Positions 1-64,000 of a stretch of 64,000 bases of DNA are shown here, one piece after another. The stretch lies in assembly GCF_964204865.1 (NCBI RefSeq), contig NC_135251.1, forward strand, positions 12,338,001 to 12,402,000, read 5' to 3'. Position numbers and translations under genes: made by a program. Numbering within the stretch: the stretch's first letter is position 1; every line of letters begins with the position of its first letter. The notes below the pieces were generated by a model, which searched no databases, had not been told where the DNA came from, and was given only the letters and a program-made list of their open reading frames with translations. The stretch is from Styela clava. Taxonomy: Eukaryota.

Positions 1-1471
1 GGTCTTCATGAGCTGATTTTTAGGCTTTGGTTTCGTACAAGGCTAACGGAAAACATTCACCAATAGGTAGAAAACTAATGGTATAGCAAAGACGTTCCGT
101 GTTCGCACATAAAACTCACATAAAACTCCCAGTATTGCAGCTAGAGGGAGATTTGAACTCAGGTACTCTATAACTTTTGATGATATTTAATGTCTTATGT
201 AAAGTTGTATCTAAAATATTGCCAGGGCACGTTTACGGTAACATGGCCTTTTAATGGCAAACCTTTAACGCCTGATTTATATCTTGTATTCAAATTTTAT
301 GCATTCGTTTTGAAGAGTTTGCTATTTTTGTTAACTGGCGTGACCAAATTTCAAGAATTTTTGTTGAAAATGTAACAATTTGATTTTGCAACTGTCCAAT
401 GGCCACTAATATGCGATTTGCACCTAAAAAAGCATAATATTGTATTATTCTTGCAGATGGTTTTTAATTATAAAACTCATCTCGGAACGCATTTGCCGTT
501 TATCAAATTCTATTACTGCCTTTTATTATTGACAATTAGTCATCAATAATTTAGACTATACTAAATACCAGCTTAGAAAACTAACTATGAAAAAGTTGTA
601 AAAGTTCGTCCGTGCCTCAAAACTTTGAAACTTTTTTCCATGAAAAACTGGAGTATTTTACACATGAAAACATGTGGCACAAGCTTGGAGGGCCAGTAAA
701 TTCAGGTTAGTATTAATACATAGTGTGTAGTTCCCAAAGAAAACCACGAGAGGCAACAAATTGGAAACAGTTTGACAACAGAGTTTATATTTTATTCCCA
801 ACTTCCACAAATACAACTTTAGGTAAATTATGCAACACGTCATGCTTGGCCATATTCAAAAACATGGCCAGAACGCTTTGTCAAGCATGCGTCATAGATA
901 AATTGTTCAGTCACAAAGTGCATTATACAGAATAGTTTTTGGCGAGAAAATATTGAATTTTATAATCAGACAAATTCAATTTAATATTTATGAAATTGTA
1001 TTTAGGGATTAGAATTACATTGCAATTGGAATTTCCAAGGTTATTGATACTTTTGAAATTCGCCGAGATGCAGTTAGCAAAAATGAGGTATTTACATAAA
1101 ACATTGCAGTACACCATTGCCCTAACCAAAGGATCGCATGGGCTTCCTAGAATCAAACATACAACCTAATAGGACATTAAAATTGGAATTGGGCCAAATA
1201 TCCATCCATTCCCGAACGTTTAAGAAAAGTAGAAGTTCGAATTCGATAACTCTTAGTAAGCATTTTTTTCTTATTGCCGCGTTGTTCTAATTCCAGTATG
1301 GGAGTTAAGATTAAACTTTTATAATAAAAGTTTCACATTTAATGCACACACATGTATATTGCATTTGTGACGTCAAAGACTCCGTATATTTCGTGATAAA
1401 ACAAGGTTTTTATGCTGTTTCAACAGCAAATACTACGTAAAATATAAAAATGACAATTAGTGATATCTTAC

Positions 1472-4400
1472 CTCATAACCCATTTGAGTTAGAAATAAAT
1501 TCAAAACAGGAGGTTTCTCTCCAAAAAATTTTGCAAGTTTAACCATTCGTCGAGGCTGGGCTTTTGCATTGAGTGCCGACATTGCTGCAACCTCTGATTT
1601 GGAACGACTGGACGACGACGATTTTCTTGATGATGGCTTTCCCTGGGAACGTTCTTTACGAAGCTACAAAGTATTTAAGTGCGATAGTTTAATTAACTTG
1701 TAACACTGCTGGTCGGAGTAATGATTAGTGACACCGGGTCTGTTCGGAACTAACGAAACTTCTGTAGTGAATGGAAATTTCGTAGTTATCGTATTCAACA
1801 CATGGTTTTTGTTGGCTTTTGGCTTTTGTTCACAATCTTATTAAAATACAAGAAACGCGGTGATGCATGTGTGGAATCAGAGTCTTGATATTCGCTCAAT
1901 GTGTGGAGAAAGTATGGCAATTTCATAACATAGTTTACTCACGAACAAAAGTGACCAAAGACCTAATGATTGTCCCGGAACGAGCTGAATTATTTCTCCA
2001 AAAATCAAATGCGGGAACACTTGAGTCATGATGCTGGACTGTACATGTTACCAAAGTAACGACATAAGCGACAATGTCACTTCACAGAAGATTATTATTC
2101 ACTTATGGGAATTAGTAATTTACAAATAGATTGGAAAATTTTAAAACGCTATTCGCAATAACGTTACGACCGGCCTTGTGACATAAACACTTCCTACTTA
2201 TGTACTTACTTTAGTGTTTATGTTAGGTGATAACAATAAAACCAAAGTGTCAAAGGTGTGCACTTAAGATGTATATAAGACAAAAACAGGTGACAAAACA
2301 TGTGACTGGGGATATTAATTATTAAAACAAAAACATACATGCACCCATAGAGCCTAGAGGAGATGCACTTTATTGGGTACTCCCGTAGTATGTGTACCAA
2401 TTTAGGGTTAGGCCAAAATTTTATTCCGATTTCCCCCTATTTTAGTTCTATTACGAGTTCGGGGACTGTCTGTCTTAGCCAAGTGAATATACCCCCTGCC
2501 CATAGGTTTCAGTCCCTTTACACAACTTGATGTAAAGTGAACGAACAAAATTAGTTATCCCATATTGGTACACATACTTCTGGAGCGCCCTTTATTGTCA
2601 TCATAAAATTGACTTGTCAGGGATCTTAACACGAACCATTAATAAATTGCAGTATATAATAAGTCCATGCTTAAAAATACGAAACTACTTTTACAAGATG
2701 GCCCAGCGGTTAAAGCGTTGGACTAAATGTGTTGGCATCGCAGTATTCACATCTCGCGTTCAAATCCAATGCCCCCTATCTCACCCAGTGTGTAATAAAT
2801 TGGATAGGCAGTGCCGAACCCGAATTACTACAGGTGGTCGCCAGAAAAGCAGAAAATTTGGAGGGCAGACTAGATCACGAATAAGATGCGTGCTTACTCA
2901 TTTCTTTTCTCGAACCGTTTTAATTTCTTCTAGATTTTAGGTTGTTTTAGGTTCTACTAGGTTAAGACACTGCTCTGAAATGCACGGACGACGATGAGTG
3001 TAATATACCATGTATATGCCTTTGAAATACTTTGTAAAAGTTATTCTTTGTGGAAATAAATAGCTGTTTAACAAATTTTCTGTTTTCTAGCGGCCACTCT
3101 GTAGATATCAGTTGGTGTTTGGACAGTACCTCGTTTGGAGCCGAGGACGTGTAAAAAAAAAGCTCACCTCTTCAAGCTGTTCGCGTAATTCTTCTATATC
3201 ACGGGATGCGCTGTTCTGTTGCCTCATTTCTGATGATAATTGCGCCACACTTCGAGCCAGTGTAACAACGTGGGCTTCCAGACGAGAAAATCGTTTGTTG
3301 ACAGCTCTAAACATATTTCAAATTTTAGGATTATAAAATATATACATATATATTTGTTAGATATTCGAATAAAAAAATGAAAGTTATTTTGTTGGAAAAA
3401 ACATTCGAACTCACAAAACAGTATTTTAGTACGACGATCTATTTTGCTTGCATCAGAGTTGATGTGGTCATTGAAAGAAAATAATTCAGTCCCAGGAGAG
3501 ACTATAGTTTAACATATTACATTTGCAGCTTGGTTAAGTTATGTTTGGTTAAAATAGGCGTCATTAAATGCATAGCAAAGTTGAAATGGTACCGAAGAGA
3601 TCACTAATTAATAAAAATATTCAAAAGAAGAATTCAGATTGTAAACGGATTTGAGTCACACATTTTATTCATAATATGAATACGATTAGACAGACTAATC
3701 AACGAGAAATCTTGGTTTATCTGGTCAAATGTAACACATAGAATTTATTTTGGCGTTGACTAAGGATTTTGCTATAAAATCGATGAATCGAGGGTGACGC
3801 GTAATTTTTCGTCCATATTTAAATATTTTGAGTCAAAATCCGTCGGGCATTATGCTCTAAAGGTCACCTTGTAATGGAATCATGTCATATCTAATTATGT
3901 CCAGCTGATCAGATAACTAATAATTTTTATGTTGCTGGTTTCAAGATAGACTGACAAACCCATTAACAAAAGTTAACAGTGAACGACAAGAAAAGCCTTT
4001 GGGAATAAATTATGCAAAGACAATAAATTTAAAAAGACGCCGGGGACATCTATATAGTCGATACAAGATCAAGTCAGACCAAGAAAGGTTACGAGCGCTT
4101 TATAATATAAGAAAACGCACTAAAGTAACTGATATATCATAGTATATTGGGTACTCCTGAAGTATGGGTACCAAGATGACGGACACCGGAACGTAGTACG
4201 TGTACCAGGTTAAGGTTAAGCCATAATTTTATTCCAATTTTCCGTATTTCAGTTCTATCACGAGTTTAGGGACTGGCCAAGTGACTCCCGTAGTACTTGT
4301 ACCAGAAATCATAGCCTAACCCTAACCTGGTACACATACTACATTCCGGTGCTCGCCATCTTGGTTCACATACTTCGGGAGCGCCGGATATTGTTCATAC

Positions 4401-7400
4401 TGATTCTGGCAACAGTCACTTGAACACGCCATTAAAAATTACCCCGGTTTTGGACATAAATGAATCAGAGCAAAGAATTTTGTAATAACATTTCGTCACT
4501 CCATGTATTTTCGAATGGGTTTTCGAATGTTCAGTAGTACAAAATGGAGAACGCACAAAAACGTATGAAACGGTTCTAGACTCGAAACATTATACAAACA
4601 AATCTGTAGTTGAAATAATATGGCGAAATGAATATTTGTTATACTTTAAGGGCTCTAATACCATTTCTAATTTGACATATACAACGAATGTGATGTTTTG
4701 AAGCTTCGTCAGTCTCCGGTACTCCATATTATAAATGAATTCACCAATCATAAGAAAATAGTGATGTGCTATGAGAATCAAAACTGAAACTGAAATCTTT
4801 CATCGGTGATTTTGAGTGAACTAATGAAACATTATTCAAATTTCTATACGACAAGGTAGGGCTTTACCTAACTTCTTTTGCGTATGATTTATCTAAAATT
4901 CCACCGTTGCCATGGTGTCGTCGATGATGACGTTTTCCTTTTCTCAAAATACTGCTTGTAACAGAAGCGCTTGTGAACGATCTTACACTCGATGTTTCTT
5001 CAACGTCATTTGGCTCTTTAGCGCCGCCACCGTCACCAGACCTGTGAAGTAAATATGTTCATTCGCAATAAATCCACAAATAGGATTATGGTTTTTGTGT
5101 TGTTACCAAAATTAGGGAAGTGGTTCATAACCTTTTCAGTGCTATGAAAACTTTTTTTATTGAACTTCCATAAAGTGGTGGATTCCTTTAAATTTACAAG
5201 CGGTTTCTACTAGCAAGTTGATTAAAAGTTTGGACTCAGACACTTAGAACAAATAAACGGGGTAGGAATATATCTTATTTCAGCGGTTCAGGACATGCTG
5301 GTTGCCCCGAACAACAAAATGCCGGTCAATAATGCCATAATATTGTTGCACGAAAATAGTCGCTGGAAAAGAAGAATTCAAATATGGTGAATGTAAAATC
5401 TTACTCGAGGTTCATTATTAACTGCAGATATTTGTAGGGAAAATCAAAATTTTAACGAATTTATTGTAAAAATGCGTCAGAGCCAACAAAGTATTTACCT
5501 ATAAAATGCTGGGAACCTTCCCAATCTCTGCTTCTGTTTTGTTATTGCTTCTGTTCCCTCTATGTCGTCATAATAAGTAAATTCTTGCGAGTGTTTATGT
5601 TGATGTACTTTTTTATTTTTGCCGTGACGACTGCTTCGTTTACCAACGCGATGTCTTCGACCATGCGTAATCGCTACCCGACGCTCATCGCAAGATGACG
5701 CTCGGGAGCTTTGGCGTGTAACATATCGGCCCTGAACTTGGCAGTTTGTTATCTTAGTGGTGACTTTTACAGCGGGATTTTTTGTTGCTATCACAGCCTT
5801 TGTTTTATCACGTGTCTCAGCCAATGCACTTTCCGTAGGCGATAGTTCTTGGTGATCATGACTTTCTCCGCTGGCTCCGCTGTATTTTCCACTGTCTTCT
5901 GCAAAAAGGAGTTAAGTTGAAACAAAGAGGAACATATCGACAAGTATGCTCAAAATAACTGATCATTCACATAACTTGCGCGTAGCAATGTTGTTAATTA
6001 AGTTTGACCATAAATTACGATTGTTTTAAATTTTAAATGTTGGACTATTCTTTTCATGAATATTGTTTCAGATGCACAGTTTTTGGTACTTCAGTAGTGT
6101 GTGTACCAGTTTGGGGTTAGGACCTAATTTTAGTCTGATTTTTCTTATTTTAGCTCTATTAGGAGTTTGGATCTGCCAGTATTATCCAAGTAAATATACC
6201 CATTGGTTTCAGTCCATTCACGCAACTTATGTAAAGTAAGCGAACAAAATTAGTTACCTCCATATTGATACACACAATTCGGTAGCGCCCATTTTTTAGA
6301 TTTGGTTACTGTTTACCTGACTAAGACACTCACAAGCAGCAAATGTGTATAAAACAATTTTCACTTGAATATATTTCAACATTTTCAAGTCTACACTTAC
6401 TCTACTTTTGAATTATTCTAGCTTGTACATTGTACCTTGAAAATATATTGCATTTTTTCATATGCCCCACAGGCATTCGTATGAATATATTTATATATAT
6501 ATATATATATATACCTGAAATCTTTCCTTTAGAGTTCTCCGTTAACTTTTTTTTCATGAGATTTTCATAACTAGGCAAGCATGAAACTTCATTATGGAAT
6601 TTACGAGGCGATTTGTCCTGCTGAGAAGATTTCATGGCGATATGAGGTTCGCTGTTCCTCGGTGTACTTTCTTCGTCGGATTCGTCAGGAGAAAGGGGCG
6701 GTAACGTTGGGGTACTGGAGCGTGACCAAACGGTCTCGCGATGTGATTGGTCAAGATTTGAATCTATCTTTGACTGACGTTGTTTTTGTGCTTTTAATGA
6801 AATTTCATCATCAGATTCGCTTATAACTGAAGAATCAAAGTCAAAAACAGAAGCCTCAGCGTCTAGAATAGCACCACTGTCACGATCATCACTTTTCCGC
6901 GATTCCCGCTCATCATCTAGCGGATCTTGATTTCTAGCATGGTTTTTCAAAGAGCTGTCCCTACTGGGTATTGTAGGTGAAGTTACAGTCCGACTAGACC
7001 GTTTTGCAGGTGTTGGTACAGAGTTTTCAGATGACATTGAAGTCAGTGATGACACTTTAAGGCCACAATGCTCTATACTTTCTACAGTATTCTGCGCAGG
7101 AGGTCTAGTATAAGCCGGTGACGGCGGTTCCGTATATTGTATAGGCTTTGCTTTGCGTTCAACAGTATTATATGATTTAGTAGGGGATACCTTTCGAGGC
7201 AGACTTCCCTTTTCATGATTTGAAATATCAATACCTTTAGTTTTAGGCGGCAAAGACAGTGTAGGAGCCGTGGCTGTCTTTCGAAATCGGAAAACTGGTT
7301 TTTCATGTTGATCAGAATTTCCTATTGTATTTAAAACATCCGTACCAGACGCTGGTAAACTTGACTTTGAATATTCCAATGTTTTTCGTGCGGTTCCGGG

Positions 7401-10400
7401 TTCAGGGGTTCTTGATTCAGGTCTGTTTCTGAACATCATCCACTCAGGTGCGCCGTCTTTAATTTCACTTGTCGGTGATTGTAGTGGTAAAGTCGTAGCA
7501 CGACCGGGACTCGGTGCTGGACGTTGGTTCCAAATAGCTTGATTATATGCCCCAGTTGGGGTTCTCCGTCCCATCGGTGTGCTAGAACTAGCGGGATCTA
7601 CATACAGTTGAGTAGTAGAAACTGGCTGATCCTGAAAATCACAAGTGAGTTAGATTCTTATTACATAACAAACAGTTTGTAAATTGTAGTATCGTCGTGT
7701 TATTGATTTCATGTGATCTATATAATAGAAGTCACTGAGCAAAAGAAAACACTATAATTTTCTTTTAATTGATTTTGATTCAATACTGTTATTACTGCCT
7801 TTCCTCTACCACTTAGGCAGACATACCATTTTTTCGGTTGTGATGGCTCAGCCTAATCAAATGTACCGTACCGGCACTCATTGCACGATATCCAATAATT
7901 ATTTATCAACATGTAGCATAGAGAAAATTGTTTACAAACTAACAAATAATTTTCAACAATAACAATAAAAGCTTTCTTTCTATGTTTGAAAACAGCGACT
8001 TTTCTTTAAAATGTTCATACCGACATTCGATAATCGAGTATAATTAGCGGATTTCAAGAGATCGCTTTCTTTCAATGCAGGCTATGTGTCGCCTACTATT
8101 GCGTATTCTTCACTGGAGGAAAGGAATAATATTCGGTGTGTTAATGCGAAACATAGACTATTATAACCTGTATTCGATTTCTACTTCACATATCATACCT
8201 AAAAATTTATACAATCTTGAAAACCAAATCACATTAAACATCGATAGCTGTAATATTGTGCTCTATATATATGCTAATGTGACCAAGATTAATTTTTATT
8301 AAATAACTTTTGATAAAATTTACCCAATTTATCATACGAATTCAAGGCAATAATATAAAAAAGTACTCCCGTAGTGTGTGTACCAGGTTAAAGTTAGGCC
8401 ATAATTTTATTCCAATTTTTTTTTATTTCAGTTCTATTACGAGTATTACTTGATGTAAAATAGGCGAACAAAATTAGTTACCTCCATATTGGTACATACA
8501 CTTCTGGAGCGTCAATAAAAGAATAATAAATACAATTACCTGCTGTTGCTTGTTAGTGTGATCAGGAACTACATTCCAGTTTTCGTCGTAGAAAGATGCA
8601 GGAACCGCACTGACACATCGACGTTGGCGTGCTGTCAAAGCTTCGGTTTGCGTACGACGCACAAATGGAGCAGGTGATTTTGACGTCGCCCTCGAAGTTG
8701 CAATCTAAGTAACATTAATATTATGTATGGTCTTGTTACTTCAAATAAAAAGAATTTACAATTCTCCAATGCCTTCAATGTCACGATCTAAAACAAATAG
8801 TACAGTAAGAAAATATAATATTTTTATAAATCCACTGTTTATTTATGGCGCTCCAGAAGTGTATGTACCAATTTGGAGGTAAGTAATTTTGTTCGCTTAC
8901 TTTACATCAAGCTGTGTAAAGAGACTGAAACTTATGGGTAGGGGGTATATTCATTTAGCTAACACAGACAATCCCCAAACTCGTAATAGAACTAAAATGA
9001 GGGAAATCGGGATAAACTTATGCTCTAATGAGTCTAAATCCTATCCTGGTACACACAATACGGCAATACCCATTTTTTTAGATATAAATATATTATAGAC
9101 CACAAAAACAATTCGATATAAATCAATCAATGGGCAGAAAGGCATTTACATCAAAATCGATATATAAAAAAGCATAATATACCGGATTGGATCTTTCATG
9201 ACTTGGCATTCTATCGCTCGACGATGAACGTGTTCGCCTGGTAATTGATGTCGGTTGATTCTTCAAATCTTCATCGCCCGTTGTTCGGTTCAGTCTTTCC
9301 CTCATTTTTGATTCAGCAATACGAGGAGAGTAGGATCCCTGGCAACCTTTACTTCCTAGTTCGTACGTTGGAGGTTTTTGAAAAGTATTTTTCTGTAAGG
9401 CAAGATTTTAAAATATGAAGGATATGAGAAATGAACTACCTATAAAATAGATAAAAGTTTAGGTATCTTTTTCAGGGAAATAAGTGTAAATATTAATTTT
9501 CGAACAAATCTATGTAAAATCCGACATTTAAACTTGTCTACTGTAATAGTGCGTTACTTAAACCAGTATTAAACTAGTATTGCCTGTTTTGCCCAAATGA
9601 ACTTCCTGAACAAGCTAAGTATGCATTCGTATTGAGATATTGTGTAGGGATGCAGCGGCAGCAATAAACATGACTCTTCTAAATGGCTCATTTATTAGGC
9701 GCTGCTGTTTGTAGAATATATTTTACCAATATTCTTGCCAGCAAAAAAATGGAATATTTGGAAAAATTATAAACTTCAGTGCTGAGTGAAAATCAATAAT
9801 CAATATATACACTCGGAATAGCGTCTTTTATTTGGCAAAACTGGTGACCCCCAGACAGATCTGACTGTTTATTTTTAAGGAGTGTTTAACGTTAAAAATT
9901 CCAATTTTTGCTAAAAATTCATTCAACCTCCAAACCTTGTGATGTTTCTAACATTTTTGACTAATAGAGTCATCGCTATATCTTGGACAGCAGTACCTAT
10001 ATTAAACGTGTCACGAAATGTTCAAAGTTCGACCCTTGAAAAGTTATCTATCCATGTCAAGTCTGGCAGTCGCGGGTACTTGTACTGAAAAACCCTACCT
10101 ATTCCATTCAAGTAAAAAAGAAAATTAAAAAAAACGTCTCTAAAAACATCTGAAAAAAAAACAATTTCTGTGTGCATATAGAAATTTCCTAAACTGACCT
10201 GTATTTCAACCGACTTTCAATCAAAAAAACTATAATTTAACCAAAAAAAAAATTGAGCTGAGCAAAACCACTACTCTCAACTCTTAACAGCTATGTTAAC
10301 AGTGTACATTACACTTCAAAGGATCTGTCCAATACAACAAGCAAACGTGTTTAGGAAAGTGGCGACCTAGCGTCTCGAACGACAAACACAATTATACGAA

Positions 10401-13400
10401 ACGTGGAGAAAAATCACGAACATTGGCGTTAATATGGCGCAATTTGTCTGAAATTTCTAACTAAACTACATAATTCTTAGGCTGTGAGAATTAATTGTAC
10501 ACTTTCTGTATTTTAATTGCCCTGAATAATGAATAGTCAAGATGATATCGTAGAATAATAAAGCGTAAAGAAATGTCGAAAGTATCATTTTTATCCAGTC
10601 TAGAGACGCACATATAGAGTTTATTATTTCAGTTTTACGCATGGCCAAAGAAGATCCTACTATTGAGTAGGCAGTGCGTTTTGTTATATATTGTGTCGTA
10701 ATAATACAATAGGCAAAACAATAAAAAGAATAAATTGATTAAGACAAAGCACGTTCACAATTCTGTTCCATGGTAGTGTTTTCCATGAATGAAACCTTAA
10801 CCGAGCTGGATCAGGCACGGCCCGAATTTCGAAAACACTGATACATCTATGGTCCAAGTTAGATCAACAACACATGTGAATAAATTTAAAAGGGGGAATG
10901 AAATACAAAAGCTATGGGCGGTGAATGAATTTACGATTTACAATAGGAAGGCTGAATTAATTAATCCTTCAGATAAAAACAAAACACTGAATGAATGAAT
11001 CAAAGACTTGATTGGAGTCTACTAAAAAGACAATAGCATGTTTCCAAGCCTAAGACTCGCAGTTTGAAGTGGTTAACTCAGAGTGGACCTTGAAACAAAT
11101 AAATTTCACTGATTAAATGTGATTCATTTAGGACTCTGTGGGTCATTGAATGGGGCAGTTGGTGATAAATCATGTCCGCGTGGGTTTCCCAACTTCGGTC
11201 TTTGTGGCATGATCGCTAAGTTCCGTATAATACAATCTAACCAAACACAACGCACTAATGTATTAACTAGAAGAGTTGGAACAGGCACATCCTGAAGTAC
11301 TCAAAATTGCTAAATTAATTACAATTGTCTTAGTAAGTATCGCGTTGGTCTATTCACGGTTGTGGCAGGTTAGGACTAGCGCTGGTTATTAATCTGGCGT
11401 ATTGCTTGTGAATCGAATGAAATTGAACTTGAGAATAAGACAGGTGTGATTACAAATTACGGCCCGCGGGTGTAAATAAACTCTTTTTTATTCATATTTT
11501 CATATTAGGTTTTGAGCCTCCGGCCCAGTAACCAAGTTTATAATTTGTAACTGGCCCACTCAGAAAATAATTGCCCACCCTGGAAAAAGATATATAGGAT
11601 AGATATAAAACTTCAGGTACATGTAGTAAAACACTAAGCAACATCTACCATCTCAAACTGAATATCTCTATCATTCAGAGTGTGCTGTGGAAATGAACTA
11701 AAATTGGTGCAAACTGGACGAGGAACATTACCTCAGCAATGTCACGACATAAAAAAAATTGAGGATTAAGTCGAAATTTACAATAATGAAATGCAAATTT
11801 ATGTATCCTGACACCTCCCACACGGTTTTGTCCATCAGGTACCAAAAAGCGAAACATATTTTCCGCTTAACCGAAACAACAGCTGTGTGATCTTGAGACA
11901 GTAATTTAGGACTTCCGATATCGAGTATTATTTAAGGTGATATCAGGCATAAAAGTTGATAATCAATAGAAAATTACCTTCGGATTTGAAGTGGATTGGC
12001 CTTCTGTTCCTTCCGTGTCGCTATTTAATAGATTTTTTAATCTTTCTTCGATTGTTGGGGCGTTCTTTGCCTGAAATTAATCAATACAAATGAATGTCAC
12101 GCATTTAAAACAAAAATAAAATGCTTGATGTCATAAATTTGAAAGATCTATCATAAAAAAAATTATATTGTTCAATCTTTTTCACATAATTTCTCGCTAA
12201 TCTCAGATTTCAATTTTATTCAAATCTCAAATTTGCTTTAATTTGCTGTACAATTATAATTTGAACAATACTTCACATGTCACATGTTGTGTTACCTTTA
12301 TTTTAATTTAATTACTTTTTCTAAACTTAATAACTGAAATTACGAGTTTTTAAGTCCTATTCTACTTCCCTTTCGAGGAGCCAGTTCTTGATAGCCAGTT
12401 CATAGATAGTAAAATTTACAGCAATTACATGTTGAAATTCCAAATTTGAATCAAAACCAACAAAACAGATGAAATAAATACTAATTAGAAGTAAATATAT
12501 GAGAAATAGATTGAAAAAAAAACATAATTGACAGAAAAATCCTAGCTATTTCACGTTAAAGAAGCGAAATTCAAGCGATTAAAATAAAACTCCCGATTTT
12601 ATTGTTCTGACTATATTTCAACAGATACTATTTCTTACATTTCTCCTATCGTTAAAGAAGGTAAACAGCCTCAATTTCTTCGTCTTCCCGTCGCCTTTCG
12701 TCTTCATGGTGACGCTGAAACCTTATACCTAACACAGACTAGAATCTAAAACCACAAGGAATCCCCTATGTATCGTTTCACTGTCAAATATCACATAGAA
12801 AAACAACTTTTGAAATCAACATCGACCCCAAAATAACCTATTATTGTTTCGAGTCATGTTCATATAGCAAAGATGTCACATCTGATACGATGCAAACGAT
12901 AAATATATTTCGGGAATAAAACGGAAATATTCAAAAGTCAACAAAAGACACAGCTAAAAAAGCATCCAATATTACTATTGGCAAATGATTGTCTTTAATC
13001 AGCCTCCAAAATACTCAAAATGTGAATATAATTTTAAGTTTATGTTGTCATCGTTCAACATGAGTCTTGAACTCCTAAACTTTAGTATTCGTATAAACCT
13101 ATATAAGTAACTTAATATCTGGCAACCTTGATTCTCATCCTCCCATCTCTTTATCATAACTAGATCGAACTATACTCAAACACAAAATAAAAAACATTTA
13201 CGTATACGACCCAAAACGTCAGGCTTTCGTCAACAGAGGCTAACAAAATAATCTTTCGCTAAATTGAAGTCATTTGTATACATAAACCGATAATTGCCAC
13301 AATAACTTTCTATGATATCACCCTATCGACCACAATAACACAAACCAAACGAAAGTCAATTTAATCTGAGCAAGTCCAGACTGGAATTGTAACATCAACT

Positions 13401-16400
13401 TGGATGAAATTCCATCCATTATGTCAGTGTATAGACGGCCAAGTATGGGACAGTATGCACGTTTTATCTTTGGCAAGGTATCGTCAAGGGATATTTCTTA
13501 CTTAAACTGTTAATCCGTTATCTCTGGAATCACAAGGTACTCGAGTATTTGTCCCTCCTAATTTTTACCCGTTCAATTCATCTGTATGCACGGGTAGAAA
13601 CGCCGAGTGTCGAATTAAGACACTTATGCTTGAAGTTTTGAATTACTTCAAGAGTTCTTTCATGAGCAAAATGAAAAAATAAATAAAAATGAAATGAGGA
13701 CTCAGATACTCAGTGCTCGCCTGCGCGGTAGGCAGTTTCTATATATAGATAGTCTGGGTTGATATTCGACTTAGGACCAAGTTAGTACAATCAGTGAAAT
13801 TCAAATGTTAAAAACGGTCCGTGATTGGTCGAGCGTGGCATGACGTCAAAAGTTTACCGGGGGAAACATTATCCAACGTTCTCCGTGGTTCACAGAAGCT
13901 ATGTGTTATCTGCGTCCTGACTCATGTTCGCATTTTCAGAAATTAAAACAAAAATATTGCAAAAAAATAAGAGAAAATTAATTTGTGCAAAACGGAAAAA
14001 TATTTGGCGGTAACCAACGGGTGTGATATTTGAGATTGCGATTTGAGAATGTCAAATTTTTTGAATATCGCCATTTTGTGCAAAGAAAATGTGCATTCCG
14101 TTCACGTAAAGAAAAACAATGCGTACACTGTACTAAAAGACATCGGATATAAAATGGTTTGCAACCTTACATTCGAAAAGCTGGTGAATTTACTTCTTAC
14201 CTTTTATAATTTTGTACTTGAACTTATCTAGATTTCAATTTTGACTACGTTTCTTTAGATATTCACATACCGATATATATAAGACATTAATGGTATATTT
14301 ATGCTAGTTTTATGTTTTGTGCATATATGATGCTAACCATTTAAAGGCTAGTTGAAGATTATATTGATATTTGTATATTTCTATCATTTATCCGAGTTGT
14401 AGTGGAAGATTTAACACTGACAAGAATACAAAGGAACTGTTATGTCTAGTTTCCACCATACAAATTATATTTTGCCATAAACCCGTCAACTTCCAGACAA
14501 ACTTTAGTCTCATAGACAAGTGCTTGTCCATCAGGATAAAGCTTGCACCTTTAGTTAGTACGATTATATAAGATAACTCTTTCTTGTAATCGCTATTTTT
14601 GTAGTATGAAACAACTAAGATAGACTTCACTTTGAAACCCGCTTTAACAGTACTGCTTGACAACTTGAAACAAAACTAATATCCAATATACTGCCACATA
14701 AATGCTATACCCTCAATGACTTATGAAGTCTTTGTCTTTAACTAGAACCCGCATTTTGTACCTTACATTCAGCACATACTTGACTCCGCTTATAGCAATA
14801 GCAGGTCTAAATTGCTTTTTCCGTTGGTTATCGAATAAATCTGACTTAATTACACCTTATACGGTGCGGTTTAACGAGCGCAAAATGGTGTTCAAGGTAC
14901 TTAGCCTTAGAATAAAGTACACTTAATATAACACTAACAAAGACCGATACTACACTCATCTGGTTAATTAATTGATCGACGAAAAAACGAGGCCGCGGTC
15001 ACTCTTGGTCGTTGTACAACGATCCCACTTGACATACCGTTTCCGCAATTTCGGGTACTCTTAGTAGCCAATCACAAGAAATATCAAAAAGCTTTATAGA
15101 AATTAACCAATGTTATGATTGGCTCAATAAACTATCAATATTAAAGATAACATCATAAAAAAGTTTTATGAGCATTTTGTTATTTTTCAATGTAGAATCT
15201 ATGAATAATTTAAAATTTAATTTAAAAAAGATAAATTGGCAAACTATTCACATGTTTCAAACTAGGCTTATTCAGTAATGAAATGTAGCCCAATATCTCC
15301 AAAAGAACAACAAAATTTGGCAAAATTTCATCGTGTTATTCTTTGAACTAAAATTTGCTATTTATGATGGTAGATCCGTTTGAAGGTTGTATAAACTGAG
15401 AGCATTATTAGATATTTTTATAATTACAGCATAGAAAATTTCACACATTTTATACATTCTGCACTTACATTTATAATTTAGATTTCTAACACGCGGCAAA
15501 CACCTTCGCCGGTCGCTTCTTTACAATTTTAAAACCGCTAACATGAATTTTAATTAGTGTAGTTGCAAACTAACTAACTAGAAAAGTTACTTCAATTTAA
15601 GCAGTGATTATAGGAAATAATGCAAACCTATAAAATAGTTTGTAAATTTAGCTAAAATCAGGAATTTTACAAATGACAGAAGCATCGAGTGATCATACAT
15701 AAATGTCCAAAAATGAAACTAAACTAAGATGTTTTGAGCTTTCTGTTATCCCAGAATATCTAATATAATATTAAATGTAATATTATCAATATTTAACTAA
15801 ATTCTGACTAATCTGTTTAAATTGTATTGCAAAATACACTGTTTGTTTTTTATGGCTCACATAACTTTATAATTCCATGTTACGGGTAAAAAGCCTTTAT
15901 TGCGGAATATACAACCTCAACCCCTAACTCTGAAATAAAATACTTCTGATCTGGTCTGCTTCTAACCGATCGAAAAACAAGACGAACGTTTCACGTTTCA
16001 GCAAAAATATCTCAAGTACTTACACCAAATCCGGCATTAGTATGACTTGAGACGATAAAATTTTATCCCCAAAATTACATCAAGATATCAGTAAAGACAA
16101 AATAAATCGATAATACATTATGGGCAATTGCGCACGAGTCGATTGTTTAAAACTTAATCGGCCTAATGTTTCGGCGATTATTGTATTTCGACAACGTAAA
16201 TCGAGCGATTTTATCCCTGATTACAAGGCTAATAGCCAAATTGAATATGATTTGACCGCATTTTGACTCTGAAGTCTTTGCACTAATAAAAATAATCGTA
16301 TATTCACGATAAGTCATAACAATTGAAAAAAATAAATTTAATTTACTGAAATTTTATTGTTACTCGTCTAGTTATAAAAATCATTTTATTTAAGGTTATT

Positions 16401-19400
16401 TTCAGTAATTATACAAAATTGGCCCTAATTCCGAGTGAAATGATAATTATAACAAAAAAAATCGCTCGTGATAGCGCGTAACGTCAATCGTATTACGTAT
16501 ATCTTACTTTGCATAAAGGTCATGAACTATTTAAAAGGCGTCAATGTTGACCAACGTGAGAGTGGAATAACTACAAAGAAACAAAATTGGTGACACAAAA
16601 TTTGTCGATTATCAAGTAAATTAGGAAGTATATTTATATTGAAACGTGATCGTGATCGATTTCTGATGAACTGTTTTTGGATATTTAATTAATTTTTCAA
16701 ATGAAAACGTAAACATTGAAATAAACGTAATGAAATCATTTTGAATTTTTTTTTATATCGTTAAATCCATGAGTGACGCATTTATCAATCTTTGTGGGTT
16801 TATCAAAGACGTACTAGATTAAAAATATACAGTAGGATGAACCCAGCGAGTCTGGGACACCACACTTCACCTACCAGACCAGGGGTTCCCAAACGGAGAT
16901 ATATGCACCCCAGGGGTAAATTTCGACTTTTCAGGGGGTACTAGATCGAGTATACAAAATAATCTCTTCATAACTTCTAATCTGCTTCAAAGCATTATAT
17001 CCCCTGATGTTAGTAATTCGAAGACCAGAGTTTAGCAACTCTTTAGAAAGTCAAATTTTCACCCCAATAGAAACTCCGCAGTCCACAAGACTTACTTTGT
17101 CCAATCACAGCATGTAAGGAAATTTTGGTTGTACGCTAGCGATCTATCAATTATCCGAAGGGCACCTATTAACATTGAGTTTTGCTCGATGCTGCGTCAT
17201 CAAATTCGTTTGAACGCATTAAATACTGGATTCGAATTTATCGCTAGTTTCAATGTTTAGCATAAACGATTCTATTAATTGGTAAGAATGGCCAGGTTGA
17301 TGATTGACCACGGACTCAGTGCATGGTTCTATAATCATGATAATAAATTAATACCTCGCTAATATGATTAGTCTGGCGTCAAGTTATCATTTGAACAAAC
17401 ATTTGATAAAGACAAAAAAATATATGTAAGCATCATCTGACCAAAAATAAGTGATTCATTATCGCCCAACTTAAATATAAAGTTTAAACGCTCTGATCAC
17501 TATAAATTTCAACTTCCAAAACCTGTATAGGCAAAATGATTTCTGGCATCAGCAATTTCGGCAATAACATTCCAACATGCCCGTCCACATTAAGTGCGAC
17601 GAAGCCACTTCGCACTGCAGTTAATTAGATAAATGCTTCCGCTGGTACTTGAAGCAATGCTGAATTCTCTGTCCTTACTTCAAGTCTTCCCAGTTTTTGA
17701 CCGGCCTGACGAATATTTTGTGATCGAATGAAATGCTCTATACAGAATATTCACTAATGTTAGAGCAGTGGTTCTCAAACGCTGAGACTCGCCCCACAAA
17801 GATGGCGTAGACAATTTTTCGAGGGGCGTGAAGCAAATTAAAACATTTGTTTTAAGATTTGATCTTACCCGCCTAATTTTGGATATTTAGATTTCAAAAC
17901 TTTTCATTTGTTTCATTATTTACGTTCCATCCACGTATTTTAGACGTATATTTGAATAAAACATACCTTCGCCTTACTATCTGTTATTTGTATAGGTTAT
18001 TGTTAACGAGTTATTTTTGAGGTGGGCGCGAGACTTGACAAATTCTAAAAGGGGCGCGGTTTAAAAAGTTTGAGAACCACTGTGCTAGAGAATATATTGC
18101 CCTATTAGCTTCATTACCGCTCCCTTTACTGGTACAAAACCACTTATTATAACTGCACACATTGTCCATCATGAACATTTTTGTTCAGCCAAGTTTAAAT
18201 ACTTTGCCGGCTACAATCATCCAATTCTCAATGAGACAATAATCCAGCGTGAAATCAGCTTAATACCAATGATGTAGATCCGAGAAAGATAACGCATAAT
18301 CAGCGGCATGATAGCTTATCATCGACATTCATCTTGTTTTTTTGCGTCATATTTCAATCAAAAATGTAAAAAAGCTGAGTGCTTTGTTTGAGCATAAATA
18401 CGTGAAAAAAGTTGTTGAATCCGTCTCACATAAACTCTGGGGTAAGAAATATATACTTGGCAAACATAAAATGATCGAATATAGATATTAACAATTTAAT
18501 GAACGTTTCCCGAATTGGCCAAAATTCGACAACAAAATCATAAAATAAGAATCCACTTGAATAAAACCGTAATTTAAAAATTCCTTCTAAAATATCATGT
18601 TGAATATGATGATGCCGGTATCTGAACAAACATACAATTGTTTTCCACACATTTTTGACTTGAAACGCTTCAAGTTAATCTGCATTTACTGGCGCGTACA
18701 TACTGCACCGTTAGTTTTGGAATTTTAGAGGTAGTCGCCCGTAACTTTGCTCAAAGATGAGTCTTTTTTATTTTTAATTGAGTGCGAGTGAAATTTTTTT
18801 TAACAAAAAATATTTATTGGACCAATAAATTCTGATTTTCGACAATTACTTTTTCTGCTAAAAATCTTATAATAACTTCATGATTCACAAGAACAAAATG
18901 CAAGATAATAATCACCCAGCGGAAATATTTTATTACTGATAATGATCAAATATATCACGGTTTGTTGTCAGGTATGTACTTGAAAAATGAGTCTTTGATA
19001 TTAGAGCTAATTTGTTATTAACTGTCCGAAAAGGATGTTGTGTGGTAGCAGGCACGGCAAAGTGATTGACATATTGTCCGATTATATTGATTTTACAGTT
19101 TGAAAATTTTTACAGTTTTGAATCCCTAATTCTCAAGGTAGGTAGGTATGTATAAAGGTTTGGTTGTTGAGCGAAAAGATTCTACTTTGTACAATAATTT
19201 TAGTCTCGTGCTAGACTGTGTTTTGTTCTGTGGGAAATTCCAAAATTTTCTAGAAATTACAGAACTGTTATAGTCAATCAACTTTGCAGAATTGTAGTCA
19301 GAACGAAACCCACAAAGCGTGTTAAAACCTCGACAACTCGAAACTGTCACATGAACTACAAAGTAGGCAATTAATTATCAGGTGTTAACAACTTCAAATT

Positions 19401-22400
19401 CATGTCGAATATAAAACAGATAAATGTCTGTGTGACGTCATCAGCTTCGTAGAAATTGTAACAATGAGTAATTATATATAAAATTGAGAAAGTATATCAC
19501 AGGAAACAGGAAATTAGTTAAAAAAATATATAGAGAGTATTATTAGCCAAACGTCACATATGCGCAATAGCTTATCCGTGTGTATTTGCCCACCAACTGT
19601 AAGAATAGGTTAAATGCATCTGTGATGTATACTACATTGTTACGTTTATTTATTTTTTAATCTGTTATGCTTTTGCTGTATATAAATGTTGAAAAAACAA
19701 CGAAGAAAAATGCTTTTAACTAACAACCCTTCTCATTATTATATTATCATAAAATTTCTATTGAATGCTTTTGCTCGTGTGACAAATAAATTCTAACCCT
19801 ATGGTTTAGATAGCTTTACATGACACATTTCTTCGATCTTGTCGTAATAATTTTCGCCAAAAAAAAACACATATGAAGCACATTGCGCGTCCAATAGGTT
19901 AGAAGACACTATGGACAATTCTAATAACATTCAACTCACTGCATCATATTTTTCACTATCCAATGCTTCATGGCTATGATTGTACTTCCTTCCAAATTTG
20001 AACTCTGAACTCGGTGACGTAGACTGATAGGCATGCTTCCGGATAGCTTTCGATAATCCAAATATCTGTCGCCTTCCGTCAGCATCAAACTGTGACATAC
20101 TGTGACTCGTATCCGGTGAATAAATCTAGAATAAAAATTATAAAATCATGTTCGTGGGTATTTATATAATTTAATAATTTTTTACAATATGCATGTAATG
20201 AAAATGGGACATTCCCGAAGTATGTGAACCAAGATGGCGGACACCGGAACGTAGTATGTGTATCAGGTTAGGATTAGGTCATAATTTTATTCCAATTTTC
20301 CTTATTGTAGTTGATTACGAGTCCAGGTACTAACCAAGTGGCTCCCGTAGTATTTGTACCTAAAATTATGGCCTAATCCTAACCTGGTACATATACTATG
20401 TTCCGATGTCCGCCATCTTGGTTCACATACTTCGGGAGTACCGAAAATTGAATATATTTTAGAAGAAATAACAGAGTATATATATTGTATTTACGAATGC
20501 AAGTGTGAACCATCACCTGCAGTGATTTACCTACACCATATATACAAGGTGAACACCTCTTTAAAGTTTCGATCGCCCCTTTAATTATGAGTTGTGACAC
20601 CATACTTCAATTCCTGACTCGAATGTAATTGTATTACAATATTCATAAAGTGTCGTATATACCAGTGCAAAAGGTCAGTCTACTACATAACACATTTTTA
20701 TAAGTTTCACATAGTTTAATCGCTTATAGAAAAATATTCACCACCACCTAAATTTGGAATCACCCCGTCTTAAAATGAAAAGCTGGAGAGCATGATAATA
20801 ACATGTGAGGGTTTAAAGTGAGAGTTTACAAGCCAACAGTGTTGTATTGGTCAAATTTGCGTTATGCTTCAATGCCTAATTTTCTGAAAAAAAATTGCAA
20901 GTGGCCGAAAGTATCCATTATGTTGACGAAAGTTTACTCCATGAAATGAAATTACCCGTAATCCTAGAATAACTCCACGTAAATAAGTATAACATTGCGA
21001 CATCTAGAGGAAACTGTTAAGCGCCTGACTATTCAACAATCAACGCAACGTTATAGCGCCACCATGCGCTAAATTCAAACAAACTAAAACTTAGTTTTTA
21101 CAATACAAGGTGGTTATCGCTGAGCCGCGAGTATATTGGGATCACTCTTGTTTAACGACCGATAATGAACCATTCACGAATTACCAAATCAAAATCGATA
21201 ACAAAATCGTTTCCTTTTTACCAAAAAGTTTAAATGCCAGCATACCATAGGTGCGTATCAAATAAAAACATTAATACGTTTGAAATACGATCGACTGAAA
21301 TCAAGTGTGCAAGTTACGTCAAAACATTGAAATTTAAAAAATTTGTTAAATCATATCAAACTCGCAATAATTTCACAAATCGAAAAGGTATAATAATAGC
21401 TGAATACTTTCTTGACATCGTATAATACCATACATAAATCTGATTCGTACTTTATAACATTTCGGATGAGTTCCATCAAAACATTGACTGACATTCAATC
21501 CATTAACTGTACTTAACATTGTGTGAGTACATGATCAAATTATTTTAAGTTCTAGCAACATTTGGTATATTTTACATACCTTATTTGCGAAATACACTGT
21601 TAGCTTTTTTATTTAGATTATTGTGAAATCAACTAAAAAAAAATTATATCTTGATTTTATTAAACCAAATGGAACATTTCAAATTTCCATCAGTTAGGTT
21701 TACTAGAGACAAGCTACCATGCTTTGTGCTTTTGAGCTAATGGAGTTTATGGAATAAAAAGTTAATTTGGGACTATTTGAGGTAATCAAAATTCTATCCA
21801 TAAAATTTGATCAAATGTAGGCTATGCTTTGCAGTTATTGTAAAACTTACGTCAGCATATATTCAAAAATTTCGCGCATACTTAATTCGTGTAAAGTTAT
21901 TTATTCATCTGATTTGTATTGGTAGCCGCAAATAACCTACGCGAAGATAATTTTCGTAAATAGATCAATGTATTTATTTTTAAATTACAAATTGCTTCCA
22001 CATCGACCCACGCGACGCCAATTTAAATTTGTAAGTTGTACAAATAAATCCAGTTTCGTTATTCTACCATGACGATGTTCTCAAAAATCACTTAAATATT
22101 ATGATAATTCAGAACAATTTTTTTACAAATTTAGTTAAAATAGCCACAACGTATACTATTAAGAAATTTGACCTCGTTAAATAGTATATTAGGTGTACGC
22201 TATTTGGCAAATTATTATCATGGTATTAGCGTCAATTTAGAACTTGTCGCTAGATTTTCTGTATTACCAGTGAAAATTTAAAACATCTGATTTGCTAGCG
22301 AAAAATCTAAAATAATTTAAATTATCAGTAAAAGATGATCCATAAAATTTATTATGACTATATTTATATAGTGGTATGGAGGATGTTTTATTCGATAACC

Positions 22401-25400
22401 CATTCGCTTGTTGAAACTATATTTTTCTATTCTCAGTGTTTGCTATCAAACGCATTAATCTGACCAGCCAAATCCATTTTAATTGAAAGGAAAAGTTCAC
22501 GGCCTCAAAGTTAGTTTACATACTGTGGTGCTTCCAAAGCGTCTTAAAAGAGGCGTCGTTTAAATTTCTTTATTTACACAGTTGCCACCACGCGACTCCC
22601 GCGGCAACTTGAAATCAAGTAGAATCATTTCGTGGTGTCAATTAATTGAGTATCATTATAATAAGCGTGGCCCTTAGATATATTAAATTTCAAAAGTATA
22701 ATGCAGTTATGGTCCATGCGGAATCGAACAAAAATAAAAACGAACTTTTGAAAGTAAATAATCGCTACTGAAATTGGATTAATTGTTTCACTATGACAGA
22801 GGTAAACATTTTACTAAAGGATACACACTTCGCATAAGGCTGAGTTATATGAAATTGGGTATTTGTTACAGGAAGGATTCCTGAAAATGGGTCAAACATA
22901 CTTTGCGTGTGAATGAAATTGAATATACTGTACTAAAACTATGACCAAATTTCACAGTTTTTTGCGTTAAATAAATCATTCATAACGGGAGTTGAATACA
23001 TTTGTTTATTTGTATGTTTCTTCGCATAAATTACGTTTCTAAGAACTTCGGAATACAATTCATTACTGCTACTACGTGATATGCGTCATTTACGTTCCGA
23101 TAAAACTATCCCTACGAACGTTACAAAACAAAACATGACGATCTATATTTAATGACTGGAAACCAAACATTTTTCGTAAAGTTGAATATATGCGATATAA
23201 GTTAGATTTTATTCAGCAGTGGAAAAATGACAAACATAAGGCTTCCATTTTCTACTCCAAAAATTATACAAAAACAAATAAAAACACCCAAAAACATAAT
23301 ATATATTAGTCATTTTTGAACTTTCTAAATAGTAGATTTTTACAATAAATAAATATGCTCGTAGTATGACGCGAAGCTGTACAAACTAAAACCTTCATAA
23401 AGTTTTGTTTCTGAGCTCAAACAATCTGACAATTCAAAAGATAAACAGCGAAACATACACCAAGAAATAGTTGAAAGTAGCTTAAATAATTATTATACAG
23501 TTAGAAAACTCCATACCGTTTGTTTTGCTGCAGCTGCGTGTGTAGGTATCGTAGCCACCATGCTAGTTCCAGTGCAGTTTTTTACCGAAAATATGGTATT
23601 TTCGCCACTGTTGTTCGCAGGTCTAAATTCCACGGTTTACCGTAAGCTATAATTTTACTAAACTGCCAGCTTTCAAAATCGACTAATACTCGTTATTGAC
23701 TGCAAAATGATGATATGTTAGTGACTTGAGCAAACACCTATAAACAAATGACTCGAAAGTAGCAGCATTAAGTTATTTTTGACCCGGTTGCTATAGAGAT
23801 AACCCCACCCGCTCGTTAAATGTCGCCAGTCGGAGGCGTAAACAATAAACAAATTCACAAAGCAAACTCAGGAAATTGAAGCTGCGACTGTCACAACTAA
23901 ACCGATGATTAAATGCAATTAATTATACAATTAATTCCGTCAAGTGATTGTTGGGACGACACGTTCTGCGAAATTGGATTTCTATTGATATTGACTGGAA
24001 TAATGAAAAAAACGTAAATAGACCACGTGCATGTTTTGAATATTCACAAATAAACTTTGGAAACATTCGTTTCCTCAAAATTCATAAATATATGTGCTAT
24101 CGCCCTATAAGTACTTATCGCGCAAGTACAGATAAAATATCATTAATGCAATGCTTGGATAGTGTTCTATTATCTATGAAATCATATTGGACTCTTGCCA
24201 TTCTCATCAGTAAATCTGCCTTCTGTAACTTATTGTAAATATTGATACTTAAAAGCGATGACGCAATATTATCAAATAAAAAAATTAATCGCCTTTCATT
24301 TTTACCGCAAAACTTTTGTCTGTATTTTAATACCGGACGTGAAAAAATAATCCAGTGGTGTTCTAGATTTTTAGCTGATATAATTTATGCATAAAAATTT
24401 CAAGATATTTACTTGCACGACTATAACTGTCATAAAAATATTATATAACCTACATAACACGCCTATTTGAACTGTTTTATTCACTTAACTGGTTTCCTCG
24501 ACAAACTAAATCGTATACGCCATCCTCGAATCTTAATCTAAATCAGAAAGATCCGTCTCGAGTATAAAGGAACGATTAAATTCAAGCACTAAACGGCGCG
24601 TATTTTCAATTTCGATTACACCCTTCAAGTTATGTTTATTTTTGAATTACGCCCTTCGACCCCACACAAGGTCTTTTAAATACCGTGACAAATCGAACAG
24701 ATTCTGATCAACATTTGGCTGCTTTAGAAAAGTCTGTGTTTACATACCAACTGCCCCATACATGATGGTATATTCAAAATGATCGTATTTTTAGAGTGCC
24801 ATGTTTGGTTTGCACTTAACTGAGATAAATATCATTTGAATGTTGGAAATCGACCGTGCCTCAACGCGCCAACGAGTATCAAAGTAAATACATAAGGATT
24901 AATACACGCTTAGACTAACAACTTGAAGCTATTTCCCGGGTTTTGAAACTGCTGGTATTTAACTACTATTAAATTCGTATAACATCAAATACGACTATTT
25001 ACTGAAGACCACATGTAGACAAATGTCGATAGCACTTCGACGCCAAATTCTGGCAAACTTGAACTCTCCATGATATCTTTAACCTATCCCAAAATTGGTT
25101 AATAAAGTTATTGTTTGAACAATCGAGACATCAAAATTATCGTCTATCTTAATACGGATGTGACGTACAATATTTGAAAGGGGAATTCAAATAACTATAA
25201 TGTCAAAACTCGAATATATAGACAAAAGTAGTGAATCATATTCTGAAATGTCAAGTGGAATTGTTTCATATCTAGCCTTTCGCTAATAAACTGCAAGTAT
25301 TCGTAAAATACTGATGGTCGCATTAGTATATTACCAGCTGGCTTTACAATAGTAATTAGGGTTTAACTAGCGGGTGTATTGTGGCTTATGACACTAAATT

Positions 25401-28400
25401 AGCGCTTGATTACTTGCAATAAATTATCGTAAATATTTCCAATGTGCTAATGCATACATGGCAGTCTACTTCAACCTAAGATCAAGTGTTCGGAAGTTAC
25501 CAGAATCGCTAAAGCTTTTTAACCCATATCAGTAGTTCTAAAATTGATCCTCTCACATTTAGCCCTCATTTTAAAATTTCATTGCTTTAGTAAATTACAC
25601 AATATTTGAAACGTTACACCATCACTGATGGCATCACAGCAAATCGACCTCGGAACTAATAAAATGATTGTAACTTACAGAAATACGAAATTCGTTAAAC
25701 ATGGTCAAATAGTACAAACTATATCTAGTCACAAAAGAGTCAAATTCAGATTGAGCACAAAATTACAGACTGACCTCAGACCCTGCTGCAACACTTCATA
25801 GCGAATGTATAGTCTAGCATCGCCGTTTTACAAATGCAATTGCATGTTGTTTAGTCCTACCACCACCTATTATCTTGTTTTTCGTTCCGCACATCATTTG
25901 CAACGAAAGGATGGTTTTAACATAGAAGAGATAAATTACAAGACGGCGGTACTACTGTAATAAAACCGACTATTCAGTACCGACGTATTAAATGTCTTCT
26001 TTCAGGTGTTTCAAAGTGATACAATAGTTAACAACACATTTTAGCGACGCAAATAGGGTAAGAGCATGCTCCCACATTTTTTGTTATATAGAATATTTGA
26101 AATTCAAATTCTGCACTACTATTCTAATAATGACGACCTAAAATAGAGTTTTTAAAAAATTATTAAATGACAAATATTTCAATAAAACTGTTTACTTCAA
26201 TACCGTTCTTATATTTTAATATGAATCTGAACTTTCTATTTGTCATCAAACATATTATTTGTTCTACTTGCCTTTCTCTAGTCTTATAGTCAGCCTTAAG
26301 ATAATAACTGAATATATTCATAACGCAATATCGTTATAGACTATTCATCTGTTAAAAAAAAACTTAAGCTTGAATCCACTGAGTAACATATTCTGTATAG
26401 AATCGGGCTTAAAATTGAAATTCCGATTCCCGCCAGCATCATTTCCTCGTAGGAAATTTTAGTGTCGTTCGTTGAGATCATTACAACAATTTTCTCTCCC
26501 AGCGGATGTTTTATTACCGTCCTTTGTACTAAGAGATTGAAAAAATATCAGCAAAGTAGGTCAACATGGCAATATATTTGTGCGCTTATGGACAAACATA
26601 TCAGTGAGGGTTCAACCAACAGTCACGAACGAAATTAAACTTATGTAGCATCTCATCGAAATTCTATCTGTGAGGTAATATTGGAATTTTCATATTGAAA
26701 CGATGGAAGATTGACCTTGAAGCGTTTACTTCTGGACAGCGAAAGAGAATACCAGAGAAGTGCAGATTTCTTCCACCACTCTCATGACAGTATTAAATAG
26801 TATTTATTGGTTCGGCGTTGTAGCACATCGTGCTAAGCGTGCTTCCGAAAGCAAATAACTGGCTAACTAATCCCATACCCGACGTGGAGAGAGGTCGTGA
26901 TTCACTATATGATTAAGCAGTCTTTTTTCTCCCCGGGATAAATATGTAAATCTTAGCCTACTCTTGTATGTTGTCGGTCACACAAATGTCATGTATTTCG
27001 TCAGTACTACTTATAATACAAGATAAAATTATTCTAGAATAAAATTGAATGTCAGTTCTTCACTCGTTGCCATGTGGTCGATTAGTTAAAACAGATGCAA
27101 TGCAGATGTGAAAATGCACCAAGTTGTGCGAAATGGTATATTTACGACCAACCAATGATCACTAATTAATGCGTAACGAATTTTCAATTGAATAATTATT
27201 CATTAGACGATCGATAATCTTTCTCGAGAATAAATGAGAAAACCAGAATGTTTCGAAAGCAAATTGCTAAATTTCCGCGGAAATGTCTAAATATAGACTA
27301 TTGTTACAATAAAATAACTCGGCCGATCGATGGCATGTTTTTGAAATTATGTTTTTTTTTATACTTCATAATTCTTTTCTAACGAACAAATCATTTCCAC
27401 AGCACGAATCAGAAATCACACGAAGAAGATTGTATGTTTCGATACATAGTTCAATATTCATAATATTTGAAAAAAAAAATTTAAAGTTCCATTCCTTTAC
27501 ATGAAGAATTCTTTCGCTTCTTTTAGTCAAAAAGTAAACCTTATTTGATAATTGCTAACTACTTCCGTATTATAAGTGCCAGGTTAGAGTTAGGCCGTCG
27601 ATTTATTCCGATTTTTCTTAAGATTTCCAGCTGAACTGAGAATATTTCAGTTCTATAACAAGTGCGTGGGCTGTCTGTGTCAGCCAAGTGAATATACCCC
27701 CATAGCACTCAGTCCCTTTACACAACTCGATGTAAAGTAGGCGAACAACGATTTAACTTTGAACAATACATTGCTAATCTTCAGCTCATTACAATTTTTC
27801 ATCTAATAACTGTGAAAGCACGCAAGGCAGAAGTCATAAATCTTCGACTCTCATTTATATTTATACTGCACATTTGTTTTTACCAAAAAATTATGAACGT
27901 AATGAAAAAGCCTAATTTAAAAACAGATGGCTCAAATCCAATTTTACAGGAATTATGTCAAAATTTATATTCGTGAAGCTGCGGGTAATTCGGAACTAAA
28001 AGGATTTAACTTTTATATAGGATTCTTTAATATTGTTATTTTGATGCCTTAATGGGATTAAATTACATCAAGGAACAAAGTTCGACTTCTGTTATAATAT
28101 CTTCAATTCTAATATATTTTCAAAATCCTACTACAAACTATATAAACAATATGGCATATGTCGTATGAAATGGTAAATTTTTTTTCATGCCTCAATTCAC
28201 GATCATTTTACTGCCAGCGCCGTTGAGCACTGTAACCAAATTTACTAAAAAGCGGTGTGTTCCAAAGCTTTAAACACTTACAATTGTCAAACAATGCACC
28301 ATATTCCAACAAAGTAGGGCTTCCAACTCAAGCGGGCTAATTAAACGACTATTGAAACATAAGAAACACGGCCAGGGTGACACAATTGCAAAGCAGAAAG

Positions 28401-31400
28401 GACAAACGGTACGGAGCTGTCTGATATAGCAAACATTCTAGGTTAGGTATGATATGAGATTGCAGACAATAATCATTTCATCATTTCCATATTCCCACAG
28501 ATAGGAAAATGATTCTTAGATCCAATAAAAGTACAAACGCATTACAATATATAGCATTTCCATTAGATCAAAAGATAATAATAAATACCAACCGTTTTTC
28601 GATATCGCCCCAGACTCATTTCGTCAGTAAAACCGTGTGATAGACTTTTATCAGGTGATTTAAATAAACTTCTTTGTTGGAATAATCCGTTTATGTGCAA
28701 GGACATAGGCAATCTCTCTCTCACATGTGTGGCTTCAAACTTCCCTGTTAAAATACATTTCTGTAACAAATACACGCAAATTTTTTTTCAAGTATCTGTC
28801 AAAAGAGCATGAGATGTGATTATAAACATAAACTGCAGCAATAAAAATGCTAATAAACATAATATGATGACAAGGAATAGTACCTAAGTAACTGACAGTA
28901 ACTGATAATTTGCATAGATAAAAAAATTTAAGAAATTTCACAAAATGTTCCACTGGCCTCACAGCAATGTACTATTTTTAGAGAGAACGCTAACGTAATT
29001 TCAATAAGCATACAAGTTTTATTATTTTGTATTTTAGTTTGAATCTAAAGATAACCATTGAGTTGTTGCGACCCCTCGTTTCTCCGGATTATGCCTTCCA
29101 CCTTAGCGTGCAACACAATACCTTTTAAGTCGTCTAATGAGAGGTTTTGCGCGCGCTGGCTTAATTAAATAATATTACAATGAATCGTTGCGAGGAAACG
29201 AACAAAATGGGCTCCAACTACCCACGACTTTGGACTACTTTGTGAAATAATGAATACTCTACTATAATAAAAACCTACCCTGGTCGTATTCAGCCTTTAA
29301 GTTTTGTTAAATAGACTAGACATGCGTCACCACACATGTTAAGACACGTCTCAAGTTATATATATATACAGAATGAAAAGATCTGGGTACAAAATGGGGT
29401 ACTCCCGTAGTGTGTGTACCAGGTTAGGGTTAGGCCATAATTTTATTCCGTTTTTACTTATTTTAGTTTTATTACGAGTTCGGCGACTGTCTGTTTTAGC
29501 CAAGTGGATCCACCACCTGCCCACAGGTTTCAGTCCCTTCACACAACTTGATGTAAAAACGATGATAGAACGATCAGGGTACAAATTGATATAAAGTTAT
29601 AATCTATTTAGATATTACCAATATAACAGAAACATTTCTCCCAACTACTCTTTTTACAATGTTATTTCTACAAAAGCTCTAGATCTGATACAAAGCCTCT
29701 TGAGTTGTTAGAACTAAAGTACATGTAGATAGCGAAAATTGAATACATTGAAATTTATTTTCCGATACCTGTCGTTATTGGATATTACCTAAAAGGTATC
29801 TAAATCGCAATATGATAAATATTAGGGGAAAATCGCTAGTCTCAAAACAACCCGCTTCTTGGAGGGTTCGTTATCTCCCGATAAATATGATTCCATTAAA
29901 GATCGCACTGAAGTAAATTTGTACACAGCGAATACTCTTCGTTTAATGTAATTCAAATGTTTATGTATTCAACCTTCTCTGGCCCATCGGTACAACCATT
30001 TGTTTGACCAGTGAGTCAAAAACCTTCCAACTGAAGAATACTAGAAATACTCAACTTTTGATTTTTCAATCCACAGATCGAGCATCATAAGTCATAGAGC
30101 ACGGCTTATCTATGTCCGCTAAGTGATCGAGCCTAATTTGGTTTAAATTTTGTCACAGTGGGAAAGTTTTGAAAAGAAGACTCGAGGATTATCGATCGAT
30201 GTTATTCTGGTCTCTTAAAACAACTTTTGACACCGTGATCTTGTGTTTAAATCCCGATTTAATGAATTGGCATGGAACGCAAAACCCTCGAAATTCACTT
30301 TGTTGAGATATTTATTTTAATGTGCTTTAGTGCTTCTTCATATTATAGTTTGTTTTTGTTAACACTAATTAGGCTATAATCCGTATATAGGGTTTCCATT
30401 ATCTTAATTTTTTTTAAATTTGCAAAGGGAATTTATCGATACGATATATATTGTTCTGGCCCTCACAGATGTATTGAAGGAAGTAAAATACTTGAACAAT
30501 TACTGATTAAAAACAACAAACGTGGTGAACATATATGGAGAACTGACTTAACAAAATTAAAATTCTAAACAATGTGACGGGACTTTATGGACGCCTTGTA
30601 TAATCATAACCGCAATTCAACTTTAACCCGGGGTAACCAAAATCGCGTTTCGTAAATACATTTCTATTATTTTTATTATGATCCAAAACACATGTATAAT
30701 TTGAAGCACTCACCAAAAAATGACGGAAATCTTGGCTTCTTCTCAATGTGCTTCTCGCAATTCTGAAGTAAAAGTAGTCTGGTTCATAGTGTGACAGAAT
30801 TTCGATAATATGTAATTAGTGTTAATATAATATGTACCATTTCCCTCCGAAACAATAATCTATGAACACCACCTTGTTCAGCGTATAGGATCAGAAGGGT
30901 TCTGTCGTAATTTGCTATGTACCCTAGGATTGTTCACACAAAAGTTCGCACGGGGGTGATTATATATTTCAGAATGAGCTAAGCTGTACCATTGACTCAG
31001 AACAGGCGCTCAATTATAAAATCATTCACCCTCGTGAGTGTGAAAAATAGAATTAATCACAGGTATTATATGATTAGTAAAAAGTTTTTTTGTTTCTGAA
31101 AATTACATTAAAGAAGTTTCCATAAAATTCAAGAAGTATATATAATAAATACATATATGTATAAAACTAGTAACAATTGATATATTTACACATATGTGGT
31201 TTACTTACAGAAAACAAGTCTTGCAACTTTTTCAAAAATTCAAGCACTGATCTTGAGTCTCCTATTTCGATTCCTTTATGGTTAGAGAATAAGGTATTGA
31301 TTATTATATTTCATCTGAATATTAATGTAAGATCACAGACTTCCCGAAATAATTTATTTTTAATATATACTAAGTGTTAGTTTGTAAATAAAGTATCATG

Positions 31401-34400
31401 CCAAAGATTTTCTAAAATTGTGGTCGCCAGATGTCATGCCAGCTCACTTACGTTGAGTTATGAATTTTTGTAAAAATTCCAATAACACATATGAAAAATT
31501 TAATGTCACTAGAATACTGTACATACCGGTTCAAGGTACAAAAAAAAACGTAGTTATAAATCTGTAAACTGACTCGTCTCTACAAATGACTGTTCGAAAA
31601 TTACGGAATGTTGGAATGTTACGTAGAATATTGCTAATTGATTTGTAACCGCGATAAGTCCAGGTTAAGTCTAGGATATACCTCACAGATAAGTACCGGG
31701 GATAATACTAACTTTTATGAAAGTGGTAAACGTTGTTATGTTGTAACTCATAAATATTAAAATAACGAAAAGTGGGCAAGTTGAATTGCAATGACCTATA
31801 AGTACTGCCCATACTATAAAAATATAAAACTTGGACGAATAGTTTGGAAACGTGCCAGAATAAGTTTAACCTACAATATGGCTTTCAATTGCGACCGAAG
31901 TGTTTGCATCAGGCGCAGATGTTCCCTCTGTAAACATCTGCGTTTGGCAAAGCATAAAATTGGTTCTGAAGCCCCACTCACTGCGGATTACCAAAATAAA
32001 TTTGTGTGATCACCGGAGGTTTAACCAGTAATAAACAGCGTTATGTGTTATATATAACATGAACGCAGGCAGACATCCTGTTAGTATAATGATGTTAGTT
32101 TATCATGATAATAAGTCCTTCTTGTTGCAAAAAGAATATTCATTAAAAATGAAGTTTCCTCCAAGATTTTTGACGAAGTTTATATCAAGCTTTAATTAGT
32201 ATAAGTTATGGAACGTATACAAATGAGATCTACAGCATATTGAAAATTCAAATTTTTTCGTTTTCAAGATGTTAAAAAACCCTAAAACCCGACCTTTAAA
32301 ATAGTTAGTTACTAATGATTTAAAAATAACAAATGTTAGTTAAACTTTTTACCGCGTTGTTGGCATTCTGAAATCGTCAGTCCCCTTCCAACTAAAAATT
32401 GTAATGTCCTTGTAGTGTTATGGACCTTCTGCCACTTGAAAAATGGTTTGTTGTAGATTCCTGAAATCTTGACGTTAGCTGAATTAATATTAAACTATTG
32501 TCATATAATTGGTGTAAACGAGTGGTTTTCAATCTGGGTTTCGTGGCACCCCAGGGATCTGCTCGGTGGTCTCAATTAATCGAGGAACAATGAAACACAA
32601 CAATAGAGTCTTATGGAATATTACTTTTCATCACAATTTGAAAAAGTGTTTTTGAAAACTATTTTCATCGATATAAAATTTTGTTGAAGAAACCCAAACT
32701 CGTGATTCTGATTTAAGCTACAGGATGTCATATTAAAATTAAATCTGTATAACCAGGTTATACACGACTACATCTTAGCGCATCTTATGCGCCCATTAAA
32801 ACTCAACTTCTTAAGCCTTTCTCTTAGTTCTAAAGTATGTAACGAACATTTTGTCGGGTGAAATTTTTCGATAGTCGACGACACCAGGCATTCATTTCTT
32901 GCCAAGGTGAAGTATCAATAAAATTCTAGTTGATAAATCGATTTGAAAAGCTCTGGTGAGATCTAGCTCATGTCCTGGTATGTCCATTTCTGTTACTACA
33001 TCTTCAAGCTTTATTCTAATGATCAATAATGATACAGCGAATTATCCACAGCTTGAAGCACTTTGAACTCAAAGTACGACGTCACGGTGGATTGATAATG
33101 TAAAGTAAAACATCGTTGATTGGTCTTTGAAATATAGTTAATTAATATTATATTGGGCGGGGCGATGACTGTACAGGACGGAATGAATAAACGGAGAAAT
33201 GTTTTTTGTTCCGAAAACATTTGTATCAAAGGGAATGATTTAGAAATAAAGCGCATTTCAAAACACGGTCTATTTTTCGAGAAAATCAGAACAAAACTAG
33301 CGAGCGTTGGCGTTTCTCTAAAAACAAAATTTCAAAAAGGTATATGTTAGAGTCCGATGTCCCTGTTAACGAGGCTAGGCTTCTTGAAAACAAGATCTTA
33401 CAAATGAATATATATGTTGCAAACTAATGTCTGTGTCAATAGGGCAGAGCGTTACAATGAGTTGTATTGAGATAAATAATAAAGTGTTATGCTCTTTCAA
33501 ACGCCCACCGCTGTTGATGGTGAGACAATTTCAGAATTTTGTTGAATGCTTCATATAAAAAATCGTCTTACAAGTATATCACATTCAAAAAATAAATATA
33601 TTTTTCCACCTTTGGTAAATGAAACTCAAAGCATCCTGTGATAAGAAAATGTTTTTTCTAATCAGTTTTAAATATTTTGTTTCTATAATTTCAGGTATTA
33701 ATAATCATAACTTTGCAAGTGTATGAAGCACTTCGGTTGCTGTTTTGATATAGTAATTCAAATACGCTTTTATTAGGTAAAGTTTTATAGGATTTATAGT
33801 CATGCTATATTCATCGTAATCTTTCTATCAATAGCAACACCAAAATTTTAAGATAATAAAAATATTAATGAATTAAAAACGACATATATTCAAAATTAGC
33901 TTTTCCAATTTTCTGGAAATTTCTCCTATCCACTAACGAAAAAATTATGGTACAATAGCGCCATCCAACAGATATCACTGAACAATAATATAATCCCACA
34001 AACCTAATTTTTGAACACATTTCATGAGTGTGATTCCATCCGTAAGAAGTTTAGAAGCATCTTTGAAACATCTTACTTTCTTTTTCGGATCATCGATTAA
34101 ATGCTCGAACCATCTGAAAAGAACCTGGAGAAAAATATCACAGCTTGAATTTCTCGGGAATTCCAGTGATGACTGGATTGAACCAGTGAACAATCCCATA
34201 AGCACTTGCGATGAAGTAATTTGATACATGCATACATTCAAGTTTGCTGAAAAATATTTCCTAAATTATTCAAAATATATCAGAATGCGTAGTTCAGCTG
34301 GTTATCGTGAATTGATCGTTTTATTTTGTAAAGTGTTGTAACTCTGCTAGTGAAACGTTTGGTATTCCCGTAGTATATGTATCAGATTAGGGTAAGGCAA

Positions 34401-34931
34401 TAATTTTACTCCGATTTTCCTTATTTTAGTTCTATTACGAGTTCGGGGACTGTCTGTGTTAGCCAAGTGAATATACCCGCTGACCATATAGGCTTCAATC
34501 CCTTTACACAACTTGATGTAAATTGGGCGAACAAAATTAGTTACCTCCGTATCGGTACACACACTTCTAGAGCGCCGAAAGTTTTGTATTTTAAGTCACT
34601 GTTTAACTAACGTATTGACGTCACTTAATAACTTAGTGTTTTAAGTATTGATGCATTGGAATGTTGTTCAACGTTGTTACAGACAATTTCAATTTGGCAA
34701 GAAATGTCATACAATGAACCAAACCTCTGCATCTTCTTTCGGAAATGCTCTTTTTGCTTCATCTTCTGCTTTGATGTTATATCCAAGAGAACTTTCTTCA
34801 GTAAATTTCAAACAAACAAATGTATTTGGCGGGACGACTTTGATCGGTTTCAAATGCCTGTTAGCTTGCCAACTGCGCCACCTAAGCCCAGGACGAATCA
34901 TATTCTGCTTTAAATAACGTCTGGAATTCAT
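1472..34931 (-). CDS. Multi-exon gene, 3' end outside the window: N-terminal calponin-homology(CH)-like domain, long Ser/Pro/Arg-rich region, coiled coil, probable C-terminal SAM domain start; at least 1059 codons
   Basis: Phase-consistent GT-AG exons in transcript order: 34931-34725, 34124-34004, 32460-32353, 31273-31209, 20125-19940, 12070-11978, 9392-9183, 8704-8540, 7631-6515, 5898-5499, 5041-4868, 3306-3168, 1663-1472. CH-like segment: EDAEVLFRWFEHLIDDPKKKVRCFKDASKLLTDGITLMKCVQKLGIYNKPFFKWQKVHNTTRTLQFLVGRGLTISECQQRGIEIGDSRSVLEFLKKLQDLFS. Coiled coil: RFSRLEAHVVTLARSVAQLSSEMRQQ...DIEELREQLEELRKE. The last visible exon ends KLAKFFGEKPPVLNLFLTQMGYE|gtaag, resembling SAM helix 1. The exon chain 12070-1472 is firm; linkage of the upstream CH exons is inferred from phase and domain continuity. 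Confidence 0.75.
2376..2589. mobile_element. MITE, Merlin-like family A
   Basis: Ends GGTACTCC...GGAGCGCC, exact 8-bp TSD CTTTATTG, internal TTAGGGTTAGG. More than 12 related copies occur in the window. Confidence 0.8.
2697..2800 (+). mobile_element. Degenerate tRNA-derived SINE head
   Basis: A-box-like TGGCCCAGCGGTTAAAGCG and B-box-like GTTCAAATCC; no complete cloverleaf. Confidence 0.4.
4150..4385. mobile_element. MITE, Merlin-like family A (palindromic variant)
   Basis: GGTACTCC...GGAGCGCC ends, long inverted arms, TSD GTATATTG/GGATATTG. Confidence 0.75.
6085..6289. mobile_element. MITE, Merlin-like family A
   Basis: Homologous to 2376-2589; TSD CAGTTTTT/CATTTTTT. Confidence 0.75.
8362..8513. 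mobile_element. Internally deleted family A MITE
   Basis: Both termini are homologous to 2376-2589; the middle is missing. Confidence 0.65.
8847..9070. mobile_element. Family A MITE, opposite orientation
   Basis: Reverse-complement homology to 2376-2589. Confidence 0.7.
12639..12707 (-). CDS. Candidate alternative first coding exon (MKTKGDGKTKKLRLFTFFNDRRN) of the CH/SAM-like gene
   Basis: tttcag acceptor, then cgtcaccATG in good Kozak context, 23 open codons, and a phase-0 gtaaga donor matching the phase-0 exon 12070-11978. Confidence 0.6.
13739..13848 (-). promoter_or_regulatory. Candidate internal promoter (CRE, CCAAT and TATA-like box) for the short isoform
   Basis: On the minus strand in promoter order: TGACGTCA (13841-13848), CCAAT (about 13824-13828) and TATATA (about 13739-13747). 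This lies about 1 kb upstream of the 12707 ATG. Confidence 0.35.
17766..18082. mobile_element. hAT-type MITE
   Basis: TIR CAGTGGTTCTCAAAC / GTTTGAGAACCACTG; 8-bp TSD TGTTAGAG/TGCTAGAG. Confidence 0.85.
20208..20442. mobile_element. Family A MITE (palindromic variant)
   Basis: Homologous to 4150-4385; TSD GAAAATGG/GAAAATTG. Confidence 0.75.
23517..23561 (-). CDS. Candidate alternative first coding exon (MVATIPTHAAAAKQT)
   Basis: agcATGG start, 15 codons, phase-0 gtatgg donor compatible with exon 20125-19940. Confidence 0.5.
26809..26960 (+). mobile_element. Internally deleted copy of the tRNA-derived SINE
   Basis: Head ggttcggcgttgtagcacatcgtgctaagcgt and tail ggataaatatgtaaatc match the reverse complement of 44066-44372. 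Confidence 0.55.
27570..27750. mobile_element. Partial family A MITE
   Basis: Homology to the body of 2376-2589. Confidence 0.55.
28593..28706 (-). CDS. Candidate alternative first coding exon (MSLHINGLFQQRSLFKSPDKSLSHGFTDEMSLGRYRKT)
   Basis: ATG plus 38 open codons ending at a phase-0 gttggt donor compatible with exon 20125-19940. Confidence 0.4.
29398..29558. mobile_element. Truncated family A MITE
   Basis: GGTACTCCCGTAGT terminus and body homology; the second TIR is missing. Confidence 0.65.
34361..34576. mobile_element. Family A MITE
   Basis: Full-length homology to 2376-2589; degenerate TSD. Confidence 0.75.
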
Positions 34932-35455
34932 ATAATTTACAATTTTGCAACGGATACACTACATGTGTATTGTACACAATGTTAAACCCCAAAAACATAC
35001 GAACCAAGCAGAGTTATAACATTCTGAATAATAGGATAGAACATATTATAACATAAAAGAGACCATCAAAATAGTTTTTGAACAATTGCACACTGCTCCA
35101 AATGAAATATACTCTTTGAGTACCATAAACAGAATCAGCATAATATTCTCTTTGAATTAATTCAAGTGCCATAAAGCATATCCATTCTTTATTTATTTAA
35201 TTTTGATGGTATGGCACTGAACACTCTAGGACAAATCAAGATTGTACTTCATGTGAGCGAGAATACATCTCAAGTGTTTTAGGCCCTCATTTACAATATA
35301 GCGTAAATCACGGGAAGGCCAAGAGAGGCCTGATACACTATCGCCGTTTTATTCATATTCGTGTTTCTATTTTCGATTTATTTTCGATTAAGTTCAAGCC
35401 CATGTGACGTTTATGATAACATGCATTTATGAGGAAGGTTTTTAATAAAAAAAAG

Positions 35456-35576
35456 GGCGCTCCAGAAATGTGTATACCAATATGGAGGTAACTAATTTTG
35501 TTCGCCTATTTTACATCAAGTTGTGTAATAGGGTTGTGGCCAAACCCTAACCTGGTATACACACTACAGGAGTACC
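35456..35576. mobile_element. Short family A MITE
   Basis: GGCGCTCC...GGAGTACC ends; exact 8-bp TSD AAAAAAAG. Confidence 0.75.
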
Positions 35577-36535
35577 AAAAAAAGTTCATTTTGAGATGTT
35601 GGAATGGTAAGTATCAAACAAAAAACATTACGCATATTTAGAATATATATTGCATTGAGGTTTTTGGCATTTTTCAATTGTTGCCGGAAATGAGTCATCG
35701 TGATATCGCGATGATTCGTCTTACCAATATGCCGTGCTTCACCAGAGAAGGGCCGCGGGTAAAAAGCATCAATGAAGCGTATTTTATCTACGGCAAGTAG
35801 TGATGGCAAAGAATCAAATTCAGATCTTTGATCTGCGATAACGGGTCGCTGTTACATCATAAATTCGAATGAAAAAACCTTTCAAAGCAACGTATTCCTG
35901 ATTGTTTTATTTACATAGAGAACGGGTATTGGTTACGAAACACGTCAAGTAACCAATATATGAATGCTCAATGATATCCGGAGGAAATTATCGTCGTGCA
36001 TTAAAGACGACCAATCTAAAATTGTTACCTCAGTCGCTTGAGTTGTACAGCCTTACTATAGAGTGCTCGGTTATTTTATAGAGGTTGTCCTGTAATTACT
36101 CGTCAATTTAACTTGTAATATGGATAATTTAAAATGGATTTAACGTTTTAAAGATTTGAAAGATTTACCCTACGATAATTTTCGAATAAATATTGAGGAT
36201 AAAAAGTTCGATAAGTCTGTGTATATTGCCACTATTAGTCACTGCCGTTCAATTTCTTATGATTCGATAAACCTTTGATGAAGTGAAATTTTTATGCCAA
36301 ACTGCTTTTTGTATGATCGCTAATTCTACTTATTCTGTACTCTGCGCTTTAATATTATTAGTGCAAAAACGTCTGAAGATTAATTGACAAACGAATAAAT
36401 AGGCCAAAATAATTAAAGTTGGCTTTAATCTGATTAATATTTTGATTAACTAATTCGCACCTACCGGTAAATCATATGTAAATAATTAGTATACCGCCGA
36501 AGATATAAAATGTAGCGCGGTAAATGTTATTCGAA

Positions 36536-36760
36536 GGTACTCTCGTTGTGTGTGTAACAGGTTAGGGGGACTTGGAAAGGCCATAATTTTATTCCGATTT
36601 TCCTTATTTTAGTTCTATTACGAGTTCGGGGAATGTCTGTGTTAGCCAAGTGAATATACCCCCTGACAACATGTTTCAGTTCCTTTACACAACTCGATAT
36701 AAAGTAAGCGGACAAAATTAGTTACCTCCAATATTGGTAATAACATACTTCTGTAGCGCC
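36536..36760. mobile_element. Family A MITE
   Basis: Full-length homology to 2376-2589. Confidence 0.7.
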
Positions 36761-37347
36761 ATTTTGTGTTCGAATGCAATATTCCGATAGCATAGCTGGG
36801 TGTATGCAGAGCATTGAACGTCTTGAGTGAATAAGCTGAAATTTATCTGCATGCATTCAGAGTATCGCAATATCGAAATTGAGAAAACGATCATGTGATT
36901 TGTTTATACTCAATTTATATCTTCATATGTTCCGCGCTGGATATAACTTTTAAATGTAAATGGAGGAGAGTTTCATTTCAAGAAATAAAATGATAGACAT
37001 ATTTTGATGATTTAGCACACGACTCTCCCTCATTTAGCAGTATTAAATCAGCGATGAAAAAGGGAAATTTAATTTTTCGGTTTGTTGTTTTGTCGTAATA
37101 CCAAATTACGATCTAGTTTTTGAAGTGGAACAAACATCACTGATGTAAACAATTCCAATTTAATATTAATGCGCCAAAAGGTATAACCCAAGTTATACGT
37201 ATGAGTATATCGTTATGGCGAAGGCTAGAAACAAATTATAATTGTACAACTCCGACGTATTCGGAAACAAGTAACAATACTGGAATAACATAATCCGCGT
37301 TAGTCACACGTCAGTAGAACGGCGCTTGAAAAAATAGTCGCCATGGT

Positions 37348-37354
37348 TATAAAA
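37348..37354 (+). promoter_or_regulatory. TATA box of the SOD-like gene
   Basis: TATAAAA about 80 bp upstream of the ATG at 37432. Confidence 0.45.
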
Positions 37355-37431
37355 TCACTTTTGCATTGAAATATTGCAGATTATAGACTCTAAGTGATAT
37401 CAACTGATCCGGAATCGTGAAATCTGTCGCA

Positions 37432-39668
37432 ATGAAGTTGCTCATACTATCGTGCATCGTCTTCGTGGTTGTCACTGATCGTTTCGTCATGGGTAAGTTA
37501 TAAGATATTTAGATAGTGTAAGTCGTAAAGGATGTTTGGCTACGATAATATTTTGGCATTTATATACTGTCACTAACAATAATGTTTGTATCGCCCAATA
37601 TGCTCCCCAGCTTTTCAAGTTAGACTGGGTGCTTCCAAATTTCGGGGGCGGTAAAAATTGTGCAAATTTATTTTAGTGGATAACTGCGCTATGTTGATAA
37701 AGACGCGCTGTTGAAAATAACGAGTACTGTTATGAATTATGTATATATATATACACTAAGAATAAGTATCAATACACCGAATTATTTTACAGGAGACCCC
37801 AAAGCCGCGACTTGTTCTTTTGGCGAAAACCGTGGAAAAATACATTTCATGGAAAAAGTAAGTTTAAAATTTTGAATCTATATCTCTCATTTTTGCTTCT
37901 CTTCCGCCACTTTTTAATTTTAATTTTTAGGATAACAAGATTCGAGTTCATGTTAGCATTCACAACGTACCCGGACACACTTACGGCATGCACGTTCACC
38001 AAAACAAGATTTCACCTGGTGCAACAACATGTGACGGTCTTGGGACTCATTTTAATCCAACAGGAGATCCGAACAAGTAAGATTAATAAGAGTGAGCTTG
38101 AGTGTTTTTGCTATTTGAGATACTCAAAAATATTTCGGATCCACGAACACTTAAAATACTTGGTTATGTGTTAAATACGCGTAAAGAGAGAGATTTATTG
38201 CCACAAAGTCAACACTATTATAAACATAATACACTGAAGAAAGAAACGCATCATTAATAACAGTGATTGATTATTGTTTTGTGCGGGCCGGTGTGCAGAA
38301 CGGATTATAGTCATCTAGGCTCCCGATCCTTGTGTATGCTGTATATAGGCTCGTCATGGCATTATATAGTAGGCCTACCATAGGTGAATGCAAGTGAGAT
38401 TAAATAGAAATAAATATGTAGGATAAAAAAATATGTAAGATAAAATAAAATGAGTGAATGCGTAAAGCATGTAAAAATTTCATCTACTATTTTTCCTCAT
38501 CTCATCCCTATTGCAGTGATAAAGGCGATCTCAACCCAAACGGAGACAAACCCTTGGCAGCGTCAAAAAGCGGACACCTTCATTTGAACTCTTACTACAT
38601 TGATACTCTCACTCTTGACGACGCGCCTGTAGGAAATGGAATTGTCGGTCGTAGCGTTGTGGTGAGAATGTTAATTACTATTCTAAAGTAAATGACTTTC
38701 AATACCTCCTTTTATATGTACGGTATAAATTTCGTTCTTGATTACACAAATCTCATTGAGATGTGCTGGAATGGAGTGTGAGCGTAGTAATTCTCAAATG
38801 TACGAGTCACATTTCGAAGTGTATTTTGTATTCTAAAAATTTACTAAAATATATTCCCTGAGGTGACCGTACATTTGAACCCATGCGTATATCCACGGGT
38901 TAAATCTATATGCGGGTGCTAAAACCCATGGGTTAGGGTTAGTATGGGTTTAACTATCCGTGAAACAAAAAAAAAATTATAGGTGCAATAGCATACAGGT
39001 GCAATTGTCATGGGTTCAAATGTACGTGGGTTCAAATGTAATGGAACCATTCCCTGACATCTAATTTCAACCAGAAGATTTTCAAAAATTGATGTTGAAT
39101 CTCAAAGAGTATCTAATTGCTGTTTGAAATAAAACTAAAAAAGGATGTTTTTCGGGCATGCTCAATTTACATATTTGTACTATTCAAGGAAATGAACACA
39201 AGGAACGCAGCTTCGTTTAGCTCGTATTATTCGACAAATCAAACATATGACTTCACTTACCCATGAGTAAACTAGAATCCTGATAGTGAACTGTACTCAC
39301 TCCTCACCATCTTATTATTGCATCACAGAACAGGTTCCGAACATGACAATAAGTCGTTTTGGGCGCTCCGGAAGTATTCGTACCAAGATGACGCTCAACC
39401 TGAACAACCCTAACCTGGTACACATACTATGTTCAGGTAGTACGCCATCTTGATACGATACTTCGGGAGCATCTCGCGTCTTGGTTATTAAATCATCCCA
39501 TAATATAAGTGGAATAAGTACGAATATCCATGTTCTTCAAAATTGATTGTAATATAGAAATATATTCCAGAAATGATTTTCTATTTCTAGCTCCACGTTG
39601 ACGGAAAGAAATTTTGCTGTAACATAGTAAGAGATACATACGTCGAAGCAAACTTCCTCCAACATTGA
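37432..39668 (+). CDS. Secreted Cu/Zn-SOD-fold protein of the copper-only SOD type, 164 aa, 5 exons
   Basis: Exons 37432-37492, 37793-37857, 37931-38076, 38517-38661, 39591-39668; all GT-AG and in phase. Protein: MKLLILSCIVFVVVTDRFVMGDPKAATCSFGENRGKIHFMEKDNKIRVHVSIHNVPGHTYGMHVHQNKISPGATTCDGLGTHFNPTGDPNNDKGDLNPNGDKPLAASKSGHLHLNSYYIDTLTLDDAPVGNGIVGRSVVLHVDGKKFCCNIVRDTYVEANFLQH*. It has a signal peptide and the SOD motifs GMHVH, C-x4-THFNP, GDL and IVGRSVVLH. AATAAA at 39716-39721. Confidence 0.88.
38862..39048. mobile_element. MITE with 9-bp TSD in SOD intron 4
   Basis: GG..CC ends, inverted tacatttgaaccca/tgggttcaaatgta, exact TSD ATTCCCTGA (38853-38861 and 39049-39057), internal GGGTTAGGGTTAG. 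Confidence 0.8.
39362..39472. mobile_element. Short palindromic family A MITE in SOD intron 4
   Basis: GGCGCTCCGGAAGTA...TACTTCGGGAGCA; similar to 61669-61779. Confidence 0.65.
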
Positions 39669-39894
39669 ATTGAGATATTATAATTTTCTGTTGAACAATC
39701 GTACTTTTGGAAATTAATAAAAATAACGATTGTTAATAACGATTGCAGTTTCAGTCTCCTTTGGTCCACAAATGTAACATATTTGACTTTATTGATTATG
39801 TAATATGAAATTGTATCTTTTACATGGTGAAAATATAATACTGACAGCTAGTTCTATTATTGCGTTTCTTCATGATAGTAATTGAGGATAGCGA

Positions 39895-40375
39895 GATATA
39901 GCGCAGGGTGGTACACGTAAGCGTTGGACGGTTACGGCTTCCTCCACCATCAAGTCTACGCTTCTGAAAATAAATAATTGGCTAAATAACTAATCCTATA
40001 CCTGACATGGACTCGTAACTGCCTCTCGTCCGGTTACCAGTTCATGTCGGATATGAGATTAGTTAGTCAGTTAGCGTGAACCACCCCGCGGCGGTGAGCA
40101 GTACAGCAATCCTCTCGCACTTAATTCAACCCCCGGGATTCCAATCAGAGGTACGGTGGCAATATGCCAAGTGTATTTCAAACGCTTATCACGATGGACC
40201 AGTTCATGTCGGATATGAGATTAGTTAGTCAGTAAGCGTGAACCACCCCGCGGCGGTGAGCAGTACAGCAATCCTCTTGCACTTAATTCAACCCCCGGGA
40301 TTCCAATCAGAGGTACGGTGGCAATATGCCAAGTGTATTTCAAACGCTTATCACGATGAGCCACATCGCCGAGCC
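39895..40375. mobile_element. Rearranged tRNA-derived SINE pair with a 162-bp tandem duplication
   Basis: A plus-oriented SINE segment abuts a minus-oriented copy. 40036-40197 is repeated at 40198-40358 with about 2 substitutions. Confidence 0.65.
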
Positions 40376-40969
40376 AGAGTATACACTGTCAAATACGATG
40401 ATTTTGCAGCGACGTCAAGTCTGAATTAACCCATCATCATTTCAGGAAACAATGTCACAACTTGATGCAAATTAGGCGATCAAAATTAGTTACCTTCATA
40501 TTGGTACACACACTTCCGGAGCGCCCGAAATGCCATGGTTTGCCTTATATTTATATCATCATGGTGTCTTCCTTCCATATAATTACGAAAATTTCCAACC
40601 CGCTTTCCCTAGCCACCATGAACACGATTATTATACCAAAATCTCAAATATTTTCAACTTGAAAGCATGATGTTCTGCAAGTTGTTTATTAGCGATTTTG
40701 CAACTAATTACTTAAATTAAATTATGAAATTGCAACAATTACTTGAATTAAAAAAAGATGTCAAAATACTAGTTTTTAATTAAATCAAAATTCAACGGAC
40801 CCCAAAAATGATGTAAAAGTTGTATAATCCAATAAACACAGTGTGAATTATAATGAGGGATGGGTTGATCAACCAGATACTCAACAAAATTGTTATTTTC
40901 CACCTTGTACCAGGAACAGAAATCTGCTAAGAATTATCGAAGACACGAGCTGTGTTAGTTATATCAGAA

Positions 40970-41252
40970 CAGTGATTCTCAACCATTTTTCTTTCTTGGC
41001 CCAAAAAAAATTTCGTGGCCCATCAAGTTTTACGTACACAGGAATAACTACATGAAAAACAAAAAATTCTTTCTGCAAACACAGACAATTTTACTTTGAT
41101 AATAAGAATGAAAATTGCCACCCTGTAGAAAAATACAGCATCCTCGACCATTTCTCCTTCCAACTAATTTCACCAAATTTATTGACAAATCTAGCAATAT
41201 TTATTATGTCTGTGGGCCATCTGGGACATGGCCCACTGGTTGAGAACCGACG
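40970..41252. mobile_element. hAT-type MITE
   Basis: CAGTGATTCTCAACC / GGTTGAGAACCGACG; TSD TATCAGAA/TATTAGAA. Confidence 0.75.
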
Positions 41253-41571
41253 TATTAGAAGTTATGACCGAAGTAGGCAATGGGTAAACCTAGTCCTTCT
41301 CATTCTTGTAAGCAGAGAATGTCAACTAAATGATTATTAATATAACACTCCATTAGCTGTCCATATTGTCAGTTGCTTTATGTTATTCAGATAGCAAACA
41401 TGAATGCGAGCTCTTGTTTCATTGTATTTCACTTAATCTATTGTTCGAGAATGAATAGTTTTGGTTTAAGTAAATAATTGATATTTTTGAACACATATTT
41501 GATTTGCAATTGAATTAATATTAGACTATTAGGAGCATATTCATTTTATTAAAATTAATATGAAAGATTTA

Positions 41572-45576
<4,005 letters not shown>

Positions 45577-45664
45577 TTTGCAAAATAATCTATATTGGTA
45601 TCGTAGTTAGAATATAGGTACTAAACACAAAGATAAAATAAAACTTTGTTCTAGAGAAGTTCAC

Positions 45665-45969
45665 TTATTACTTATCGATTTTAATCGGAAAGTATGTTGA
45701 TAAGTATTCTCTGTTTGTCTGTCTGTTAGATGCACACGATATCTCACAATAGCGAGATTAAATCTGCTCCAGATTTTGCATGTGCATTCATCATATGTCG
45801 AGCCAGAAGCATAGGCTATTGATTTTGAATGAATTATGTCGTATAATTAGCTAGTTATTAATTAATTAGTGATGAGACAAAAGGTGTTACTATGGAGTAA
45901 GAGCGCTGTTTTGGGGGATCCCCTAACTTTCGATCGATAAGTCTTCGGTCTCTGACCGATATTCCCGTT
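45665..45969 (+). mobile_element. DINE-1/HINE-like (Helentron-associated) non-autonomous element upstream of GLO1
   Basis: Subterminal inverted repeats ACTTATCGAT (45670) / ATCGATAAGT (45933), a short (TCTG)n tract, a 3' hairpin TCGGTC-tct-GACCGA, and no TSD. Confidence 0.6.
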
Positions 45970-47047
45970 GCTGTATTATTCATTGAAGATCTGCTGTTCG
46001 TACACTTGATTAAAATCTAAAATTTAAGTAGTAGTCGACAAAGGTGTACATATGTAAAGTACGGCACTTTTCTTCGATTCCACGAATAGCACCCACATTG
46101 AAAGACATCAATTACAACAGTGAGTGCAAATCACTCTATTATACGAGAAAGTCATATCGGCATAAAACGACAAACTAGCTTTGCGCAATAAACTAAAACG
46201 AAGCGAAATTTAAAAACATCACCATTGGATTCTTCAGAAATATGATTAACTGAAGGAAAATTTTTTTTCCTATAACATTCAAGAATTTTTAGCAAAAAAA
46301 CGTGCCTTGGTTAAGTTATATTACTATCGGGACGAGCGTAGCACAATCTGACGCATCAGCCACCATGCCAAACACCCTCATTTCAGAGACATTTAGCCAA
46401 TATTTGTTTTATTAAAGCATCTTAGGGGCATCTTGAAATTTGAACACTGAGTCCAATGTCAGTAACTTATGTGTTTTTGTTTTTCCAGAGCTGCAGAGCG
46501 ACCTAAATTAAATTGATTTAATATTAAGTCACAGTTGTAATTCCTATGTATTTCATTATTTAGGCTGTAGACTATGTTGCTTTCAAACGAGGCCAGCAGG
46601 AACTCGATTTACTGGGTGAGTAATGCATCAGTTGGGGAAATATCCCTCTTTGGTTGCCAAATATGAGCCATGGATTAATCATTTCTACCAAAGTTCTTGC
46701 TATAATATGAATTGCTCATTATGGCTCATATTGACCCCACAGTCGAACATATTGGATTCTAACACTACAATGGAATACCACTGACAGACTGAGGTCAATA
46801 AATGAGATAAACTCAACCCAAAATGTTTAAATACAGAAACAGATATTAAAAATTACAGCCTGGATCAACCTTCACATTCTGGAACCACCGTTTTTATTCA
46901 GAGCACACAGCGAGTGCCAAAACTCCATTTGACACAAGTGGCTTTCTAAAACTGAAACAGCAGAATAGAGAAACACTTTGAATATTAATGTAGGCTGGTG
47001 CAAAATAGTCTGACAGTCCATGCCTGAAATATCATATGACAGTTTTT

Positions 47048-47511
47048 GGGTCCAGTATGGTTTAGTACCACAAGTACTTCCGGTGGGCGTAGCACAACGA
47101 ATTTTGCATATGTTATTCCTAACCCCAACCTGACTATGCCATCCAAAAATTACGTCACTACGACGTCACCATCACGTCATAGGATTGCAAAAGTATAATT
47201 ACGATCGCCCGAAATGGCATCTGTGCCGCCGATAACGAGTCGCTAACGCCGACGATGTCTCTACGATCGTGATCGTCGTGACGAGAAAACGAGAGAAGTA
47301 GCTTGCTCGATTTCGGGTGATCGTCTGCGCGTTTTGGATGATCATCCTTATACCGCTACTTTGGTGGGCCTTATTACGCCACTGTGACGTCGAAATGACG
47401 TAATTTTTCGGTGACGTAGTCAGGTGGGGGTTAGGATTGACATATGCAAAAATTGTTGAGCCAGGCCAACTAGAAGTGCATGTGGTACTAAACTATACCG
47501 GTACAAGACCC
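47048..47511. mobile_element. Palindromic non-autonomous DNA transposon (family B)
   Basis: GGGTC...GACCC ends, imperfect inverted arms of more than 100 bp, exact TSD CAGTTTTT. Confidence 0.8.
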
Positions 47512-47635
47512 CAGTTTTTTATCAGCTGTCATCACTGGCTGGTCTAAAAATATGATCATTATACATTACACAATTTCGCTGCTAACAACTTGACACTTGC
47601 AGACTTGCGCAAAAACCCGCAGCACATATGCACCT

Positions 47636-48560
47636 GGGCTACCCTGGCCGCCAATTCCAGTGGCGCAGTTCTTACCACCTCATGGCAGCTCCTGCCACGA
47701 AACAAACCGTGCAGCTCTTTCCAGGGTTTTATTTATATTTACGGTTTTATAGCGCTTTACAGTAATCAGTATTAAAGGTCTATGGTGCCTATATTCACAA
47801 ACTAATGTACCAAATTTCAAAGGACCATGTGGATTTATATCTACTTAAACCCGAACCCTAACCCCAAATCCATCAAAACTGTATTCATAAAAAAACGTTC
47901 CAACTTACCCAATATTTGTCACCATAAAAGGCAAGTGCAGTTTCAAGTATTTTGTGGCGTCTACAGCTGCCGCAAAACCATGGCGGGATTTCCAAACCAC
48001 GGCCACTAAGACCAAACCCACGGCGACTGAATTTTTAGCTGCCACAAACCAATAGCGAGCTGCCGTGGTTACGGCAGCAAATCGAATACCACCGATTTTA
48101 CTGCCGTAACCACGGCAGGTCGGCTGTAATAGCAGGGCTGCCCCTAATCTGCTGATGGTGATAAACATTTGGTGAGTCGGAATGTTTTTCTTATGGATAC
48201 AGTTTGGATGGATTTGGGGTTAGGGTTAGAGTTTAAGTAGATATAATTTCGCATGATAAACTAAAATATGGTACATAAATTTGTAAATATACCGGTAATA
48301 GCGCCATAAAACCATGGCAGGAGACGGCGTGGTACGTTCGTGGCAGGAGCTGCCATGAAGTGGTAAGAACTGCGCCTCATAAAAGGGACAGCCCTGTCTT
48401 TACGGCCCACCTGCCGCGTTAACGGCAGCTCGTCATTGGTTTGTGGCAGCTAGAAAGTCAGTTCCCATCCTCAATGGTCGCCATAGGTTTTGTCGTAGCG
48501 GCCGTGGTATGGAAATACCGCCGTGGTTTTGAGGCAGCTGCAGACGCCACAAAATACTTA
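47636..48560. repeat. Interleaved GC-rich inverted repeats
   Basis: 47660-47900 is inverted at 48150-48378, and 47935-48070 is inverted at 48420-48560. Confidence 0.65.
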
Positions 48561-48684
48561 AAACAATTCCCAGCATCCAATTCTGCAAGAAGATAAATCG
48601 TAAACTTAATTCTGTCACTAATGTAACACGATGTCATGAGATCATAGAGATGGGATTTTGGTTTATTTATTATACAAACTGATG

Positions 48685-49440
48685 TTTTTTTAAATTTTGA
48701 TATTTTTTGCATTACATCAATAAAGTCTTGCTCTGGAAAAATAGTCGTTTAAGTATGTTTCAAACTTGCCGTGAACGACTACCGAAAATTGCATATATCA
48801 CCCCAAAAATGGTTTTTGCTGATTTATTATATATTTCCGAAATTGGAATTTTTTTAAATTTTGATATTTTTTGCATTTCATCAATAAAACATTGCTCTGG
48901 AAAAATAATCGTTCAAGTATGTTTGAAACTTGCCGTAAACAACTACCGAAAATTGCATATATCACCCCAAAAATGGTTTTTGCTAATTTATTATATGTTC
49001 CCAAAATTGGAATTTTTTTAAATTTTGATATTTTTGCATTACATCAATAAAGTTTTGCTCTGGAAAAATAATCGTTTAGGTATGTTTCAAACTAGCCGTA
49101 AACGACTACCGAAAATTGCATATATCACCCCAAAAATGGTTTTTGCTTATTTATTATGTTCCCGAAATTGGAATTTTTTTAAATTTTGATATTTTTTGCA
49201 TTTCATCAATAAAGTTTTGCTCTGGAAAAATAATCGTTTAAGTATGTTTCAAACTTGCCGCAAACGACTACCGAAAAATGCATATATCACCCAAAGAATG
49301 TTTTTTGCTTATTTATTATATGTTCCCGAAATTGGAATTTTTTAAAATTTTGATATTTTTTGCATTACATCAATAAAGTATTGCTCTGGAAAAATATTTG
49401 TTTAAGTATGTTTCAAACTTGCCGTAAACGACTACCGAAT
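48685..49440. repeat. Tandem array of a 161-164 bp unit, about 4.6 copies, flanked by 40-bp inverted repeats
   Basis: The anchor taaattttgat recurs at about 48691, 48855, 49019, 49180 and 49343. Flanking inverted repeats at 48647-48686 and 49490-49529. Confidence 0.9.
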
Positions 49441-50029
49441 AAATAGAACTGGGGACTCGTGGGAACATTAAAACTAAATTCCGATCAGGAACATTAGTTT
49501 GTATAATAAATAAACCAAAATCCCATCTCGGTGCCAAATCATCTTGATTGAATAATTTGACATTATCACAGCGGTCTGTAGCGTGCTGGCGTGACGAGGC
49601 TGGCGTTATACCAGGCCAAATCAATTATTTTTCCTAACGTCACCATATTTGAAAAAGCAAAATTCCGGACAGTCCATGACTATTTTCATGACCTCGTAGT
49701 AAAAATATGCGCACGATACGAAATAACAATGTTCTCTATTAGCAGTGTGCACAGTACGATTGTAGATGCAGTAAAATTCTGGATTCCGGACATTTAAGCA
49801 TTTTATAAATTCTTCCCGGACGCAAAATTTAACCCTAAATTCCGGACATGTCCGGAATTTTCCGGACGGTATGGCAACCCTAAATTAGAGGTGCTGCGGG
49901 TTTTTGCGCAAGCTTGCAAGTGTCAAGTTGTTTAGCAGCGAAATTGTGTAATGATCATGTTTTTAGACCAGCAAGTGATGATAGCTGATAGAATTCCGTC
50001 ACACGATATTTTAGGCATGGACCATTTTG

Positions 50030-53000
50030 TGGTTTCATGTACTTTCTTACCTGAATAACTTCAAGTTGTCGTGGCGTAACAATTTTTGGATATATGATTC
50101 CTGACCGCCTACCTGATGACGTCATCAAAAATTACGTTACTGCGACGTCACAATAACGAAATACAGCTTGCCAAAGAATAGCGACGGTCTCCCGTAATGG
50201 CGCCTGCAAGTATGTTTATAAACTCAATACGTCAGCGACCTCTCTCGTATCGGGATCGTGGCACAGAGCCCAAAATAAACAGGGATCACAAGGGACTAAA
50301 TTGTCGACATGGAACGTTCACGATATCTCATTCTGACCATATTTTTGTCCAGAAATAGTTAGCTCATGTATCGTGTTACAATCTGATAGGGCAGGGGTTC
50401 TCAACCTTGGGTTCGCGAACCCCCAGGGGTTCACGCAGTGGCATAGCATCCAAGGCGGTGAAAATTTAGAAATTTGAGAAAACCAAAAGCTGCATTGCAA
50501 AAGCAGTAATGCACATCTTATAATGTTGATGTTAGTTCTGCTCAAATCGTTTTGTTATGTAACAATGCCGGAGTCGTCGATTTTCGGTGTCGTGTGGTTT
50601 GATCGCACCGGCCACCGGCACTATTACGAAGGCTGTCAGATTGATGTCGAAAGCAAAACCTCTTAGTGGCGCACAAAAACGAAGAATGAAGGGCAGAAGA
50701 GGAAGAACGTATGAAAAAAATTAAAGTAACCAAGATAAACGAAATATGTAAATCAAAATTGAAACAATTAGACTTGGGAATACCGAACGTAACTGAAGAG
50801 GAATTAAGCCTAGCACCGGTGGTATCGGTAGAAAACCAGATGCGTGTTCAATCTCCAAAAGTGATGGCGCCGGCGCAAATGAATTTTCTTCCAAAACTTA
50901 CACGACAATTATCACAGGTAAGCTACTGATTTTTGAAGCAAATTGAAAAAATTGATATGACGAAGATGGTGGATGAGTTTGGTAACACGAAAGCGCAAAT
51001 TTTAGGTTACAATTAAAACTTTGTTTTAGCTTATGTCCGAGAGTTTTTAGGATCATTTCCACGAAATATTTTTGCGGGGGGGTTGGGGGCACGAGAGTCT
51101 TGCTACGCCATTGGGTTCACGAGAAGATTTCCAGGGGTACTTGGATGGCAGTCGAGTTTTTGTGTGTTGCTGTTTTTTATTTAATATCCTTTATTACTAT
51201 CAGAGAAAAATGCGTGTCGATTGAAACTAGATGCCAATTAAAACGTAGCTTTTTCCTGATGTTGCGTTGTGATTGTGACTCAACAATTTGAAATTCACGG
51301 TTCTGCAGCCAAACTGTGAAATCTTATACGACAGCGTACAGCGAGCATTGGAGAAAGTGATTATGCCTATTAAAACTTGGGATAGCTTTCAAGAATTCAT
51401 TAGTTGGGCGGAGGACAAGGGCAATAATATCATCACGAAGATTTGATTTAGTTACATCTGGTCACTAAATTGTTGTTTCAACAAATTGTTAGTCAATATA
51501 TCACAGATTCAGATGATTTATTTCTATCGTGCAGGAATCAACACAAAAGCACGGAAATTGACAAACGTGTATGATGACAATCGTAAAAAATGTAATTATA
51601 CACATAGAAATTGATACAAGTGAGAGATTCATAGCAATAGACAGTCATCAGGTCAGCGACATCAATCAAAATTAATAGTAAAACAAAATCACAACATATC
51701 ACAGAGTAATAATACAAGCGACAGCGCCCTCATGGGGTTCAACTGTGCGTTCATGGACTGTAACACGAAGTTTATTCGGTGTCTGATTACCGGGGGTTCG
51801 CGTTGATTGTTTCGTGACTCGGAGGGTACTTGACAAAAAAAGGTTGAGAACCCCTGTGATAGGGCGTTATACGACGCCACTCTAAGCAAGACCTTAGACA
51901 AGCAGAATAAACATATTAATTTACGCGATGGTTGAAATTGGGTACCACACACATAAAACACTTGTTATTTTATGTCCAGCAATAGCTCATGTATCGTGCT
52001 ACAATCTATTAATAGGGTGTTATACAATACCGCTCTAAGCAAGACTTTAGACAAGCAGAAAGAACATATTAATTCACGCAATGATTGAGGTTGGGTACGG
52101 CAAACATAAAGACATGTTGTTTAATATCCGGAGATTGATCATGTATTGTGCCACATTTTATTAATAGGACGTGGAATGTTTTCACTCTATGCAAGGCATT
52201 ATACAAGCAGAAACCGACATATTAATTTTCTTTAACGATGTGTGTAGTTTCTTACCTGAATAACTTCTAGTAGGCTTAGCGTAACAATTTTTGCATATAA
52301 TATTCCTGACACTCACATGATATCGTCATCAAAAAATTACGTCACTGCAAAGTCACAATAACGAAATAGAGCTTAGTTATGGCACCTATGGATGTAGTTT
52401 CCTACCTCAATAACTCATACTTATCTTAGCGTAACACTTTTTGCCTATATCATTCCTGACTCTCACCTGACTTCGTCATTCAAAAATTACGTCAATGCGA
52501 CTTCACAATAACGAAATAGAGCTTACCTAACAATAGCGACAATAATGAGCTCGTAATAATTACGCCTGTGTGTACGCTATGGGTGTAGTTTTGTACCTCG
52601 ATAACTTCTAGTAGGCTTAGAATAACAATTTTTGCATATACCATTCCTGACCCTTTTCTTACTTCGTCATCAAAAAATTGCGTCACTGCAACGTCACAAT
52701 CACGAAATAGGGCTTGCACAGACTCATTTAAGATCGCGGACTCGGGTTGGGAAACACTGCTATAGTCGGATTCGGGAGACTTTCTCAAAAAGGGCAATAA
52801 AAATATTTGAGACAGAATAATTATGCCATACTTAATGTTTACTGTATTTGTGATTTTCATTTTAATTCCACTTTCTCTACGCGACTATGACATAGGCATT
52901 TTACTTGTTCTGATAAAGATTTGGCTTTGTTTGGTCGCTATAATTTTATAGAACACTCACGTTCTACCGAAGGACAAACGTTTAGACATATTGGGTTTAG

Positions 53001-54768
53001 ACATATTAACCATCATTGTAATTAAAGTTTTATTTTTTTCGGAAGTTTGTCAGAAGACGCTTCTGTGCTGAGGAAACCGGAAGAAATTGAATAGATCATT
53101 TCATAAACATTAAAAACGAAATTGACGATTACTCATATAATTTACCTATTGAGCTCATTGCTCATTATAATCATCAAATATGATTATAGGTTTCTATTTA
53201 AAACATAAGGACAGATAGACGAGAGATGCATTCTGGAAATAAACTCAGGATTGTGAACGAATGCTTAATTATCGATTGCGTTTGAAGTCGAATCCATTCC
53301 AAGTTTCAACAGTTAGGTTAGGGTTGAAGAGCCTATAAATAATATGATCTTCTTTCATCATTTTTCACATTTCCCCTGAATTACTTGGCGATCAAATACT
53401 GTACGACTTCCTTCACTGTGTCAAATTTCTGTTAACCAATTTTAGCGAGCGAATTTTCGAAGACCGATATGAAGAAAAAAAAATTTATATTATATTTCGC
53501 TGTTAGTAAACCGCAAGCTAAAAAAGTTCTGGAAACATTGTAGTGGTATTAACATTTGAAGGATCTCACGCCAATGGTTTTTGTTCTAAACGGGTACCTC
53601 GAAGAAATGGATTTTGATAAAGTCTATCTGGCGATCATCAGTCCTAATTGATACTTTTTCTGGGTTGATTTAACTCAATACTTCAGTTTATTAATACAAA
53701 CTGCTAAATTAAATATAGAATGACGAGACTTCAATATTGCTTTTTACTTAAAAATATAAATAGTTTTGAGACCTTAATAAATATACGGTAATCCTAACAG
53801 AGATGTATCAGAGAACAAGCAGGCGATGGCGCATGCAGCCAGGATCATTAAATGAGGCGGGGTTGAAATTCGAAATTTACGAATCAATCTCCGCGATTAC
53901 ATGCTTGTCTTACACTTGCACAGCGTGTCCCATATTCGAGGCGATTGTCTTTCTTCTCGAACATTGAAAAATCTGACTTTCCGGCGTATAACGATTTATC
54001 TGTCTAGTAAAATTTTAGTTGTGTTCAACGTAACGCGAAATCGTATCGACTTACGGCAAAATGAAGTTAGGAACATAGGAAACTACACCGACAACGTGAA
54101 CTTAAATCAATATGTCCGTTTCTGCTTGTTTAAAGACTTGCTTGGAGTGATATCGTATTACGCCCTATTAGTAGATTGTATCACATTACATAACCTATCG
54201 CTGGGCATGAAATAACAAACCTTAATATGTGTAGTACCCAACTTCAACCATTGCGTGTCCTTTCTGCTTGTCTTCAGCCTTGCTTAGAGTGGTATCGTAT
54301 AACGCCCTATTAATAGGTTGTAGCACGATACATGAGCTTTTGCTGGACAGATAGTAACAAGTTTTTATGTGTGTGGTGTCCGACTACATCTATTGCTTGA
54401 ATATAAATTAATATGTCCAACCAAGAATTCACGAAGTTTGTCAGAATGGGATATCGTGAACGTTCCTTGGAGACGCTTGTGTTTCTTGTTTATTTGAGCT
54501 TTGCGCAACGATCCTAATACGAGAGAGGGCGCTGACGTATTGATTTTGTTAACATACTTGCAGGCACCCTTACGGGGGACTGTCGCTATACTTTGGTAAG
54601 CTGTATTTCGTTATTGTGACGTCGCAGTGAGGCAATTTCTTGATGATCATCAGGTGGGGGCCAGAAATCATATATCTAAAAATTGTTACGTCACGCCCAC
54701 TAGAAGTTATTTAAGTAAAAAAAGCGCCACGCCCACTAGAAGTTCAGGTAAGAAACTACACGAGACCC
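50030..54768. mobile_element. Large family B element with long inverted arms and internal tandem copies of the terminal unit
   Basis: 50030-50340 is inverted at 54440-54768. 51860-52120 is inverted at about 54110-54420. The terminal unit repeats three times at 52240-52720. Confidence 0.65.
50392..51856 (+). mobile_element. Non-autonomous hAT deletion derivative with a transposase N-terminal remnant
   Basis: TIR CAGGGGTTCTCAACC / GGTTGAGAACCCCTG; exact TSD TGATAGGG; frameshifted MSKAKPLSGAQKRRMK...EEERMKKIK from about 50644. Confidence 0.85.
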
Positions 54769-55478
54769 CAATATGCCACATGCAGACATGGCTTCAATTC
54801 CACACATTCGAGGTAATTGAGGTAAACAAAAAACATTAGATTCCACTAGCAGACTAGAAAATCATCTTGACCATATTTTTTGACATTATCCCAGTGGTCT
54901 GTAGCGTGCCGTTACGAGGCTGGTGTTATACGAGGGCAAATCAATTATTTTTCCCATTTTTATATTACAGTACTTTGTTGTTCTCTTGCAGCCTGGCTGG
55001 TTGTATTCGGAAAGGTTTAATATTGCGCGGGTTTGTCAACTGAGCATTTTCTAACACCACATCGAAAGCGGACTCATTAGTTTCATTTCCCGCATGTTTA
55101 ACCTACTAATTCGTTGCAACTATAAACGTAGGCATGATTATACCACATGGAATTTGAACCTTCTAACCCGCACAGGGTAATCATATAGGGTGCCATGTGC
55201 AACAGAGGCTTCACGCCAAGTTCACATTTAGATTTTTTAACTGTGGCTGTTAAATCAGAAAACCCAAATTCGGAATTTGTCATTTATTAAGAAAGCAACT
55301 TGACGCTTAAAAAGCAAGAGTAGCAGACACAGATAAAGAGAAGATAACATTGAGTCTGGCGGACGAAGAAGTGGTCGAAATATGTTTTCAATCGCCTGGG
55401 TGATCGGACATGCAAAATGGCACAAACATGGAATACTTCCAGAATAATATCAGTGACTCCAGATCAGTGGTTCCCAAC

Positions 55479-55751
55479 CAATGTTCCCTCGTGTTTGTAG
55501 TATGTGTGCGCAGAAATTTTGGTGTGTGCGCACTTTTTTGGAAATGACTAATATTTGTGCAAAAACCAATGAAGAAATTTTGGCGTTCTAACCGGGTAAT
55601 AAGTGGGCCAACAACAAACTTTCTCAACCTGCCAATCGAGAACATTGTTACATTACATCGAAATACGTCTGTGCGCAGTAAATCTATGCGTGTGCGCAGT
55701 CTCTGAAAGCTGTGTGCGCGCGCACACGCGCACACCTTAGAGGGAACACTG
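55479..55751. mobile_element. hAT-type MITE inserted into the TIR of another hAT MITE
   Basis: CAATGTTCCCTC / GAGGGAACACTG ends. The exact TSD TTCCCAAC duplicates part of the host TIR CAGTGGTTCCCAACC, which starts at 55465. Confidence 0.8.
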
Positions 55752-57098
55752 TTCCCAACCCTTCTTCTTTTGTGGCCCATAATTTCTCAAACTGGGGAGA
55801 AACTACAATTAAAATATAAACTCTTTTCGCAAAGATGGACACTTCCATCTCATTAGTTGAAATTAGAATTACCACTCAGAGCCAAAAGGCAGCAGTATCA
55901 TTCAGTGCTACAACAATCAAAGTGTAACCGTAAATATATACTACTACGGTCCAACTAATTTATCGATAACTCCAGCAATTTCAATAAGTGTGTGACCACC
56001 TAAAATGTTTCTGTGGCCCAGCTAAAGGCTCATAAATATTGCGAAAATGTGCTTTCAATACCTATTATGAAATTTTATCAGTACAGTTCTAGAAATACTT
56101 TCATTCCCGGAATTTATTCAGTATGAGACGATTATTTAATATGAAACAAAAGCTTACATTAACACAATTTGATTGGTATTGCGCAATTTGTGTAGCTTTT
56201 CTAGAATCCAAAACTTCTTCCCATATGACAACCCAATAATACTATGTGGAGAAGAGATGACACTAATTATTTTCGGAATGTGAGAAACATACATAGAGCA
56301 ACACACATTATAAAATTGAAAACGGAAGATATTGGCTCATAGCAGTTGGTAAGCAATGGGTCACCCAGTCATCGACATATACCAAAGAAAATATATAACG
56401 ATGAAAATATTATTTAAAAAAATACAAAAATGTTTTGGAATGGAAAGTATATCGAAGGCACGGTTCGGATTTTCAAATATTTTGAACAAAATTATTTAAT
56501 TTGCCTGCATTGCTGTTCCTCATGACAGGCTGAAAATGGATCGACCAACAATCTCAGGTCGAGTTGGGTCTATGTCTCATTTAGCAATATTTTACCCAGC
56601 TGAGACACAAATATATATAGGTGAATAGGCCACAAATATACTCGTAGTTGCTTTATCAAATATTGTTACCCGGAAACATTATCCAAAGCCCCATCATGCT
56701 ATCCATATCATGCTATTTATAAAATTGTTATTTCACACGCGGAAGTAGGCTACACTAATGTATGTCAAGGTTTAGTTTGCACCGATTGTGTTCTGATGAT
56801 CATTTCCAGGTGATTCACGGACGGATCAAATTGCAACAAACATGATTCATTACAAATTCGATGAATGCACTTAGTGCACAAACTTATATGACTGATGAGG
56901 GAGCTAAATTTTCAGCGTGTGGAAGCAAACAAACGTAACGTTTAGTAAGTACCAAATGCATTGTGATAGGCAATTTAAATGCTACATGACGGGATCAAAT
57001 TGAGAATTGATCAGATTGAAATATTACTGAGGTTTTATTTTACAGAATAAATAAAGTGAAAGTAAATTAGTGTTATATAAAAACGAGTTGTTACTACT

Positions 57099-60000
57099 AT
57101 GGGGCTTGGCTTGATCATTTCGATTGCTTTGGTCATTTCTGTGAAAGGAGAATCTATGAATAGTAAGTAAAATTCATATTATCATTTTATATCTTGTTAT
57201 ATTATGTTTATTGTTGCTATGTTTCCTCCGATTATGACGACAATCTGAACTTTTTCTAAAATTTCATTAGATGAATATTAGATTTCCGCCTTTATATTGT
57301 AATATAAATTGTGTTATGCATGTCAGCAAACCAATCAACGTGTTTCCTTGTAGTTCTTCAAGTCATCGTCCCATTCATATCTGCTGATATCTACACAGCA
57401 TCAGTAGATTCACATTCAGCATTAACTTGTCACTGATATCTCACAATTGCTCTCCCACTAATATACTATTTCGCAATTGTCCCCGTTATTGATCTGAGAT
57501 TAAATTTCATTTTATCAATTTGCTCAATTTTTTTAGACACGTGTGATTCGTCACCTTGCAAAAATGGGGGAACTTGTCAAAATTCGAATGAGGAGCCGTA
57601 TTATACGTGCGTTTGTCATCCAGAATATCAGGGAACTCAGTGTGAAGGTGCGTAATATATATTGTCGAATCTACCAGAACTACCAATACACTACTACAGA
57701 ACTAATCTACCTGTAGAGTTGAGACGATTTATACAAGATATTTTGGGTATTTTACTGTATTTCTAGTCTCGAAGCATTCTTCTGCATCAACCATAATATT
57801 TTGATGATTAATTAACATAAATCTAGGGTTTTGTCGTATCAATTCTAAAAAAACAGCCTGCTTTACAACAAGGGCTTGTTTTAAATCAATTTATTTTCGT
57901 ATTTTTAATTGAAATATCCCTCGAATCGACGTGAAACTACACGGCAGAATAGTGCGCCTCAACTCAAACTGCGCTGGAATAATACCCTCCACAATGTAGA
58001 CACAAATTTCTTTCTTATCGCGTAGCATTATCACGTTAATACCTAAGATTTTATGAGACAATGGTTATTCGAGGTATCAGAGAAAAGATATTTAATACAA
58101 AAGAAACAAACAATACAGCCATTTCAAACAAAACAGGTAAAAAAATAGATTTGAAACTTTTTTTTACAAATCCCTACAGAACCTTTATTATGTTCTTCCA
58201 GAAAATGTAGCTGATTCGGAGATGTTAGGATACACTGAGATACAAATACCAGCTATCAGTTTATCTTTTTGTACTTTGATTTTAAAAATCACGCTATAAC
58301 TCTTAATACTATCACACAATCGACGCAGAATTTTAGAATAGAAAAACAATTCAGACAATTTAACAATGAAGTAACGTGGAAATAAAAAATTTCGTGCCTT
58401 ACCGAAATCAAAAACCTTTATCGCGTTAACATTTAAGATTACAATTACATACAGCCCCATAGCAACGAAAAACCAGATACTTTCAACAAATTAGCGAACC
58501 ATTAACTCTATGCTATTTACAAAATTAAAAAATGTAATAAAAAAAAGTGTGGGCTATGAATATTAGCGTAATTTTTCTTCGCTTATTTTAATTTTTTGTT
58601 GATCTCCTAAACGTGCTGGTTGCGTTTGGTTCGGCACGACAATGAGACAACATGTCACTTTAACTAAAATATTTTTAAGTAAGGGCGAAGAATCAATGAC
58701 CACAGAAAATATACTGAACACTTCTAAATGAAAATGAAACTGTTTTAAATTAGATAATTTCAAAAAAAAATCTTAAACATACATTTGTTATTAAAATTAA
58801 TAAAAGCTGTCATCCTATTTCATTTTCTGCAGAAATAACATTCATCATCAGCACCACAAACAACTGCAAATATCACGTCAACCTTCGTGATAAAAAATTA
58901 TTCACCGATACAAAATCAACATGTAGAAGTCTTGGAGGAGCGAGAGCAATGATGAAAACAGCAAAAATTCAGAACTTGGTTGAAAGTCAGGCAATAAAGC
59001 AGTATGGAGCCACAGGAGGAGAAATTGGATTTTGGATTGGTGGATACAAAGATAAAAATAGATGGACATGGGCTGATGGTACAGACGTTCCAACAACAGG
59101 GAAAAATTCAAAATGGGCTGTAAACCAACACAGTTCCAATGGCTATATGATGTTTATTACTTCGTTCCGCACCACTAGAGAAAATATGAAATGGCATGCT
59201 GTACCAAACAACCTAAAGAAGAAAGGCTACATATGTGAAATATCAGGTATAATTTTGTCCCAACACATCGCTCTCACATGATGCTCTTTCAGTTCATATA
59301 TTACTTTATGTCAGTGCATCCCAACTTTTTTCAGTTCACGAGTCACGACCCACTTTTATTACAATTTTTTGTGCGACCTCCAATGAGATGTGAACAATGT
59401 ATCCACAAGCAATCTAATATTAATGGGGAACTTGAGCATGCATACTATATGATTAGGCTTGTTAGGAGACAAGCTCACACGCAACGTAGCATCAACACTC
59501 AACACATTGTGCTTTTGGCTAAAAGTAATTCCCTGTCTCAAATGAAAACCGCGTTTGATATAATCAGAGTCATATTTTCTCATTACAACTTTCCAAGCTT
59601 TCATTTTTTTTCTTTTACTTCGCAACCTTTTCTTTTTAAAAATTTATTTTTTTGCGGCTTGCAAGAATCAAACAAAGTTACGATTTAAAATAAAGTATTT
59701 TAACCCTGTTTAGCCAGCATTTAAAATGCAACTCATTGGACATAAGATTATTAATTACATGACAGGCGTCATTACTACCGTCTACCTGAATTCTATAAAT
59801 TACTAATCTGCCTAGTAGCCTACCTACAGTTTCCAACATATGTAGGGGCGTACTAAAAATATTAACGCATAATTCTAATTGTAATGGCGTAGTGATAAGA
59901 CCACAATTACCCGATCTAATCGAAAACTGTACGTAATATTTGGAAATACTTCTCAACACAACTCGGATAGCTTCGCGACTCTCTGGTTGGAAAGTACTAA

Positions 60001-63000
60001 TTATGTAACAAATAAAAAAAATTTCAATATTCCACCATTTTTGCAAATCTTTTTTTTATTAATGAACATGAAAACATAAAAAAAGCAAGTAATATTTTGT
60101 TTTAATCAACTTAGGGTGTGAGATTAAACTGCATACCTTTTGTCACCAGCACATCCTGTTCCTGATTAATTCTCTGTGATTTGTGGAAATTTTAGGAATC
60201 ATTTATCATTCACGTATAAATAAATAAAAGTGTGTTCCCTATTAAATTAGCACAGAATGATTTTTTCTATTTTAAATCAATCCACCCATATGATAAATAT
60301 AATGCGTGTGTGAAATAGTGGAGTAATCGTGAAAATCACAATCGATGACATATGCGTCCCTGAGTTTCGTGAAATGTATTGCATAACCATAACATTGTGG
60401 TGGTATTTTAACTGGCTAGTCCGTGTTTCTGGTTTGAATAAATTGTGTTGTTTATTCAAAACAGCATTTAGTTTGAATTTATCAATCAAGTATTTTCTAA
60501 TATATATAATTTATTTAATATGCAACGGATGAATATATATATCAGTTGTCCACTGTGCCACAAATTAGTAAATACAGTATAATCTTTATTCAGATTATCA
60601 GCGCCCGGTGTACTTTAAAATATTATAAAAAATAAAATCTGAATTTCATTCACTGCTTCGGTTAGTTTTTTGGTTTTACTTTCATATGTGTGTGTGGTGA
60701 GAAAATGTTATGACCTAATCAAACAATGAAACGAATTTTATATCTTTAAATGTAATATTCTGATAGGTGTATTAAATAACGTTTTACCTTTCTAATCTCG
60801 TGATTTTTACAGTGGTTGACAGATGTTTGCTATTTCCATGTCTTAATTCGGGAACGTGCACATCAATTGGTTGTCAAAGAAAATGCCAATGCATGGGGGG
60901 TTATATGGGAGAAAATTGTAAAAATAGTAAGTGGCGTCTTTATTTTTTTTAAATGATTTCAGAATTTGCACATTTTACGAGTAATTTGCACATTTAACGT
61001 TTTCAAAATATCAATTTTTATACATTTTGGTTGTAACTAGTTCCTGTCTCAGTTTTGTTGGCTACAAATCATCACCTGATGTTGGAGGAAAATAGATTTT
61101 ATTGAAATTTATTCAATATGTAAAGTTCTGAGACAGACCGACATAAGAAACGATATTTTTGTTGTAATTAGTTCCCTCATAAACCAAAAAATAACTGGGG
61201 TTCGTTTTACAGAATAAATAGAGTGAAAGTATATTAGTGTTTTTACAAACGAGTTGGGTTCTCTTTCTTGATCTAGGATAAAATTCAATTTTTTCATACC
61301 GCTCAATATTTTTAGACGTGTGCGATTCGTCACCTTGCACAAATGGAGGAACTTGTGAACTCTCGACTAAAGAGCCGTATTACACATGCGTTTGTCAGCC
61401 AGAATATCGAGGAACTCAGTGTAAAAGTAAGTAATATATATTGTCAATTCTACCGAATCCAAATAGAAAAAAAGATTCTCCTGTAGAGTTGAGACGATTC
61501 ATACAAGATATATTGGCTATTTTACTGTATTTATAGTCCCGAAGCATTCGTTTGCATCAACCATAATATTTTGATGATTAATTGATCTTTAAGTCTATGG
61601 TCTCGCAATATCAATTATAAACAACAGCCTGCATTACAACAAGGGCTTGTTTTAAATCATTTTTTTTTGGACCTCCAGAAGTATGCGCACCAAGATGACG
61701 CACAACCTGAACATAGTATGTGTGTACCGGTTAGGATTCAGGTTGTGCGACATCTTGGTGCGCATACTTCTGGAGCACCTTTTTTTTGTATTTTTCATTG
61801 AAATTACCCCTCGCATCAGCGCAAAACTACACGGCAAAATAGTGCGCTTCAGCGACTGCGCTGGAATAATACTCTCAAAAATGTAGAAAATATTTTTGCT
61901 CCCATTTTCACTCTTATCGCGTAGCATTATCGTCAAGTTAGTACCCACACCAAAGCCATAAGATTTTATGAGTCAATGGTTTTTCGAGATATCAGAGAAA
62001 AGGTATTTGATACACAGGAAACAAATAATACAGCCATTTGCTGCTCTACAAACATCGAAAACACTTCTCGGGTAAATTCGAGACTACAATGAAGAAAATC
62101 ATAAGAAATCATTTTCAACAAATTAGCAAACCCATAACTCTGCTATTTACAGGACTTAAATAAAACGTCTGTCGTAATTCTAGATTGAAATCAAACAATT
62201 AATATCGCTCGCAGAAATACTAAAACGCGCTTTGGCATATTGGGCGTCAGAGGACACAATGTTGTCATCAAAGTATTCTTATGCCATATGAATCAAGAAG
62301 GAGCGGAAAGCCGATAAAATGAATTAATCATATGGCAAACCCCATTCCCTTGTCTATTTATCGGTCCATATCGGGTTCGAGAATAATTAATTGTATCAGA
62401 CGCATGTGCTTGATGGTTGAGGAATCCGTAACTTAACGGAGCTTTCGTAAATTACCCAAAAGCGGTGAGGAATTCAGCAATCAATCCTCTTGCTCATATT
62501 CATCCCTCACGTGATTCGAATCTGTGAATTTAAACAAGGTGCGATGACAAGCTTGAATACACGCCTTATATGATCATATTAATAGCCAATAGCGATGTTT
62601 GTCATCTTAGAAAGTCGGCATTTTAAAGGCTGTGAATCTATGGACACGACGTTTTTTAGTGTGAATTGCGTCAGTATATTCAATGAACACTTGCGAATGA
62701 ATACAAAACTTTTGAAAATCCATAAAAGTTGTCATTTTATGCAGATATAAGATTATTCCATGATACAACCAACAACTGCAAATATCACGTCAACCTTTAT
62801 GATAAAAAATCATTCGTCGAGACGAATTCAACTTGTAGCAGTCTTGGAGGAGCGATAGCAATGATGAAAACAACAGAAATACAAGACTTGGTTGAAAGTC
62901 GGATAATAAAGCAATATGGAGCCACAGGAGAAGCACTTGAGTTTTGGATTGGTGGATTTAAAGTTAGTAATTCATGGATGTGGGTTGATGGTACAGACGT

Positions 63001-63508
63001 ACCAACAACAGGAAAAGATTCAAAATGGTCAACAAACCACCACACTTCCACGGGCAGTATGATTCTTAGTCCGCATGGCGGCGATAGAGAAAACATGATG
63101 TGGTTTGCTAAACCAAACAATAGGAAGCGCGGATACATATGTGAAATATCAGGTATAATTTTAAAAAATAGTACAAGAGTAAACCTATTTCCAAATCATA
63201 ACTGCTTTGTGCTTAAGACCAACATTCAATATCACAAATCTATACATACACATGGCGCGGCTTTCCTGAAACCTTTAACATTAGTTTGTTGATATTTTTT
63301 TATATTCGATTATCATCAAATGTATTATTCTAATATATGAGTGCATGTATATATTATAACGTTCTAGTATTGGTAATGATTTGAATTTTCACAGCGGTTG
63401 ACAGATGTTTGCTATTTCCATGTCATAATTCGGGAACTTGCACACAAATTGGTTGTCAAAAAAAGTGCGACTGCATGTGGGGTTATACGGGAGAAAATTG
63501 TGAAAATA
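57099..63508 (+). CDS. Signal-peptide-bearing EGF / C-type lectin-like domain tandem-repeat protein: SP-[EGF-CTLD-EGF]x2, continuing past the window
   Basis: Exons separated by phase-1 introns: 57099-57162 (MGLGLIISIALVISVKGESMN), 57537-57647 (EGF, CDSSPCKNGGTC...CVCHPEYQGTQC), 58833-59246 (CTLD, FWIGG..WTWADG..YICE), 60813-60926 (EGF), 61316-61426 (EGF), 62745-63152 (CTLD), 63395-63508 (EGF). The window ends on a pyrimidine-rich cttccag, a probable further acceptor. Confidence 0.88.
61669..61779. mobile_element. Short palindromic family A MITE in a lectin-gene intron
   Basis: GGACCTCCAGAAGTATGCGCACCAAGATG / CATCTTGGTGCGCATACTTCTGGAGCACC, with poly-T flanks. It is absent from the paralogous intron at about 57890. 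Confidence 0.8.
62290..62590 (-). mobile_element. Diverged tRNA-derived SINE copy
   Basis: Shares ggaaagccgataa, ttgatggttgaggaa and gattcgaa segments with 44066-44372. Confidence 0.55.
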
Positions 63509-64000
63509 GTAAGTTTCATCATTATTTTTGTAAATGATTTCAGAATATCAAGTCTGAAACATTAAATTATAACTATTGTCCGCCATCATTACATTGGTTC
63601 TAGGTGTTATTATGGTCCCAATCTTAAATCTTAATGGAATCCTCAATCTTAAAAAAATTGCAAGAATTTAATAAATAGTTGGAATAGGGATGATAAAATA
63701 GTAGTGAGAAAATACTGACGCACCAGAATAACCTTTGCCTCATGCTTAAAAATAATTAGATTGATTCCCATAAAAAAAAACAGGAATAGTATAAAGTAAT
63801 TTTCATTCACAGAACTTCCGTGTTTTTATTTCTATTTTTAAATTCGACCATAACTCGATAACCTAGGTGTTTAATATTGCATGAAGTCAAAAAAACAATA
63901 CACAGAGAAAATACAATGTGCATAAACGCGTTTCACGATTTGTAATTAATGTATGGTATTTATCTTGAAATCAGGAGTTTCACAGATTTCTTGCTTCCAG

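What the first reader, a model, noticed from the sequence alone, without database searches (positions are those of the whole stretch)
37432..39668. Single-domain secreted copper-only SOD-like enzyme in an animal genome
Seen: all four Cu ligands are present (H-x-H in GMHVH, H in THFNP, H in VVLH), with Cys at the disulfide positions. The Zn loop is collapsed to HFNPTGDPNNDKGDL: the His71 equivalent is absent, the His80 equivalent is Asp, and Asp83 is kept. The electrostatic loop is deleted (LH-VDGKKF-CC), and Lys sits where SOD1 has the catalytic Arg143. Established: loss of two Zn histidines plus the electrostatic loop defines Cu-only SODs such as Candida albicans Sod5, which has an acidic residue at the His80 position. 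To my knowledge single-domain forms are described from fungi, oomycetes and mycobacteria, while animals have multi-domain CSRP proteins. Inference: this intron-containing, signal-peptide-bearing, non-GPI protein may be an undescribed animal single-domain Cu-only SOD, or a secreted metal-binding protein derived from one.
Basis: partly seen in the sequence, partly recalled or inferred. Interest (0 to 1): 0.8.

Follow-up and report, generated by a model that had tools for sequence, protein, structure and literature searches.

The report
Sea-squirt single-domain copper-only SOD-like protein
A sea squirt gene, confirmed by spliced RNA, encodes a small secreted relative of the antioxidant enzyme superoxide dismutase that keeps its copper site but has lost its zinc site and covering loop, a stand-alone form described so far mainly from fungi; whether it is an active enzyme is untested.

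Summary
Window 37432-39668 (+) is a real five-exon gene of the ascidian Styela clava. Spliced contigs from three studies carry all four introns exactly as modelled and no extra exon. Its 164-aa product is identical to a public, uncharacterised predicted protein.

It has one Sod_Cu domain (Pfam E 4.2e-12). All four Cu histidines and the disulfide cysteines are kept. There is no histidine where the zinc ligands sit. Loop VII is 8 residues, against 8-15 in 60 Cu-only-type domains and 26 in the canonical S. clava SOD. The model's best structural matches are Candida SOD5, but they are tied with canonical SODs.

The protein is extremely divergent and single-copy, and I found no orthologue. Phylogeny cannot say whether it belongs to the old Cu-only lineage or arose secondarily from a canonical SOD. 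HMM scores favour Cu-only by about 20 bits.

S. clava also has a multi-domain CSRP-like gene, so this single-domain gene exists in addition to it.

Activity and metal content are untested. I class it as a new variant of a known kind, of moderate interest.

The parts
37380..37431 (+). 5' untranslated leader; probable trans-splice acceptor just upstream (cag ending at 37379)
   Evidence: Contigs of X2 and X7 begin at 37378. X7 carries 21 unmatched letters before that point. The X1 contig reads on upstream, unspliced (tables 7 and 8).
37432..37492 (+). Exon 1: start codon and hydrophobic signal-peptide-like N-terminus (20 codons plus 1 base)
   Evidence: Joint 37491/37792 (cut +1) in 3 of 3 RNA-like runs. 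Hydropathy peak 3.4 centred on residues 8-9.
37793..37857 (+). Exon 2: beta strands 1-2 of the barrel, with Cys28
   Evidence: Strands E24-29 and E35-42 in the model.
37931..38076 (+). Exon 3: Cu ligands H63, H65 and H82, disulfide Cys76, and the start of the shortened loop IV
   Evidence: (Sod_Cu E 1.7e-5 for this exon alone).
38517..38661 (+). Exon 4: D92 and G94-D95 (remnant of the zinc site), strands 5-7, and the G-R-S motif
39591..39668 (+). Exon 5: Cu ligand H141, 8-residue loop VII with Lys146, the Cys148-Cys149 pair, strand 8, and the stop codon
39669..39793 (+). 3' untranslated region
   Evidence: Spliced contigs run on unspliced to 39670 (X1), 39729 (X7) and at least 39793 (X2) (table 8).

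Best explanation
The gene encodes a secreted, free-standing protein of about 15.5 kDa (mature) with the Cu/Zn-SOD beta-barrel in its 'copper-only' layout. Shown: it is transcribed and spliced into a 164-codon frame. It has one Sod_Cu domain. All four copper histidines (H63, H65, H82, H141) and the loop IV to strand 8 disulfide pair (C76, C149) are kept. No zinc histidines remain, and loop VII is 8 residues long, so it cannot cover the metal site. Inferred mechanism, by analogy with Candida SOD5 as described in PMC13017621: the protein leaves the cell without metal and picks up Cu outside. The Cu sits in a solvent-exposed site. D95, and probably D92, hold the histidine ligands in place by hydrogen bonds, as D113 and E110 do in SOD5. 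Lys146 supplies the positive charge that Arg supplies in other SODs. The Cu cycles between Cu(II) and Cu(I) to dismutate superoxide outside the cell. Cys28 on strand 1 and Cys148 on strand 8 may form a second disulfide across the barrel seam; this is inferred from strand pairing only. The protein is a fast-evolving, single-copy, apparently lineage-restricted gene that coexists with a multi-domain CSRP-like gene in the same genome.
Confidence: 0.5

Rival explanations
1. It is a secreted SOD-fold protein that no longer works as a dismutase. It may be a copper-binding or copper-buffering protein, or a recognition or structural protein of blood or tunic, as oyster dominin and the copper-less CSRPs of arthropods are thought to be.
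For: Very long branch and loss of several near-invariant Cu-only residues, including Arg to Lys and Glu to Asp. The shortest loop IV of 62 rows. No orthologue found, which is typical of fast-evolving secreted or immune genes. The review states that SOD-like proteins with non-enzymatic roles exist (PMC13017621, section 9).
Against: Dominin and the copper-less CSRPs lack an intact Cu site. Here all four Cu histidines, the disulfide pair and the Gly-Asp are the very residues that survived extreme divergence, which argues for selection on metal binding. Lys is a conservative replacement for Arg. From memory, not seen here: a Lys mutant of human SOD1 at that position keeps a large part of its activity.
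Confidence: 0.33
2. This concerns origin, not function. The gene is not a survivor or offshoot of the old opisthokont Cu-only lineage. It is a canonical Cu/Zn SOD that lost its zinc sub-loop and loop VII independently within tunicates, which would be convergence on the Cu-only layout.
For: Its intron 3 (phase 2, in the codon before D92) lies 1 base from the phase-0 intron that the CCS-like gene of the same genome has directly before the conserved His-Val-Gly-Asp. None of the introns worked out in four domains of the S. clava CSRP-like gene falls at the positions of its introns 3 and 4. From memory only, not verified: the exon borders of human SOD1 at residues 23/24, 79/80 and 118/119 coincide with introns 2, 3 and 4 of this gene. 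A tree holding it with the six tunicate canonical SODs is not rejected (p-AU 0.0875). The tree places it between the clades, not inside the Cu-only one.
Against: That constrained tree is 11.2 lnL worse, with bootstrap share 0.03. The canonical clade excludes it with support 96 in the quick tree. The Cu-only HMM beats the canonical HMM in every region tested, including the N-terminal half, which has no loop differences (37.7 against 27.4 bits). Tunicate introns turn over fast, and CSRP introns of other animals were not examined.
Confidence: 0.3
3. It is an annotation artefact or a decaying gene fragment.
For: No homologue closer than about 37% identity, and a single copy.
Against: Complete spliced transcripts in three studies, at high contig depth in two. 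The frame is open from ATG to stop, all splice sites are canonical, and no disabling variant was seen.
Confidence: 0.02

Closest known systems
Fungal Cu-only SODs (Candida albicans SOD5 type)
   Same: Single domain and extracellular. Four Cu histidines, a disulfide, no Zn histidines and a short loop VII (8 here, 8-15 in the compared set). The Asp of the Glu/Asp pair is kept. Top structural matches.
   Different: Found in an animal. No GPI signal and no Ser/Thr-rich tail. The mature protein is about 15.5 kDa, not about 25 kDa. Loop IV is 13 residues against 20-44, without the extra Cys pair that precedes the Glu in most rows shown. Asp replaces Glu and Lys replaces Arg. There is a Cys-Cys doublet on strand 8. 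Identity is 37% or less.
[quoted passage not shown]
   Same: The same domain type, and extracellular. The best genuine non-self hit of exon 3 in 1.84 billion representatives is a five-domain CSRP-like protein (P0003, E 1.5e-7).
   Different: One domain instead of 4-12. It is a separate locus 6.3 Mb away. Intron positions differ from the four S. clava CSRP domains examined. It lacks the well conserved block after the Gly-Asp-Leu.
Canonical Cu/Zn SOD (SOD1/SOD3 type; S. clava genes on C1, proteins P0127 and P0129)
   Same: Fold, Cu ligands, disulfide and the G-R-x-hydrophobic-V-x-H motif. Possibly shared intron positions.
   Different: No Zn histidines. Loop VII is 8 residues against 26. The Pfam alignment ends at profile position 112 of 133. 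The canonical HMM scores 22 bits lower than the Cu-only HMM.
Oyster dominin/cavortin and copper-less arthropod CSRPs (non-enzymatic SOD-like proteins)
   Same: Secreted, divergent SOD-fold proteins of marine invertebrates.
   Different: Those have lost the Cu site (PMC13017621, section 9). This protein keeps it intact.
Mycobacterial Cu-only SodC
   Same: Lacks zinc.
   Different: Per PMC13017621, section 6, it keeps a full-length loop VII and a closed site. This protein has neither.

Membership tests
Cu-only SOD domain (fungal SOD5 / CSRP domain type) | Cu/Zn-SOD eight-stranded beta-barrel fold | tested here: met
Cu-only SOD domain (fungal SOD5 / CSRP domain type) | Four histidine Cu ligands | tested here: met
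   H63, H65, H82 and H141 lie in columns invariant over 62 rows.
Cu-only SOD domain (fungal SOD5 / CSRP domain type) | Intramolecular disulfide pair | tested here: met
   C76 is invariant and C149 lies in a column conserved at 90% or more. Actual bonding was not tested.
Cu-only SOD domain (fungal SOD5 / CSRP domain type) | No functional Zn site (the two Zn-only histidines lost) | tested here: met
   There is no His between H82 and H111, so none is available under any of the alignments.
Cu-only SOD domain (fungal SOD5 / CSRP domain type) | Abbreviated loop VII / electrostatic loop | tested here: met
   H141-C149 spacing is 8. The 60 Cu-only-type rows have 8-15 (41 of 60 have 9, 6 of 60 have 8). 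The canonical S. clava SOD has 26.
Cu-only SOD domain (fungal SOD5 / CSRP domain type) | Glu/Asp signature (E110/D113 of SOD5) | tested here: inconclusive
   The Asp is kept (D95, invariant). Three residues before it stands Asp92, where 50 of 62 rows have Glu and 9 have Gln. HMMER alignments choose a different Gly-Asp.
Cu-only SOD domain (fungal SOD5 / CSRP domain type) | Extracellular location (signal peptide; secreted or GPI-anchored) | tested here: inconclusive
   Hydropathy only: an N-terminal peak of 3.4 and no hydrophobic C-terminus. No signal-peptide predictor or experiment was available.
Cu-only SOD domain (fungal SOD5 / CSRP domain type) | Descent from the Cu-only clade | tested here: inconclusive
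   The tree gives support 50. Constrained trees on either side of the central branch differ by 0.75 lnL. The HMM difference is +22 bits for Cu-only.
Cu-only SOD domain (fungal SOD5 / CSRP domain type) | Binds Cu without Zn and dismutates superoxide | not testable with these tools
   Needs purified protein.
CSRP (Cu-only SOD repeat protein) | Four to twelve tandem Cu-only SOD-like domains on one polypeptide | tested here: not met
   Transcript contigs give a 164-codon frame with one domain and an in-frame stop.
Canonical Cu/Zn SOD (SOD1/SOD3) | Zn site (three His plus Asp in loop IV) | tested here: not met
   Only the bridging His and the Asp remain.
Canonical Cu/Zn SOD (SOD1/SOD3) | Full-length electrostatic loop with catalytic Arg | tested here: not met
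   Spacing of 8 against 26. Lys stands in the Arg column.
Dominin-type non-enzymatic SOD-like proteins | Cu site lost | tested here: not met
   The Cu site is intact. The definition is taken from PMC13017621, section 9.

The most novel reading that the evidence does not exclude
A chordate makes a free-standing, secreted, catalytically active copper-only SOD, the form that the current review literature confines to fungi and oomycetes. It would be the smallest and most stripped-down version known: about 15.5 kDa, a 13-residue remnant of the zinc loop, an 8-residue loop VII, and Lys in place of the catalytic Arg. It would either be a relic of the single-domain ancestor of CSRPs or, more surprisingly, a second and independent invention of the Cu-only layout from a canonical Cu/Zn SOD.
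Probability: 0.35. Interest if true: 0.7.

Novelty: new variant of a known kind. Interest (0 to 1): 0.5.

Why it matters
Copper-only SODs are described as single enzymes in fungi and as tandem repeats (CSRP) in animals. A transcribed single-domain form in a tunicate, beside that animal's own CSRP-like gene, shows that this division is not strict. It also offers a minimal natural scaffold for asking which parts of loop IV and loop VII an open-site copper SOD really needs. If activity is confirmed, the Lys-for-Arg and Asp-for-Glu replacements would be natural tests of the catalytic model built on SOD5. If the origin proves to be a canonical SOD, it would be a case of convergent loss of the zinc site. 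If it is inactive, it joins dominin as an example of the SOD fold reused outside the cell.

Tried and rejected
The single-sequence AlphaFold run was too poor to use (pLDDT 46.8).

Searches for close relatives found none:
- The word-indexed search with the whole protein found only the protein itself among 26 candidates.
- Exon 3 against 1.84 billion representatives gave 7 hits at E of 0.001 or better. One was the protein itself and two were SOD-family proteins (P0003, P0006). The other four are long repetitive proteins that I judged spurious by eye only.
- The own genome held no second copy.
- Viral and metagenome contig scans found none.
- The weak own-genome hit at C1:6478781-6478945 (E 3.87) is unrelated: it matches neither HMM.

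Phylogeny could not place the protein. In one search the constrained search found a better tree than the free quick search, which shows that the quick search was unreliable.

Comparing introns with four domains of the S. clava CSRP-like gene gave no shared position. Those splice sites are my predictions from sequence, without RNA support.

Literature look-ups for the exon borders of human SOD1 and for the Arg-to-Lys mutant found nothing, so both remain recollections. Searches for Cu-only SOD together with tunicate terms, and for the gene's locus name, found no paper.

Supplementary tables could not be read. This includes Table S1 of PMC13017621 and the survey tables of PMC12217663. They may list tunicate CSRPs or animal single-domain forms that I could not see.

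Full report
**What is there**

The stretch 37432-39668 (+) holds five open exon pieces with GT..AG borders: 37432-37492, 37793-37857, 37931-38076, 38517-38661 and 39591-39668.

I searched them exon by exon and did not join them myself. Only exon 3 matches a Pfam family on its own (Sod_Cu, E 1.7e-5). Its best matches among solved structures are Cu/Zn SODs and SOD-like proteins, at weak E-values.

Exon 3 was searched against 1.84 billion representative proteins. This returned a 164-aa protein, P0001, that contains exon 3 at 100% identity. Its sequence contains the five exon translations in order.

A source names P0001 'uncharacterized protein LOC120336227 [Styela clava]'. UniRef calls it 'superoxide dismutase [Cu-Zn]-like'. 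From here on I used P0001 by id.

**Is the gene real?**

Three runs from three studies were flagged by the tool as RNA by guess. Each holds one contig (903, 736 and 631 letters; depths 1005, 31.7 and 903.5) that skips exactly the four modelled introns. A fourth, DNA-like run covers the introns evenly and has none of these joints.

- The contigs run through the stop codon at 39666-39668 into an unspliced 3' end.
- No joint adds an exon or links to further SOD domains.
- Coding differences from the assembly are one synonymous change (37993, in all three runs) and one Ile-to-Val change (38009, in one run).

**Anatomy**

P0001 has one Sod_Cu domain (47.1 bits, E 4.2e-12). The Pfam alignment ends at profile position 112 of 133, just after the last copper histidine.

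For comparison I built a profile from P0001 plus exon pieces of the S. clava CSRP-like gene and searched proteins of 90-287 aa. It gave 676 hits at E of 0.001 or better, of which the best 120 were listed.

- The named hits are fungal proteins, four fish entries that look like CSRP fragments, and one coral entry.
- Most unnamed hits are pieces of multi-domain proteins.

From the 119 listed non-self hits I took the 60 that carry a single domain (17 named fungal, 4 named fish, 39 unnamed). I aligned them with P0001 and the canonical S. clava SOD. In that 62-row alignment:

- The invariant columns are H63, H65, C76, H82, P85, G94, D95, V139 and H141.
- P0001 keeps 8 of the 12 columns conserved at 90% or more.
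- It departs at two glycines after the Gly-Asp-Leu, at Leu140 (Ile in most rows) and at Lys146 (Arg in most rows).

Spacings, all:

| Feature | P0001 | 60 Cu-only-type rows | Canonical S. clava SOD |
|---|---|---|---|
| H141 to C149 (loop VII) | 8 | 8-15, median 9 | 26 |
| H82 to D95 (loop IV remnant) | 13 | 20-44, median 24 | 20 |

The residue three before the invariant Asp is Asp in P0001. Across the 62 rows it is Glu in 50, Gln in 9, Asp in 1 (P0001), Tyr in 1 and His in 1 (the canonical row).

No histidine lies between H82 and H111. The loss of the zinc histidines therefore does not depend on which of three nearby Gly-Asp motifs is aligned to the conserved one. MAFFT and HMMER disagree on that point.

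The N-terminus is strongly hydrophobic and the C-terminus is not. The mature protein would be about 15.5 kDa, with pI 6.9, four cysteines and no N-glycosylation sequon.

**Structure**

Without an alignment the model was poor. With the 62-row alignment it reached pLDDT 83.1 and pTM 0.76, with about 73 over residues 90-110.

- Foldseek finds only SOD-fold proteins.
- Megavirus SOD (14.7) and canonical SODs (14.2 and below) are within one Z unit, which the tool treats as a tie.
- The alignment used to build the model consists of Cu-only SODs, so this ranking is not independent evidence.
- The protein language-model atlas lists two fungal SOD-domain clusters as nearest (0.91) and a chordate Cu/Zn SOD cluster third (0.90).

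**Which lineage?**

S. clava has canonical SOD genes on contig C1 and a CCS-like gene on C14. It also has a multi-domain CSRP-like gene at C2:6013461-6023804 with at least four Cu-only-type domains. The single-domain gene is therefore an addition to a CSRP, not a replacement. It is single-copy.

*Tree.* The tree has 133 rows: 99 complete Cu-only-type domains, 33 canonical SODs (31 named rows chosen from the 120 listed, plus both halves of P0006), and P0001. Incomplete domains and 89 canonical hits were left out.

- P0001 has an end branch of 3.03 changes per column against a median of 0.29.
- It sits on the branch between the two clades. The canonical clade is supported at 96 and the Cu-only side at 50.

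*Constrained trees.* I used a 46-row subset under LG+F+G4:

| Placement of P0001 | lnL | p-AU |
|---|---|---|
| Cu-only side | -10891.34 | 0.575 |
| Canonical side | -10892.10 | 0.559 |
| With the six tunicate canonical SODs | -10902.51 | 0.0875 |

Sequence phylogeny therefore cannot decide. A recent origin from a tunicate canonical SOD is disfavoured but not rejected.

*Profile scores.* These lean to Cu-only: 55.4 against 33.4 bits for the whole protein, 46.8 against 33.9 for residues 22-143, and 37.7 against 27.4 for residues 22-90. The Cu-only profile is broader than my canonical one, which may flatter it. Pfam's broad profile gives 47.1 bits.

*Introns.* These point weakly the other way.

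- Intron 3 of P0001 (phase 2, in the codon before D92) lies one base from a phase-0 intron of the CCS-like gene of the same genome.
- The introns I predict in four CSRP-like domains lie elsewhere.
- My recollection that human SOD1 has exon borders matching introns 2, 3 and 4 could not be checked.

**How it most likely works**

Shown: the gene is transcribed. The product has one domain, an intact copper-ligand set and disulfide pair, no zinc histidines, and a loop VII too short to cover the site.

Inferred, by analogy with SOD5 as reviewed in PMC13017621 (sections 6, 8 and 9 read):

- It is secreted as apo-protein and takes up Cu outside the cell.
- The copper site is open.
- D95, and perhaps D92, orient the histidine ligands.
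- Lys146 provides the positive charge.
- It dismutates superoxide outside the cell.

A second disulfide between C28 and C148 is suggested only by the pairing of strands 1 and 8. I put about even odds on real Cu-dependent SOD activity, and about one in three on a non-catalytic copper-binding or recognition role.

**What is in print**

- The 2026 review says that the ~25 kDa open-site Cu-only SODs are found only in fungi and oomycetes, and that animals have CSRPs of 4-12 repeats. It does not mention tunicates.
- Tan et al. [quoted passage not shown] The table passages shown for CSRP-bearing chordates list vertebrates and amphioxus, not tunicates.
- No paper in the searched library combines Cu-only SOD with tunicate terms or names this locus.
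- The S. clava genome paper does not mention SOD or copper.

**Earlier notes of this scan**

One note concerns the neighbouring ADAT2/GLO1 locus. Another reports a 599-aa S. clava protein with two Cu-only-SOD folds on another contig. My own-genome searches did not find the latter, so I could not test it.

**Verdict**

It has the copper-only layout in a free-standing secreted form, which is unusual for an animal. It is already annotated but uncharacterised. Its lineage and activity remain open.

Noticed in passing
L002 and L005 (G000:C2:6013461-6023804, + strand): S. clava carries a multi-domain CSRP-like gene with at least four Cu-only-type SOD domains, each split by introns at different places. 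Tunicates are not mentioned in the 2026 review text, nor in the CSRP table passages I saw in Tan et al. 2025.
   Followed up: partly
window 37378-37380: Two spliced contigs start at 37378, right at a cag acceptor. One of them carries 21 unmatched letters in front, while a third contig reads on upstream unspliced. This looks like spliced-leader trans-splicing with a visible leader candidate.
   Followed up: no
window 38812-39063 and 39316-39483 (intron 4): Two stretches are covered at summed contig depths of thousands to hundreds of thousands in all four runs, with many loose ends. They are high-copy interspersed repeats inside the intron.
   Followed up: no
window 37993 and 38009: All three transcript contigs read T where the assembly has C at 37993 (synonymous, in a His codon). 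One run reads G for A at 38009 (Ile to Val). These are probably population variants.
   Followed up: no
window 40071-40430: Two near-identical units about 160 bases apart give almost the same short open frames on both strands. This is a tandemly duplicated repeat element just downstream of the gene.
   Followed up: no
L004 (G000:C14:20671389-20672235, - strand): An SOD-like gene in several exons in which the first copper histidine position reads Leu. It is probably the copper chaperone CCS. It has a phase-0 intron directly before the His-Val-Gly-Asp.
   Followed up: partly
window 43242-43775 (-): An intronless 177-aa open frame that looks by eye like a tRNA adenosine deaminase (ADAT2).
   Followed up: no
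window 62729-63292 (+): A 187-aa open frame that looks by eye like a C-type lectin domain. It was not tested against Pfam.
   Followed up: no
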